Source: Entomortierella parvispora E1425 (Eukaryota > Fungi > Mortierellomycota). Taken from it: a stretch of DNA of 64,000 bases. Positions 1 to 64,000 of the stretch are shown piece after piece (position 1 is the stretch's first letter; the number at the start of each line of letters is the position of its first letter). The notes beneath the pieces were generated by a model. The model had not been told where the DNA came from and searched no databases. It saw only the letters and a program-made list of their open reading frames with translations. Where the stretch lies: positions 744,001 through 808,000 of the forward strand of contig BQFW01000011.1 of assembly GCA_020891255.1 (NCBI GenBank), read 5' to 3'. Position numbers and translations under genes: made by a program.

Positions 1-428
1 TTTGCGGTGGCGATCAGAGCCTGCTCCTGCATGGACTTGATCTCCCTGATCAGGTACTCTTCTGCATCAACCATCTGGATCGTTCCCACCAACCTCAGTC
101 CGATATCCTCAGAAAGCGTCTTTGTGATTTTGCGGACATTAGCCTCGGAGTATTGAGTGATACCGGTCTTAGGGTCAAAAGGTTCGTTCAAAGGCGTGGG
201 CAGTCGTGTGTTACCCCAGTGCGCAACTGAGACCAGGACGACCAAGAATCCGAGAAGATAAGTCCAGGAGGAGAAGATGGATCGGGAGGAGTGATGCACA
301 TGCGCTTTGGTTGAGTGGGACTGGAGAGTCTTCCCTCTGAGATCCTGGCTGCCTGGCAATGATGAGCCACGGTTGCCGGAGCGAGGGGACCTTCCCCCGT
401 TTTGGTGGCGCTGCTTCAGAGCCGGCAT
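1..428 (-). CDS. ER membrane metallopeptidase (M28/ERMP1-like), 5' part, runs off the window
   Basis: Manual translation from ATG at 428: MPALKQRHQ...YLLGFLVVLVSVAHWG (TM) ...RLPTPLNEPF...YSEANVRKITKTLSEDIGLRLVGTIQMVDAEEYLIREIKSM, which resembles the ERMP1/FXNA N-terminus (LPxP, FSExxA, IGxRxVG). Frame is open to the window edge. Confidence 0.7.
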   Translation of the reverse strand, partial: MPALKQRHQNGGRSPRSGNRGSSLPGSQDLRGKTLQSHSTKAHVHHSSRSIFSSWTYLLGFLVVLVSVAHWGNTRLPTPLNEPFDPKTGITQYSEANVRKITKTLSEDIGLRLVGTIQMVDAEEYLIREIKSMQEQALIATA

Positions 429-1213
429 TGTATTTGTAAGCGAGCAATAATTCTTTTCAAGAGCGCGCTGAGCTTGTTTGTGTGTATATTTGTCTCTGTA
501 CGTGGTCTATGCCTATGTGTTTGTGAGCGACAGCACGGCAAAGGCAAATAAAGCAAGGGAGGATGGATGTTAGAAAGGGTATATGATATCTGAAAAAAGA
601 GAGAAGGAAAAGAAAGAAGGAAAAAGCGAGAGCAAGACCGGTATTTATGAGGATGAAATTCGCTCGTCTCACTAAGGTTCATCACGCAGATGCGGGCACG
701 GCGGATGGACTATGGACAACAAGAAAGGGTCAAGGTCTTCCGTGAGTGCAGCAGTGAAAGGGGTCCCCTGGGGTCGATAACGGTACGTTCCTGTATCGGC
801 AAACATCGCACAACCGCTGCAAGGAAAGGCCGAACCCCCTCGCATTATTGACGCCCTCAACGGGCATGGGCTGGTCTTTGTCGCCCCGTTTAGGCGAAAG
901 CGCGGTCAATTGATGACATCAAAGACCATGATACCTCTCTATCGGGTATCGGTTTCAGAGCAAAGTCAATTTCAAAGAAACCCGAACGTCACCGGAACTT
1001 TCATCGCGCGGAAAGACATCCATGTCCCAGAAAGGCGAGAACAGGCCACGCTGCCATTGGCCGCCACTGCGATCGAGAGATGCCACTTCAGCGGGTATCT
1101 GAGTGCAGCGCAGACTTGCCTCTTCTTCTCTTTACTCCACCTCTTGACTTCGCTTTATCCCTTCCCCCCCATCCTACCTGCACCCCTCTTTCCACCCCAC
1201 AATCTCTTCAAAC

Positions 1214-2293
1214 ATGTCATTGGCCAAGCAAAACTTTTCTTCTGCCTCTGAAGAGGCGATTAACCACCAGGTACAAATCGCAATGCATTCTTTCCCACAT
1301 TGGTTAGCATGCTCACATGCAGCTGCCCATGTGTTGCTCTTTGAATGTACCCTCTCTTTTGAGGGTCTTCTGTCGGCCTGTATTATGTTCTTCTGTTTCC
1401 CCGCCTTTGTTCTAACCCCTTCAATTGGCCCATCAATTGTTTTAACAGATCAGCCAGGAGCTCCAGGCCTCCCAGGTCTACTTGTCCTTGGCTGCATGGG
1501 CTGGCCACGTCAACCAGGCTTTGCCTGGTCTCGAGAAGTTCTTCAAGGAGAGCGCTGAAGAAGAGCGTGAGCATGCTCAGAAGCTGATTGACTACCAGAA
1601 CCGTCGTGGTGGCAAGGTCATCCTCCAGACGCTCCAGGCCCCTGAGGCCGACTGGTCCTCTGCTCGTAACGCCATCGAATCGACTCTTCAGCTCGAGAAG
1701 GGTGAGTAACAATCCCTTTTTACTCTTTATTGCCCAGCATAATCTTTTTTCCCGGAAAACGATGCCCTTGTCTTGCGTAGACAGTCATTCACCCTCCCAT
1801 GTGGGCTCAGAGAGTGAGGGGTGGATGTTGGAACGCAACTGGAGAAGACAGATGTTGATGTTTACGAGTCAAAGCGCAAATCTCAAAGCACAAGAGAGAA
1901 GAGGAGTAACAAATCGACTGACCTATTTTACCACATTTGCTCCAAACAAAATAGATGTCAACAAGAGCTTGCTTAACCTTCACAAGGTTGCTGAGGAGAA
2001 CAACGACCCCCAGTTGTGCGACTTTATCGAGACTGAGTACCTCGAGGAGCAGGTCGAGGCCATCAAGAAGATTGCTGACCTTGTCACTCAGTTGAACCGC
2101 GTCGGTGGCGACGGTCTTGGATGTAAGTCATCTCTTTCTTGCTGGATCGCTACCACTGACTTTTTTTTTTTTTTTTTTTTTTTGAGCTATCTGCACCTGC
2201 ACTTGTTTGCTAACCTTTTGGATCGTTGTCCTATATCAATTTACCTTAGTGTACCTCTGGGACCAGGAGCTGCTTAAGCATCATGCCGCCTAA
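1214..2293 (+). CDS. Ferritin (H-type), 4 exons
   Basis: Joined exons give [32 protein letters not shown]...[25 protein letters not shown]...[75 protein letters not shown]. Ferroxidase-type motifs present; GT-AG introns. Confidence 0.95.
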
Positions 2294-3538
2294 ACTATAC
2301 CAGATTTTCCATTCGCCTCTCATCCTCTTCCGGAACAACGACCACAAAAAAAAGTGCTACCTGCAGAATAAAATGTATATACAACGACAGATGATGACCT
2401 TTGCCCTCGCCTGCTGACGTCTAGTGCTCACAATGGTTGCTTCATACATCACCTCATTGAACACAGATGGTGCTGGAATACATACGGACGCCAATTCAAG
2501 ACTTTTTTTCAATTTCTGACTCGCGATCTCCACCGCACGTAATTGTATTTGTAATTGAAATCCTGGGAACAAACTTGTGATGAAATGTGGCCCCTTTTTT
2601 GCTCGATCATGCCCAGTGGATAGAGCCTTCGATTCCAATGTTGTTTGGAAGGACAAGGTGTTCACAAAAAGTTTGCGTGTGAAAGACGTGCGATACAAAT
2701 GTATGTAAAACACATTCAGGACAGCCCACGCAGCATAATATCTTGCAAGTGAAGACGAATATGACCATGCTCACCGTACCTGTAAGGATGAGGAACTTTG
2801 CGCGCTAGTCGTCTCTGGATCATTCATTCGCCGCCCTTTTTTCTTTTTTTTTTTTCTTGTCGAAGGGTCCCTCGCATTATTGTCTGTTAATTGTAAGTAC
2901 ACATACGCAGTGTGCGCCTGCTCCACCCAAGGGAAACGGACTAAATAAAATGCTTTTGCATTGCACAACCCGTCTATGACGGCCCATGCACCCTGGTTTC
3001 GTAGCACCGCGACCAAAGGGTGGGAGCTTCTGGCTTGCTACAGCAAGGCCAGGTCCAGTCCCCTCTGTGGCCTTTCATGCTCGTTCGTCACTAGTTTCCG
3101 AGATCTTTTTCCAAGAAGTACTTCACTTCCCCTGTTCTTTCCATGACGTTCAGCACGCGCTTTCCTTGGTATTCATCTAAGACATCTTTGTCCGCAGCCT
3201 TGTGGAGTCTCTTCATCCTTGTCACATCAAACCTGTCCCGGTTAAACTTACCAAAGTTACTCTTGCTACCTCCGTGTCCGCCAGCACGGGTACCCGGTTC
3301 CTCAGGCCTGGTACGTTTGCTCACACCAGTAACTCCGATAGACTTCTCCCAGTCCACAGTCTTTTTGCAATGTGGATTCCAAATCCCTGCTCGGCCGAGG
3401 GCGCGCAAAAAGAGGGCGCGCAACAAGGGTCCATTCATCAGGCGTGTCGGCGGTCAGGTGATCGGAAGTCATGTGATCAGACGCGGAGCTGGCGGGGATA
3501 AAAGCAGTCTGATTCACGACAAAAGATATATCAAAAAA

Positions 3539-3609
3539 GCGTGGTTGGTTTAGTGGTATAATTACCGCCTGCCACGCGGTAGACCCGGGTTCGATTCCCG
3601 GACCACGCA
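3539..3609 (+). tRNA. tRNA-Gly (anticodon GCC), intronless
   Basis: GCGTGGT/ACCACGC acceptor stem, ACCGC-CTGCCAC-GCGGT anticodon arm, CCGGG-TTCGATT-CCCGG T arm, 71 nt, followed by a T-rich terminator. Confidence 0.97.
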
Positions 3610-4142
3610 TTCTTTTGCTACCGTCTCCTCTTATTGACGGCCAAGCTCGCTTGGACGACCTGCTTTTTGACAACCAGCGTGTCTGCCGCGGAACGACAGG
3701 AAGGATAACTGTTCTTTTTTGTTTTACTCGGTCAAAAGTCTCCCAAGCATTGATGGGCCCATTCTCGATCAGGATCGCAAGGTGCGACATATAGTTGACC
3801 GTAGCCAAAGACTGTGGGAGTCCTACTCCGTGTAGGTTTGTGGTTGATCGATGATGCACTCCTCTAAGAACCAGTAGGATGCATGGTGGCGATGCCATAC
3901 GCCGTCAGGGTACGGAGCTGCTTTTCCTGTTCTTTTTCACCATTGTCGTATCTGCGCTCGCGTTTCATCGCTGTCAACGAGGACTCAAGCGACTCTATCG
4001 ATTTTGCAAAGAGTAGGTGTTTATTGTACAAAGGAAAAGGAATGTGTTCAGCGGATACTATTTTTCAGGTGGCAACGAGCATGCATGGTAGAGAAAGAGT
4101 GGTAGAGAGCGCATATGCAATCTGTTGCAATTGCCAGGGTGT

Positions 4143-5793
4143 TCACACGCTGACTGTTCTGATGCTTGGAGGAGAGCTTGATTTGCGGGAATGGCTGCCG
4201 CGTGCAGGTATCTCATCCTTCATTTTTGACCAGAGCCACACTAGCCTTTGGAAAATGAATTTCGCATCATCTTTCCAAACGCTACTGCTGTAGTCTATGA
4301 TCCGTCCTAGTCCAGTCATCCTGTATGAGACGGTTTCATATCCATTCATCGTGCACTCGATCAATAGCCACTGACTGGCATCGGTGACAATCCCATATGA
4401 TCTCATCTGCGTCAGCAACTCTTCCTCCCCATCGACATCACCACGCCCGCGCTTGCGCTTCTTACTTGTCAAAGCCGCTTCCAACTGTACGATGTTTTGA
4501 GCAACCCCTTGCACAAAATCCTCTTTCTTCACTTCTGTTACACCAAGTGTGAAATCGGAATCATCCCGAGAATGCACGGAATAATCCACCGGTCCATTAC
4601 CACGACGACCACTGAGAGTCCGTTCCGCCGCAAGAAACAGGTCTTCTTTGAATAGTCTTGTCACCTTGACCAAAAATGAGCCAACTATCATCGACTTTGT
4701 GGCTTCGTTTGCGCCAACCAGGTTCAATGTGTCCACCATCGACTCGACGTCGTCGGTAAGTTGTGCCAGAATCTTCTTTTCAAGATCCGAGTCAAGCGGC
4801 GCAGCCTTGACACCCGTGAAGGGAGGAATGACTTCTAGACCTGGATCGTCAGATAGAGATAGTTGGTATTCCGTGCAAACATCCTTGAACTTCCAAAGAC
4901 CGAAACTCTTGGTCGGGGTCTCAAGAGAGATGGAAAGATTGGTTTTGCGGCTCTTCTTGGCGATTCTGAGTATTCTGCGGAGATCCGAATCATGACGAAT
5001 GGATTCAGGCTTGGACTGACCACTATAAACGAATATTTCCAGGTTGCCTTGAGCGTATTGAGGATACTCGGCAATTATTTTGCTTTTCAAGTCGTCAAGA
5101 ATCGCTTCATCTACAATAGTAGACCAGGTGAATGCGACTTTCTTCTCTGGTTTGACGGTGAATCCAAGGCCTAGTGTTTATAAACAAAATGTCAGCATAA
5201 TGAACATTAACAATAAAAATGACACGGCACAAACATCTTTTTGTTCATTTACTGATAGATGAATCTTCCATCTCGGACAGCTGTTTGCGCAATGCTTCCA
5301 ACTCGAGCGATTGTGCTGTGCTTGTAGCTAGTTTAGATATTGTTGATTAGTAAGCGAGCACGGATCATGTAGCCAGAGGGCAGAGTTCTTTTAGAGAGCT
5401 GCTTTCCTCTGGCTACCGTGCAATAGAAGAGAGTTGGCAATAAGAGGGGTTTGAGAGCATACCTTTGGGCCGCTCCACAAAGATGTATGTATTTTCGTCA
5501 GGACTCTCTGGGAAGAGCTCAGAAAGCCTTGTCCTCGGGTTGTCAAGTTCTGTCTTGTCCTCCAAAGCATCGGCTGTGATTTTGCACTTTTTCTCCCTCT
5601 TGTCAATGGGGATTGTCGCCCGCCAAAGAATCAAGTCGTTGGCGTCAATGTGCTCGAATGCGTTTGTCTTTTCTCCAAACACGGCTTTCTTGAGAGCGCC
5701 AACCGTTTTGCTCGACGATGCTTCGACAGGGAATGCTGTTGACAATAGCTCGCCACTGATGAGACAGAAGAATGTGAGTGTGTCGACCTCCAT
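4143..5793 (-). CDS. Crinkler (CRN)-like effector with C-terminal PD-(D/E)xK restriction-endonuclease-like domain
   Basis: Exon 1 LTFFCLISGE...AFPVEASSSKTVGALKKAV...IDANDLILWRATIP...TYIFVERPK is a CRN N-terminal ubiquitin-like domain. Last exon contains GRRGNGPVDY...LGVTEVKKEDFVQGVAQNIVQLE and KKRKR. Confidence 0.85.
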
Positions 5794-6278
5794 GCATGAA
5801 TGATTGCAGAAAAGGCGATTTGTGATTGGAATTTGTAAAAGTCGAAGAAGACGCGAGGTGAAGTCTCAACATCGTCCAGGACAAGGAGGACAAGACTTCG
5901 TTTAATTTATTATATAGAACTTTCAGCCAATCAGAAGTGTACTATGTATGTTGGAATAAAAAATGAAGCGAATTTGGAATATTTCCACCGAATTACTGCC
6001 GGATTGTGGAAGGGCTTGCAAATGCAGCCCCGGGATGAAGACTGGGCTCGCGATGCATCAATCCAGGGAGGATGATCAACACTCCCATCCGACAGCAATC
6101 CAACAACTCAACAATCCAACAGACGATTCAACAATCCAATCAGACCATCCGACAATTCAAACAATCCAGACAATCCAGCCCAGCTTAAAAGTCATGCGGA
6201 GATATTTGACATTCTCAGCCTCTCTCTTTCTCTCAAATGTCCTTGTTGAATCCTCATCAATGGAGTCGAAGTCTGCCC

Positions 6279-7733
6279 ATGGCACCCTCGTCATGTAGTA
6301 CCGCAGGGACGCATTCTCTGTTCCGACAGGTGCAATCCCCCCAGGTGCATCGCTGCAAAAGGATCCTCGTCACCGTTCCTGACAACTGCGTGCCCGCCTT
6401 CACGCGGACACGGTCGCGGGATCATACACAGGCCCCCGCAGCCAGGATTACCTCGATAACCCCACCCAATGCTACCCCCTCAACCCTGTGGACAGGGCGT
6501 CAATGTATCCCGCAGGTTCAGCTGAACCTGTCGTGTCGACGCTTCCTGTCTTCGACTCTGTCCCCCTGCCAAAGATCGTCTGGGAATACAGCGGAGCCGT
6601 ACACCATCCAATTTTCGGACCAGACACAAGGGCTGGACTTCGATCAATGCAAGAACCCCACACAGCTGAAGAAGAGCATCTCCTCTTACCTGAAAAGTCA
6701 TCCAGAGGTTAGTGACCAGGCGCTGGAAGCTATGCTGCTGGCATGTGCCCAACTTTCAAGGACGGCCATGGTGGCCCAGGAGCGCCAATCCCCCAAAAGA
6801 GGAAGCGCTGCTCCTCGAGGAGCAAACGTTCAGAGCCAACACTCCCCGAAATCCAACGACAGCAGAGAAAGCCCTGGTTTTCGCCCGAACTTACTGGACA
6901 CTATCCTTAAGTCCTCCGTTTTCACATCCGATTTGGTGTTTGACATTGCCTGCTCCTTACACGACGACGTTGCAAGAGGTTTACCATTCACAGTCGATGC
7001 TATTCCCAAACTTGATTCTGAAATGCCACGGAAGGGCACGCAAACACCCTCGCTGCAGGTTACAAATGCTTTCCTCAACGTCTGTGCCATGACAGGACAG
7101 TTTGAAAAGGCGATAACCCTCTTATTGGAAATGCGACAACGGCCACAGGGAGATGTCAAGCCAGATTTGACTACGTATAAACTTGTATTGAGAGCTGCCG
7201 CAGTGCATGGTCGAGACCTAGGATCCGCAGCAGAACAGGAGGAGCATGCTCGGCGCGTGGATGACATCCTCGACAAGGCCACGAGTACACTCGCGAGACA
7301 GGCGCAGGTGGCCCTTTGGATGAAGATGGGACTTGGTGGACTCGTTGGAGCGACTGTAGGAAAATTCACAATGATGGGCGTCATGGCGTTGCCGACCTCT
7401 GGTCTCTTTGAGAGTGGTACTCAGAATTCCGCAGGGGGTCATGAGCACACTGTGGCTATGGATCCTTCTGTTCCTGGAGAAGGAATGCTCCATATCCTCG
7501 CCACACAGGAGGTGGCCCTCGGTATAGGGTTGGCCGTAGGGATGATGACGGCAGGCTACGTTATCCTGGGAAGCACTCGTCAGCAAGCAGGAACGGCGGT
7601 CCGTAGACACAGCCATCCGCGTGGCTTACCGAAGCTCCCAAGGGCACAGTTCTTTGGACTTTACTTCCCAGACTTGGTGACTACTCGGAAAAACGAGATC
7701 CGGACTTACCTTCAGCAGTCCATGGATATTTAG
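6279..7733 (+). CDS. PPR-motif-containing protein with C-terminal hydrophobic helices, possibly mitochondrial
   Basis: Single long ORF. TNAFLNVCAMTGQFEKAITLLLEMRQR..DVKPDLTTYKLVLRAAA fits a PPR consensus; basic/Ser-rich N-terminus; two Gly-rich hydrophobic segments near the C-terminus. Confidence 0.6.
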   Translation: MAPSSCSTAGTHSLFRQVQSPQVHRCKRILVTVPDNCVPAFTRTRSRDHTQAPAARITSITPPNATPSTLWTGRQCIPQVQLNLSCRRFLSSTLSPCQRSSGNTAEPYTIQFSDQTQGLDFDQCKNPTQLKKSISSYLKSHPEVSDQALEAMLLACAQLSRTAMVAQERQSPKRGSAAPRGANVQSQHSPKSNDSRESPGFRPNLLDTILKSSVFTSDLVFDIACSLHDDVARGLPFTVDAIPKLDSEMPRKGTQTPSLQVTNAFLNVCAMTGQFEKAITLLLEMRQRPQGDVKPDLTTYKLVLRAAAVHGRDLGSAAEQEEHARRVDDILDKATSTLARQAQVALWMKMGLGGLVGATVGKFTMMGVMALPTSGLFESGTQNSAGGHEHTVAMDPSVPGEGMLHILATQEVALGIGLAVGMMTAGYVILGSTRQQAGTAVRRHSHPRGLPKLPRAQFFGLYFPDLVTTRKNEIRTYLQQSMDI

Positions 7734-8529
7734 GTTCTTCTAAAAGAAAGGCAGTACGATTAAAAAATAGAAAGAAAACAATGATGTCGTGTAAAAGAGC
7801 GGGAGCTGGGGTAGACAACTTGATCCTTCTTCCTTTCCCCAGAACTAGCGTCATGGCCCTTTTTATTCTTTATGGACATTCCCAAGTACACCGGGAAAAC
7901 AGCGATCGACTGAACTGTACCTCATTACTGTATATATTTTTTGTAGACTTAGTGCCGTAAGTCGGATCATATGTAGTACTTCTAACGAACATTCTTCTCT
8001 TTGCTTAAGCAAGAGGGAGGGCCGTTTTGAACAGTTGGCGTTCCGTTGCCGAAGTGCATCCATTCATCCTCCCTTTTGCTATAAGTCTAGGCTGATTCCT
8101 CTCTCTGTAGCCGTTTCCCATTCTTTCATTGTGATCTTAGCCCTCTTGCATTTCCGCTTTCTTTGCTTTCCGTCTCATTGACGCCGCCGTCGCATTCTGG
8201 TTCAGGTTCAGAAGCATCCCCCAATAGGACCCTTGTCCACGATACCCTCGTCTGACCTGTGATTTCAGATTTAATTTCCTTACTACCCCACACGACGACC
8301 ACATCCGACCCTGTTCTCTTTTATACCAATAATTCCGTTGCTATCACCACACGTCTCTATCTGAAGTGTTACCTTGCATACCATCTTGGATTTGACCATC
8401 TCCTTGAGGCAAATTATGACTGCAAAGCTCAATTGACTCTTACGCACAACGCTCGGCCTCCCCCTCTTTTTATACTCATTGATTCTTTGTTGACTTTAAT
8501 CTCTTTTAGTTTCTGAACATCAAACTCGC

Positions 8530-11500
8530 ATGACGTCTCTGAACGCTATTCACCTCCAGGTCTTGGTGCCTGTTTATTCGTCATCCTCCAGTGCTCATGG
8601 CTCAAGCAACTCTACTGTTAATTCAAGGAGGGCCCATCGACAGGGAGATGAAAAAGAGTCTGGTAGCGACGACTCTGACGACGATTATGACGAGCAAAGG
8701 CACAGACGAGAGGCAATGCATGACCTGGAATCCGATGGACGGTATCTGAGTAATTCATATAGGCAATATGATCATTGTCATCTTTATCACCCCTAGTTCA
8801 TGGCTGCGATCATAGGCTTACTGGAACATTTTTTTTTGTTGCTGTCATTAGATGTACCAGGAGAAACAGGAGGCAACCATGATCCCAATGACAGTCAAAC
8901 AATGCTGCGGTTATCCACTGCCTACCATTCTTCGGCCTCTAGTACATCGAGTCTACGGAATTCCAGCGCAAACTCCTCGCATCGCGAATCAAGTCTGGTT
9001 TTGACCACGCCGGCCCAAACACATGGTTCATCTTTGTTTCGGTCCCATCGCAAGCACAAACACAGAGGCAGGGCTAGGGATCATTCAGAGGGGCATTCAG
9101 AGAAAAAGAAGCGCCGTCGACCGCCCTCTGTGAATGGGGTTGAGCAGGCTCTAAAGCTCAACTTTTTGAGCACTTTGGGTCCAGGCATCCCCATGACCCC
9201 AACTGCCTCTGTGTTTGGGGAGGGCCTGCCAGGATTCATCAATAGGGATCCTTCAAATCCTGGAGGGCTGTTTGGATATTCTCAAGAGGAGGAGAAGCGG
9301 CTGGTGAAGAAGATTGATTGGAGAATCATCCCGATCCTGGGGATGTTTTATGGTGTATCGACTTTGAGTAAGTGAAAGAAGCAGGGGAGGAAGAATAGGA
9401 GGCTCTGATCCATGAACGCGATTTTAACATTTACGCGACGCGACGCGTTTTTTTTTTTTTTTTTTGGTTGTTCCTTCTACTAGATCGAATCAACTTGACG
9501 AATGCACGAATGTTTGCATTCGAGAACTCATTGCATGCGACACGCGAACAGTTCAGTTGGGCCATTGCCGTATTTTATGTCGGTTATGGTCTAGCTGAGA
9601 TACCTTCCATCATGGCCTTGCTCTACTTGACTCCCAAGAACTGGCTCCCTGCTTCCATGTTCGTTTGGTTCGTGTCCTCAACAATGGCCCATAGGATTTC
9701 CTCCTTTGAGGTGATGTAGATGGCTCAGAAAGATGGCATGGGTACTAAGCTATAAGTCTTGCATCCTTTCTGGCAACGTGTTTTTTTTTTTGCTATAGGG
9801 GATGTATTACGTTCATACTGGCTTGGATGAAGACGTATCATCTGGTGCTGGTGGCGCGATTCTTTTTGGGAATTTCAGAAGCAGCCTTGATTCCAGGAGT
9901 GTTGATGTATATCTCCATGTTTTACAAGCGGTCCGAGCAAACATTTCGCTTGGCGCTGCTTCAAACGTTTAGCTCGTCCGCGGGTGCACTCGGAGGATTG
10001 ATCTCTGGCGCCATTGGCCATTTGGATGGGGTGTTAAGTCTTCATGGATGGCAGTGGATCTTTATTCTCGAGAGTATCCCCACAGTTGGATTGGCTGTTT
10101 TAGCATGGTAGAAAGAATCCCTCATTCATATTCTGACGCTCTCTCCTGTTTCCTTCCAGGAAGGCTTCTGAAATTTGAAGGTTGCCTCTCTAAAGATGCG
10201 TTATTTCTTGCCTCTTAGGTTCTTGTTGACAAAGTCCCCAGAGTCGGCCCCATGGCTGGATCAACGCGAGACCTCCATCGCCATTTACAGGATTCGGAAC
10301 GACACAAAGATTAAAGTGTCACGTAAGATCTCGAGAAGGAACATCATTGCAGCAGTGAAGGATCCAAAAGTGTACCTCTTCATGGCCATGAACCTCATCA
10401 TGACAGTCCCTAGTAAGTTTTATTTCCCCGTTCTTGCTATTCACCTTCCTCTTCCTCCAAAGGAAGCCTCGCGACGCGTTTACTTTTGTCCAACATCATT
10501 TTGTTGCGCACATTATAGTCATCTCATCCATTGGAGTCCTGACTCGCGCTTGGATGGCCATCGCCACAGCTATGAAGGACGATAAAATAATCCCTTCGTC
10601 AGTCTCTGGGGGCAGTGGCAATAGCAGTAGTATTGCTGGTATGTCTCCTGACGAGCCAATATCCATCACTGGTCCCTCCCCGGGATATCTTCAGCCGGGA
10701 GTAGAGTCGGTCTTGAAAGAACCGACCAGTTCAGCCCGAATGTTGGCCCAGCTGCTGTCCTCACCCTCCTACTTCCTGGGGGCGGTCTCGACCTTTTGTG
10801 CAGCCATCATTGCGGATCGAACACAACAGCGGGGGATAATCCTGATGGTATTGGCGGTGGTGTCGATCTTGGGGTACTGCATGGTTCTTTTGACAGAAAA
10901 TGTCTACAGTAAGTTCTTCTCTGTGTCACTTAAACCTCCTGATGAGGACGCGCCTTGCTGCACCAACTTACAGGTCTTTCTTCCCACTGATCCCTTGTTT
11001 ACTTGTTCATTGAACTAAAAACAGTCAATTACGCAGGGTCGTTAGTGATCAGTATGGGCCAGACTCCGATGACGCCGATTGTCACTTCATGGCTCACGAC
11101 CAACCTGGGAGGCTACGCCAAAAAAGCTGTCGCCGTCGCCATGTTTCTGCTCTCGTCCAGTATAGCAGGTGTCATGGGCTCCCAGCTTTACAAATCACGC
11201 GATGCTCCTCATTACAGTAACGTCCCCTCTTTGCAACCTTACTTTATCTTCTCTTGCGTCCTTTGATCCTCGTTGCACCCACTAACACTAATCTCTTTAA
11301 CAAAAAAAAAAAAAAAAAAAAAAAAAACTTGTATAGCGAAAGGACACTTGGTCAACATGGGATGCCTTTTGTTTCTGATCATCTTTGCCAGCATACAGCG
11401 GTTCATGCTCAAAGCCGAGAACAATCGCCGGAATTATTCGGTCAGTTTTGGTGTGAACCCGCTCAAGTTTCTCTCCAAGGCTGAGCTGCGAGATCTGAAT

Positions 11501-11533
11501 GATGGACACCCAGCCTTCAGATACACACTATAA
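8530..11533 (+). CDS. MFS transporter, anion:cation symporter (allantoate/Dal5-like) family, multi-exon
   Basis: EEKRLVKKIDWRIIP, DRINLTNAR, RFFLGISEAALIPG, YKRSEQTFRLA, LHGWQWIFILESIPT, LNDGHPAFRYTL*. The 5' exon is uncertain. Confidence 0.9.
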
Positions 11534-11650
11534 CGGCTAATGAAAACAGCTTGCAACAACAATGACAATCTGGGAAGCGTGGTTTTGCACTTTTTCTTTT
11601 AATTTACTCCATTGCGTTTTGGTTCGAATGAAGGTCTTTTGGTGGAGGAA

Positions 11651-14119
11651 TCACCTCATCCGCTTGCGGTTGTTGCCTATACTTTCAGTGTCTTCTCCTG
11701 CAGGTTGGCGTTTCAATTTTGGATTTTCTTCATGCCTGCAACGAATGGATTTCCAGGAAAGGAACAAATCAGTATGGATTTCTAGCAAGATGATCAGGGA
11801 AAAACAAATAGGAAAAGACATTTCTTACCGAGTGATAGCAATGTTGCGGATCTCTGGGTGGGTGGGAAGGAGAGAAGGGTGCTTTGCGGGTGGCGTCTCG
11901 ATAAAATAGGGGTGAGCCAACGCTTGTTTGACCGAGAGGCGCTTCTTGGGGTCATAAGTCAACAGTCCGCTGAGCAAAGATCGGGCTGCGTCGGTGATCT
12001 TTGGGAAATTGTTCCTTAAATTGTTGTGCCTGTATTGATATTTTCAGATCGCGTTAATACGCTGTCGCTTATTTCGGCCACAAAATCATAGAGGAGTCAA
12101 GAGTGTTGCTGCTTGGTTCTTGTTTCTCTTACCTCTGATCTGGAAGTTTGATACTAGACATGGGCAGCTTGTTGAATCCCTGCCAGATCTTTTCATGGGG
12201 TGTGCCCAAAAGAGCAATCATCAAATCCACCTGCTCCTTCTCGACCTTTCCTGGCAACAAGGGTCCATGCTTTAACAGCTCGCCAAAGATACATCCTGCT
12301 GACCACATATCCACTGCTGTTGTGTAGTTCATGTCGCCAAACAACAACTCGGGTGCTCGGTACCAGAGTGTCACAACCTTGGGTGTCATTGGTCTCGTTG
12401 GCAATCCGAATGAACGTGCAAGACCAAAGTCAGCTGAGATAAACAAACAGGGAAAGAGGCTGTTAGATGCGTTTCCATTTCACTGCACGCAAACAATAAA
12501 TCAAATACGAGGTTTCCATACCGATCTTGAGAATTCCCTGAGCGGTGAGAAGAAGATTGGACAACTTGAGATCACGATGAATCACATAGTGGTCGTGACA
12601 GTACTCGATGCCCTTCAAAAGTTGGTACATCAGGCACTTGACTAAATAACCAGAGCAAAGAAATCCGTCGTGTGTGAGTGATTCATTCCTGAAGATTGGT
12701 TATCCAGAAGAATAATGTCCTGAAGGTTATTATCATGTCCCAGTTCCAACATACTCTCAGATGGTGAATACGGCTTCTTGACATTGTCCATTAACGCAGC
12801 CATGTCCTAATGAAAATGAATCGCGCATATCAATATCAAAACTGCCTTCAAGTCCAAATGAAAAAAAAAAAAAAAGTCAAAATCCAAGAGCCTTTATACC
12901 TGCTCGCAGTATTCCATCACAAGAAAGATCTGATCGAGATCTGCGCCCACAGCCACTTCCTTGACAAGAACAATGTTGTCGTGGCGAAGGGTCTTCAGTA
13001 GTTTGATTTCACGGAGAGAAGATATTGGCAGTCCATCGCTCTCTCGCTCCATCCTGATCCTTTTGAGCGCCACAATTTCATTGGTCTTTTTGTCTCTGGC
13101 TCGACTATCGATGACGAAAAAACATCCATGTCAGGTATTTTTTTTGGTGCATGCAGCACATTAACGTCTGTCGAGCAAAGGCCGATCGACACTTACTATA
13201 CAACGCCATAGGTTCCTTCGCCAATCTTGTTGATCTTTTCAAAGTCATCGACAATTCGAGAGGTGCCAAAGAAGGCTTTTTGAGGGTTCAACTGGCCCAT
13301 CTTTCCAGTGATCGACAATAGGTTGAAAGGATCGGGTTTAGACAGGGCCGCTGCTGTTGACTGGTCTGCTGGTGGAATGACATTCGACTTTTCTTTCCGC
13401 GGTTGGTCCTTGTTCTGTTGATTCTCTTTGGGGTTGTGGTTGCCATCCCTGTTATGACCACGGTCTTTACTCTGTGATGGTCGTGAGGACTGAGGCTGCT
13501 GGCGATCATCTCGATCTCTGGGCCGACCATGACTGTCTCTGTGAGCGCCTCCATCTCTGCTGTCTCTGCCATCTCTGCCATCTCTACCATCTCTACCGTC
13601 TCTGCCGTCTCTGCCATCCCGGTTATCCTTGCCGTCCCTGTTATCCCTGCTGTTTCTGTTATTGCCCCTGCCTCTCGAGTCTCTTTCATGGTTGTCCCTG
13701 GTATCTCTGGCATCTCTGGCATTGTTGCTACTCCGCTGACTATCGTTCCTGCGATTATCTTGATGGTTGGCGGTAGATGTGGAAGTAGAAGAGTTGTTGT
13801 GGCGTGAAGAACGGTTCTCGTCCATTGACCTTCGGTTGTCCGATCGCCCATCGTTCCTACTATTAGAGCTGTGGGAAGCTTTTGTGTCGGAAATATCGCG
13901 ATCGTGTGAGGAGGAAGAAGGAGCTCGCGTGGCCAGAGTATCGGATGCCTTTGACTTTATGCGGTTAAAGGACGGAAGGGCGCCGAACGAGTCGTTGAGG
14001 ATGGCAGCTGGTCCCTCGATGGCACCCTTGACAGCGAGTTCCTTTGCAGAGTCCTTGGGGTCAATGTCCATCTTAGTCTGGTCTACAGCGGTACTCTTGG
14101 GGTTGGTATCGGAGATCAT
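11651..14119 (-). CDS. CDK10: Cyclin-dependent kinase, CDK10-like, multi-exon
   Basis: [26 protein letters not shown] (PISSLRE helix), [40 protein letters not shown]. Long Arg/Asp-rich N-terminus. Confidence 0.88.
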
Positions 14120-14710
14120 GGTCGGTGCGCTATCTTTTTTTTTTCGGAGAGGGTGGCGGGTTTGTCCTTCTTTTCTTTTTTTAAAAAAAAAGAGGCGGGT
14201 GGCGGGTAGTGTTTGAAGAGATGGCGCGGGATGAGCGAAATGGGGGTTGGACCCTGGTATGCGATGGAGGCAAGCTATTTCTTGTTGGATGCAAGTCTGT
14301 GTGTCACCAAGTGTAGCCGACAGAGGATTCCAAGAAGAGAGAGAAGGATGAGAGAAAAAGAGATGCAATGGATGGATGAGCACGCCAAAAGTGAGTGGGG
14401 TGTGAAGTATGAGGGGGCTGCAGTCAGAGAGGCGAGGGGGCGCAACAGCGCACACAGCGCAGAACACTCCGCACACTTGCACACACGCACAGAACACCCA
14501 AAAATCATTGCACACTTCCCCTTTCGTTTCTCGCTCACTCCTGTGACAGTCACACTGTGGCTTGGCTCTGTTTTCCCTCCCCCTCCCTCACTCTCGCTTT
14601 TTCTTTTTTTTTTTTTTTTTTTTCTTTTTGCCATATGCGCCTACCTCGACCGTTTGCATGCATTCGTTCTAGCCTCACTCCTCTCTAATCCCCTTCCATC
14701 CCATCCCACC

Positions 14711-17700
14711 ATGGCTAAATCGGCCCTCTACCGCCTCAAGTCCTCCCTCAAGGAGGCGGGCGCCATCGGGCCCAACTCGCGTGCCTCGCTCAGCAAAAAA
14801 GACCGCAAGAAGGGTCGCCCCACTGCTGCAAGTGCAAAGAATGATCTCAACAAGAAGCTCGCTCACATCAAGGAGGCCATGAACCCATTCGAAATGAAGA
14901 CAACCCGTCAGAAATACGACATTCTCGGACGCAAGACAAAGGGTATCGAGGGAAAGCCCACCCTCTCGAAGCAAGTCGGTGAAGAGAACGTAGGTTGCCT
15001 TGTTTGAGAACGTACCTTTTTTCCTTGTTCCTCTCCGTCTCTTTTGCTCCTTTTAAAGGGAGCCATTGCTCTAAACCCACTGTCCGCACCAATCCCTAAT
15101 ATGATTCTTACAACTCAATCTTCCAATAGCGCCGTAAAACATTGTTGCAGGAGCTCCAAAAGAAGAACAAGGCTGGAGGAGTGATCGATAAGCGTTTCGG
15201 AGAAGACGATCCCAACATGACCCCCGAAGACAAGATGTTGGAGCGTTTCACACGGGAGAAGCAGAGCAGAGCTAAGGGCGGCGCCATGTTCAACCTCGAG
15301 GAGGACGCCGATCTGACCCATTATGGTCAATCCCTTGCAGGATTGGACGACTTTGACGAGACCGAGCTCGGATACAGTGATGACGACGAGGACAAGGGTG
15401 CTATCGGAGGAGATATTGTCAGCCACAGCCATTTCGGAGGTTTCGGCGAAGCCGAGCCCGATGAGAGACACGACGATGGTCGCCCAAAGACAAAGGCCGA
15501 GATCATGAAGGAGGTCATGGCAAAGTCAAAGTTCCACAAGCATGAGCGTCAAAAGGAAAAGGAAGAGATGGACGACATTACCAAGGAGCTGGATGATGAG
15601 CTCGAGGACATTCGTGGACTTTTGGGCTTCACCAACGAGGCCGCAGAGGAGCGTCGCCCCAAGCGTGCCCCTCTTCCCTCCCAGAGATCTTCTGCCGCCC
15701 GTGCCCTCGATCGTCTTGCCGATGAAGAGAAGGAGCAGATGAAGGCTGACAGAGAGAGCGGTGTTCTGGACAAGGGATTCGACGATAGCTACGATAAGCA
15801 CATTCGAGAGCTCGCCTTTGACAGACGTGCCAAGCCTCAGGACAGATTGAAGACTGAGGAGGAGATTGCTCAGGAGGAGGTTGAAAAGCTGGAAAAGGCC
15901 GAGAAGGCCCGTAAGCGTCGTATGGAGGGTCTCGAGGATGATGAGGCTGACAAGGAGGCTGGTGGATACAAGAACAAGCGGAGAAAGGCTGTACCAGCTG
16001 CTGATGACCTCGACGACGACTTTGCACCAGAGGACGACGAGTTCGGTCTTGGTACCGGTATGGACGCTGGTGAGGAAGAGTTCAAGGGCTTCAAAGTCAA
16101 GCCCGGTAGAATGCCCAGCAAAAAGCGTGGTATCGTCAAGGCCGCCAAATCAGACTCAGAGCCCGAGGAGGAGGAGGATGACAACGAGGAAGATGAGGAT
16201 GAGGAGGATGATGACGAGGAAGGTAGTGAGGAGGGCAGTGACGAGGAAGATGATGACGACGAGGAAGGCGATTCAGAAGATGATTTCTCAGATCTGGACA
16301 TGACCATGGATCGACCTGAGAAGGAGGCCACCGCCGCTGACGACGACGAGGAAGAAATGAACGACTTGAGCGCAGCAAAGACAAAGGCCAAGGCCGCATC
16401 CAAGCCCGCCAAGGCAGAAAAGAAGGCTAAGCTCAGCAGCGATGCTGCCGCTGCCGCCTCCGAGTTGCCATACACCTTCCCCTGCCCGACCTCATTAGGC
16501 CACTTCTTGTCCATCATCGAGAAGATTGACATCAAGGACGTCCCCACGGTCGTGCACCGTATTCGCGCCTTGTACCACCCCAAGCTGTCACCTCAGAACA
16601 AGGAAAAGATGCAGGTCTTCTATCCTATTCTCCTCGACTACATCTTCCAGATCTCTGTCTCTGAGCCAACGTACCCCATGGCCACCTTGAACACTTTGGT
16701 CCGTCATATCTACGCCATGACCTCTCAGTTGGGCGACTTTGCAACATCTTGCATTCTCGGATTCTTGGAGGCCTTTGAGGCCGAGCTTCAAAAGGACCTT
16801 GCATCGGGCACCATTTCTGGATTCCCCAAGAGCGACAAGTTGACCATCTTGCGAGTTCTCGGACAAATCTACTCGACCTCCGATTTCCAGCACCAAGTGA
16901 TTACCCCTGCTCAGTTCTTGATGAGTCAATACTTGGGTCAATGTCAGGTCAGCTCTGTCAAGGATGTTGCCTCGGGCTTGATGCTCTGCAACCTGTTCTT
17001 GGACTACCAAGCTCTTTCTAAGCGCGTCGTCCCCGAAGCAATCAACTTTTTGAGTTCATCTTTGGTCTACTTGGCTCCCCAGGGCACCTTCAAGGATGTC
17101 GAGAGCTTGCCTGGATCATTCCCTATCATGGATATTGACAAGGCTGCCGTTCAAATGAACAAGGCCGGACTCTCCTCTGTGGAGGTCGAGCGTCTCTCCA
17201 TGGACATGTTCAAGTTGAAGGATTCTGTTTTGGACAAGAACAGCTACAAGTACGTATCCTTTACCATGGAAAATGATGCACTTTTTTTTTATTTTGATAT
17301 GCTTGAGCCATTATACTCACCAACAAAACTTCTTGCACATTTCTCAATTACTTTTTAGGGTTGCTGCCATGTCCGCCACAGCAGACTTGCTCTTCAAATA
17401 CGCCATCCTCTACGCTTCAACGTCAGCATTCGAGGAAATGTTCCAAGCCCCCATGCAGTTGCTCAAGACCCTCTCCTCCTCTTCTCACTTTTCATCATCA
17501 CTCAAGGCCCAGCTCACAAAGGCCCAGGACAGGATCGAGAAGCTCAAGTCGTTCTCATCGGACAGCCGTACACCCCTTCAGTTGCAGGCCCACAAGCCTG
17601 TGCCTATTGCGTCGTATGTGCCAAAGTTCGAGGAGGGTTACTCTTTGGACAAGCATTACGATCCCGATGTGGAGCGTTCCCAGGCCCACAAGCTCCAGGT

Positions 17701-17914
17701 CCAGTACAAGAAGGAGAAGAAGGGAGCTATTCGCGAGTTGCGCAAGGATGCTCAGTTCGTGGCTCGCGAGAAGATGCGTGTGCAGAGAGAGAAGGATACC
17801 GAGTACAATGCCAAGATCAAGGGCATCATGAGCGGACTCGAGGCCGATCAGGGAGAGAAGAATGCCGAGGCCAGAATCAAGCAGGCAAAGAAGATGAAGG
17901 GCAAGCGCAACTAG
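14711..17914 (+). CDS. NOP14: Nucleolar protein 14 (SSU processome), 3 exons
   Basis: NPFEMKT, GGVIDKRFGE..PNMTPEDKMLERFTREKQ, KTKAEIMKEVMAKSK, RRAKPQDRLKTEEE, ELPYTFPCP, KKEKKGAIRELRKDAQF. Confidence 0.95.
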
Positions 17915-18532
17915 ACAATAGACAGAACGGCGTCTCCCTCACCTTTTTTCCTTATTACCAAAACGCTTTCTTGTTTATTATTACCTTTTCTTTCCCACTC
18001 ATTCTCCATTGCGCCTCCCCCCCCCCCCCCCCATTTTACCATTTTGTCCACAGGACTTCTGCTACAATAGTTACCACTCCATCCAAAAAACCATCTGCAT
18101 TTTGTTTTTTCTTCATAAAAGCACCGAAAACATTCCTCATTAGCTTGAGACATGACCTATTTGCCAATCAAAGAGATATTCTAGATTGAAAGAAGCAAAG
18201 ATAATGGGGCGCAGACAACCCATGCCCTGGAACGTCCACTGCGCCGCTGTGGTTGTGGCGATGCAGTTGAAGAGAGCCCCACCTGAACAACAAAACAATG
18301 GCGAAGCAAATCTACAAAATGTATATACCTTGCTCCTTTGCTCCCCTCCTTTCTCCAATCTCTTGCTCCTTGCATTCTCTTCTGCTCTCCTCTCTATTCC
18401 CTTTAACACTCGCCTCCCTCTCTGTATTCTCTTATCCTATACACTTTACCTCGAGCACCATCTCATTTCACAGTCATAGATCTAAATATCCATCGACCAC
18501 AAAGCCATCCAAAACAATCCACCCAAGAAGCC

Positions 18533-21500
18533 ATGTCGACAGCGATTGCCACTGCCATTGTGTCGACTGGTGTCAGAAATGTCCACACGAACGGTGTCAA
18601 AGATCAGACCCTTCCGGTCCCAAATGACCATGATTACGCCCGTTTGGTACAGGGGTTCAGTGCGCTTGGGTAAAGCAAATGACAGATAAACAGAAAAACA
18701 TCAACGTGAAGTTGTTTTCAACTGGTGCCTCTTGCTCTAACAACAAGCCTGCTGTGTGTTTTTTTTGACACGAAAACTTGAGGCATTAGATTAGAGGGGC
18801 TGGATCAAGGGGACCCAATAGCTCTGATGTACAAGGCTGGTGAAATGTATGAGAAAGGTGAAGAAGTGCCTCAAAGCAACCAAAAAGCCAAAGCATGGCT
18901 TGAGAAAGCCGCTGTTCAAGGAAACGCCTCTGCTCAAAACAGGATTGGCGTCCTTTACCGTGATGGCAAAAGTGTAAAGCAAAACTACTCTATCGCCAAA
19001 GAGTGGTTTCTTAGGGCCGCCGACCAGGGACAGGCCGAGGCGCAGTACAATTTAGGAACAATCTATTATCATGACAACTATCGTGCCAAAGCTCTGGAAT
19101 GGTTTGAGAAAGCGGCGAAACAAGGACACGCCTTTGCTCAATTCAGGATTGGCGTAATGTTTTATTTTGGCGACGGTGTTTCACAAAACCAAGAGAGCGC
19201 CTTGGAATGGTGGTTGAAAGCAGCCCACCGAGGATGTGCGATTGCCCAGTTCAGCGTAGGCGCGGTGTATGATGCTGGCGAAACTGGCGCCGTTGGTTAT
19301 CAGATTGACAGTTACGCGAATCATTGGTATTCCTTAGCGGCTGCACAGGGAGACGCCAATGCCCAATTCAACTTGGGCATCCTTTACCACGAAGGAAGAG
19401 GAGGTGTTCCGCATGATGAATTCATGGCAGTGGAGTGGTACACGAAAGCAGCTAATCAAGGCCTTGCCGAGGCCCAGTTCTATCTCGGGCACCTATATCA
19501 CATTGGTGATATCATCCCACAAGATATAGGCACGGCCATGAGTTGGTACTTGGAGGCTGCCAAGCAAGGACATTCCGACGCTTTTTTCAGGCCAGGTGTG
19601 ATGTACGATGAAGGTGATGGCGTGGATCAGGATTACCACAAGGCTGCAGAGCAGTACCAGAGAGCAGCCGAACAGGGACATCACATTGCCCAGTATAATT
19701 TGGGTGCCCTATACCAACAAGGCCTTGGTGTACAAGTGGATAAGGTCACGGCCGCAGAGTACTACACCGCAGCGGCAGAGCAAGGGGGTGGCGACGACTT
19801 ATTCAGCCTGGGGGTCATGTTCTATCATGGAGAGGATATCCCACAGGACTATTCGAAGGCTGCAGAGTTCTATCTCAAGGCCGCTGAACAAGGACACATC
19901 TCTGCTCAGAATTACGCTGGCGAAATGTACTACGACGGCCTTGGAGTGCCCAAGGATTTCGTCAAAGCTCGAGAGTGGTATTTCAAATCGGCTGATCGAG
20001 GGCATGCTCCAGCTCAGAAAAATATGGGAAAGGTCTGCTTTGACGCCAAGGACTACCAGGCGGCTATGGAGTGGTTTAAGAAGGCAACCGATCAAAAAAA
20101 CGCTGGTGCGTGGTTCTACATTGGTTTGTTGTACCACGATGGCCATAGTGTTCCAGAGGACAAGCAGCAAGCGGCGGAGTACTATCTGTTGGCTGCCAGT
20201 CAAGGATACGCAAAAGCCCAACTCAGCATTGGCCTAATGTACCAGGAAGGCAAATATGTTCCCCAGGACTACCAGATGGCCATGGAATGGATTTTCAAGG
20301 CGGCCGCGCAAGGATACGCCAAAGCGGAGTTCAGCATCGGTCTTGCATACGATAACGGCGCTGGTGTTCCTGAGGATAATGAGAAAGCGCTGGAGTGGTA
20401 TTTGAGGGCGGCCAAAAGGGAAGATCCCGATGCACAGTACAGCGCAGGCGAGCTGTACTGGCGTGATGCACAAGACTACATTAAGGCTCATGATTGGATT
20501 TTGAAGGCTGTCAAACGAGGTTACGCAAACGCCCAATACAGTCTTGGTGAATTTTACGGAGACACACATGGCGACAAGAAGGCCGAGGAATGGTACTTGA
20601 AAGCCGCCAATCAAGGACACATTGATTCCCAACTAGTCTTAGTCGATATATACCAACGAGGATGCGACGTACCGACGAACTACATGGAATCACTCAAATG
20701 GTTGTGGAAAGCTGCTAATCTAGGAAGCGCCAAAGCACAGCACGACTTGGGTCAGCTATACCATGATGGCAAGTTCCCAGATGGCAAGGGCTTTCCTCAG
20801 AGCTACAAGAAAGCCAAGGCGTGGTATTTGAAGGCCGCCAAGCAAAAGCGTGCTGATACCCAGTACAGCCTTGGTATGATGTATTACGGTGGCAAGGGTG
20901 TTCCGCAGGACTACCAGAAAGCTATGGAATGGTTGTTGAAGGCCGCCAACCATGGACCCATTAATACCAGATCTTTAATGTTAGACACTGAAAAAGGAAG
21001 CAACAAAGCCCAGTTCCAAATTGGTTTGATGTACCGCGATGGCGAGGGTGTTCATCAAGACTCCCAAAAGGCCATGGAATGGCTTACATTGTCTGACGGT
21101 CAAGCATCTTCTGAAGGCCAGAGAATGATAGCGTCAATGTACCACTTTGGCAAGGGCGTTCCCACGGACCACCAAAAAGCCTTGGAGTGGTACCAGAGGG
21201 CAGCTGAAGGGGGGCGCCCTGAAGACCGACGCTGTTTAGGCAACTTGTATGAGAAAGGCGAGTGTGTTACGCAGGACTTCCGGAAAGCCAGGGAGCAGTA
21301 CTTGGAGGCCGCTGAAATGGGAGACGTCCATGCCAAGTATTACCTGGGCCGGATGTTCCACAAGGGCAAGGGTGTTCCGAAGGACTTTCAAAAAGCGATG
21401 GAGTGGTACTTGAAGGCGGCTCAAGGTAAACATATCGATGCTCAATATGCCATTGGCATGATGTACCAGCAAGGCGACGGCGTTTCGCAGGACTATTCCC

Positions 21501-22150
21501 AGGCAGCAGAGTGGTATATGAAGGCTCACGAGCAAGGGCACCTCCGTGCTCAGTTCCATATCGGTTCTGTGTCGCATGCTTGTTCCCTCTATGATCACGC
21601 CATGGAGTGGTATTTGAAGGCCGCCGACAAAGGAGATGCCGATGCCGAGTACTCCATAGGCCGCATGTACTATGAGGGCCATGGGGTTCCTCGAGACTAT
21701 CAGAAGGCTTTGGAGTGGTATTTGAAAGCTGCGATGAAAGGAAATATGTTTGCCCAGTATGCTGCAGGCTTGATGTATCAGGATGGCCAAGGTGTTCCCA
21801 AGGACTATCAGGAAGCCAAGAAGTTGATACTGAAGGCTGCCAATCAAGGATTCTCTGATGCGGAGGTCAGTGCAGGCAAGATGTACCATCATGGGATGCT
21901 CCATAATGATGTCGGTGTTTCCATAGACTACCAGGAAGCCATGACATGGTATCGGAAGGCTGCCCATCAAGGTGTGGCAGAAGCTCAATTCAACATTGGT
22001 TGGTTGTACCATGCAGGCAGGAGCGTGGAGGGGCTGGACGAAAATAAGGCCAGGGAGTGGTATGAGAAAGCAGCCCGACAAGGACACGCTGATGCCATTT
22101 ACAACCTTGGCTTGATGTGTACACTGCCAAAAATTACAAAGTCACTGTAG
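18533..22150 (+). CDS. Large Sel1-like repeat (SLR) protein, roughly 28-30 repeats
   Basis: 1107-aa open frame of ~36-aa repeats (AQYNLGxxYxxGxGVPQDYxKAxEWYxKAAxQG). A short first exon from ATG 18533 is inferred. Confidence 0.9.
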
Positions 22151-23255
22151 GCCACAGAGATGCGAGAAAGACTGGTGACAGCGCCGTCAACAGCCTTGAA
22201 TATGTTGTCCCCGAGAGAGCAAGAGGTAGCAAAAGATAGGGCTCGTGGGCCCTTTGAAATAAAAAAAACAACTATAGTACAGTAAAAGTACTCAGCTAGC
22301 GCAGATAGCACCCTAGTGGTGGATCCTGAAGACTGATTTGCTCCCTCCATTCCACAGCGAGTTGCATCCGCTCATCCCTCAGGTCCTGTCAAGATCAAGT
22401 CAGATCAACGACTCGGTGTTTTACAGTGTAATTGTTTTAGCCGTAAAGAGTCATGAGTGAGGTCGTCTCTTGAGATCAACGGTGTGTGGCTCTCTGGCCC
22501 ACGAGATATTACCACACCTCCAACGAATCAACTATGACTCTCTCCCTAAAGACACAACGCAACACCAATGAGCCTGTCGTTGGGTACCTGGCACAGCGAG
22601 AACAAGCACTTTATTTCAATCCCCTCCTTGCTCGCAAAAGCACGTTGATCGTGTGTCACACAGGCAATCAGAGGGGCGATTTTATTTTGAGGCTCCGTTC
22701 CCCTATTTTCACGCGTCCAGACGCGTGACGACCTCTTGCTCCTCCTTTTTATGTTTCTTTATCTTTCGAGGGTGCGTGCCTCCGTTTCCTCCCTCGCGAC
22801 ATCATCATCTGTGATTTTCTCCCCTGTCCTGAGTTCAGCTTGGGCAGATGGGCAAATGGGACAGGGAACACAAGACCCCAATGCTCAGCTGGGCAGAGTG
22901 AACAAAAAAAAAAGGTGGTCTTTGTTATTCGCTTGTTTTGTGCAAGGGGAAGAAAGAGGAGTCCAGGTCCATCGCGCCATTCTGGCCCTGGGGGGCTACT
23001 TTTGTTTTGTTTAAATACCGAGAACCTTTGTGCACTTTTCCTCTTCTTTGTTTTAACTTCCCTTTCCTATTTCCCCTTATATTTGTATACCTGTCCTATC
23101 CCCTCCCTTCAGGCACAACCAAACAACGTAGAACATACCACATCATCTCTTAACGACAAAAAGACAACACACACGACACACTCACAGATCGACGTTCACA
23201 TCAACGAAACCAACGAGCAGCAACAGCAACAGCAACAGCAACAAACAAACAAGAA

Positions 23256-24122
23256 ATGTCCTCTGATATTACAGCCGCAGAGCTGGCTCTAGAAGCCCTT
23301 CTCGAATCCCGTCTCGAGAGCATCGCGACCCGCCTCCAAGCCCTGACCAAAGCCAGTCAACAACTCAAGTCCGAGACTTTTGCTTTAGCAGAGGTCGTGC
23401 GCCAGAAACAACGCCGCGTCTATGTCATTGAAGACTACATGCTGCGACTCCAAGGGAAACCGGGTGTCTCGAACCTCTTTCTGGAGAATGGTGCTCAACC
23501 GAGAAGGAATGGCACGGCTAAGGCTAACTTTGGACAGGAAGAAATTGAAGAGATCAAGATGGGCTTCAAGACCCTGAGACGGAAATTCCAGGCCGCAGGC
23601 AATACCGTGACCACAGTCGGATGGTGGAGACATTTGAAGGGCAATGGAAAGCAGGAACAGGGACAGCAAGGTCAAGAACAGCAGACAGGACAGGATGTAA
23701 CCCCTCCAATGCCCGTGCTCGCAAAGTTATCCATCGACACTCAACAGGCAATAGCAGCCACGACGGCAGGTACGGCATCAACGACAGCCACCACTGCATC
23801 TTCGACGCTCGTTTCTCCAGAACTAGAGCAATTGGATTCACCGCAGCAGCAAAAACCTATCGTTGTCCACAAAATTGTCTCTCCCAAGGCTCTTTTGTCG
23901 CCCACTTCTCCTACGACCAAGAAACGAAATACGACGACAGCCCTGCAACAGATCTTTACGTCGCCGACAGTGGCAAAGCCCCTCCATAGCCATTACGTCT
24001 CCTCTCCCATCACCGAGCGCGCCAACCCAGCCTTGGGGTTGACCTCGCTCCCCATGTCGCCTACCAAGATGGACAGCCAGAGCAATCATGGCCTCATGCG
24101 AGGACTCAGTCTTCGATCTTGA
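23256..24122 (+). CDS. Hypothetical protein with N-terminal coiled coil and S/T/P-rich tail
   Basis: Single 288-aa ORF with heptad-like N-terminus (LEALLESRLESIATRLQAL...) and plausible ATG context; no family recognised. Confidence 0.65.
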   Translation: MSSDITAAELALEALLESRLESIATRLQALTKASQQLKSETFALAEVVRQKQRRVYVIEDYMLRLQGKPGVSNLFLENGAQPRRNGTAKANFGQEEIEEIKMGFKTLRRKFQAAGNTVTTVGWWRHLKGNGKQEQGQQGQEQQTGQDVTPPMPVLAKLSIDTQQAIAATTAGTASTTATTASSTLVSPELEQLDSPQQQKPIVVHKIVSPKALLSPTSPTTKKRNTTTALQQIFTSPTVAKPLHSHYVSSPITERANPALGLTSLPMSPTKMDSQSNHGLMRGLSLRS

Positions 24123-24320
24123 AGCCACTCTTTTTAGTCATGCAGCTTACTCTTTCTCACCTGCAATGTCAGCAACACCATAAAGTAAAGATCCTTATGA
24201 TCCTACATCCCGATTCTTCAATTTTTTCACCGGCACTGAGCGTTCAAATGATTTCGAAGATGAGAGCCGGAACTCATTTAATCTCAAAAAAAAAAAAAAA
24301 AAAAAGGGCAGTGATGCAGT

Positions 24321-25807
24321 CTACGACTTTCGGGGAGGCGCTTTGACTGGTAAATCCAGAGCCTCCAAGTACGTGCGCTGTTCGTCTACTATAGCCTGCA
24401 ACTCCATTTGGAGAATACGGTCCCTTTCTATCGGGTCTGAAAGAAACTGGATCATGTCAAGATCCTCCAACTTGAAATCTGCTCTCTGTCGTCGTTTTGT
24501 AATGCTCTTGTAGAGTGGGTGCCGGACTGTCGCAGGTGGAGGGCTTTGGACTTGCCAGGACTGTAGGGAGGAAGCATAGGTCCTGTATTCACTGGACGAC
24601 ATACTAGAAGAAGATTCATCCGATTCGTACGCGTCCATGTCGTTCTTGACCCTTTCATAGGCGCGCATCTCAGTGATGAGCCAGTCCAACCTCTTTTCGC
24701 GGTACGAGAGAAGTTCCAAAATGGTGGTCGCCCGAGCAGCCATCCGCAGCTGTCGGAACATATCGGATTGCATGCCGGTAATAGCCCACCGTGAGATGCA
24801 AGCCATCGAAAAGTGCATCGTCGCGAGACAGATTGTGGGTGCAAGTGGAAATAGCAGTGTTGGAATGAAGGAGCCGCTGGGAGGTGATGGCGTTGGATTT
24901 GTGCTCGAATTGGGAGCGAGTCCCCAAGGGACAAGTGAGGACCTGGGAAGAAGGAAGGAGCTGATTTTGTTTCCGATCCATCGTCCATATGTGAAAATCC
25001 AGGAACCATACCGAGCAAAGGAGTTGGTCGAGACAAAATAACGAACAGCCACCAGGCTTCCAAGACTGAAATACAAGAAAAAAGGGACATTTAGTTCCTG
25101 TGGAGCGCGTTTTCTTGACAGGTGAGGCGGGTGCGGCAAATCTCTGACTTACATGGTGGATGTTATCACGTTATAGTGCATGTCGAGGAAGGTGCGATCA
25201 ATGCTGGTAAGGAAAGTAATGGCTGTTGTCTTGATGGACTCGCGACCAGCCCGACTGCTTTTGTACAAGTTGCGTATCCGTTCCAATTCAGCTTTTTAGA
25301 CGATTTGTAAGGGAGAGGGTTGGTTAGGTAAGTAAGGTCATCAGTCAGTCCTCCAGAAAAGATAGAGCGATGGATGCGCATCCTCTCTGCAACAACACGC
25401 ATACCTGTTTCGATCGTGTGCGCATTCAGGGTTGGTAGGTCGTGTTCTTCCTCACTGGACCACTCATCCATGCTGGATCTGCTATTATTATAAGAGGACG
25501 AAGATCGTCTCCTTGCCCGAGCCAGTCCAGACAGCCTTCTGCTCTGCTGAAGGCGTTGTTGCGAACGGTCGTTCAGTCGCCGAAGGAGAGGCGTGATCTC
25601 GGTTATGAGGTCAGAGAAGTGACTGAGGTTTCCGAGTGAGTGTCGGAGGAGTAGTCGCTGAGTGCGGTCGTAGCTGGTATTGAATTCTGAGCAGTAGCCG
25701 CGCGTGAAGAGGTAACTGCGGTGGCAAAGGTGGACATGCACCATGGCCGCCAGACCATGGCCAAGCGAGAGGTGGAGAAGCGATGTCCCTTCGGGCGATG
25801 TAGACAT
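24321..25807 (-). CDS. Hypothetical membrane protein, about 2 exons
   Basis: Two long same-strand ORFs separated by an intron-like gap; hydrophobic segments (FFLYFSLGSLVAVRYF; LLFPLAPTICLATMHFSMACIS); no family recognised. Confidence 0.55.
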
Positions 25808-25822
25808 TGAAGAGGATGTAAG

Positions 25823-25955
25823 GAAGGATGGAAGGATGGAAGGATGGAGGGATGGAAGGAAGGAAAGAAGAATGGAAAGGAGGAAGGAAAGGAGGAAGGA
25901 AAGGAATGAAGGAAGGAGAGAAAGGAGAGAAAGGAGAGAGGTACAGGCAAGGCAA
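25823..25955 (+). repeat. Homopurine (GGAA/GAAG-type) low-complexity tract
   Basis: aggaaggatggaaggatggaaggatggagggatggaaggaaggaaagaagaatggaaaggaggaaggaaaggagg..., almost pure purine. Confidence 0.85.
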
Positions 25956-26443
25956 GGCAAAGCAATGGTGCCATCCCAACAGCATGCGGACGACCACTGC
26001 TTGCATCGCAGTCACAACGCGCGCTCTTGCCACAAAGAGGGAAGATCTCTCCTCTTCTCCTCCTCTTCCCCATCATCCCCATTCCTCCCATTTCTTCTTC
26101 TTCTTCTTCTTCCCACAGCCACTCGTCCTCTCATCTCTGTCGCTGCTCATCCTCATCTTGACCATCGGGCCTTGTAAGCAACTGCCCCTCACAAAGGGCC
26201 AACTGACGAACATGATCTTCCCCACTCCATCCGAGGGGTCTCATGTGTTTCTCTTCTTTTTGCTCTCTTGCATACCACGCATATGCTGTTCTCCCTTTGC
26301 TCAAACCGCGTATTGTTGTTCTTTGCTCTAGAATCAAGCGAGGTTTGCTCTCCCTTTCTCGTCGTCTGTTCCCACGCAGACCTCCACTTTCTTTCTGTCC
26401 TCTCCCAAGAGGACTTCATAGTCACTCCTACCCCCCCCCCCCC

Positions 26444-29400
26444 ATGGAGGACAGCGCCGAGAACTTGCCGCTGGACTTGATTCTGGATAGGGCCGCAGCA
26501 GCCTTCAAGGACGCGGATTTTTTCGAGTCCGGGCTCCTGTTCTGGACTGCGGTCCTCGATCCCCGCTCCGCCGACGATTCTGCTCAAGCCCTCGCCCTCG
26601 CCTTGGACCTCGAGCAGGAACTGGGTCTGGATGTACAAGCAGAGGATCCTATTGAACTCTCATACCCACCCCAGCCTGCTCACCACCACCTCAGGATCCA
26701 TGCAGGCACCATATCTGCCTTCCAGACCCATGTGGTCACCGCACTTTGTTATCTGGCGCGTCATATCAATGTTCGGATCGACATTCTTCCCTCGGGTCAG
26801 GATACCCTTACATCCATGGGTCCTCCTCAACGCGTCTATGGATCGTTGACCGATGCGCAAAAGGAAACCTACCAAGATCTACTCGCCATCATCCTCGCCA
26901 CGTCCACGGAACTCACCCTCAGACAACAAGACGAAAACGAAGGTCCTCAAGAGCAGCTGGCCTATGATCGTCAACTGGAAGTTCAGCAGAATGGGATTCT
27001 CGGAAACGAGGCCACCAGAGCCTCATGGCAGGCCATCTTGCCTCAGAAGCATACCCCTCACAGTTTACCCCGCTTCTTTTCCTTTCTCAACTCGAGTTCT
27101 TGCACGGTCGCTGGATGTTCTGTCCCCAGGAATGAGCAGGACATTGATGCCCTCCATCAGGTTGGATTCAACCTTGTCATCTCTCTTATGAAAGAGTCGC
27201 CTCTGCCACCATCCTGGTTCCACAAGGATCAGGTTCCAAAATCCATCAAGAACGCCTATGTACCGATCGAAAACAGAAAGGCTCCTTCCTTTCCAGAGGT
27301 CTTTGAGGTTCTCATGGGTTGGTGTGTTCGGACTGGCAACTTGGCAAGCGAGGATGACGAGGGACCCTTTTTTGATCATCAGAGAGCGACTCTTATCCAT
27401 TGCGGCGGCGGTAAAGGCCGAGCTGGCATCGTCTTGGCTGCCCATTTGATTCGATTTGGACTGGTCGGACATGAGCGACGAGGATACTGTCGGGAGTGCA
27501 TACGTCAGGAAAACGTCCATCCTTTTGATCTGGAGCAATTCCGGAGAGGGCTTGGAGACCAGGAGACTGCAGCTTCCAGCTTGCCAGACGGCTGTTTGTC
27601 TGCCTCTATTGACGGAAACGAGAGCGAAGATGACGACGCTGAGGATGAAGAGCCATTGGAGTACGACTTACCAGGAGTCATTGTCGCGAGGAAACAGAGT
27701 CAATGCTTGAACCGATTCGAACCAATGATGCCCGCCAAGGATGCAATGGTACACCTAAGGAACCTTCGACCTGGAAGTATAGAGACTACGGAGCAGGAAA
27801 AGTCAATCAAAGCGTATAGCGACTGGCTCTGGAAGCGCTCTTCCTTAAGAGCCTCTGCAAAAGCAAAGTCTGCAAAGACAACAGCAGCAACTTCATCTGA
27901 ACATCAGGATCTCAACAGCACGGCACCCAAGCCCAATGGTGCATCTGATCGGACCAAGGGCAAGAAGAACAAGACCAAGGACAATACACCGAAACATCAG
28001 CCGGCCACACATGGCGATGGCGAGGAAGACAACTTATCGGACGATGACTTTGACCGAGGTCGAAAATCAGGGAAAAAGGGCAAAAAAGGAAAACAAATGC
28101 CACATGAGGAACCCAAGATCTTTGTACCTCCACCAGCAGACAAGATCATTCGCATCCCTGGAAGTGGCAAAGGATCTCACCACCAACACCATCTTGTGGT
28201 CCAGCACAATATGAGGGCACGACAGCTCCAACGGGGTCAAAAATCCAAAAAGGGAGGCGGCAACAACAACAAAAATTCAAAGGAACGGCCTTCATTCTCG
28301 GTCACTGGATCTCCTCTGGACACTGCACCCAAACTGGTCATTCTTACTGGACTTCCTGGAAGCGGCAAAAGTCATGTTGTCACCACACTTCTTCAGGAAT
28401 ACCCCGAGCATTTTGTCCGCATCTCTCAGGATGAGCTGGGATCGCGCGCAGTTTGCGAACGATTATTGGCACAAAGTATGAGGCATCAGCAGCAATCTCT
28501 GGCGATCCGAGGACCCAAGAAGGCCTTGCCAATGACAATTTTCGTGGACCGGTGTAACCCGACCATGGCTCAGCGCAAGGAATGGTACGAGGTTGCGTTC
28601 CAGCCGGATGAGGCAGCCATGGTGTGGTTCTCGCTCGGTTTGGAAAAATGTGTGGAAAGGGTCGACTCTAGGGAGGGCCATCCAACAGTCGCACCAGGGA
28701 TGGGGGGCAAGGTTGTCCGCAGTTTTGCTAAAGGATTCGAGTTCCCCAACCTTTCCAAGGAGAACAGTTGGTGCAAGACGCTCGTGGAAGTGGGCGACGA
28801 TGATGGAAGTGACCAGCTGTTGGATATCTTTAGAGCGTTTGCACAAACCATTCCCGGATCATCCAAGACTGCATCACCCAGCGGCGAGGCAACCGTGATC
28901 AAGGCTCGACCGGCGTTTATTCCCGCCAGAGTTTTGCAAAGAAAGAACATTGGCCCAGGAGCTGGTCTCTTTGAATCTGGACCAAGCTCTGGACATTCAA
29001 GTTCTAACCTTCCGCTTTCAGGGGGCATGGAGAGCGTTGAGGAAGAGTCGGATGAGGAAGATGAGGAAGAGGAAGCTGACGAGGAAGAATCTGAGGGCAG
29101 TGAAGATGAGCAGGAGAGCGATGAGCAGCCAAGCCCGGATGAAGCTGACGAAACGATGACCCCTCCCGAGACAACAGCAGAACTAGAACCAGCACCGCCT
29201 TCGACGATATCCATCACCAAGGCTCTCCAGTTTGCTGCCCTTACAGGACAACGACCTGCGGTCAAGAAACCAGCCAAAGGAAGTTGGAACGGTACCGCTG
29301 CAACGAGCTCTTCTGATTCAAAAACCACAGAAAGCGGCGCTGCCTCGCCCAAGGGTGTGTCGTTCGCGCCTCAGCTCTCGACTTTTGACCGACCTCTCCA

Positions 29401-30538
29401 AAAGTTCCCCAGGACTCCTCATCTTTTCGATCCTCTGACGATTTTGGAGAGCTGGCAACAAGAGACGGGTCATGCTCTTCAAGCGCCCCCAGCCGAGGAT
29501 GTCTATGTGCCTGACGGTCATGGAGGGCGAAGCATGGCAATTAGTCGATCGGATCTGTTACTACCGGCCTCGGCTCTTCGCCAGGTCTTTGCGCCCAAGG
29601 CCCATCAGGTTTTGACGGTGGAGGAAAAGATGGACGGTGCCAACATTGGCTTCAGTGTGTTGCATTTCAAAGGCGTGATGGGATTTGCAGGCAGTCGAGG
29701 CGAAAATGGCTCCACCACACCCGGGCCTCCTCCCAAAATCCGAGTCCAGAACCGAAACCACTTTGTGCACCCGGATGACCATTGGCAGTTCAAGAAACTG
29801 AACAGCTGGCTTGAGAATCATCGGGAGGATATCCTGTGGCTTTGCGAAGGTGGCTGGCGCTATGGCAACCGGAAAAAGAGCAGGAGATCCAATGGCGAAG
29901 GCGAAGAGGACGAAGAGGAAGACGAAGAGACTTTGACGGACCACGACGCTGAGGAATCGTCCGAGGAAGCGGTCGAGGTAGAAGAAGGTGTCGATGATGG
30001 TGATTGGGAGGACGAGGAGGAGAGCGAGTACGTGGACGAAGATACGGTATTGCAGGACGGTATGGCTCCCTATGTCCTCTATGGTGAATGGCTCTACGCG
30101 AAACATTCCGTCCAGTACACCGGTCTGAGGTCCTGGTTCATCCCATTTGATCTCTTTGATGTCAAGACTGGCACCTTTGTCTCCAGACAGCTCTTCCACC
30201 GCGCCATTGGTCAGACAAAGCTCGTCCAGATCCCGACTCTCACCATTCCAAAGGAGGTCTATGGGGATGTCGAAAAGACGCTTTTGTGGACACTTCAGAA
30301 GCTGCACAGTCGCTCAATTTTGATGAGACCACCCAAGGAGGATGTGGAGATGGGTGGTGGTGAAGACAAGAAGAAGGCAGCAGCGCAGTCGGGCACCCGG
30401 GTTGAAGGCCTTTATTTCCGTATCGACCAGGGTGACAGACTACTCACCCGTTGTAAAGTCGTCCGGCCGGATTTCATTGCTGGCGAGGAGAGATGGGGCA
30501 CCAAAGAGCAAGTCGCGAACCAAATCCTGTACAATTAG
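26444..30538 (+). CDS. Multidomain RNA end-repair protein: DSP/PTP-fold phosphatase + polynucleotide kinase + RNA ligase ('Swiss-army-knife' type), intronless
   Basis: IHCGGGKGRAG (HCX5R); GLPGSGKS Walker A with SQD and VDRCN; KFPRTPHL, EEKMDG (motif I), LYGEW (III), FIPFDLFD (IIIa), VEGLYFR (IV), RCKVVRPDF (V). Confidence 0.9.
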   Translation: MEDSAENLPLDLILDRAAAAFKDADFFESGLLFWTAVLDPRSADDSAQALALALDLEQELGLDVQAEDPIELSYPPQPAHHHLRIHAGTISAFQTHVVTALCYLARHINVRIDILPSGQDTLTSMGPPQRVYGSLTDAQKETYQDLLAIILATSTELTLRQQDENEGPQEQLAYDRQLEVQQNGILGNEATRASWQAILPQKHTPHSLPRFFSFLNSSSCTVAGCSVPRNEQDIDALHQVGFNLVISLMKESPLPPSWFHKDQVPKSIKNAYVPIENRKAPSFPEVFEVLMGWCVRTGNLASEDDEGPFFDHQRATLIHCGGGKGRAGIVLAAHLIRFGLVGHERRGYCRECIRQENVHPFDLEQFRRGLGDQETAASSLPDGCLSASIDGNESEDDDAEDEEPLEYDLPGVIVARKQSQCLNRFEPMMPAKDAMVHLRNLRPGSIETTEQEKSIKAYSDWLWKRSSLRASAKAKSAKTTAATSSEHQDLNSTAPKPNGASDRTKGKKNKTKDNTPKHQPATHGDGEEDNLSDDDFDRGRKSGKKGKKGKQMPHEEPKIFVPPPADKIIRIPGSGKGSHHQHHLVVQHNMRARQLQRGQKSKKGGGNNNKNSKERPSFSVTGSPLDTAPKLVILTGLPGSGKSHVVTTLLQEYPEHFVRISQDELGSRAVCERLLAQSMRHQQQSLAIRGPKKALPMTIFVDRCNPTMAQRKEWYEVAFQPDEAAMVWFSLGLEKCVERVDSREGHPTVAPGMGGKVVRSFAKGFEFPNLSKENSWCKTLVEVGDDDGSDQLLDIFRAFAQTIPGSSKTASPSGEATVIKARPAFIPARVLQRKNIGPGAGLFESGPSSGHSSSNLPLSGGMESVEEESDEEDEEEEADEEESEGSEDEQESDEQPSPDEADETMTPPETTAELEPAPPSTISITKALQFAALTGQRPAVKKPAKGSWNGTAATSSSDSKTTESGAASPKGVSFAPQLSTFDRPLQKFPRTPHLFDPLTILESWQQETGHALQAPPAEDVYVPDGHGGRSMAISRSDLLLPASALRQVFAPKAHQVLTVEEKMDGANIGFSVLHFKGVMGFAGSRGENGSTTPGPPPKIRVQNRNHFVHPDDHWQFKKLNSWLENHREDILWLCEGGWRYGNRKKSRRSNGEGEEDEEEDEETLTDHDAEESSEEAVEVEEGVDDGDWEDEEESEYVDEDTVLQDGMAPYVLYGEWLYAKHSVQYTGLRSWFIPFDLFDVKTGTFVSRQLFHRAIGQTKLVQIPTLTIPKEVYGDVEKTLLWTLQKLHSRSILMRPPKEDVEMGGGEDKKKAAAQSGTRVEGLYFRIDQGDRLLTRCKVVRPDFIAGEERWGTKEQVANQILYN

Positions 30539-30787
30539 TCCGTTGACGTTTCTGAACAAAAAAAAAAAGTATTTGTTTTTCAATGGCCATATGGATTTTA
30601 TTTTTCCAGTTATGCTTTGCATTGACTGTTGAGGTGGTTGAGATACTGAGTTCTTCATCCTTGAGAGCGCCAGTGCAGCAGGGCGAGGTATGGAGAGCGA
30701 AGAAAACGGATATTGAACAATTTGTACAAGGAAAAGATCATGGTGTCGATCCTACGGTTCAATGGGTGAACTGATCCTGTGCGGTCC

Positions 30788-32508
30788 TTACGGCTGCTCC
30801 TGTTGGGTGAAATGTGTAAAAAAAGGGAACATGAGGTCAGTCAAGAGTAAAACAGATTGACCTTTTTTCCCAGTGAAGGAGGACGAGAGAGTATTTTAAA
30901 AAAAATCCTTACCGATTCCCAGAGGGCGGCCATGCCCATGCCAGTACCAATACACATGGTGGTGCAGCCAATCTTGGCATGCTGTCGTTTCATCTCGGGC
31001 AACAAGGTTGCAATCTGGCGGGCGCCTGTGCAGCCCAAGGGATGGCCCATGGCGATGGCACCTCCAACGGGGTTCACCTTCTTGATATCCAAGCCCAATT
31101 TCTCGATGGTGTACACGGCCTGGGAGGCAAAGGCCTCGTTCAGCTCAATGATATCAATGTCCTTGATCTCAATTCCAGCCTTCTTACAAACGGCGGGAAT
31201 AGCATAGGCAGGTCCAACACCCATGATCCTGGCAGGGCATCCGATGACAGCCGAGGTGATGTACTTGCCCAAGATGGGGAGTCCCAAGCGATGAGCGGTT
31301 TTGCGCTTCATCAACAAGACAGCAGCAGCTCCATCCGAGACCTGGGAGGCGTTTCCAGCGGTGGTCGAGCCTCCAAAGGCGGGTCTCAATTTCGAAAGGG
31401 ACTCTTCCGTGGTGCCGTCTCGAATACCTTCATCCTTGGAGATGGTGACCTCCTGTGGATTGTCGTCCTTGTCCAGGACAGTGGTTTTGACGGGGACAAT
31501 CTCGCTGTCAAATTTGCCCTCCTTCTGTGCCTTGGCGGCCTTCTGGAAGGAGAGAGCTGCAAAGGCGTCCTGCTTCTTGCGGTCAATGTTGAAATCCTTG
31601 GCTACATTCTCTGAGGTGATTCTGGCGAGAGGAAGAGGAGGAATAGAAAGGAGAAGAGGAGGAGAGGAAAGAAAGGTTAATTTTTTCAGGAGTGAAACGA
31701 CCAAACTACTCCTGAGGCAGAAGGGAAAAAAAAAATCACACGTTAATTTACCCCATCGGCATCTGGCAATCGGCAGCCGCTTGACTGGCCTCTGGGATCT
31801 TTTGCGAGACCTGGGCGGCCATGGCGGAGGGGCCGTACCCCATGGTCATGGACTCGACACCGGCGCCAATGCCGATGTCGATCAAGCCGGTCTGGATATG
31901 GGTTGCAATGTTGACTACAGCTTGGAGACCTGAGGAGCACTGACGGTTTGTGGTGTAGATCGAGGTCGATTCGGGGTATCCTGCATAGAGAGCAGCCATG
32001 CGTGAGACGGTGGCCCCTCCAGCGGCCTGCAGGACATTTCCGACACAGATGTCGTTCACGATCGAGGGATCGATCTTGGTCCGGTCCTTGATGGCAATCA
32101 AGACTGCAGCCAAAAGGTCCTCGCTGTTGTTGAGTTTTCAAGGAAGAGTGAGGACGAAAGAAGGGAGGGAGAGAAGACAGAAGAGGTAGAGATGGTCACA
32201 GGTGAGTTACGGATGCAGACAGAAGTATGAAAGGCGCCAGTGCGCACTGGCCACTTGCATGCGCACGCCGAAAAAAGTCCGCCCGTCTCTGATCCTGTCT
32301 TTTTTCCCACGAGAAAGTTATTGCTCAAGGGGTGGCAGACTTACGGAACAGTGTCCTTGAAGCCTCCTTTCTTGCCTCGGGTCATGGCCGTTCTCACGGC
32401 ATCGACAATGACCACATCATCGGGCGATTTGACGCCGATCTTTGTGGGAATCTCGGAATGCCCCACATGGAGGTGGGACGAGATCTGAGAGAGACGGTTG
32501 GAAGCCAT
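30788..32508 (-). CDS. POT1: 3-ketoacyl-CoA thiolase (peroxisomal type), multi-exon
   Basis: PTS2-like RLSQISSHL N-terminus; TNRQCSSGLQ, GAGVESMT, NASQVSDGAAA, ELNEAFASQ, VNPVGGAIAMGHPLGCTGARQ, CIGTGMG. Confidence 0.93.
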
Positions 32509-33300
32509 GTTTTTGTTTTTTCTGTGATGTATTTCCTGTGTTATCTGATTTTGATTTTTTGTGGTCCGGGGAAGGGTTGTGGAGCAAGGTTGTGTTTGTT
32601 GGAAAGGTTGTTTCCTGGTGCTTGTTGGAAAGGTGGATGGGGAACAAGAGGAAAAGAAAAGAAAAAAAACTCGACCTATGGAGGGAGCGAATGGCTTGGT
32701 CATCCTTCGCGCAGTCACGCTCGGGAAGGAAATCAGCCGCGTTGAGAGTTCAGACAAGGTTTTCTCATCTTTTTCGCTCTGGCGCATGTTGGTCTTCCCT
32801 CCTTTCCCCGTGCTCGATATGATCGAACCGAACCCTCGAGTCAGCTAGGTGAACTCCCATGGTCACGATCACTACCATGGCCATGGTCCATGACTGTAAT
32901 TGATCGACCCCTTACGTGAGGGCATGCCGAAGAAATATGTGCTCGTTCACACACAAACAACACGCGATCGTTCGAATCGCGATAAAGACCGACCAAATGC
33001 AAACACAGCCTGCGCAAACGGACCTTGATCGCTGTCCGACAGTTTGTGTGCTTCTACCCTTCACCTCACTATAGTGAAGAGACTGGGGTGTTTTATGGCT
33101 AAACCTGTCACATGGGGCTAGACAGGGGCCCGAACCTGTGGATGTTATCTGTTGATCCAAGTTAGGATGTACCGATCGGAGGTTTATACAAGCCAAAGAA
33201 GGGTATGAGAAGCCGCTGCAGGTACCACCTATTAATTCCCCAGAACTATCAGAATGCCATGGAATGGTTTTTGAAGGCTGCTGATCAAGGACAGGCCGAT

Positions 33301-33578
33301 TGTCACAGAGATGGTCATCTCTGACCTTGGTCACATGACACTAGCCCTCTCTGGATAGGACGCGATGGTTCTAGATCTCTCCATAGCTATAGAACGGCGC
33401 CTAGGATTACTAAGGACTTCTAGAAGAGTCTTCATAGCTCAATATATAGAAGATATAGCACGACAACGAATAAACATCATCAATTACTTACCAGAATACG
33501 ATCACCCTGACCCTGTTTCCCTGACCTGATCTCTTCCTTTCCGCCCGTTCCAGATAAACTTTGCCCAAGTTTATTACA
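33301..33578 (+). repeat. 5' LTR (278 bp)
   Basis: Starts TGTCAC, ends TTACA, contains TATA-like aatatataga and AATAAA; tRNA-iMet-type PBS TGGTAGC at 33579-33585. Confidence 0.8.
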
Positions 33579-33755
33579 TGGTAGCAAAGGCAAACCCTGT
33601 TCTACCCCACACCTGAAATCCTAGTACTAGCCTGGCCTCCAGAAAAGGCAATGCATTCCGCTCTTTCCGTAACCTTGCCCCGGCACCCGACTCATCAGAC
33701 GAATCCGAACCTCCGAGCCCTACCTCCTCTTCCTCATATAATCCCAAACAACACA

Positions 33756-34565
33756 ATGACCACCGTTTCCCCCGAATCTATCCTTCGAGGTCTCCGCCCC
33801 GAACCGTTCGACGGCAAGCACCGAGACCACCGGGCGGAAAACTGGTTCATCCGATTCGAATGCTACTGCAACGCAGCTCAAGTCTCTGCACAAGGACAAG
33901 ACCGCATCACCTTTGCCAGTCTCCTACTGACAGGTGTCGCATCCCAATGGTTTGAACAACTTGGCACAATCACAGCTACAACGACCACTGATGGAAAACA
34001 CATGTCAGCCTACGACGTGTTCAAGAACAAGTTCCGTCAGCGCTTCATAAACGCAAACGATTCATTTGACGCTTTCGATCGTATCAGAGAATTACGACAA
34101 AAGCGATCTGTCAACGAATACGTTATACAGTTCAAACAACTCCGCAGCCGCCTTTCGAATTTTGACAACGAGCTAGCCGTTAAATTCTTTCGAAGTGGCC
34201 TCAAACCCGAGCTGCGCCAACTTGTTGACAACCACCCCGAGATCGCCGAGAATGATATCAACGGCCTAATCTCTCTCGCTGAGCGATTGGACCGAATGAA
34301 ATATGAACGTCCCCATTATTTTCAACCCCGGAATTTCCACAAGCCCCAACGAATGACTTCGAACCAGGAAGTCTACCCCCAACCTATGGACCTGGATGCT
34401 ATCCAAGCCCACCCAAACTCCCGTTCCAAGCTCCAACAACCATCAAACAAGACTAAGGAAACTGACTTTGCGAAAGGCAATTGTTTTTATTGTCACAAAC
34501 CTGGTCATCGTATCAATGATTGCCCCGAGCGAAATAAGAAGTCGGTAAACTTCAGAGAGAATTAG
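33756..34565 (+). CDS. Retrotransposon Gag
   Basis: PEPFDG...NWF, LLLTGVASQWF, LRQKRSVNEYVIQF, FFRSGLKPELR, PQPMDLD, CFYCHKPGHRINDC. Confidence 0.9.
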   Translation: MTTVSPESILRGLRPEPFDGKHRDHRAENWFIRFECYCNAAQVSAQGQDRITFASLLLTGVASQWFEQLGTITATTTTDGKHMSAYDVFKNKFRQRFINANDSFDAFDRIRELRQKRSVNEYVIQFKQLRSRLSNFDNELAVKFFRSGLKPELRQLVDNHPEIAENDINGLISLAERLDRMKYERPHYFQPRNFHKPQRMTSNQEVYPQPMDLDAIQAHPNSRSKLQQPSNKTKETDFAKGNCFYCHKPGHRINDCPERNKKSVNFREN

Positions 34566-35169
34566 ATACCTCTGGAGATCTGGTGGGCCATCCCGAACCT
34601 GAAAACCCGAAAACTCCAGAACCATCTGTTCCGAAGAGTCCTGTTTCTATTCCCGAACCTATGGAAAAGAAAACAAAGATCAAGAACATGCCCACCCAAG
34701 TACAAGAGTCACAAGAAAGGAAACTTGTGAATGACCAAGAACTCCTGAAGCAATTGAGATCGAAGCTGAACTTCCACTCGATGCAGTCTGAACCCGAACC
34801 CGAACCCGAACCCGAACCCCACCTGAACCAAGTATCCGACAAGAATAACGAAGAGTCCATGACATCCAAACCGTTATTGTACCTGCCCGCTAAGATTAAG
34901 CATGCCAAAGTACACTTCATGATTGACAGTGGCGCTTCAGGCAATTTCCTGAGTCAGGACCTCGCCCGACACCTAAAGCTGACGACTCACAAATTCAAAA
35001 CGCCCCGAAGTATCACTTTCGCCGATGGTCGCGAGTCCCACACCATCCAGCGATACTGCCTCCTGAAAATCCCGTTCAGTCCCGAATATCAGCCGATATT
35101 ATTATTCTCCATAGCTCAAGTTGCCCATGGAGCCTTCCTTGGACAAACCTGGCTACAATCCTCAGGTGG
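34544..35169 (+). CDS. Truncated Pol (aspartic protease) in the -1 frame relative to gag
   Basis: The -1 frame is open from GGTAAAC (GKLQRELDTSGDLVGHPEPE...) to VHFMIDSGASGNFLS...AFLGQTWLQ. Confidence 0.8.
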
Positions 35170-36592
35170 AATAATATAGGTGTGGTGTACCAAAATGGTC
35201 AAGGCGTCCCTCAGGATCATCAGAAAGCTATGGAGTAGAACCTGAAGGCTTCAGATCCAATTCCCAATACAGCATTGGCAAGCTGTATCACCATAGCAGA
35301 GGTGTTACCCAAAGCTTTAAAGGAGCCTTGAGGTGGATTCTGATGGCGGCCGTTCAAGGACACGTCGTTTCTCAGTATCAAATAGGATAATGTGTCGTTT
35401 TGGTGAAGGAGTCAGCCAGGATGACTGAAAAGCTATGGACTGGTTTTCGAGGGCGGCCAATCAAGGATAGGCTAAAGCCCAATACAACGCCCGCTTTATA
35501 CTTCATATGGGTAAAGGTGCTCTTCGGCACTGTTGGAAAGCTGTGGAATGGTATTTGAAGGCTGCTGATCAAGGACACGTCGGTGCTCATTACAACTTGG
35601 GCGTGATGTACCTTGAAGACGAGGGCGTTACCAAGAACTACCAAAAGGCTATGGAATGTATTTTGAAGGCCGCCAAACAAGGACTCCAAGGCCCAGCGAA
35701 ATATTGCCGTGGTACCGTGGCGGCCTGGGCGTTGCCTAGGATATACAGAAAGCTCGGGAGTGGTTTGATAAGTCCGTCGACCTAAAAAAAAATTGAAATA
35801 GCCCAACAATGTCCCACCCCTCACTGCTGAGATTTACTCTTGAAGCGCGGGCAGGGAGAAGGTCCACTCTGTGGGTGGGGCCACAAACACTGGGAAGCAA
35901 GGACCCCACTCGCCTTTGAGGCATGGCTGCTATGAATACTGGACTTACTTTTTGAAAATAAACTGTGACAATTTCTTCCTGTTGGCCTCTTGACAATGGG
36001 AAGAAAAAACCGGAGTTCAAGTAGAGAGAAACACCCCTTACAGCAGCCTTGGGAGTTGTATTGATCGAATCTGTTGATATTCAGTCATTTTCATCTCGTC
36101 ATTAATGATGAATGATTAGGCTGGTCTGATCGTGTTAGCACCTCCATGGTATTTACCCAACAGGACGTCTCTTCCCTGTAATGCTCATCGAGCCAGCATC
36201 TTGCAAGAATGCGGACCAAATCTCGCCCTCCTGAAAAGAACACAGGCGCTGTCCACGATTGAAGCCGCCTCCTAAGCTCACACGCTGTTGTATTCTTGCG
36301 CCAAGTCGATGGAGTGATGGGGAAAAGAGAGGGCCGCTTGTTGTGTGTGTGCGCTTTTTTTTTTTTTTTTTTGTTCCATCAAGTTTTTATTCTCATTCTT
36401 TCTAGACACTATGTTCTGTGGACCTTGTTGTCTTGGCTCTTGGCTCTTGAGGATCTGTTCACTTTTCTTGGCTCTGCTTCTTGAGGACCGGCTTGTCAGT
36501 TCTGTTCTTGAGGATCTATCCCTATTAAACCTCTTGCCAAAGAGGGGTGGGTGGGAAGGGGAGGGGTGGACAGGGAAGGAAGCTTACCATAT

Positions 36593-36947
36593 CATCAAGT
36601 CATCAAGTCATCAAGTCATCAAGTCATCGAGTCATCAAGTCATCAAAGCCAACAAGTCATCAAGTCATCGTAAACAAGACAGCATTCACACATCAAAGCA
36701 TCATAATCAACATAGCATCCATACATCAAAGCCAACAAGTCATCAAGTCATCATAACAAACATAGCATCCATACATCAAAGCCAACAAGTCATCAAGTCA
36801 TCATAACAAACATAGCATCCATACATCAAGGCATCATAACCAAGATAGCATTCAGCATTCATACATCAAAGCATCATAACAAACATAGCATTCATACAAC
36901 AAGTCATCATACATCAAGTCATCATACATCAGGTCATCAGGAGCATC
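36593..36947 (+). repeat. Hierarchical minisatellite in the left arm ((CATCAAGT)x6 plus a 50-bp unit x2.4 plus degenerate units)
   Basis: 50-bp unit catagcatccatacatcaaagccaacaagtcatcaagtcatcataacaaa at 36711-36760 and 36761-36810. Confidence 0.92.
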
Positions 36948-38915
36948 TATCCAGCGGACAAGAGTGAGTGTTTGGTGAGTGCAAGGTTCGTTTCGTTGGG
37001 GAGACAGACTGGGAAAGAAACTGGGAGAGATGGAGAAGGGCTAGAGGCAAGAGTGTTAGGGCAAAAAGCAGGAAAAGCGAAAAGCTATTAGTGTTGAAAG
37101 CAGAAAAGCGGAGAGGAGAGCAAACAGAACATCAGGCGGCAGCTTGGCGAGAAGAGCGAGTGAAGTATTGGATGCGAAGGATGGAAAAGGTGATAGAGAG
37201 GTATGGACAACGGGGCGAGAGAGGGTGGGAACGGTGGATGGGTGGTGGGGCATGGGCATGGTGGCGTGGAAAGGGAAGTGAAATGGGTGAAGAACAAAAA
37301 GAGAAAAGGCGAAAAGCGAAGCAGATAAAGGCAGGCCACACGCACGCACGCAACGTCAGAGGAAGACGGCAACATCGTACAGGCTTCGCTGTTGCTGTTG
37401 ACTGGGAGGGAGATAGGGGAGGAAAGGCAGAAAGAGGAGGACCGAGGAAGAGAGGTGAGAGAAAGAGACGACGGACGGACACACGGGATTGCCAGAGCTG
37501 ATCAAACTCTTTTTTCTTTTTTCTTGTTTTTTTTTTTTGCTTTTTTTTTTTCTTGGGGAGAGGTCCTTTCGTTCAACTGGCAAGACGAAAGGGAATCTGA
37601 AGTAGGAGTGAAGAATGGAGAGAATCTGGAAAGAGAGAAGCTGGAGCACGAGGTGGGGGCAACATCTGCGTTCTGATCTATAATGAAGATTGAGAAAGAG
37701 AGAGAGAAAGAGAGAAAGAGAAAGAAAAAAAGAGAGAGAGATCTCTTGGACAAAACTGATCACCGAGTAGAAGGCCCTTCCTCTCTTCTCTCTCCAGAGG
37801 ACACGCCTCGCTGCACCAGGAGAAAGAGAAGAAACGAAGGAAGGTGCCGATATTGTCAACAAAGCGTAACGTTAGCCAAGATCTTGTGCCTGCTTTATGA
37901 TCAGGGACAAGATGACCATGATACATGGTCCAGAACTCTCTCATCTATTTCTTCTGGCGCTTCACGCTCAACAGCTGTCAATCCTTCCTAACTTGACGGG
38001 CCCACAAGCACCGACAATGTCTGTCAAGTAGCGGAAAGAAGGCTGATGGTCATAACGCGAGGCGTGTCCTTCGGGGGGAAGAGAGGGTATTCTGCTCTAT
38101 AATCAAGCTTGTCCAAGAAATGTCCTTTCTTTCTTTTTTTCTTTCTCTTTCTCTCTTTCTCTCTCTCTTTCTCAATCTTCATTATAGATCAGAACGCAGA
38201 TGTTGCCCCCACCTCGTGCTCCAGCTTCTCTCTTTCCAGATTCTCTCCATTCTTCACTCCTACTTCAGATTCCCTTTCGTCTTGCCAGTTGAACGAAAGG
38301 ACCTCTCCCCAAGAAAAAAAAAAGCAAAAAAAAAAACAAGAAAAAAGAAAAAAGAGTTTGATCAGCTCTGGCAATCCCGTGTGTCCGTCCGTCGTCTCTT
38401 TCTCTCACCTCTCTTCCTCGGTCCTCCTCTTTCTGCCTTTCCTCCCCTATCTCCCTCCCAGTCAACAGCAACAGCGAAGCCTGTACGATGTTGCCGTCTT
38501 CCTCTGACGTTGCGTGCGTGCGTGTGGCCTGCCTTTATCTGCTTCGCTTTTCGCCTTTTCTCTTTTTGTTCTTCACCCATTTCACTTCCCTTTCCACGCC
38601 ACCATGCCCATGCCCCACCACCCATCCACCGTTCCCACCCTCTCTCGCCCCGTTGTCCATACCTCTCTATCACCTTTTCCATCCTTCGCATCCAATACTT
38701 CACTCGCTCTTCTCGCCAAGCTGCCGCCTGATGTTCTGTTTGCTCTCCTCTCCGCTTTTCTGCTTTCAACACTAATAGCTTTTCGCTTTTCCTGCTTTTT
38801 GCCCTAACACTCTTGCCTCTAGCCCTTCTCCATCTCTCCCAGTTTCTTTCCCAGTCTGTCTCCCCAACGAAACGAACCTTGCACTCACCAAACACTCACT
38901 CTTGTCCGCTGGATA

Positions 38916-39270
38916 GATGCTCCTGATGACCTGATGTATGATGACTTGATGTATGATGACTTGTTGTATGAATGCTATGTTTGTTATGATGCTTTGATGT
39001 ATGAATGCTGAATGCTATCTTGGTTATGATGCCTTGATGTATGGATGCTATGTTTGTTATGATGACTTGATGACTTGTTGGCTTTGATGTATGGATGCTA
39101 TGTTTGTTATGATGACTTGATGACTTGTTGGCTTTGATGTATGGATGCTATGTTGATTATGATGCTTTGATGTGTGAATGCTGTCTTGTTTACGATGACT
39201 TGATGACTTGTTGGCTTTGATGACTTGATGACTCGATGACTTGATGACTTGATGACTTGATGACTTGATG
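38916..39270 (-). repeat. Mirror copy of the minisatellite in the right arm
   Basis: Reverse complement of 36593-36947; the + strand reads (ACTTGATG)n / ATGATGACTTG. Confidence 0.92.
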
Positions 39271-40049
39271 ATATGGTAAGCTTCCTTCCCTGTCCACCCC
39301 TCCCCTTCCCACCCACCCCTCTTTGGCAAGAGGTTTAATAGGGATAGATCCTCAAGAACAGAACTGACAAGCCGGTCCTCAAGAAGCAGAGCCAAGAAAA
39401 GTGAACAGATCCTCAAGAGCCAAGAGCCAAGACAACAAGGTCCACAGAACATAGTGTCTAGAAAGAATGAGAATAAAAACTTGATGGAACAAAAAAAAAA
39501 AAAAAAAGCACACACACACAACAAGCGGCCCTCTCTTTTCCCCATCACTCCATCGACTTGGCGCAAGAATACAACAGCGTGTGAGCTTAGAAGGCGGCTT
39601 CAATCGTGGACAGCGCCTGTGTTCTTTTCAGGAGGGCGAGATTTGGTCCGCATTCCTGCAAGATTCTGGCTCGATGAGCAATACCGGGCAAAGACGTCCT
39701 CTTTCAACAAAGAGCGCGCACGGCCGACTGACTTTAAGTTGAATTTGCATTTTTGTGTTACTGTACCACAGAGTGGGGACTTTGCCGACCGTTCAAGGGC
39801 TTACAACTGTGCATCCATATGCACGCATCACCCCGAAAACGTACTTTCATCCTTTCGAGTGCACGCCTTCCTTCTATCTCATAAAGTCATGAAAGCCACG
39901 TTGGTCTCGTTCTGTTGGCTTGTTTTATTCCCATTTGGGCCACATTTTTCTACTCATTCAGCCAGCCCTCCTATACCGTCCTCCCTCATATCTCACCATG
40001 GCTGAATTAGAAAATAGTAGTTTATTTGCAAAAAGATTGTGGTTGTACA

Positions 40050-43000
40050 TTACTCTTTGTCGTGCCGCTTGAAAAGGTCACTCAAGTGCATCGCGCCGCG
40101 CGAAGAAGACCCAGCAGCCGCTGACGGATCAGGACGACTACTGTTCTTGTTGCTAGTGCTCGCGCCTTCTTCCATCTGCGTATCCTGCTCAACTCGGATG
40201 CGGTCCTGTTCCTCAATATCGCGGCTCACAACCCTGACCACACCATTGTCTTCCTCCCGCTCAACCTCATGTATCCTGGTCACAGGTGCTTGCTGTCCTC
40301 GATGAGTATTGACTGGTGGTCGGAGACTGGATGTGGACCGAGAGATACGTGATCCAGCTTCACCCGGGCTGCTTGCGGGCGACTCCGATGGGATATGAGG
40401 ACCCATGGCATGGGTTGCGGGGTGGTTCTCTCTCAGGGACTTTTCGATCTCCTCCGTCTCAATCTCCTCTGATTCGTTCGAGTTGGCTCTTGAGCTGGAC
40501 CGACTCTCGTCCTCTCTCCTGGGAATATCAAAACTAATGCTGGGTTGTGGTGTTTCTCCATTGCTGCTACTGCCACTGGTATTGTTGTTGTTGGCGATCG
40601 TGTTGCGGTTAGCCGCTGCGCCTCTGGAAGCCTCCTTCATCTCCTTTACGACATCTTGTAATGTCCTGACTGTGTTGTTGTTATTGTAGGGCTTGCTCAG
40701 ATCAGGAACTCCAGCAATAGGGAAGCCGCCATAAGGGACACTTCCACCATAACCATATGACCGCTGGTTCACAGAGCGCTGATGGTCATATCCGATGGAT
40801 CGTTGGTTATCAAAGCCCACAGACCGCTGGTTGTCATAACCAATCGAACGTTGGTTATCGTATCCAATTGTCCGCTGCTCCCCATCGCCATCGCCCTGAA
40901 CACTGGATCCACTGATCGTCGGTGGTCGCAAAACAATTTCGTCTCCAATGTTGATATGAGGCAGACGAGAGACGGCATGATTGCTATCCTCGCGTTTCCT
41001 GGACCAAGTGCGGGTGTACGTGTATTGAAGATGAAGCAGTGGGACTGTGACACCATGAATCAAAACCGAGGAAAGTACCATGAACATCACAATAGGAAAG
41101 ATGACGGCTCGAACACGGTTCAACTTGTCAAGGTTATAGGCATCCTCGCCTAGATCCTCAGTCATGGCAGCCGTGACCTTGGAAAAGAAGACAGCTCCGA
41201 CACCAATGGGTCCAAACCATCCTGCAAAAGCCGCCTCACGATAACTGCCTAGTGCTGGAATCAGCGGTTTGAGAGCCACGACAAAAGGTAATCGGCGGAG
41301 CATGAGAATCGCAATCGCCAGCACGACCAGACGCCACACAGACAAGCTCAAGGTCGAATCGGCAAAGCTAGAAAAGGGGATTGATGCCCCAATATAGACG
41401 AAACACGCCAAGTTCAGCAACATATCAATGATTTCCTGAATGTGAGCCTCTGCAATCTCGTTTGAGAACCAATCGCTATTTTTTTTATAGAACAGGGGAA
41501 CAGGAGTGACGGTTAGTGCTGATGATACTTTGGATATTCATTCATCGACGTTGGTTACAAGAAAAAAAGCGAAGCATACTCCCAAGCAAAGACATTTCCA
41601 GCAATAAAGCAGGCAAGCAGATCGTCCGAAGCAAGAATACTGACAATACCAGCTACGGCCAATGCGAGAGCAATCGAGAACACAAGGAAAGACTCTTTGT
41701 CAATCAAGTTTCTATAAATGAGAAGAAAGGTTCAAATGGTCAATACTCCTCGATTCAATTTGTAGGCAGGCTCTCATACAACCCTGGTATTCTCTCTGGA
41801 TCGTTTCGTACCTGTTCTTTGCCCCCTTCACCAGTTTTCTGGCCGCTGCACCGATAACGCCACCAATGACAATACTGAGAATGATTTGGTATGCCCAGAC
41901 AAGGTAGAACCATTTGGCAATAGCGGTTCCTGTTGTTGGCTCTTGCAGGAGATAAAGGCCCAGGAACAAAAATGGCAATCCCATGCCGTCGTTGATACCA
42001 GACTCTGCAGACAACAGGTAGCGGATGCGAGGAGGCACATGCTTCTCTGCGAATCTTCCCTTGACCACAGAGTTGGACAAGACGGGATCTGTGGGTGTAA
42101 CACATGCTGCGATGACCATGGCCTCGACCTAGATTATTCAAAGAGTCGGTGGTTTTTTTTTTTGATTTTGAGGGTCAGTTCAATTGTAGGGATATGCGCA
42201 GTTTGTCCAACCTTGATGATCTATTCTTACATAACCAAGGTTGGGAATAATGCCCCAGATGAGGAGGGCCGATGTGCACCACATCATAATCATCAATGGT
42301 ACGATCATCATAAACAGAGAGAGTCTTTCCTTGACAATATAAGACCTATGTCATCGTAAACAACACGAGGAATGGTAAGTCGATATCCGGCTGAACTGCA
42401 CTTGCTTTTTGCCGCCAAGGGAGGCCGGGGTCGTTGGCCCCCAGTTCAAGCAAAAAAGAAGAGACTGGAGCGGAACATTCTTGTTCCTGAGGAAAGAGAG
42501 GGTCTGATCACTGGATTCCAGAAGCGAGGGCTCTCCATCCCTCGAAGTTCGTGTTCATTCATCTGCAGCTCTCAGTTGTTGATTTTTTGTTTGTCGCGGG
42601 AAAAGAGCGCGCCTTACCTCGGTAACGACACTCCAGCGGCCATCACCTGGACAGCAATGACGATTCTTGTTAGCTCGAGCGTGACGGTGTCATACTCAGA
42701 CCACCCCATGGGATCGAAGATGCCGATGGCATAGGGGCCAATGATGATTCCAAAAGCCGTGGATACGACTAGAGTAGCGTGGAGGTAGAGTTTAGTCGGA
42801 GGCACGATGACGATTAGCGCGAATGTGCACAGCAGCAAGAACACTCAGCACGAGGGGTGACAGAAACAGAATACATCCCCCCATCCGCCCCTTTTCCTTT
42901 CTGCATCTCCAAGAGGGGGCGAGGTAAAAGTCAGGGTCACCATGAAGGTATTGTAATGACAAGGAAAAGATGGGTGGCAAATGAAAAAAGCTTAAAATAA

Positions 43001-44037
43001 GACTTGTCGTGTGGGCGGAGCTCCGCTTTGATTTCGCTCTGTTCCCTGCTCTGTTCCGTGTCTGCGCAGGTCCCTGTCGACTCTCCTGCATCCGGGATCA
43101 GGATCACCGTTGCCTGTATGCAGAAACGCAATTGAAAAATAAAGGAGCATCGCATGGCAAGACTGAGAATCCAACCCTGTCCTGGGCCGAGGCCATTCGA
43201 GTCAGCAGATCAAAAACCGACAATGTACAAAATGGAACAACCAGAAAGAACAAGGAAACTCGATGGATGAACAATTTGGCCGAACTGTTCCTCGGTAACT
43301 TTTTCTGTGTTTGGCTCTCTGGTCGTCATCCAATCTTCCCATCCTGCCCTTGCCCACCCTCACACCACGCTTGCCCCCATCCAGAGAAGGCAACGTGCCT
43401 GTGCTCCGACTCAACTTCTATTTCGGTTCTTCTTTAACCAGGAGAGGCAATGGACAGGTTGCACCTTTACAGCCATCAACATTAAAGGCAACTTCTCCTC
43501 TTTTCTCCGGTCTCCATGCCTGCACTACCTGCCCGTGTACTGTATCCCCTTTTGCACAACACTATGCACTACAACCCCTAGCTCCGTTGTTTTGCGGGCG
43601 ATTGTTTCCAAACAGAAACAAACAAAGGAAAAGAGTTGGGGAGTACGAAGAGAGCAATTCCAAGAATTGTCCATTTTTTTTTTGACCGATTCGCCATTCT
43701 TCGGTACCCAAAAATCTCAGCTGGTCTGTGTGCGGGTGATCCTTCATATCATCAGCGAAAGAATACAGAGAATCCATAGCACAACCAAACTGAAAGCAAG
43801 CTATCACTTGTGGGGGGCGGAAGGTGCCCCTGGCGTAGGGTATCTCATCAAAAGAAAGGGAAAGCTGAAGAAAGTGCTGAAAAAAGACGGCGCAGAGGGC
43901 GGTTACTCACATGCTTCTGAGATAAAGAGCTTTTCCTTGACAAACAAGCTGACGAGACCAAAAAAGATGATAAAACAGCCGAGGAGTGCATAGGCAATAT
44001 GCTCGGGTGATGCCTCAAGCACCAGGGTCGTGGACAT
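40050..44037 (-). CDS. NHA1: Plasma-membrane Na+(K+)/H+ antiporter, Nha1/Sod2 (CPA1) family, multi-exon
   Basis: Exon 1 MSTTLVLEASPEHIAYALLGCF...KEKLFISEA; TPTDPVL, LSAESGINDG, LRRLP, FAGWFGPIGVGAVFF, SSVLIHG. Confidence 0.92.
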
Positions 44038-44814
44038 GGAAAGGGATCAGTTTCTGATAGAGTGGAGGTGCGCGGAGAGCGATGTGAGGGGAGAAGAAAG
44101 TGGCCTTTCTTTCTCAGTGGCAACAACCGTTGAGGAAGAGTGAAAAAAGGAGAAAAGAGCGAGGCTATGATCCAGTGATGAGAAGAGAGGAAGGAGGAGC
44201 GGATCAAGCAAATATGAGCGGGGTGGAGGAGAAGGAGGAGGAGTAGGAGGAAGTCGAGGTCGGTCGACGGAGAAGAGGAGTGGAGAAGAGGAGTGGAGTG
44301 GAGAAGAAAGGTGATGGCAAAGAACAAGAAGCAGAAGCAGAAGAAGGGCCAAAAAAAAAAAAAAAAAAAAACAAACGTCAGTTGCACTTTAAAGTTCAAG
44401 ACCTAAAATAAGTAAGTTGGAGAAAGCGAGGGAGAAGGATGCCCCGGATGATACAGTAGCGAAGGTCGAGAACAAGGGGGGTGAAGGAAAGGTAGAGGAC
44501 CAGAGAACAATGGCAAGGATTGAGGAGCACTAGAGTTGGATGCAATGCGACTGGTCGATGTCACGATGCTCTTGTGAATGGAAAGAAAAAAAAAACGAAA
44601 AAAAACCAGCAAATAGGCAGAAGCGCAGATCGTATGCACGTGATACGCCACCAATTTGTTACTTTTGTATTATTTATTCTGCAAAGGAGAAGGGGAGGGT
44701 ATAGGTGAGAATGTAGTTGTTATCTTCATGCAGTTGCATGCATTGTCGATCGACCTTTCTATATGTAATCAGGCTTGCACAAGTCCGTTCCACTTGCTAG
44801 GTTCCGTTTAAAAT

Positions 44815-47800
44815 TTATCCAGAGAACTGGCACCTAGTGCTGACCACCATGCCGTTGACCTCGGCCTCAGCTCGGATCTCGGTCGCACCAAAGTACATCC
44901 TGAGCTCAAACACCATCTTGTGACCAGGCTGTGCGCCAGGAACAAACGGAAGCGGGATCAAGAAGTCGCCAATTTTTTCGACCATGGGAGAGTCCACATA
45001 GCGAGGCAAACTCATAGATGAGCACGCAAACAGAGGAGAGTTCACAGGCTTGGGGTATTGGTATGTGATATACCGCTTCGTGATACACTCGTCCACTCCA
45101 ATCTGTTGGCCGGGCGACACATAAACCGAGAAACGATCTCGAGCGCGAATCATTCCTTCACGGTCCCTGACCTTCTTGTGGGCCAGATCATGGCCTTCTT
45201 CGTACGCCATGAGAGAATCCACTCCGTACCATCGACGGGCCACGCGTTGTGTGATGGTTCTTGGCATCAATCCAGCATAGGCTGCTCCACGGACCACAGC
45301 CAATTCTGCACGAGGAGGGACACCAATCATGGGCACACGCGATCCAAATTCGGCCTGAACACGGTTGTGAAGGTATCCTGAACAACCAAAGCCTCCGACC
45401 AAGAAGATGGCATGGCACTGGAAATGAGTCTGTTGGAGTTGATGTTGAATAAGTCTCAAGACATCATTCACGACTGGATCAAAAACTTCGCGTCTCATCT
45501 CCTCAGCGGTTACTGTCAAAACGCCATCTTCCAGTCCAATATCATAGTCGGTCAAATCAGCGCGGCCGGGCACTGCTGGCATGGTAATGTACTGGTCCTC
45601 AACGCCGTCGAACAAGGGCTTGACGTTATGGATAAAGTTTTCCATGAGCTGCACCCAGTTGGCGGCGGTTAGACCCTTCTCTTGCCACTTGGCAAACCGT
45701 TTCCTCAGCAGAGCCTCCATACGCTCATCCAAGAAGATAGATCCACAGCTGTGTCCACTGCCTCGAGTAACCTCTCTCAAGGTTCGACCAGTTGGACCAA
45801 CTGCGACTTCGAAAACAATCAGATCCACAGTTCCTCCACCGGCATCACAGATCATGAAACGTTGTCCGTGACCGATTGAGAACTGGTCGCACTTCTTTTC
45901 ACAGTACAAGGCTGCGGCTTCGGGCTCCGAGATCAAGAGAAGACGGTGGGGAGGGTCCAGAGGGGTAATCATGCCTGCCTGAAGTGCAGCTTGACGCATC
46001 ATTGCCTTGGCGTTATCGGTCCACATGGCTGGGACAGAAAGGCAGTACTGAATGTGTTGTTGTTCGAATGCGGCACCGAAACCCTTGAGAACAGACTATG
46101 GTCGAGAGGTGCGGACAAAATTCATTAGCCATCGATAAAAAAAAAGGGTAGATAATTGAATATAAAACGACGGCAAGTCTTTCACATACCTGAACAACAT
46201 GAGCATGGAAGAGGCGGAGATAATCAGCAATGGCATCCACGACAGTAAGACCGTTAGGCAGCGGTGGGTGGGGCCCCGAGGCGTCATCCAAGTGAAGCTT
46301 ATACTTTGAGAGCAGTACATGGTTCTTGAATGGTGGTTTGGTGATTGCGACCTTGGCTGAATAGCCCCATTCCAGAATTTCTTTTGATCCAGGTCCGTAC
46401 AAGTTGCAGGTTGGGACCTTGGGGTAGTTGTGAGTCTGCTTTGGCCTATATGAACAAACAACCATAGAAGATGATTAGCACTGAAGAAAGAGACCGAGTC
46501 GAATGACCTTTCAAGGGTGAACACGGGGAGTATTGAACGCCGTATTCTCCCAATAATAGAGTTAGCTTTTGACAAGTGTACGACGCGTTTGCGAGATTCA
46601 ACTGTGGGCTTTCCTTTGCAGAGCCTTTTCACCCTCGAACTTCTCGTCTTACTCGTTTCTTGGCATTCCCCCCTTCGCCCTTTGCTCTTTGCTCTTTGCT
46701 CGCACTCTTATTCGTGGACTCTAACTCGCAGTTTGTGCAAGGTGGCATGTTCATGCTGCTATCTCCCACGTCCCCATTTCACTGTCAATAAGACCCCTAA
46801 CATTTATCGAGAAGAAAAAAAAAGCACTCACCATGTCGAAACTTCGTGGACTTCGCCATCTTGCTGGTATGCATATGCCATTGAAGAGTACGTTGTACCC
46901 CAGTCGATGGCCATGATGATTGGGTATGTCTGATTCTCACTTCCGGGCATAACATAAGGTCTGTGAGCATAGTGTTGAGCTCCACCAAGAGGGGAGTATG
47001 CTTGCTGGGTTGCCCATGGCTGCGATTGGGTATGAATCGAGTTAGGTGGTCCCGCTTGAAAAACACTCTCGAGTGGGGTAGACAATGGAGAAGCGGGGGG
47101 AGGGGCCACATACGACATTGAGGGCGAAGGTGCCAAAGAGCTGCTACCTTCCACAGCCGCAGGGACCTGAGCTGGAGCGTGAAGTCCATCTGGAGAAGGC
47201 GCAGACGCAGCGTGGATGTTGCCAGGCAGGGGAATGTTCAAGCTGTTGTAAGAAGGGGGCAAGTGGCCGTTGGTTTGCAATGCATCCTCGTCTTCAACGG
47301 TGGGCGTTGATGGAACAGTAGTCGATTCAGCAACGGCAGTAGAAGCTGGTGCAACCGCTGCTGCTCGCTCAGGTTCAACGCCGATTTGGACAGCGTGAGG
47401 GGATCGAAGATCGTGCTCAGTGGGCCGAGTTTCTGAATCAGAAAGATCGGCTTCTAATGGTACTTGCTGCTGCTGCAAGGTGGAGACTAGAGGAGAGTTT
47501 TGTACAAGTTGAGGATTGGCAGGGGGAACGACAGGGGAGGTTTGCTGCGACGCTGTTCCTGAGGATGTTGGGACTGGCGTGGGAGCAGGGGAGTGTGGCT
47601 GTGCCAATCCGGCCTGGTCAACAACAGACGAGTCGGTCGTCCAAGTGGCAGGCACAGCTGGGACAGGGGGGAGAGGAGCCTCCTCAGTAGGAACACCATC
47701 AGCACGACTGATGGCACTCGCATTGGAGTGATGTCCAATGCTCTGGGCTGAGGAGCCGTTGCCGCTCCTGGAATGGTTCTCTGCGGAAGGGATCTCTGGC

Positions 47801-47925
47801 AGATGAGTTGAGGATGGAGAGGGAGAGGGGATGCTGTGCTTGATGGGGGCTGTTGGGGTGGTTGCTTCTGTTGATTGCTTGTCCTTCTTTTTTGAGGAGC
47901 GGAAGACACTCTTGAAGGACTTCAT
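44815..47925 (-). CDS. HSPA12-like (Hsp70-superfamily actin-like ATPase) protein with long P/S/A-rich N-terminus
   Basis: AIDWGTTYSS, KVPT, SVPAMWTDNAKAMMR, LISEPEAAAL, ICDAGGGTVDL, FLVGGFGCSGYL, AVVRGA. Confidence 0.88.
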
Positions 47926-49165
47926 TATGGAGGAAAGTCGAACAAGGGGTGAAAGCAGAACAAGAGGAGAGGGCGGATTGCAGCGATGGAGCGATGGAGC
48001 AATGAAGAAGGAGCGGGGATGGAAGAACGGAAGAAGAGATGGAAGGAAAATTGCTTAAATGAATTTCTGTATCTTTTGGAGGGTGAGACCGACATTCGGC
48101 CGTTGTCGGTCCCTGGAGGTTAAAAGGCTGTGGTGTTTGGGAGCAGCAGTCAAGGACCCACCAGTGGTGGATGCATGACCCTGTCGAGGGCGAGGGCAGG
48201 TTGGCCAGCGCTGTCCTCGAGTTGGCTTGATACTGGAGGATCGAGGATGTAGACAATGCAATTGCTTCAGAGCGGTCGGTGATCTCAAGTTTAGTTTGAA
48301 CGTAGGTTAAAGCCCTTGAATGTCCGCGGCGAGCTGTCGACTTCGAGCCAAAAAGAGAGCAGAAACAGTCTTGCTGCATTACAGCACTGTCTTTCGGCGT
48401 TTTTGGGTGAGCAATAGAAGTCGAAGGAAGTGCCTTGTCAAACCTACCAGAACAAACACAACAGCCCGCGATGACCGCACTCGCGTTTGCCAGACTTGTT
48501 CCTGACTCTTTTCTTCTCTCTGACTTTTTTTTATCTTGCTCTCGATCTTGGGAAAGAATAAACATCTTCGATCCTTTTTTTCTCCCTGCTTCTGGTAACA
48601 GCCTCAGAGCAAACAAGGCTGACAAGTTGGGCTGAAGTGTAGTACAACAAAGTTGGTCGCCCTCTCTAATTCGATCAGTTCTCGAAGGGCTAGCCTTTAC
48701 CTGCTATCCAGCTATTCGCCGATGGAAAGCAGACCTGGGACCTGCATCCTTCCAGCTGGACGCGTCTTTGGCGTCCAACAGGGTAACCTCAAAGAAGCAG
48801 CTAGTCATCGAACGCGTCCTGTTCATGAGCAAGTAATAAAGTGCATGCTAATAGCAATATAGCGTGCACAATAATTTCCTCTTGAGATGACTGTGTTCGC
48901 CCCTTCGCTGCAGGCCCAGAAGGCACGCCACCCATCTGTATTTCCATCTGTTCCTCCACAACGGCACGGTCCCCCGACTGGCTTGTCTGCTCTGGCGCTG
49001 CACCCATTCACCCATTCACCACATCCCTGCAACATGCTCATTCCGACTGACTGACTGACTGACCAACCGACTAACTGACTGCCCGCTACTCTCACTGCAT
49101 CCCCTCCTCCCTCTCCTCTTGGTTTGCTCCCTGATCCCATTTGTACTGTACATCCAACAACATCC

Positions 49166-51297
49166 ATGAGTGCCCCAGTCTCGCGAAGCTTCCATGCCGC
49201 CGTAAGAAACCAACTTGACATTCCACTTTGAAAAATCCTGGGTATCTTGCATGCACCTAATGTCAGCAATGGCCATTCGAATAGACACTCATCAATGCCA
49301 CGCTGTTCCTGAGCGGGGGCACGACTAAAGATAGTCTCAACCAGACAGTCATTTTGGATGATGTTTTGATCTTGGACCTCAGCCGGCCCTGGAAGGTGTC
49401 CAGTCCTCTATTTTCAAGTATCCCAAATCTACAGATACCCCTCAGCGGCCATACCATGAACAGGGTGCAAGGGACATCTCAACTGTTGGTGGCAGGTGGG
49501 GAATCCACTACCAATTCAACCACAACACCAGCGCTTTACCTCTATGACACCACTCAGGGTGCTTCTGGGATGTGGACCAGCCCACCAATACCCGCCAACG
49601 GGACGGATGCTCTTCGACGTATATATCACGCCTCCCTGACCACAGGCAAGGACGGTGCTCTCATCCAGGGCGGATACCTGTTGAAAGCCACCGTAACAAA
49701 CGGCACGACGAATGGTACGGTAGCTGCTAGTGGCAACAGCACCGTCGTTTCATCCCTGGTCACCCTAAGCTCCCCGCACGACTTTGAGCCAGAGTCCTCG
49801 TCCGCCGTGTCCCTAGCTAAAAACGCGCCCGCGCTTGCTCGACATACAATGACGCTAACACCGGACGGGCGCGCTATCATTTTGGGAGGGATCAATGCTC
49901 AAGGGGTGCATGCAAATATGTCATACGCCTATATAATGGACACCCAATCGGCCTCAGCAGAGTGGAAGGTTGTTCCTCTTTCAGGAAAACCCCCAGATCC
50001 CAGATCCAGCTTCACGACAGTCATGGTGAACGCGACAACCATGCTGGTCTACGGAGGAACATCAGACTACAGGAATGCATTCTGGGTCACCTTCTATCTT
50101 GATTTGCCCTCTATGACATGGTCGGCCCCTGCATCCAAGGGACAGATTCCAAAGCGATGGGGCCACACCGCCACGATGGTGGGGTCTACCATGGTAGTTG
50201 TATTTGGTAAGATTTTTGCTACTGACAAATCACTTCTGGTGTTGTAGGAAAGAGTGCTGACAGGTGTGTGTGAAAACAAAAGGAAAAAAAAAAAAAAAGA
50301 TACATGCCAGGGCGGTTCGTGCGGCGTCCGATTTCCTATTTCGAGAAGACAAAGCAGGCAAAACCCATCGTTCGCAGACTTGCTTTGCTTTCAGTTTAAA
50401 AAAAGGCGACACACGGACAGCAGACAGACGTGATATCCGTCCGCATGATGTCAAAGGCGGGCCATGGTTGGCTGGCCCATCCGCAGGCAAAGACCCTTGT
50501 TCACCCCCTTTTGTCCGTCCATCGATCTGGACTCTTTCTGTCCTTTTTTCGTCCCTCTCCCACTTACCTTTCCCCCTCTATTCCCCGCCGTCTTTTTATT
50601 CCACTTAGGACTGACATCGCACCAGGTCCCAGACGAGACAAACGTGGCTCTGCTGGACACCACCACCAACACCTGGCTCACAGAGTATACTCCCCAAAGC
50701 GCCTCCCCTCCAAACGGTGAAACCATGGACCCCAGCAAGGACCCCTCTCTGAGTCTTGGCGCCGTATTGGCGATCGCATTTGTTGTCACAGCGACCCTGG
50801 TCATGGGAAGCTTTTGGCTCTTTGTTCGTAGAAAGAAGCGTCAGACTCGAAACACAATGGCAAAGGAGATAATGGGAGGCCAGCAGACTGCCAGGGCAGT
50901 TTTGCGTAGTCAAGACGAAGCACGACCTCACAGCTTCCTTGGTCGTGCCGCAGTGGTGTTTGGTGGTGGCAGTGCCCGTAATAGCTTTAGTGAGCTGGAA
51001 CGACAAAACCAGCAGCAACAACCCAGGACGAGCATTGATCCGCAAGAGCAGGCGAACTCGCCACAATCCTTGATTGCACAGATGGCGCAACGTGGCCACA
51101 CCCCTACCGATCTAGGGTATCCGGAAGGTGTAGTTCAGCATGGTACAGGAGAGGTCCCCATAGCGGACTACATCTACCCGAACCAACCCCATACAATGAC
51201 CCAGAAGAGCATGGGCGGACAGAAGGCGCTGGTCGTCTTTCATGCACCCACTTTGGCACAGCTTGAGGCTGTTCGGCTGAGTAAACTACATCCCTAG
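49166..51297 (+). CDS. Kelch-repeat (beta-propeller) single-pass membrane protein, about 3 exons
   Basis: PVSRSFHAA/TLINATLFLSGG, RIYHAS, LARHTMT, PDPRSSFT, PKRWGHTATMVG; TM LSLGAVLAIAFVVTATLVMGSFWLFV followed by RRKKR. Start is uncertain. Confidence 0.8.
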
Positions 51298-54200
51298 GAG
51301 ACGAGCGAATCTGTGTACCTTTCAGTCTTTTGTGCACTAAATCGCTTCGATTCGATCCAAGCATGACACTTTTTTGTCATTTCATCCCTACCCCTGTATA
51401 TGTATATAATAGCTTAATGAACCGTTGTAGATAAAGAAAGAACGAACAAAAAAATATACTGTTACTGCTACTGCTGATCGACGCGTCCACTTGGTTTGCG
51501 TCACAGTTTCAAAACTTCCAAAACCGAGCAATTAATGGAGCGATCATCTCAACACTTCGTCGCAAGATCTTTTACTGCAGATGTGCTGTGCTCAGGTTTG
51601 CCTATCGACCAATCATTCGTTCCTCATGGAACTTTTCTCTTTGGCCCATCGGCCGGAAAGCTGTAAAAAGAAAAAGAGAGGAAAAAGGAGGGAGGAGTTT
51701 TTGAAAAAGAAAAAAGAAGGGCGATCCTTGCTCGGTGGCAACCAATCACCTTCCACGCAGAGGGCTCCTTTTCACGAGGATCTGATGGGAAAAGAGCTGT
51801 TAAAGTTCCCTCTTGGATGTTGGAAAGTCAAAGTTTGGAAACTCGTGATGTTGCGGGGAAAGAGGGTGGCCAGCTGCAACTGGGACACAGCAGTTGCCCA
51901 TTGCTAAAGGCTCTCGCTTTTCTTTTCTTTCCTTTTCTCTCTCTCTCTCTCTCTCTTTCTTTGTTCCAGACAAGGCAACATTTGCGCAAAGAATGTCAAG
52001 AGTCAAACATGGCGGCAGATGGGCAAAAAAAAGTTAATACGCCCAAAAGATCTTTTTTTTCATTCTTTTCTTTCCTCAAACCTCTGTCTGTGGTTCCTTC
52101 TCCCCCCTGGATGACTTGGTCATCTTTTCCTCTTCATTAAACTTTTTGCCCAGTGACAATGGAGGCAATAGAGTCGGCGGTGTTCAGCTTTTGGCGGTTG
52201 GCTTGCATTTGTGGTTTCTGGCTCAAGAGGGGCATTTTCGTCACATGGGAAGGGGTGGGTTTGCAGGGGTAGAAGGGCACGCGATAACAGTCAAGATTCA
52301 CCAATGGCTGGTGGCAACTGTGCGACGAGACGGTTAATGGTCAGAGCTTTCCTAGAATCCTATCCGCGGCTCCTTTTACCCGCGTGTTGCCGGTTCGGAC
52401 CAGAGAGAGGGAGGGAGGATGGAGCAACCAAAACAAGCACTCTGCAGCCTAATTGCAAAGTATTCGTTGATAGGCTGATGCTCAGCAAGGGGGCTGGGAG
52501 TGTTAACGTAACGGACTTCCACAAACAAACATCCCACAAACTCACAAACACACGCAACAACGACGACGACAACAAAAAAACAAACAAAAAATAAGTGCCC
52601 AGGAGTAAGAGTGGAGCGGACGGACCAATTACTTGTCAACATGAAGGTTGAACCCTGTGTGCGCAATACCAATTGCTTTGTCAATTTTTTTTTCTCTCTC
52701 ATTTTTTGTATTACGGAGACGCTGACATGTACTTCCAGAGTCATAAGGTCTTTGAAAAGAATCATTTTTCCGCGGGCAAGTCGTCATTGGATGATCACCA
52801 TCCTCCTCGAACGACCTAAAACAAAAAGAAAGAAAAACAAACGAAAAGGAGATCATCTAATCATTATGGCGGGCTGCTCCCCTGGTTTTTTCATATTGTC
52901 TTGCGCTTTTGTTTTAAACTCGTGTCCATCGGGTCTGGAGAGGAGATGACCGCTCGTCTTTGTAACCGACCGACCCATCCGATACAATACAGGAATTGGG
53001 GGTGGGGACAGAAAAAAACACACTTCTTGTCTCTCAGCCCGCCCTTTTTGGGTTTTTAAAGCGGGGAAACTCGGTCCTTTTTCATTTTGTCATCGTTCAC
53101 CGTCATGCGAGCCTTGATTTGAAACGGAAATCATAAAGGAGAGAGAAAAAGAGAGAGATAGAGAGAGCGCGTGCGAACAAGAAGAGAGACAGAGACAGAA
53201 GATTGCCTTTTTGCTCAGGAACATTTCCAACGCGTCTATCTTCACATCCTTCCCAACCGTTGCAAAGCGGGGTTGGCGCGCGTTTTGACAAAGACGCGCC
53301 CTGTTCTTTTTTTTTCTTTGCTCCTCTCCGCTTTGTGCTCTTGTTTGTATTTCGCCGACCTTTTTTTTGTGATGCATGCAGTCAGTGGCCCGGCCACAGG
53401 TTCTTGCTGACTGTTTGAGTTTTTTTTTCTCTTGATCCAGTTTGCTCGCAAGTTTCTGCTTAGCGTTTGGCGATGCTGAATTTCTTGTGCGCCCCTCGTT
53501 GAACGGAGAGGAAGAGACAAGGAAAGAAAAAGAAGGGCAAAAAGGCAGGCAGGCGTCAATCGTCGTGGAACCACAAACATTGTTAAATATGGCCGTCATG
53601 CATGACGAACCCGGGCAGGCGTGTACATGGGCATTTGGGGTGGTTGAGTGGGGCGGTTGTCCAAGTCGTGTTTGGGTCATCCCAGCAGGATTCCCTTAAA
53701 AAGATTCAGATCCAAAAGAAAGTTGAACTGCAAGAAAAAAATAAAAAAGATGTACACATGATGGATGAACAGGACAGGAAGTGAATTGCTGGAACGAACC
53801 ATTGAAGTGGCGGATGAGAGCAGCGAATCGGCCCTTTGGGTGGAGGGCCATCTCTAATCTGTCAATCTTTCAGCGCGGTCAGACAGAACAAGTTTTTTGC
53901 TTTTTGGGTGCTGCTGTGCCTGTGCCTGCTCCCTGTTCCTTGCGCTCTTGAGCCGTTGCTTGAGTGAAAAAAGGTACCGTACCTTCCTCGAATCGATGCA
54001 CCGTGGACTGTTTCGCGCTCACTTCTTTCAAACAACCCTTTTTCGTCCCCCCCACCCCCTCTTTCTCTCTCTCTCTCTCTCCCCCTCTCGCTCTTCTCGC
54101 TCTTCTCGCTCTCTCATCCCTCCTTCTTTTTTCGCTTTGTTTGTTTTGCGATCCCCTCCCCCTTTGCATAATTGCCAGCATCGCCGTCGCCACTGACCGC

Positions 54201-56697
54201 CCAGCGCATCCGTCCTTCATTCTTCATCACTCAGCAATTTCTTGTCCTCAGCAGTGAAAAACAGCGCCTTCTCCTCGCTGGACCCGTTCTTTTGTCATCC
54301 ACGGACCCCACATCAAGCCTGATCGTGCCCCACGCCCCTCTCAACACCTCTCTCTGTCTGCCCTTGACCCCTTCTTTCTCTTGCTTCCATCCTCTATCAG
54401 CTGTCCCTCCTCTTTCCTCATCTTTGACCATCGACTTTCTCCTTTTCACCCACCTTCCTGGCTCTTCCTTCTTTCTCCTGTTTTCCACCCATTCTTACAA
54501 ACGCACTCATCAATCAGTCCCTTTCCCATACCTTTGTCAGCAAGTCGCGACAGGCACCATCAAAAGAGCTCGACGTTGAACGAACCGTCTCACACCGAAC
54601 AACAGGAGCCTGCGTAGGTCATCCTAAAGAACGAAGAGCGTTCTCTTTCTTCTATTGCATTCCTCCTCTTGGTAGCTATTGCCTCACATCCACGGTTCCT
54701 TTTTTTTTTTTTTTTTTTTGTTCTTTTATGAGCTTTCTTGGTCTCTATCCTTTCCTATTCATTCTATTTGGCACTTTCAACTTATTCTGCTGCTGGCACT
54801 TTCATCCTCGCACAAAAAAAATGGATACACAGCAATCGTGTTCAGTTCCCCAGTGACCCCACCCGTCCATTCGTTGTAGATCTTTCGCCCGGGGGCCTCC
54901 CCCCTTCTCCTTTTCTCTGTCCCCCCTCTTTTGCATTTGCGATTGCATTTGCATTTAACATTTTGTACCCAAGAGGGATAACAGCCCCTATCTGTCGAGC
55001 AGTAGGTCCTCGTTTTTTTTACTCTCTTTCTTCTTTTTCCGTTCTCATGTTTCCTTTTACCACACGCAGCCCAACGACCCCTGGTCTGTTTACATGTGCC
55101 TTACTGGACCCAGACCTTCTCCTGCCCCCTGTCTCCTCTTTCCCCCATCTCGATTGATCGGCCCAGCTTACGCACAAAATGACCTTTGTGTTATTTGGTT
55201 GGTTCCAACAGATTGGAATAAGGAAGGAAGAGGAGGGAAAAGAGGGAAAGGAGAGGAAGGGTTCAGGCGAAAGGGGGCCTGGGTCTCTTTTGGCTTGTTC
55301 TCTTTTGGCTTGTTCTCTTTCAATGGGTCCACCTGTGGGTTCCTGCAGCGAGCGATACACGAACGAGCCTTCATCCTTCCACAACTTGTTTTTTCTGTGA
55401 TTGCTCGTCTCTGCTCACCTCAGCAGCGCACAGCTCTTTTTCTTTTCTTTTTTTTTTGTTGTTGTGTTTTGTAATTGATTTTCCCTCTCCTTTCTTCTCG
55501 CTTCGGTGTTTTCTACTGTCTGGGTCCAGGAACGGCAGGCGAGAGCGCTCATTCACAGTATGGGGTGCAGTGCAGGCACACAGTCGAGATGGACGTCCCC
55601 CCTCCCCCTTTTTTTATTTTCTTTTCGCTCGCATGTCATTGTGCTGCATTGGCCAGAGGGTGACCTACATGCAAAAGGGTACAACACCGTTCATACATGG
55701 ACCTACTTTACTGAGAAAACGGAATGCTCTCATTCTACACAGTCTTTCATTGGGAAGGCGTGTCCTCTCATTTGCTCGAGCGGATGAGCCAATGAGGCCG
55801 TTGGGAAATGAGCCGATGGAGAGCAATGATGGATCTCCAACCGCAGGAGACTGGTGATGAGTAAAAATAAAGAGAAAGACGGAGCGACAGCAGACTGACG
55901 GCACGAAGCAGGACTGAGAAGGGATGGAGGAGCAAAAGAGAGAGAGCGCGCGCGCGAGCGAGAGAGAGATATATACAAGGAAACAGGAAATGAGAAAAAG
56001 AGAGACAAGAGTTAGAGAGAGCAGAGCGGGCAGGCAGCATGGTTCACGAGAAGAAGAAAGGAAGAACGGGGAACAGCGGACACGCATGGGCCATGGCCCA
56101 CTCACGCGTCGCATTTTATTTATATCGTTTCGTGTTCATTTCGTTCTTTTTTTTTTTTTTTTCTTTCTTCTTTTTCTTTCTTTTTCTTTCGTCCCTCTAC
56201 CTTTCCTTTCTCTTCCCTTCTTTCCTTTCTTATTCCACTGTTGTCCTTTTCTCTCTCTGTCCTTGTTCCACACTCCTCTCCTCACCCAGGTTCTAACCAT
56301 TCCTTCTGCTTATTCCCTCACCATCACCCATTGCCTCGATCGCAATTAGATCTTCGTTGCTTCTGCCGAGGACCCAAGCCCGTGTTTTTTTGGAACCACC
56401 TCAACGAATATTTTCCCATCCTCCTCCAATAGTCTCCTTGAACGATAGCTCAATTTCTCGGCACCACTTGAACCACTCTCTTGATTGATTACTTGAAAAT
56501 CTCCTCAGCTATCCGTCGTCTCCTCTCCTCCTCCTCTTTTTGCCTCCTCTTCCTCCCTCCTCCCTTGCGATCCTCTTCGAATCTGCATATTGTCAGAACA
56601 AGGCAGTTCTAAATTGCCATTGCTCTGACCCGAAACAACTTTTTTGACTCCTTCAACAAATCCCACCACGACGTCTTCCCAGTACTCCCATTCCGCG

Positions 56698-59600
56698 ATG
56701 CAGGGTTCGGGAGTCGATCCTGACCCTGGTCCGGCACCACCACCCTCGCTCACTTTGCCCCCATTGAGCGAGCTGGACAAGGTGATCCGACCTGACGCTG
56801 GGCCGGACCATCGATACCCTCACAATATGCCCCTCATGGGATCCCAGTCTCGCTCGCAATCACAGCTCTCTGACCCTCATCTGCATTCGTCGATGCATCA
56901 GCGACCCCATTATAGTGGCAGCAGCAGCAGTGGAAGCATTATTAATGGACTCCCACCTCAGCATCCACAGCAACTTCAAATGCAGCAGCAACACGGGGGT
57001 GGTGGTCACCCTTATCAGTATCAGCCATCCGGGCATGAATCTCGGCCACCCTACCCACATGACCAACACAGTCGGCACTCCTCTTCGGTAGGATCTCTCC
57101 CAGGTACCGTATACATACCAAAAAAAACAAAAACAAAAAAAAGAGGGAAAGGGAAAAAAAAAGAAGACTCATTCCAGCTCCAAACATGATCTGGGTTTCT
57201 GTGCTGTGCGGCTGCACGTCAGAACCTGCCCACAGATCCGGCATCTCTTTGGCATGGATAAACATTATTAATTGTCGGCAATTATGATCCGCAGACTCGG
57301 ATTTAAAGCATTTGCCCGCATGCACAGAGAGACACATACACACCCACCCACCCCCCCTTTTTTCGATCATTGCGATGCTTCCATCGGTCTTTTTTCTTGT
57401 TTGGGCCCTTCCTTATTCTCTCCACCCCTTTCTGACCCCCTTGCTTGTGCTTGTGCTTTGCTTTGCCTTTTTGTTTATCTTCTCTCCCCTTGGATAATAA
57501 CATCATAGACCTGTACATGAGTTCACCCTCAGCCCCTTCGACCACAACGACCTCCAGTCTCTCTCGTGCAGATTCACTGTCGAGTATGGAATACCTTCAA
57601 GGAGCTCATCCCGGTCACAGTCGTCGACATTTGCCTAGTGCTGGCGACATGAGCAGCACTACCACTGGCTCCAGTGCTGGTAGCAGCTATGGCCCAAGCC
57701 GAAGTAGTATCAGTGGCAGTGGTAGAGGAAGTGTCACTGGAAGTGTGATGAGCGGTAATGGTGGACGAAGTCTACATCACCATCATTATCATTCCTCCAT
57801 GGGTCTTGGACGTGCAAATCTCTCGGCGGCTATTCACCATCAACAGCAACAGCTACAGCTACAGCAGCAGCAACATCAACAGCATGCCATGACCACTGCC
57901 TCGTCGAATTGCTCTGCTTCAGCCGTGAGCAATCAGCGCTCGTCTGCCGCTGGCGGCAAAGACGGTAGCGTGAATGGTCATGGCAACAACAGCAATGGTA
58001 CTGGAACTGGAAATAGCAAATCGACCGGCAGCTCTGCTGGCTCAGAGCAAGGTCGAAACTCTACTAAACGTGCGGCCCAGAACCGGGCCGCCCAACGCGC
58101 GTTCCGTCAGCGCAAGGATCTCTATGTCCGTGAACTGGAGCGCAAGGCCGAATTGTTGCAGGAGGCAGAGGGTCAAATCTTGCAACTGGCTGCCAGGAAC
58201 CATGAATTGGAAGTTACTTTGGCTCGACATCAGCAGCATCAACAACAACAGCAACAACAGCAGCAGCAACAATCCTCGTCTTCGTCTTCTGGATCGCCTC
58301 AGCCTCTTTCCCATGATCCCAACCACCATCCTTCTCCCACTTCTGGGGCCACTGTGGCTAATGGTGCTGCTTCGGAGGCGGATCATAGACCGGCCATGAC
58401 GCGTGATACGAATGAGTTTGACGAATTTGAGTATGATCGTTTCTCGAGATCGACTCGCGATCCTCATCCTCATCATGGTTCTCGACAGGAAGCGCCCTCT
58501 TCTCCTTCTCTTCCTCCTCGCCTCTTATTCAATCGCCACGAGTCCACGCCTGATATTCGAAGCGCTTATACTCGAGGCAGAGAGTCTGAGTATGACCGGG
58601 ATTCTGGCCGTCCATTGCATCAACAGCACCAGCAGCAACAAGAGCATCTGGGACGACGCGGATCCAACAACTCGGCCGACTCAGGAGACGATCATTATGG
58701 TCCTGCAACCGGCCGTAGTGACCCTGGCCCCGACTATCACGGCGCTACTACCCGCGATGGATCCATGGACTACGGATTGGCCTCTGCTCCTTCGCACTAC
58801 AACGGTGTTGCGCACCAACAAGCAACGATGCAAGCGCAAGAGCGACCCTCCTTGTACCGCATCTCGACCGAAGGAGGACGACTGGGTCCCTTGGACTCGC
58901 CTGCTCACAACGGCTCCCATCAGCCCTCCTCTGCCCGTTCCTGGCATGAGGACAGCCACAACCTGCGATCGCCTCCTCAGGCTTCCTTCAGTCCTCTTGG
59001 AGGAATGGTCCGTGATCAGGCAGGTGGCATGGCTGGATCTCCCAAAGGCGAGACGGAGTACATGATGGAGGATCGACTTCCTGAAGGCCGTCCTCCAGCT
59101 GCTGCAGCATTGTATGAGGGCATCAAAAAGCGCCAAAGCGAAGGATCTTTCAACTGGACAGGACCACGCAACTCGATCCGTTCAAGTCATCATCCAGCGC
59201 TTTCGAAACAGAGCAGCTGGAGTGCGTTTCCCTCCTCGTCCTCGCCATCGTCCTCCAAGGCCATGACCGGCAATGGGGGTCCTGTTCATCTTCCGCCACT
59301 CAACAGCCATTTCCGTGACCACCCTGTTGACACTGAAATGCAAGAGACTCAGTCACCCCAAGTCCGTCATGACGCGCATGCTCCATATCCGTTGCAACAC
59401 CGTGGCAGCGCCAGCAGTCTTTCGGGAGGCCGTGATGCCGAAAGACGGATGTCGGGTTCTGAAGCAGGCTCGATGGGTGTCTCACGTATGGCCATGTCCG
59501 ACAGCCCAGATATGTCTTCTTCAGATTCTTCTCGCTTCACGTCTTCTGCCATGTCGATGCGATACCCCCCTCAGCAGCAGCAACAACAACAGCAGCTGCC

Positions 59601-59832
59601 GCCGCCTCAGCACCCCCAGGGTCGATCCTCGTACCCTCAAACGCCAGAGAACGAATACCCGCCCACTCTTCACTCGAACGGTTCTCCTGGTCAGTTCAGG
59701 AAACGACCCGATGACCATGGTTCCGAGATGGAGGCTGTCTATGAGCACTATCCACAGCACCATCTGCACCCACAACACCATCGAGGACTTGCTGTGCATG
59801 AAGCCATGGAGACTGCCATGCGATCTCCTTAA
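56698..59832 (+). CDS. bZIP transcription factor, fungal AP-1/Yap-type basic region, 2 coding exons
   Basis: KRAAQNRAAQRAFRQRKDLYVRELERKA plus leucine heptads; Q/H/S-rich low complexity; intron ~57104-57509. Confidence 0.88.
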
Positions 59833-60356
59833 AAAAAATGAATATCTCCAAGAGTCGTTTCCCTCCCTTATTTTTTCTCTCTTTTCACTCTATACTCATT
59901 TTTTCTCCCATACCTCCACTTTTTTTTCTCTATTTTTTTTTTTTTTTTTTTTTTTGCCCATGACTTGATATGATGATGATCAAGAAAGGGGGGGGTCCAT
60001 GATGTTTCTTCTTTGTTTTTGGCGAGACCCCCCAAAGACCCCTCCCAATGACCTTATTATTTTTGTCCTGCGCTTCTGTTCCCCCCCTTGCTAATATATC
60101 AATTGACTGTGAGGGATCGATCCTTGGAAGCTCTTTTTGTTTTTTTTTGTTTTTCCATTTCCCCTCGACAATCTTCTTCCGTCTCCCTTTCCCCTCTCTT
60201 CACCCTCACCCGCCTTGTAATATAAATATTTTTGAACCATGACAAACAATAAACGTCGCGTCTCTCTCTTTCTCTCGTGCTTTTTTTCAGGGGATTCATC
60301 ATTTAAATAAGTAGGGCATAGTATTTAATATTGTATTTTACCTCCCCTTTTTTGTT

Positions 60357-62489
60357 TTAGATGTCGTCCAGGTCAACGTCTATGTCAAACTCGTCTTTGT
60401 TGGAGGCGATAATCTCCTCCATCCTGGACTGGGGCATTGCAGGGGCAGCTGCCACAGCCTCTACTGTTTCTGCCACAGTGGTGGCCGTAGGCGTGGCTGC
60501 TGCAGGGAGGGCAGGGGAATTCTTGCCAGAATCGGCATTCTCTGAGGGAGTTCCTGGCAAGGACATGTCATAGACCAGTCGTGGGGTCGTCTTGCGTCTA
60601 GCAAAAGGATCGACATCCTTGCCCGCCGTTCCCTTGGCTCTCAGCTCCTTGGTCAATCGCTCCTCAGCCTCACGACCAGTAGACCGGTTCAGGGTTCGGT
60701 TCCTCTCATTGAGCTTGGCCCACACATCCAATTTATCCGATCGAAGATCCCTCTGTGCCATCTCAGTCTCCTTCAAAGCCTGCAACCGCCTCTCCGTCTC
60801 CTCGGCCTCCTCTCGCGACTGGAGCGACATTTGTTGCTCCAGAATTGTACGATGAACGATGGGGTTCAGACGACCTTGCTTCATCTCCTTTTTGTATTCG
60901 ATAATGTCCTCGACTTCCTTGGCCGAGAGCGTGTAATGAGTAGCATGGTTGATATCCTTGCGCTTGTTCTCCACATGCTCCAGCGTCACCAGGTCGACCT
61001 TGTCGTTTCTCAAGGTCAGCTCGTACCGTCTAAACTCGTCCTCTGTGAAGGGTGAGTTGGAAATGATATCCATGGTGAATGCCTTTTCAGCCCCTCCGTG
61101 CTTCAGAGTCAATGTCAGGTTGGTCGTTGTCTTGCCCAAATTATAAAGCTTGGCCTGCTTGTTGACTGCCACGATCTCTGTGATTCTGTAAACGGGTCGG
61201 TTCCGATCGCCTCCAATCGACAAACGAACAAAGCATCCAATGATTGTATCCTTGAAGAAGGGACTGTAGCACCACTTCTCGAGCTTATCACGCGACAAAC
61301 GGATACTGTTCAACTCTTCCAATGTCGCAGGCTTCCGGGCAACACTCTTGGAAGACGACTTTTTCTTTTCGGGCTCAGATTCGTAATCGGCCTCCTCTGC
61401 TGACGAAGATGATTCACTCTTGTCACTATAATCAATCGAGTCCTTGCGTCTGCGTCTAGGTTCAGGTGAATGTGACCGGCGTGCCTAAGCAAAGCATTGA
61501 CAAATGGAAAAAGAAATGTCAGTAAAAAGATGAATGTGATAATCAGGACTTGACCGAGGCATCCCTTGGTAGTAAGCTTGCTTTTACCTTTTTCCGTTCC
61601 TGAGCTCTTTTCAGATCAGCCAAGGCCTTTGTGCTTCCAGTCTTTGAGTCCTTTGCACGCGTGGACCCTTATTCCAGCAAAAAAAAACAAAAACAAATGT
61701 GAAAAGACAAATGAGTGATCCTGATGCTGGCAAAAGAGCGATAGATCATCCGTGCAAGTCGGTAAAGATTCCTTACGACGAGTAGAGTCCCGGTCTGAAG
61801 CGCCTCTCCTGCTCCTGTTGGCTTCCTCGTGTCTCTTCAAACGTTTCGCCACCTGTCTATGATCCAAAAGGGCTGTGCGCTGAGGAACAAAAAAGAATGA
61901 GAAAATGTGCAGCGTTAGAGACTTTGGCTTTTACAAAACATAAAAGAAGTCGGAAAGGGCCACCTGAATATGCGGATCATGGTCAAGGATATCGTTACCT
62001 TCTTTGCACGCTCGAAAAGGATCTGCTCACGATCGACTTCGGCCATGGCCATGAGTTCAGCACGATCCTTAGCATCACCAAAGTACTCTGCATCGTATTC
62101 GTCGACAGGTCCTTCGTCCTCGTCCTCGTCCTCGTCTTGATCGTCATCAGATCTCTCAGACATTTCTCCGTCAGAGATTTCTTCGTCGGAGGAATCTCTG
62201 TATTGCAAATCAGTGAAAAGAGTCAGGGGTTGGTGAAAGTTGAGTCAGGTTTGGAAATGCAACAATCATCATGTTTGGACATGCGAGATCCAGCTGCTGC
62301 CGAGTCGATGAGCAACTTCATCCTGCTTCATGGTGCCGCCACTATGTCCCTGTCTGCTGGGAAATTGACAACTGGATGGACTGATTGGCTAATTGGCATA
62401 CTATTTTACCTGGATCTTCTTCTGCGTCTGCCCTTGTTGGAATCAGACGAGTTGGCCAGAAGGCGCAAGATCACGTCGGCGGCTGACAT
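60357..62489 (-). CDS. RTF1: PAF1-complex subunit Rtf1 (Plus3 domain), multi-exon
   Basis: DRAELMAMAEVDREQILFER; IRLSRDKLEKWCYSPFFKDTIIGCFVRLSIG; CTDPF-like DVDPFARRKT. Confidence 0.92.
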
Positions 62490-62823
62490 TGGAAAGACAG
62501 GGGGTCAGATAAGTGGGGAGGAATGAGGGAAGAGAGAAGGAGACTCGGGGTGATGAGGATCGAGAGACTGATGCATCGACTCGACCAGCTGGTCCGGTGG
62601 AATGAAGCGCAGAGAGGAAAGATGGCACGTGACTCACGCCTCCCTCTCTCGTTGCTTTTTTGGCACGCGGAGAAAGGTTCGATCGTGGCATCGCTGTGCA
62701 ACGGACCCGCTCACTTTTCCGCTTTTCGTTGTCTCTTTGCTCGTTCTGCATCTTTCCATTCTGTGCACACCATCGCTCTTCTTCCTTCTCCTCCCTCGCC
62801 CTTCTTAATTTCTTAATTTCTTA

Positions 62824-64000
62824 ATGGCCGCTCCTCATCCGGCCTTCCTCGCAGAGATGCTGGGTTCTATTCCACAGTAATGGCCTGCCCCATGTTGCGC
62901 TATTCCCCACATTCATTCATTCGACCGACTGTCTCACCGACCCATCTTTCTTTACTCTTCTAATGCTAGTGCTCCGGAGAGTCCCCATCCTCAAAGCTTT
63001 GTCGCCGCCAAGGAAACAGCCCGTCTTCTCATCGACATTATTATCCACCCGACACAATGGCGCAGACTTGGCTCTGTGGCCTGGGAATCCGGATTGGACC
63101 TGAAGAGCGCCCTTCGCTCTCCCAGCATTCTCTACCTCCCGAACCCTTTTCACTCACAAGCACTCGCCCACTTGCTCCAACACTTGGATTTCGATCTCGT
63201 CGATGTCGAAACGCTGATCGGCTGTATTGACACTGGAGACTGGACCTGTCTACTCAAAGAGGCTTCTGTTGAGACCATGCACGCCCAACTCAGGACCGAG
63301 GTTGTGCAGACGCTTGAAAACCTCTGCCTGCTCTCGTTCTATCTCCGATCGGGCCTCAGGGCCCTTGCGTCCTCTTCGGGCGGGGCATTGTCTACACTGC
63401 AGGATGCTCAGGAGCAAGCAGACGACCGACTGATCCAGGATCTAGTAGCACGGGTCCTGCAGACTGTAAGAACCAAAGGACGACATGAACAGACGAGATC
63501 TGTTACAATAGACCGATGGCGCGCACCACTGATCGCCCGTCCTTTGTCTCCATTGAGCCGGAGCGAAGCAAACCTTAAATGGCCGACTGACATTTGATGC
63601 ATTCTTTACCTTGTGTCTTTTTGCAGCAGCCCCAGCAGACACAGACACAAACACAGACACCCGTTCCTCTCGGCATCACCAGTACTTGGCGACAGGCTTT
63701 TGCTGAACAGGCCTTGCGACTGAATGCGATCCAGGATTCCCAGAACCCAGCACTGTATGCAGAGACTATATCTATATATGCTCATGTCTACCATCCAGTT
63801 GATGAGACTAACCTCTTCCACCTGCTTGGATCCATCGGACTCAATAGCCCTTCGAAATTGTCGGTTCTTTTGAACGAGGTGCTGGAAATCATTCGACTCG
63901 ATAAGATCCGCAAAGAAGGATGGACAGACCCGTATGAACCTTGACTATTGTGGTTTGCGCAGTTGGATTCTTGGAAACCGAAGGGTTGCACCAAGCTAAC
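62824..64000 (+). CDS. Hypothetical helical protein, 5' part, runs off the window
   Basis: Inferred exons MAAPHPAFLAEMLGSIPH/APESPHPQSF...LVARVLQT/..., with CTAAT branch and GT-AG sites; divergent from RTF1. Confidence 0.6.

Follow-up and report, generated by a model that had tools for sequence, protein, structure and literature searches.

The gene at 26444 to 30538 of the window (the whole 64,000-nucleotide stretch of Entomortierella parvispora E1425 DNA analysed here) belongs, by sequence comparison, to the “Swiss Army Knife” (SAK) family of RNA-repair proteins, of which it is the Mortierellaceae ortholog. Its reading as a phosphatase-kinase-ligase heal-and-seal protein distinct from Trl1 is supported by the evidence laid out below. 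SAK proteins are said to have been predicted computationally by Burroughs and Aravind in 2016; the initial annotation had linked the gene to these fusions, a connection borne out by the Pfam model PF22784, which is itself named after “Swiss Army Knife” proteins. Both the family and the role predicted for it are on record in Pfam, and the window gene adds a member, not a new kind. A literature search found no biochemical study of any SAK protein, in agreement with what the initial annotation had said of their characterisation.

Gene structure and family membership

The enclosing ORF runs from 26243 to 30538 (+; 1431 codons), and the start at 26444, its Met68, agrees with where the orthologs begin in the alignment; the 1364-aa product from this start is letter-for-letter identical to the public gene call (P0001). 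Three Pfam domains, PTP-SAK (PF22784), AAA_33 and RNA_ligase (PF09414), all score above their gathering cut-offs, in the same order as the three modules that had been read by eye in this one ORF, and each of the catalytic motifs then named lies where it had been placed. The segments are as follows.

26444..30538 (+): complete gene in one exon (1364 codons and a stop), SAK ortholog of Mortierellaceae
26444..27067 (+): N-terminal module (aa 1-208), helical throughout by prediction and confined to the lineage
27068..27838 (+): PTP-SAK cysteine phosphatase, aa 209-465 (PF22784, E 4.9e-28; PDB profile matches; alignment)
27839..28318 (+): basic low-complexity linker, aa 466-625 (conservation profile)
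28109-28243 (+): conserved His-rich/basic motif within the basic linker, aa 556-600 (alignment; dN 0.08)
28319..28828 (+): P-loop polynucleotide-kinase-like domain, aa 626-795 (AAA_33, E 4.2e-11; PDB profile matches)
28829..29383 (+): acidic/low-complexity linker, aa 796-980 (conservation profile, dN)
29384..30535 (+): ATP-dependent RNA ligase nucleotidyltransferase (NTase) domain, aa 981-1364 (PF09414, E 2.9e-19, in two stretches)

The proposal that the gene is intronless and encodes a single polypeptide appears sound on comparative grounds: in Gryganskiella, the ortholog at the syntenic position is called as a gene of 4143 nt with one exon, the 35 Mortierellaceae orthologs are collinear from end to end, and dN (0.02-0.43 in each segment, linkers included) is far below the saturated dS. 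Purifying selection acts on a single frame across the gene. Lys-rich stretches in the linkers resemble nuclear localisation signals at the sequence level. A candidate second P-loop in the basic linker (IPGSGKGS, aa 571-578) is unconserved in most orthologs and was dismissed as a chance resemblance.

The fusion of phosphatase, P-loop kinase and PF09414 ligase is collinear with other SAK proteins; in BLASTP against the Coprinellus SAK (P0036), collinearity extends through all three domains at 30-42% identity per domain, and the catalytic motifs are invariant across Mortierellaceae, Dikarya and one green alga. The same core set recurs with a changed domain order in Chlamydomonas eustigma, an argument for the three domains acting jointly. 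The gene also proved to be separate from Trl1, as had been claimed. A canonical Trl1 gene (ligase-kinase-CPD) lies elsewhere in the genome (G000:C3, ~375.1-378.5 kb) and carries PF09511, PF08303 and PF08302, none of which is found in the window protein; RtcB is also encoded elsewhere in the same genome.

The N-terminal module lacks a recognisable 2H domain

The suggestion that the N-terminal ~190 aa might be a degenerate 2H-like domain finds no support in closer comparison. The first 208 aa give zero Pfam matches in seven orthologs, their AlphaFold2 model consists of helices alone (pLDDT 67, pTM 0.69), and the best Foldseek match of this model in the PDB has an E of just 1.3. With hhalign, the module pairs with the 2H-SAK region of the Dikarya proteins at E 0.07-0.16 and a probability <1%, the non-significant match being short and pairing PSGQDTLTSLGPPQRYYxSL with the region of the second HxT motif; equivalence to the helical region that follows the Dikarya 2H domain is likewise unsupported (E 0.89). 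A profile of the module searched against 1.84 billion representatives returned seven matches, all Mortierellaceae-type or fragments. PF22547 (2H-SAK) has no match in the window protein or in 34 Mortierellaceae orthologs, and the Dikarya SAK orthologs retain the domain with both HxT motifs. Since it is missing from the Chlamydomonas SAK member too, the 2H domain appears to be an accessory part of the SAK architecture. Its supply in trans by a stand-alone PF22547 gene on contig C7 was judged unlikely because this protein and its relatives (fungi, algae and one bacterium) open with signal-peptide-like sequences.

A cysteine phosphatase with an invariant Asn at the general-acid position

The phosphatase domain matches PTP-SAK at 98.5 bits against a gathering cut-off of 27, and in a profile search of the PDB it retrieves 25xa (E 6e-32) and human DUSP23 (E 6.9e-27). 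Some orthologs carry the public name “Dual specificity protein phosphatase 23”. Three features stand out within the domain.

27272..27274 (+): Asn277, at the general-acid Asp position of DUSP23-like phosphatases (invariant alignment column, N78)
27398..27421 (+): phosphatase P-loop HCGGGKGR, with the Cys320 nucleophile and Arg326, invariant in 17 SAK sequences
27464-27703 (+): lineage-specific insert, aa 341-420, which splits the domain (alignment)

The motifs had been described as intact, and for the Cys-X5-Arg loop (H319-C320-GGGKG-R326) this is so. It is not so for the general acid: Asn277 aligns with the PD-motif Asp of DUSP23, 25xa and ShufPTP, the closest solved phosphatases among them, and Asn occupies this position in 17/17 aligned SAK sequences. 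In classical PTPs, a change of the general-acid Asp to Asn cripples the hydrolysis of alcohol phosphomonoesters.

The domain might be an ordinary protein phosphatase that regulates the attached kinase-ligase or something unrelated. Such a role would suit the strong match to DUSP23, and PF22784, which also matches generic phosphatases in eight of the 14 prokaryotic genomes used as controls, is by itself unspecific for SAK. However, fungi and a green alga alike keep the domain fused to a kinase and an RNA ligase, albeit in an altered order, and phosphoprotein substrates are hard to reconcile with the lack of a general acid. We consider this role highly improbable.

Alternatively, the protein could be an RNA repair or processing enzyme whose phosphatase trims 5'-tri- or diphosphate RNA to the 5'-monophosphate for the ligase, as DUSP11/PIR1 and baculovirus BVP do, with the kinase serving 5'-OH ends and 3' healing left to others, such as the CPD domain of Trl1. 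The RNA triphosphatases of the superfamily typically lack a general acid, their leaving group needing no protonation, and the invariant Asn277 fits this pattern; the absence of a 2H domain from the window protein and the presence of a CPD-bearing Trl1 in the genome point the same way. Yet HCGGGKGR and the domain as a whole are nearest to the DUSP23/SsoPTP type, and none of the 60 listed matches (170 in total) in the PDB profile search comes from the RNA triphosphatase clade, whose signature we take to be HCTHGxNRTG. Moreover, a kinase and a ligase without 3' healing could not mend the usual breaks with 5'-OH and 2',3'-cyclic phosphate ends. Action on 5' ends is an unlikely alternative to 3' healing.

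The kinase and ligase domains

Both domains retain their catalytic motifs, each read in frame.

28349-28372 (+): kinase GLPGSGKS
28424-28432 (+): kinase SQD (SQDE, Asp663)
28547-28558 (+): kinase DRCN (Arg703)
29402-29425 (+): ligase KFPRTPHL
29621-29638 (+): ligase EEKMDG (motif I, K1062)
29864-30028 (+): acidic ligase insert, aa 1141-1195, one of four lineage-specific inserts
30083-30091 (+): ligase GEW (motif III, E1215)
30146-30154 (+): ligase FDL (motif IIIa, F1235/D1236)
30404-30412 (+): ligase EGL (motif IV, E1321-G-L)
30449-30466 (+): ligase RCKVVR (motif V, K1338)

The best PDB profile matches of the kinase are 9drz (E 5.4e-13) and RazKIN (9d8a; E 2e-12), with which its motifs align; a Walker A motif (GxxxxGK[ST]) is followed by the downstream Asp motif by which such kinases activate the 5'-OH, SQDELGSR aligning with NQDDLGSR/NQDDMGSR of 9drz/9d8a. 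With the genome's own Trl1 kinase it shows no similarity (BLASTP E 0.57). The Mucorales RNA 5'-OH kinases have been shown experimentally to act as polynucleotide kinases and to function in tRNA splicing in yeast, and Asp36 of MciKIN is essential (PMC11571804); on a presumed residue mapping, we take this to be the Asp of the (N/S)QD motif.

In the ligase, the catalytic K, E, D, EG and K residues are invariant in 19 aligned sequences, and F1235 is variable. Its sequence profile has no significant match in the PDB, so that its placement comes from fold comparison only: the AlphaFold2 model (pLDDT 72) superposes on NgrRnl with Z 14.0 (rmsd 3.4 A over 196 residues) and on T4 Rnl2 with Z 13.8, and the scores span 13.4-14.0 for NgrRnl, T4 Rnl2, REL1 and Rnl1 against 9-10 for DNA ligases. 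As modelled, the SAK ligase has the RNA-ligase nucleotidyltransferase fold. It has this fold and motifs I, III, IIIa, IV and V in common with the Rnl2/Rnl5-type enzymes (T4 Rnl2, T. brucei REL1 and Naegleria NgrRnl), but at ~15% identity and without the Rnl2 C-terminal or the Rnl5 N-terminal OB domain: the matches are confined to the NTase parts (NgrRnl 135-339, T4 Rnl2 1-233), and ~25 aa separate motif V from the protein end. Lacking an accessory domain, it fits neither the Rnl2 nor the Rnl5 clade by architecture. In T4 Rnl2, the accessory domain is required for the RNA-adenylylation step.

A role in DNA strand-break repair, in which a PNKP-like 3'-phosphatase/5'-kinase fused to a ligase that closes nicks would work on 3'-phosphate/5'-OH nicks inside the nucleus, is very unlikely in our estimation. 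It could draw on the related Mucorales kinase that phosphorylates 5'-OH ends of DNA as well as RNA in vitro (PMC11571804), on the possible nuclear localisation signals in the linkers, and on the loss in this lineage of the 2H domain, which is relevant to RNA alone. Against it, the ligase is a PF09414 member whose model fits RNA ligases better than DNA ligases; it lacks the OB domain that DNA ligases require; and in the Dikarya orthologs a 2H domain persists, complete with its two HxT motifs.

A proposed heal-and-seal pathway

We favour as probable the reading of the window gene as a Mortierellaceae SAK in which one polypeptide heals and then seals RNA cut by metal-independent ribonucleases. 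The presence of a 5'-OH kinase implies that the breaks would bear a 3' or 2' phosphate on the opposite side. Characterised PF09414-type ligases require a 3'-OH end, and the phosphatase is the sole remaining domain able to supply it. We infer the substrates, the order of the steps, the 3'-healing role of the phosphatase and an anti-ribotoxin role. The Cys320/Arg326 phosphatase would strip the 3'- or 2'-terminal phosphate to leave a 2'-OH,3'-OH end, possibly also handling the 2',3'-cyclic phosphate; the RazKIN-like P-loop kinase would phosphorylate the 5'-OH end; and the Rnl2/Rnl5-like NTase domain, adenylylated on Lys1062, would seal the 3'-OH to the 5'-phosphate. Whereas the junction made by Trl1 retains a 2'-phosphate, the SAK junction is predicted to be an ordinary one without it, so that Tpt1 would be unneeded. 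SAK would then give this fungus a third way of joining RNA, alongside Trl1 and RtcB.

Several features weigh against this pathway. We know of no cysteine phosphatase that acts on RNA 3' ends, the known RNA-directed ones (Mce1, BVP and DUSP11) acting on 5' polyphosphates. The general-acid Asp is replaced by the Asn that in classical PTPs cripples hydrolysis; with the 2H cyclic phosphodiesterase missing in the lineage, the pathway does not explain the opening of the 2',3'-cyclic end; and the ligase lacks an accessory OB or C-terminal domain of the kind needed in T4 Rnl2. The stronger proposition that the SAK phosphatase is a new RNA 3'-end healer working without a general acid, such that the 2H-less form alone makes diols from cyclic or 3'/2'-phosphate ends in a Tpt1-independent anti-ribotoxin pathway parallel to Trl1 and RtcB, is put forward as a speculative and rather doubtful one.

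Most work on heal-and-seal RNA repair has dealt with phages and bacteria, and what is known of it in eukaryotes comes mainly from tRNA splicing and the unfolded-protein response. If the role proposed here is true, SAK is a eukaryotic enzyme dedicated to repair, with a phosphatase fold not known to act on RNA 3' ends. With Trl1, RtcB and SAK together, this fungus offers a natural system for asking what purpose a third RNA-joining pathway serves. To the picture of the family the analysis adds a 2H-less N-terminus predicted to be helical, the Asn invariant in the aligned SAK phosphatases (Asn277), a RazKIN-like kinase and a bare NTase ligase with four inserts; this 2H-less, Asn-bearing variant sharpens the biochemical question of the phosphatase's real activity.

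Comparison with known systems

The Dikarya SAK proteins have the same phosphatase-kinase-ligase order and catalytic residues, down to the Asn that stands in for the general acid, but possess a 2H domain where the Mortierellaceae proteins have the lineage-specific helical module. The Mortierellaceae protein is also longer (1364 aa versus ~875 aa in the Dikarya/green-algal SAK comparison), owing to its long charged linkers, the 80-aa phosphatase insert and the four ligase inserts. Among solved and characterised proteins, those most closely related to the kinase domain are MciKIN and RazKIN (9d8a, 9drz; PMC11571804), which share GLPGSGKS, (N/S)QD(D/E)(L/M)GSR, DRCN and HPT with it; they are, however, stand-alone proteins of ~165-210 aa assigned to tRNA splicing, whereas the SAK kinase is embedded in 1364 aa. 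Trl1 resembles SAK in healing and sealing within one polypeptide by means of a 5'-OH kinase and an ATP-dependent ligase. The domains themselves and their order differ, Trl1 combining PF09511, PF08303 and PF08302 (Rnl1-like ligase, GTP-dependent kinase and 2H CPDase) and SAK combining PF09414, AAA_33 and PF22784. T4 Pnkp with Rnl1/Rnl2 and the bacterial Pnkp-Hen1 system, which are used against anticodon nucleases, carry out an equal set of three steps, namely 3' dephosphorylation, 5' phosphorylation and ligation. These systems employ a HAD (DxDxT) or calcineurin-like phosphatase and distribute the activities over separate proteins; in the window protein, by contrast, the phosphatase is a cysteine enzyme and forms one chain with the kinase and the ligase.

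The gene and its single reading frame

The three catalytic domains lie in one open frame of 1431 codons (26243-30538, + strand). Its second Met, at 26444, which the initial annotation had proposed as the start, is likely to be the true one, because a public gene call (P0001) has exactly the resulting 1364-aa product and because, in our alignment, every ortholog begins no more than ~25 residues from a conserved motif, DLxLxRAAAAF, downstream of it. The catalytic motifs quoted in that annotation were all recovered at exactly the coordinates it gave, and three Pfam families score above their curated cut-offs:

aa 209-346: PTP-SAK phosphatase domain (E 4.9e-28)
aa 631-767: AAA_33, the P-loop kinase (E 4.2e-11)
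two stretches: RNA_ligase, PF09414 (E 2.9e-19)

Across Mortierellaceae genera, 34 further proteins are collinear with the window protein at 44-73% identity, with query coverage of 97-100% in all but three, and these orthologs are strongly conserved in their domain cores and weakly in their linkers. The closest, from Gryganskiella cystojenkinii (73%, versus 58% for the Entomortierella beljakovae ortholog), is a single-exon gene call of 4143 nt. Compared codon by codon, the Gryganskiella and window genes show dN of 0.02-0.43 in each segment, which holds for the charged linkers and the inserts too; dS is saturated, and the ratio dN/dS, where estimable, lies at 0.03-0.06. Low dN in all segments against saturated dS indicates that the entire frame is coding and under purifying selection and, alongside the collinear orthologs and the single-exon gene call, is consistent with one gene for all three domains. 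A profile search of the genome matched PF09414 in this gene only, which is hence single-copy. Its downstream neighbor is:

30841-32141, - strand: thiolase gene with introns

A thiolase gene on the opposite strand likewise lies downstream of the Gryganskiella ortholog; thus, local synteny is conserved.

Membership in the SAK family

Pfam titles the phosphatase “Swiss Army Knife protein, DSP-PTPase phosphatase domain,” a name that assigns the window protein to the SAK family of RNA-repair proteins. This family reportedly stems from a computational prediction by Burroughs and Aravind in 2016, and the connection drawn to it in the initial annotation agrees with the Pfam name. Remoter homologs of ~875-1100 aa are seen in Basidiomycota, Ascomycota, and one green alga. 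Those of Coprinellus and Aureobasidium have the order 2H-SAK, PTP-SAK, kinase, ligase, whereas that of Chlamydomonas eustigma lacks the 2H domain and has the order PTP-SAK, ligase, kinase. Against the Coprinellus protein, BLASTP matches fall collinearly in the phosphatase and the ligase, each in two pieces, and in the kinase, at 29-42% identity, which identifies the window protein, by sequence, as the Mortierellaceae ortholog of the family. The original reading is essentially right, but it concerns a family that had been described by computation before and is represented in Pfam. The new member is distinguished by lineage-specific features: it has lost the 2H domain, has a new module at its N-terminus, and carries long linkers and inserts. 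We found no biochemical study of SAK proteins in the literature searched.

The N-terminal module and the basic linker

The N-terminal 208 residues, which had been suggested to be either a degenerate 2H domain or a novel one, appear to be a lineage-restricted helical module. No Pfam family was found in this region in seven orthologs, and profile-profile comparison with the N-terminal region of the Dikarya proteins was nonsignificant (E 0.07-0.16, probability < 1%), the sole match pairing a short conserved segment, PSGQDTLTSLGPPQRYYxSL, with the region of the second Dikarya HxT motif. In the AlphaFold2 model (pLDDT 67, pTM 0.69) the region is helical, with no strands, and Foldseek recovered no structural relative in the PDB (best E 1.3). 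With these results against a 2H domain, it is doubtful that even part of the module is an eroded 2H remnant. Searched exhaustively with a profile of the module, 1.84 billion representative proteins gave seven matches, six of which are, by sequence, Mortierellaceae-type SAK proteins or their fragments, with sources named for the records P0033 and P0155 only. The seventh, P0156, comes from an SRA assembly (SRR5687767_6390731) as a fragment of 122 aa. Its composition is A+T-rich-looking, and it shares approximately the first 65 residues of the module (E 6e-11); thus, the module may have relatives beyond the Mortierellaceae sequenced so far.

The basic linker that separates the phosphatase from the kinase also carries a conserved element:

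28109-28243 (aa 556-600), + strand: conserved motif, FVPPPADKIIKIPGS..HHQHHLVVQHNxRARQLQRGQKSKK

This motif is strongly conserved (73-92% identity across Mortierellaceae), has no counterpart in the Dikarya SAK proteins, and may act as a nuclear localization or metal/RNA-binding element.

The phosphatase and ligase domains

The HCGGGKGR loop is invariant in 17 aligned SAK phosphatase domains, and a profile built from them strongly matches DUSP23-type phosphatases in the PDB: 25xa (E 6e-32), DUSP23 (E 6.9e-27), and SsoPTP (E 4.9e-18). The Mortierellaceae versions contain an insert:

aa 341-420: ~80 residues, after the P-loop helix and ahead of the conserved RPGSIET helix

Every SAK sequence aligned has Asn (N277 in the window protein) at the general-acid position, a site occupied in DUSP23, 25xa, and ShufPTP by the Asp of the “PD” motif. 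Classical cysteine phosphatases that lose this Asp hydrolyze alcohol and phenol phosphomonoesters much more slowly, while RNA triphosphatases of the same superfamily function without it. The substitution points to unusual chemistry or an unusual substrate and does not disprove a 3'-end role. It is mainly on this account that we retain an RNA enzyme whose phosphatase acts on 5' ends, as a 5'-polyphosphatase, as an unlikely alternative. For an ordinary protein phosphatase the chances are very slim, both the Asn and the conservation of the core trio from fungi to an alga speaking against it.

Several elements of the ligase are invariant in 19 aligned SAK domains: the R-T-x-H-L core of FPRTPHL, E-K-x-D-G (motif I, Lys1062), E1215 of G-E-W (motif III), D1236 of F-D-L (motif IIIa), V-E-G (motif IV), and K-x-V-R (motif V). 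Relative to the Dikarya, the Mortierellaceae ligase has four inserts, the largest an acidic stretch (aa 1141-1195). Sequence-profile search of the PDB found no solved relative, but the AlphaFold2 model (mean pLDDT 72, core mostly > 84) resembles the nucleotidyltransferase domains of NgrRnl (Z 14.0, rmsd 3.4 A, 196 residues), T4 Rnl2 (Z 13.8), REL1 (Z 13.4), and T4 Rnl1 (Z 13.4). Because the top scores are tied, the model does not allow assignment to the Rnl2 or Rnl5 clade, each of which has an accessory domain that the SAK ligase lacks. DNA ligases score only Z 9-10 against the 13.4-14.0 of RNA ligases, which makes DNA nick repair an improbable function.

A proposed heal-and-seal mechanism

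We lean toward the view that the protein heals and seals RNA breaks in one polypeptide, an argument based on parsimony. Transesterifying ribonucleases leave a 2',3'-cyclic or 3'-phosphate on one fragment, and the 5'-OH kinase domain implies that breaks of this kind would be the substrates. The PF09414-type ligases so far characterized require a 3'-OH (and 2'-OH) end; this would be supplied by the phosphatase, because it is the sole domain left in the conserved core able to do so. The phosphatase, kinase, and ligase are retained together across fungi and an alga despite changed order and absence of the 2H domain. Where the 2H domain is absent, a cyclic end might be opened by the phosphatase itself or by the CPD domain of Trl1, or the substrates might already be monoesters.

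Other RNA-joining genes and the closest characterized relative

As initially proposed, the SAK gene is separate from Trl1, for the same genome has a canonical ligase-kinase-CPD Trl1 gene on contig C3. Three other loci are relevant, one of them an RtcB gene, so that the fungus has Trl1, RtcB, and the SAK ligase together:

contig C15, 2474600-2475780, - strand: RtcB gene (PF01139, E 8e-57)
contig C7, 44293-44739 (1441-2221 of locus L008), - strand: stand-alone 2H-SAK gene (PF22547, E 3e-21)
contig C2, 76250-76582 (~1240-2355 of locus L007), + strand: ortholog of the stand-alone Mucorales tRNA-splicing RNA 5'-OH kinase

The C7 protein is small and keeps both HxT motifs, and its first exon is signal-peptide-like. 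Relatives of ~220 aa with similar starts are widespread: Mortierellaceae often have two per genome, and they also occur in Mucorales, Umbelopsis, Kickxellales, chytrids, and green algae, as well as in one bacterium, a Halobacteriovorax. Because of these starts the C7 protein is probably secreted and is unlikely to be a trans-acting source of the missing 2H activity; the stand-alone proteins look like a secreted 2H phosphoesterase family. Mucorales lack an assigned tRNA-splicing CPDase (PMC11571804), for which their 2H-SAK members might be candidates, although secretion argues against this.

The best solved relatives of the SAK kinase are stand-alone Mucorales kinases, 9drz (E 5.4e-13) and RazKIN, 9d8a (E 2e-12), with which it shares GLPGSGKS, (N/S)QD(D/E)(L/M)GSR, DRCN, and HPT. 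Exon 2 alone of the C2 gene matches RazKIN residues 31-172 (E 1.7e-25). This gene coexists with a full trifunctional Trl1 in one genome; therefore, the stand-alone family is more than a Trl1 kinase that has split off. The Mucorales enzymes phosphorylate 5'-OH RNA and DNA and substitute for the Trl1 kinase in yeast (PMC11571804), and this stand-alone RNA 5'-OH kinase family is the closest characterized relative of the SAK kinase.

Follow-up and report, generated by a model that had tools for sequence, protein, structure and literature searches.

[quoted passage not shown] The duplication is probably young, neutral and subject to concerted evolution.

An inverted repeat search and minus-strand self-blastn of the window (the whole 64-kb stretch of DNA analysed, to which positions below refer) placed the left arm at 36162–37811 and its reverse complement, the right arm, at 38057–39700, neither assigned to a strand. 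The arms are 97.9% identical over an alignment of 1,653 columns (23 mismatches, 10 gap openings), do not differ at all over 36356–37526, and are centred on an axis near 37931–37934. An initial annotation, made from the sequence alone, had described a 3.5-kb palindrome with near-identical arms of ~1.6 kb, an axis at ~37931 and an indel-free match between 36547–37501 and 38362–39316 with a constant coordinate sum of 75863; the palindrome is real, and these particulars are correct. The centre (37812–38056, 245 nt, no strand) is unique and single copy by depth. It contains a mini-hairpin at 37914–37930 (GACCATG-ATA-CATGGTC; 7 bp, 3-nt loop) lying ~10 nt from the axis, and we considered whether the palindrome had arisen by fold-back at this short inverted repeat, but the halves of the centre have no in-register mirror similarity (score 20 versus 14.5 ± 2.4 in shuffles, with the best match out of register). 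A comparison of the outer flanks of the arms showed no similarity between them, no target-site duplication was present in the flanking sequences compared (TATTTACCCAACAG on the left, CTCTTTCAACAAAG on the right), and no further long copy of the arm sequence was found elsewhere in the window.

SMARTdenovo produced the assembly from Nanopore 1D reads, a provenance that would allow for a chimeric fold-back read or for a repeat that had been collapsed or wrongly joined. For an independent check we used Illumina-derived Logan contigs, which were built without the Nanopore assembly and, being contigs, contain no single molecule spanning both arms. They agree fully with the assembly across the two outer junctions, the inner junction on the left and the centre (0 mismatches), and the contigs at 35400–36236 and 39626–40400 bear the arm-specific variants of the outer edges, again with 0 mismatches. 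Contig depth was ~74–80 in the flanks, 87–90 in the centre (contigs 37750–37854 and 37830–38059) and 118–151 in the arms, giving relative depths of ~1x for the centre and ~1.5–2x for the arms. Because the junctions are reproduced at these depths, neither a fold-back artefact nor a high-copy MITE is likely; as most of the arm lies at ~1.5–2x flank depth, other near-identical copies are not expected. With the junctions confirmed, the short reads leave only the orientation of the middle ambiguous. A fold-back artefact would be expected to show arms without differences, no genuine spacer, flanks that are the same or missing, and no independent support, whereas here the flanks of the two sides differ, the centre is unique and the edges have diverged. 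An assembly artefact is thus highly improbable, despite a conflict between the Illumina contigs and the assembly at a microsatellite (38497–38510), where the assembly may be wrong. The sole contig there, 122 nt at 38447–38560, has a depth of 321 (~4x), an 8-nt TGCG insertion and a T>C change. An alternative contig at ~37781–37855 (depth 68, ~1x) extends out of the left arm and into the ‘centre’, and loose contig ends lie at 38070 and 38560. Together, the 4x contig, the alternative contig and the two loose ends are hints of diverged extra copies or of heterogeneity.

Differences between the arms are distributed very unevenly. The identical core of the left arm (36356–37733, 1,378 nt) aligns with 38132–39507 in the right arm (no strand assigned) with zero substitutions and two 1-nt indels in T runs, at 37527 and 37541. 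The outer edge is eroded over ~190 nt (36162–36355, mirrored at 39508–39700), with one indel and eight substitutions, six of them in the outermost 45 nt; the inner edge (37734–37811, 78 nt, mirrored at 38057–38131) has 14 substitutions and several indels. Substitutions thus number 0 in the 1,378-nt core versus 22 in the 272 nt of edges (Fisher P = 1.3 × 10−17), and a core without substitutions has a probability of 1 × 10−8 under a uniform rate. Because differences cluster at the arm edges and the core has no substitutions, the pattern indicates arm-to-arm gene conversion, for which arm identity far above that predicted from age, combined with non-uniform divergence, is the characteristic signature. 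A single conversion event in the very recent past, as opposed to an ongoing process, could also account for the perfect 1.4-kb core. RIP-like mutation was ruled out, as about half of the edge differences are transitions and there is no C>T bias.

In the reading that we propose, remains of retroelements and pseudogenes were inserted as a 7.5-kb island between the genes for an Na+/H+ antiporter and a thiolase, and the palindrome lies within this island. The second copy of the arm could have originated by segmental inverted duplication, or by two insertions of a low-copy repeat. The arms would recombine with each other, with non-crossover gene conversion holding the 1.38-kb core of each identical; the edges (~190 nt on the outer side, ~78 nt on the inner side), which most conversion tracts would not reach, would drift apart. 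The eroded inner edges together with the 245-nt centre would separate the identical cores by ~400 nt of dissimilar DNA, a spacer that, by analogy with yeast and Escherichia coli palindromes, should make the structure tolerable in replication. A crossover between the arms would invert the middle and alter nothing else. [quoted passage not shown] The E. parvispora palindrome has in common with them two inverted arms, a unique spacer and near-identity through intrachromosomal gene conversion, as we infer it here. Sex-chromosome palindromes, however, span 10 kb–1.5 Mb, carry expressed gene families and are partly conserved by selection, whereas this one is 3.5 kb long, non-coding, lineage-specific and fungal. 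It would offer a small, clean case of concerted evolution in the nuclear genome of a fungus, with arms that are identical midway and eroded at both ends and so mark where conversion tracts stop.

The palindrome is surrounded by a patch of debris that is specific to the species. To the left of the palindrome lie a relic of a Ty3-type gag with a zinc knuckle and aspartyl protease (33651–35179, + strand) and fragments of a Sel1-repeat gene (35314–35785, + strand); to the right, the gene for the 755-aa Na+/H+ antiporter (40050–44037, − strand) comes to within 350 nt of the right arm at its 3′ end. The spacer between the antiporter and thiolase genes, which contains the Ty3 relic, the Sel1 fragments and the palindrome, is 7.5 kb here versus 0.4–0.8 kb in Gryganskiella cystojenkinii, E. 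beljakovae and E. chlamydospora. At the same locus in these three species we found no match to 32560–40010, with only the gene ends aligning, and the palindrome is absent from this intergenic position in all three. The initial annotation had argued that a structure of this size, being maintained, suggests a function, whether as a hairpin-RNA locus, as twin lncRNA genes, as a foldback element or as a chromosomal structural site. Maintenance is borne out in so far as the cores stay identical and the edges decay, but the conclusion that this reflects a function is unsupported: homogenization by gene conversion requires no selection. The absence of the locus from the three relatives, its position amid retroelement and pseudogene debris, and a probable RNA-seq run with no contig across it also count against that conclusion, and the palindrome is probably neutral. 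RNA, small-RNA or CenH3 activity, if true, would raise the importance of the locus; nothing found points there.

The arms are of low sequence complexity. A degenerate minisatellite with an 8-nt unit (TCATCAAG) and higher periods of 25, 33, 40 and 50 nt occupies 36592–36939, mirrored at 38924–39271. The segment at 36908–37523 is purine-rich on the + strand and CT-rich on the − strand, where it resembles a promoter or 5′ UTR pointing outward (leftward); its mirror at 38341–38956 is CT-rich on the + strand and points outward to the right. Comparable tracts immediately precede the genes that start at 44037 (− strand) and 26444 (+ strand). The outward orientation of the arm tracts, which matches that of gene promoters elsewhere in the window, is not predicted by a purely neutral reading. 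On the outward (+) strand of the right arm, an AATAAA at 39472–39477 is followed by a run of 17 A at 39491–39507 (mirrored by TTTATT at 36386–36391 and a run of 18 T at 36355–36372); the A run is not special because the 64-kb window holds 13 A/T runs of at least 15 nt. We considered whether this order of a CT-rich 5′ part, minisatellite, AATAAA and A run marks a retrocopy or SVA-like retroposon and rejected it, since the repeat extends 190 nt beyond the A run, A/T runs are frequent in the window and there is no target-site duplication. A G-run motif of the G-quadruplex type lies at 36544–36575 (+ strand), with the mirror C run at 39288–39319. Arm sequence showed no similarity to the tract upstream of the antiporter gene or to any other sequence in the window, and a scan of metagenome contigs with two arm 26–27-mers returned 0 matches.

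The palindrome had been called non-coding and devoid of a recognizable transposase or target-site duplication, and this largely stands. Its ORFs are of low complexity and no protein relatives were found for them in two word-index searches, an exhaustive HMMER search and a Pfam search of ten ORFs, so a hidden protein gene was dismissed. The one correction concerns a gene model of the public annotation for a 314-aa ‘Ty3 capsid’ protein, the terminal exon of which (36164–36275, + strand; the last 37 codons, with TAA at 36273–36275) starts at the left boundary of the repeat (acag/GACGTC) and lies within the outer edge of the left arm. This is probably not a real exon, because its copy in the right arm differs at 7 nt, four of the seven differences being non-synonymous. 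Rfam gave nothing at gathering score; the best hit was MIR156, which scored 29.5 bits (threshold 62) over low-complexity GA/CT sequence.

Several readings would assign transcription to the locus. A second run of the same sample (X2), guessed to be RNA-seq, resembles such data in its contig depths (7–236), its ~25 Mb of assembled sequence and a contig that ends 26 nt after an AATAAA at 35956–35961. Over 36068–40075 it yielded no contigs except two short, low-depth pieces of minisatellite, a result that bears the uncertainty over the kind of run and comes from contigs that show presence, not absence; it suggests that the palindrome is transcriptionally silent. Each arm might nevertheless be a non-coding gene transcribed away from the centre, the two forming twin lncRNA genes with a CT-rich promoter and 5′ region, then the minisatellite, then the AATAAA. 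The outward CT-rich tracts, with their likeness to those upstream of the antiporter and RNA-ligase genes (starts 44037 and 26444), and an outward-strand AATAAA placed 14 nt ahead of the A run would suit such genes. CT-rich tracts are also found downstream of genes, however, and the frequency of A/T runs in the window, the near lack of arm contigs in the probable RNA run and the absence of conservation in the three relatives make twin lncRNA genes quite unlikely. Long inverted repeats that give rise to siRNAs from hairpin RNA occur in Drosophila and plants, and the palindrome is like these loci in that it would give perfect dsRNA if transcribed through. The neighbouring transcription units do converge on it, and any transcript passing through the centre would form a near-perfect hairpin: the inner 998 nt have a predicted folding energy of −749.5 kcal/mol (z = −61), and read-through would provide ~1.4 kb of perfect dsRNA for Dicer. 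Against this, AATAAA signals are present in both neighbours, each of which appears to end ahead of the arms (35956–35987 and 40021–40026), no X2 contig crosses the locus and the arm sequence has no match elsewhere in the window, so a hairpin-siRNA locus is very unlikely.

Should the contig irregularities described above stem from members of a dispersed family, what looks like a local duplication may instead be mobile or repetitive in nature. The arms might be two copies of a dispersed low-copy repeat in inverted orientation, one of them truncated; alternatively, the entire palindrome might be a DNA transposon of the foldback or long-TIR type in non-autonomous form. Transposition would then have produced the palindrome incidentally in a region that collects mobile elements, as the other debris in the island suggests, and gene conversion could still explain the cores. 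Foldback and long-TIR transposons such as Drosophila FB likewise have long inverted arms and internal tandem repeats, and are non-coding in their non-autonomous forms. The palindrome differs from them in lacking a target-site duplication, sharp ends and a demonstrated family; on either side, identity tails off gradually instead of stopping at a sharp terminus. With no transposase or other protein or Pfam relative for any ORF, most of the arm at ~1.5–2x flank depth, and no further copies in the 64 kb or the metagenome contigs, we consider a mobile element unlikely. A more radical reading takes the palindrome for a compact centromere. Komagataella phaffii centromeres comprise 2-kb inverted repeats and a 1-kb core, are chromosome-unique and untranscribed, and show polymorphic inversion (PMC5010909). 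Those of K. phaffii and Candida tropicalis and the imr-cc region of Schizosaccharomyces pombe (PMC5010909, PMC7292649) share with the palindrome a kilobase-scale identical inverted repeat around a short unique core, as well as unique sequence, an apparent lack of transcription and a potentially invertible middle. By this anatomical analogy, the locus would be a centromere of the K. phaffii or fission-yeast-core type, a transcription cold spot with a 0.25–0.4-kb core and 1.4-kb homogenized repeats, newly formed in E. parvispora, and it would be the first centromere described for Mortierellomycotina. The apparent silence of 36068–40075 in X2 agrees with it. Yet the core is only 245 nt, expressed genes end 175–350 nt from the arms and the syntenic site in the three relatives lacks the locus, which leaves a centromere barely plausible.

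Less radically, the locus may be a recombinationally active flip-flop or a hairpin-siRNA locus. Flip-flop inverted repeats are known from the plastid IR and the yeast 2-micron plasmid, where recombination inverts a segment and homogenizes the arms. The palindrome resembles these in its identical inverted arms; here, the invertible segment would be ~0.4 kb of non-coding nuclear DNA, and its inversion is a prediction. Under the neutral duplication that we favour, the locus would equally provide a simple system for testing mitotic recombination between arms and flip-flop inversion.

The inverted repeat is real: a repeat search and a minus-strand self-blastn both recovered its arms (record coordinates on BQFW01000011.1, GCA_020891255.1, are window coordinates + 744000). 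The repeat search returned three collinear arm pairs, 36356–37560/38303–39507 (99% complementary), 37509–37740/38125–38356 (95%) and 36159–36371/39491–39703 (96%), which self-blastn united in a single alignment of 36162–37811 with 39700–38057 (1653 columns, 97.9% identity, 23 mismatches, 10 gap openings). Global alignment of the arms upheld the indel-free block and the coordinate sum of 75863 reported in the initial annotation. The 245-nt centre (37812–38056) is unique, and its halves lack in-register mirror symmetry (best local score 20, out of register, versus 14.5 ± 2.4 in shuffles). The outer flanks are unrelated to each other, and the 64-kb window holds no further copy of the arm sequence. 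A mini-hairpin (GACCATG ATA CATGGTC, 37914–37930; 7-bp stem, 3-nt loop) lies ~10 nt off the geometric axis; chance alone would place ~0.09 mini-palindromes of this kind in the 245-nt centre.

The assembly was made with SMARTdenovo from Nanopore 1D data (409x) and polished with Nanopolish and Pilon. Independent contig evidence came from Logan contigs of two runs of the same sample, X1 and X2, of which X1 behaves like a HiSeq DNA run. X1 contigs in the flanks have a depth of 74–80. Two of its contigs (35400–36236 and 39626–40400) cross both outer junctions, carrying the arm-specific edge variants without mismatch, and two others (37750–37854 and 37830–38059, depth 87–90) run across the left inner junction and through the centre; arm contigs have depths of 151, 123 and 118. 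Single-copy junctions combined with two-copy arms can be reconciled in a de Bruijn graph only by a palindrome; the one thing that short reads do not fix is which way round its middle lies. Judged by X1 contig depth, a high-copy family is unlikely.

Some contigs depart from the assembly. At a microsatellite (38497–38510, mirror 37353–37366) the only Illumina contig, a 122-nt X1 contig at 38447–38560 with a depth of 321 (~4x), has a T>C change and an 8-nt TGCG insertion (TGCGTGCG). Because this variant is the sole contig there, the assembly may be wrong at the microsatellite in both arms; alternatively, or in addition, ~2 further copies of the short piece may exist elsewhere. One loose contig end lies at 38560. 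Another, at 38070, links the centre's right side with an inner edge resembling that of the left arm; together with an alternative contig at about 37781–37855 (depth 68, 1x; 37816 C>T, 37824 A>G), it may stem from a partial third copy or from differences between nuclei.

Divergence between the arms is concentrated at their ends. In the global alignment, the sole differences over the core (36356–37733, 1378 nt) are two 1-nt indels in T runs, versus 8 substitutions in the outer 194 nt (6 within the outermost 45 nt) and 14 substitutions plus several indels in the inner 78 nt. Under a uniform rate, zero core substitutions has a probability of about 1e-8 (Fisher's test of core versus edges, 1.3e-17). 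This pattern is that expected if gene conversion between the arms homogenizes the interior; the arm boundaries, rarely within conversion tracts, would go on diverging. Arm-to-arm conversion occurs in sex-chromosome palindromes (PMC8600007, PMC8327919), and the identity gradient suggests the same process here. The identical cores are separated by about 400 nt of unlike DNA (eroded inner edges and centre). Judging from palindromes in yeast and E. coli, hairpins or cruciforms should form far less readily with a spacer of ~400 nt, and by this analogy the palindrome should be tolerable.

The adjoining 457-aa ORF is 100% identical to an Entomortierella parvispora sodium/hydrogen antiporter, and the public annotation is empty from 36276 to 40049. 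A thiolase gene comes immediately after the antiporter in Gryganskiella cystojenkinii, E. beljakovae and E. chlamydospora, across a spacer of 0.4–0.8 kb (loci L002:2544–3242, L003:9475–9897 and L005:4351–5119), whereas the E. parvispora gap spans 7.5 kb (32509–40049). Nothing in the antiporter–thiolase loci of these three relatives matched 32560–40010; given this and the 7.5-kb gap, we place the palindrome in DNA gained by the E. parvispora lineage. The adjacency is kept across Mortierellaceae, and among the loci compared the 7.5-kb gap is found in E. parvispora alone, which makes it a datable insertion island.

The left flank carries a Ty3-type gag, zinc-knuckle and protease relic plus Sel1-repeat fragments. 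The relic (33651–35987), with an aspartyl protease but without RT or integrase, is annotated as a 314-aa gene. The final exon of this 'Ty3 capsid' model starts at the exact left repeat boundary and stops at 36275; since the right arm's version of the exon shows 7 nt differences, of which 4 are non-synonymous, we regard the exon as an artefact of gene prediction. One candidate reading of the relic is an expressed, truncated or domesticated gag-protease gene, the 3' portion of which extends through Sel1 fragments. Degenerate Sel1 fragments (33245–33305 and 35314–35785) are scattered either side of the relic, and a large Sel1-repeat gene (1107-aa ORF, 108-nt repeat period) lies at 18827–22150.

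Read from outside inward on the + strand, the left arm comprises about 190 nt of ordinary sequence (36162–36340), a T18 run (36355–36372), a G-run motif (36544–36575), a degenerate minisatellite (36592–36939) built on the 8-nt unit TCATCAAG with longer periods of 25–50 nt, a 600-nt tract of >70% purine (36908–37523), a T-rich run (37510–37551) and a GA repeat (37692–37741). Every ORF of the palindrome is low-complexity. Those of 177, 203 and 168 aa had no relatives in a 5.8-billion-protein index or a HMMER scan of 1.84 billion representatives, 0 of 10 ORFs matched Pfam, and Rfam gave no match at threshold. The palindrome is non-coding, as the initial annotation had it.

Stranded RNA-seq has been deposited as DRA013164. 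Run X2, labelled 'DNA?', looks like RNA-seq because of its assembly size (about 25 Mb), its spread of contig depths (7 to 236), a 2.5-kb contig (depth 233) covering the gag relic that ends at 35987, 26 nt past an AATAAA (35956–35961), and an empty 36068–40075. Across that interval, single-copy centre and flanks included, X2 has no contigs except two short minisatellite pieces (depth 7–17), which speaks against DNA because any DNA run must contain the centre and flanks. If X2 is RNA, the palindrome would be near-silent in mycelium; one contig end at 40077, within the antiporter coding sequence, does not sit quite neatly with this reading.

Our favoured reading, held with moderate confidence, is that non-coding DNA was duplicated in inverted orientation in this lineage, probably without selective effect, and that the two arms evolve in concert. 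It seems unlikely that the arms are inverted copies of some low-copy repeat or that the structure is a foldback element; the palindrome ends bear no target-site duplication. Twin outward non-coding transcription units are a distinctly unlikely alternative: the CT-rich tracts of the arms face outward, and tracts like them occur just upstream of the antiporter start (44037) and an RNA-ligase gene start (26444), but such tracts are also found 3' of genes; similarly, the outward strand has an AATAAA 14 nt ahead of an A17 run, yet the window has 13 A/T runs of at least 15 nt.

We doubt still more that the locus is a read-through source of hairpin siRNA, although any read-through transcript would be predicted to fold back on itself almost perfectly (inner 998 nt: −749.5 kcal/mol, z = −61). 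An assembly artefact is highly improbable, both outer junctions, the left inner junction and the centre being recovered by X1. Equally improbable is a centromere like the inverted-repeat centromeres of K. phaffii: in anatomy the palindrome matches these well (PMC5010909), but its site is missing from relatives.

Strongly purine- or pyrimidine-skewed tracts of 300–700 nt also lie upstream of gene starts at 25600–26376, 43937–44655 and 55734–56597, arranged between divergent genes as R-rich/Y-rich pairs. They may form a genome-wide signature of promoters or 5'UTRs, although some are found downstream of genes. If X2 is the RNA-seq library of the genome paper, its 'DNA?' label hides the run from RNA-restricted searches.
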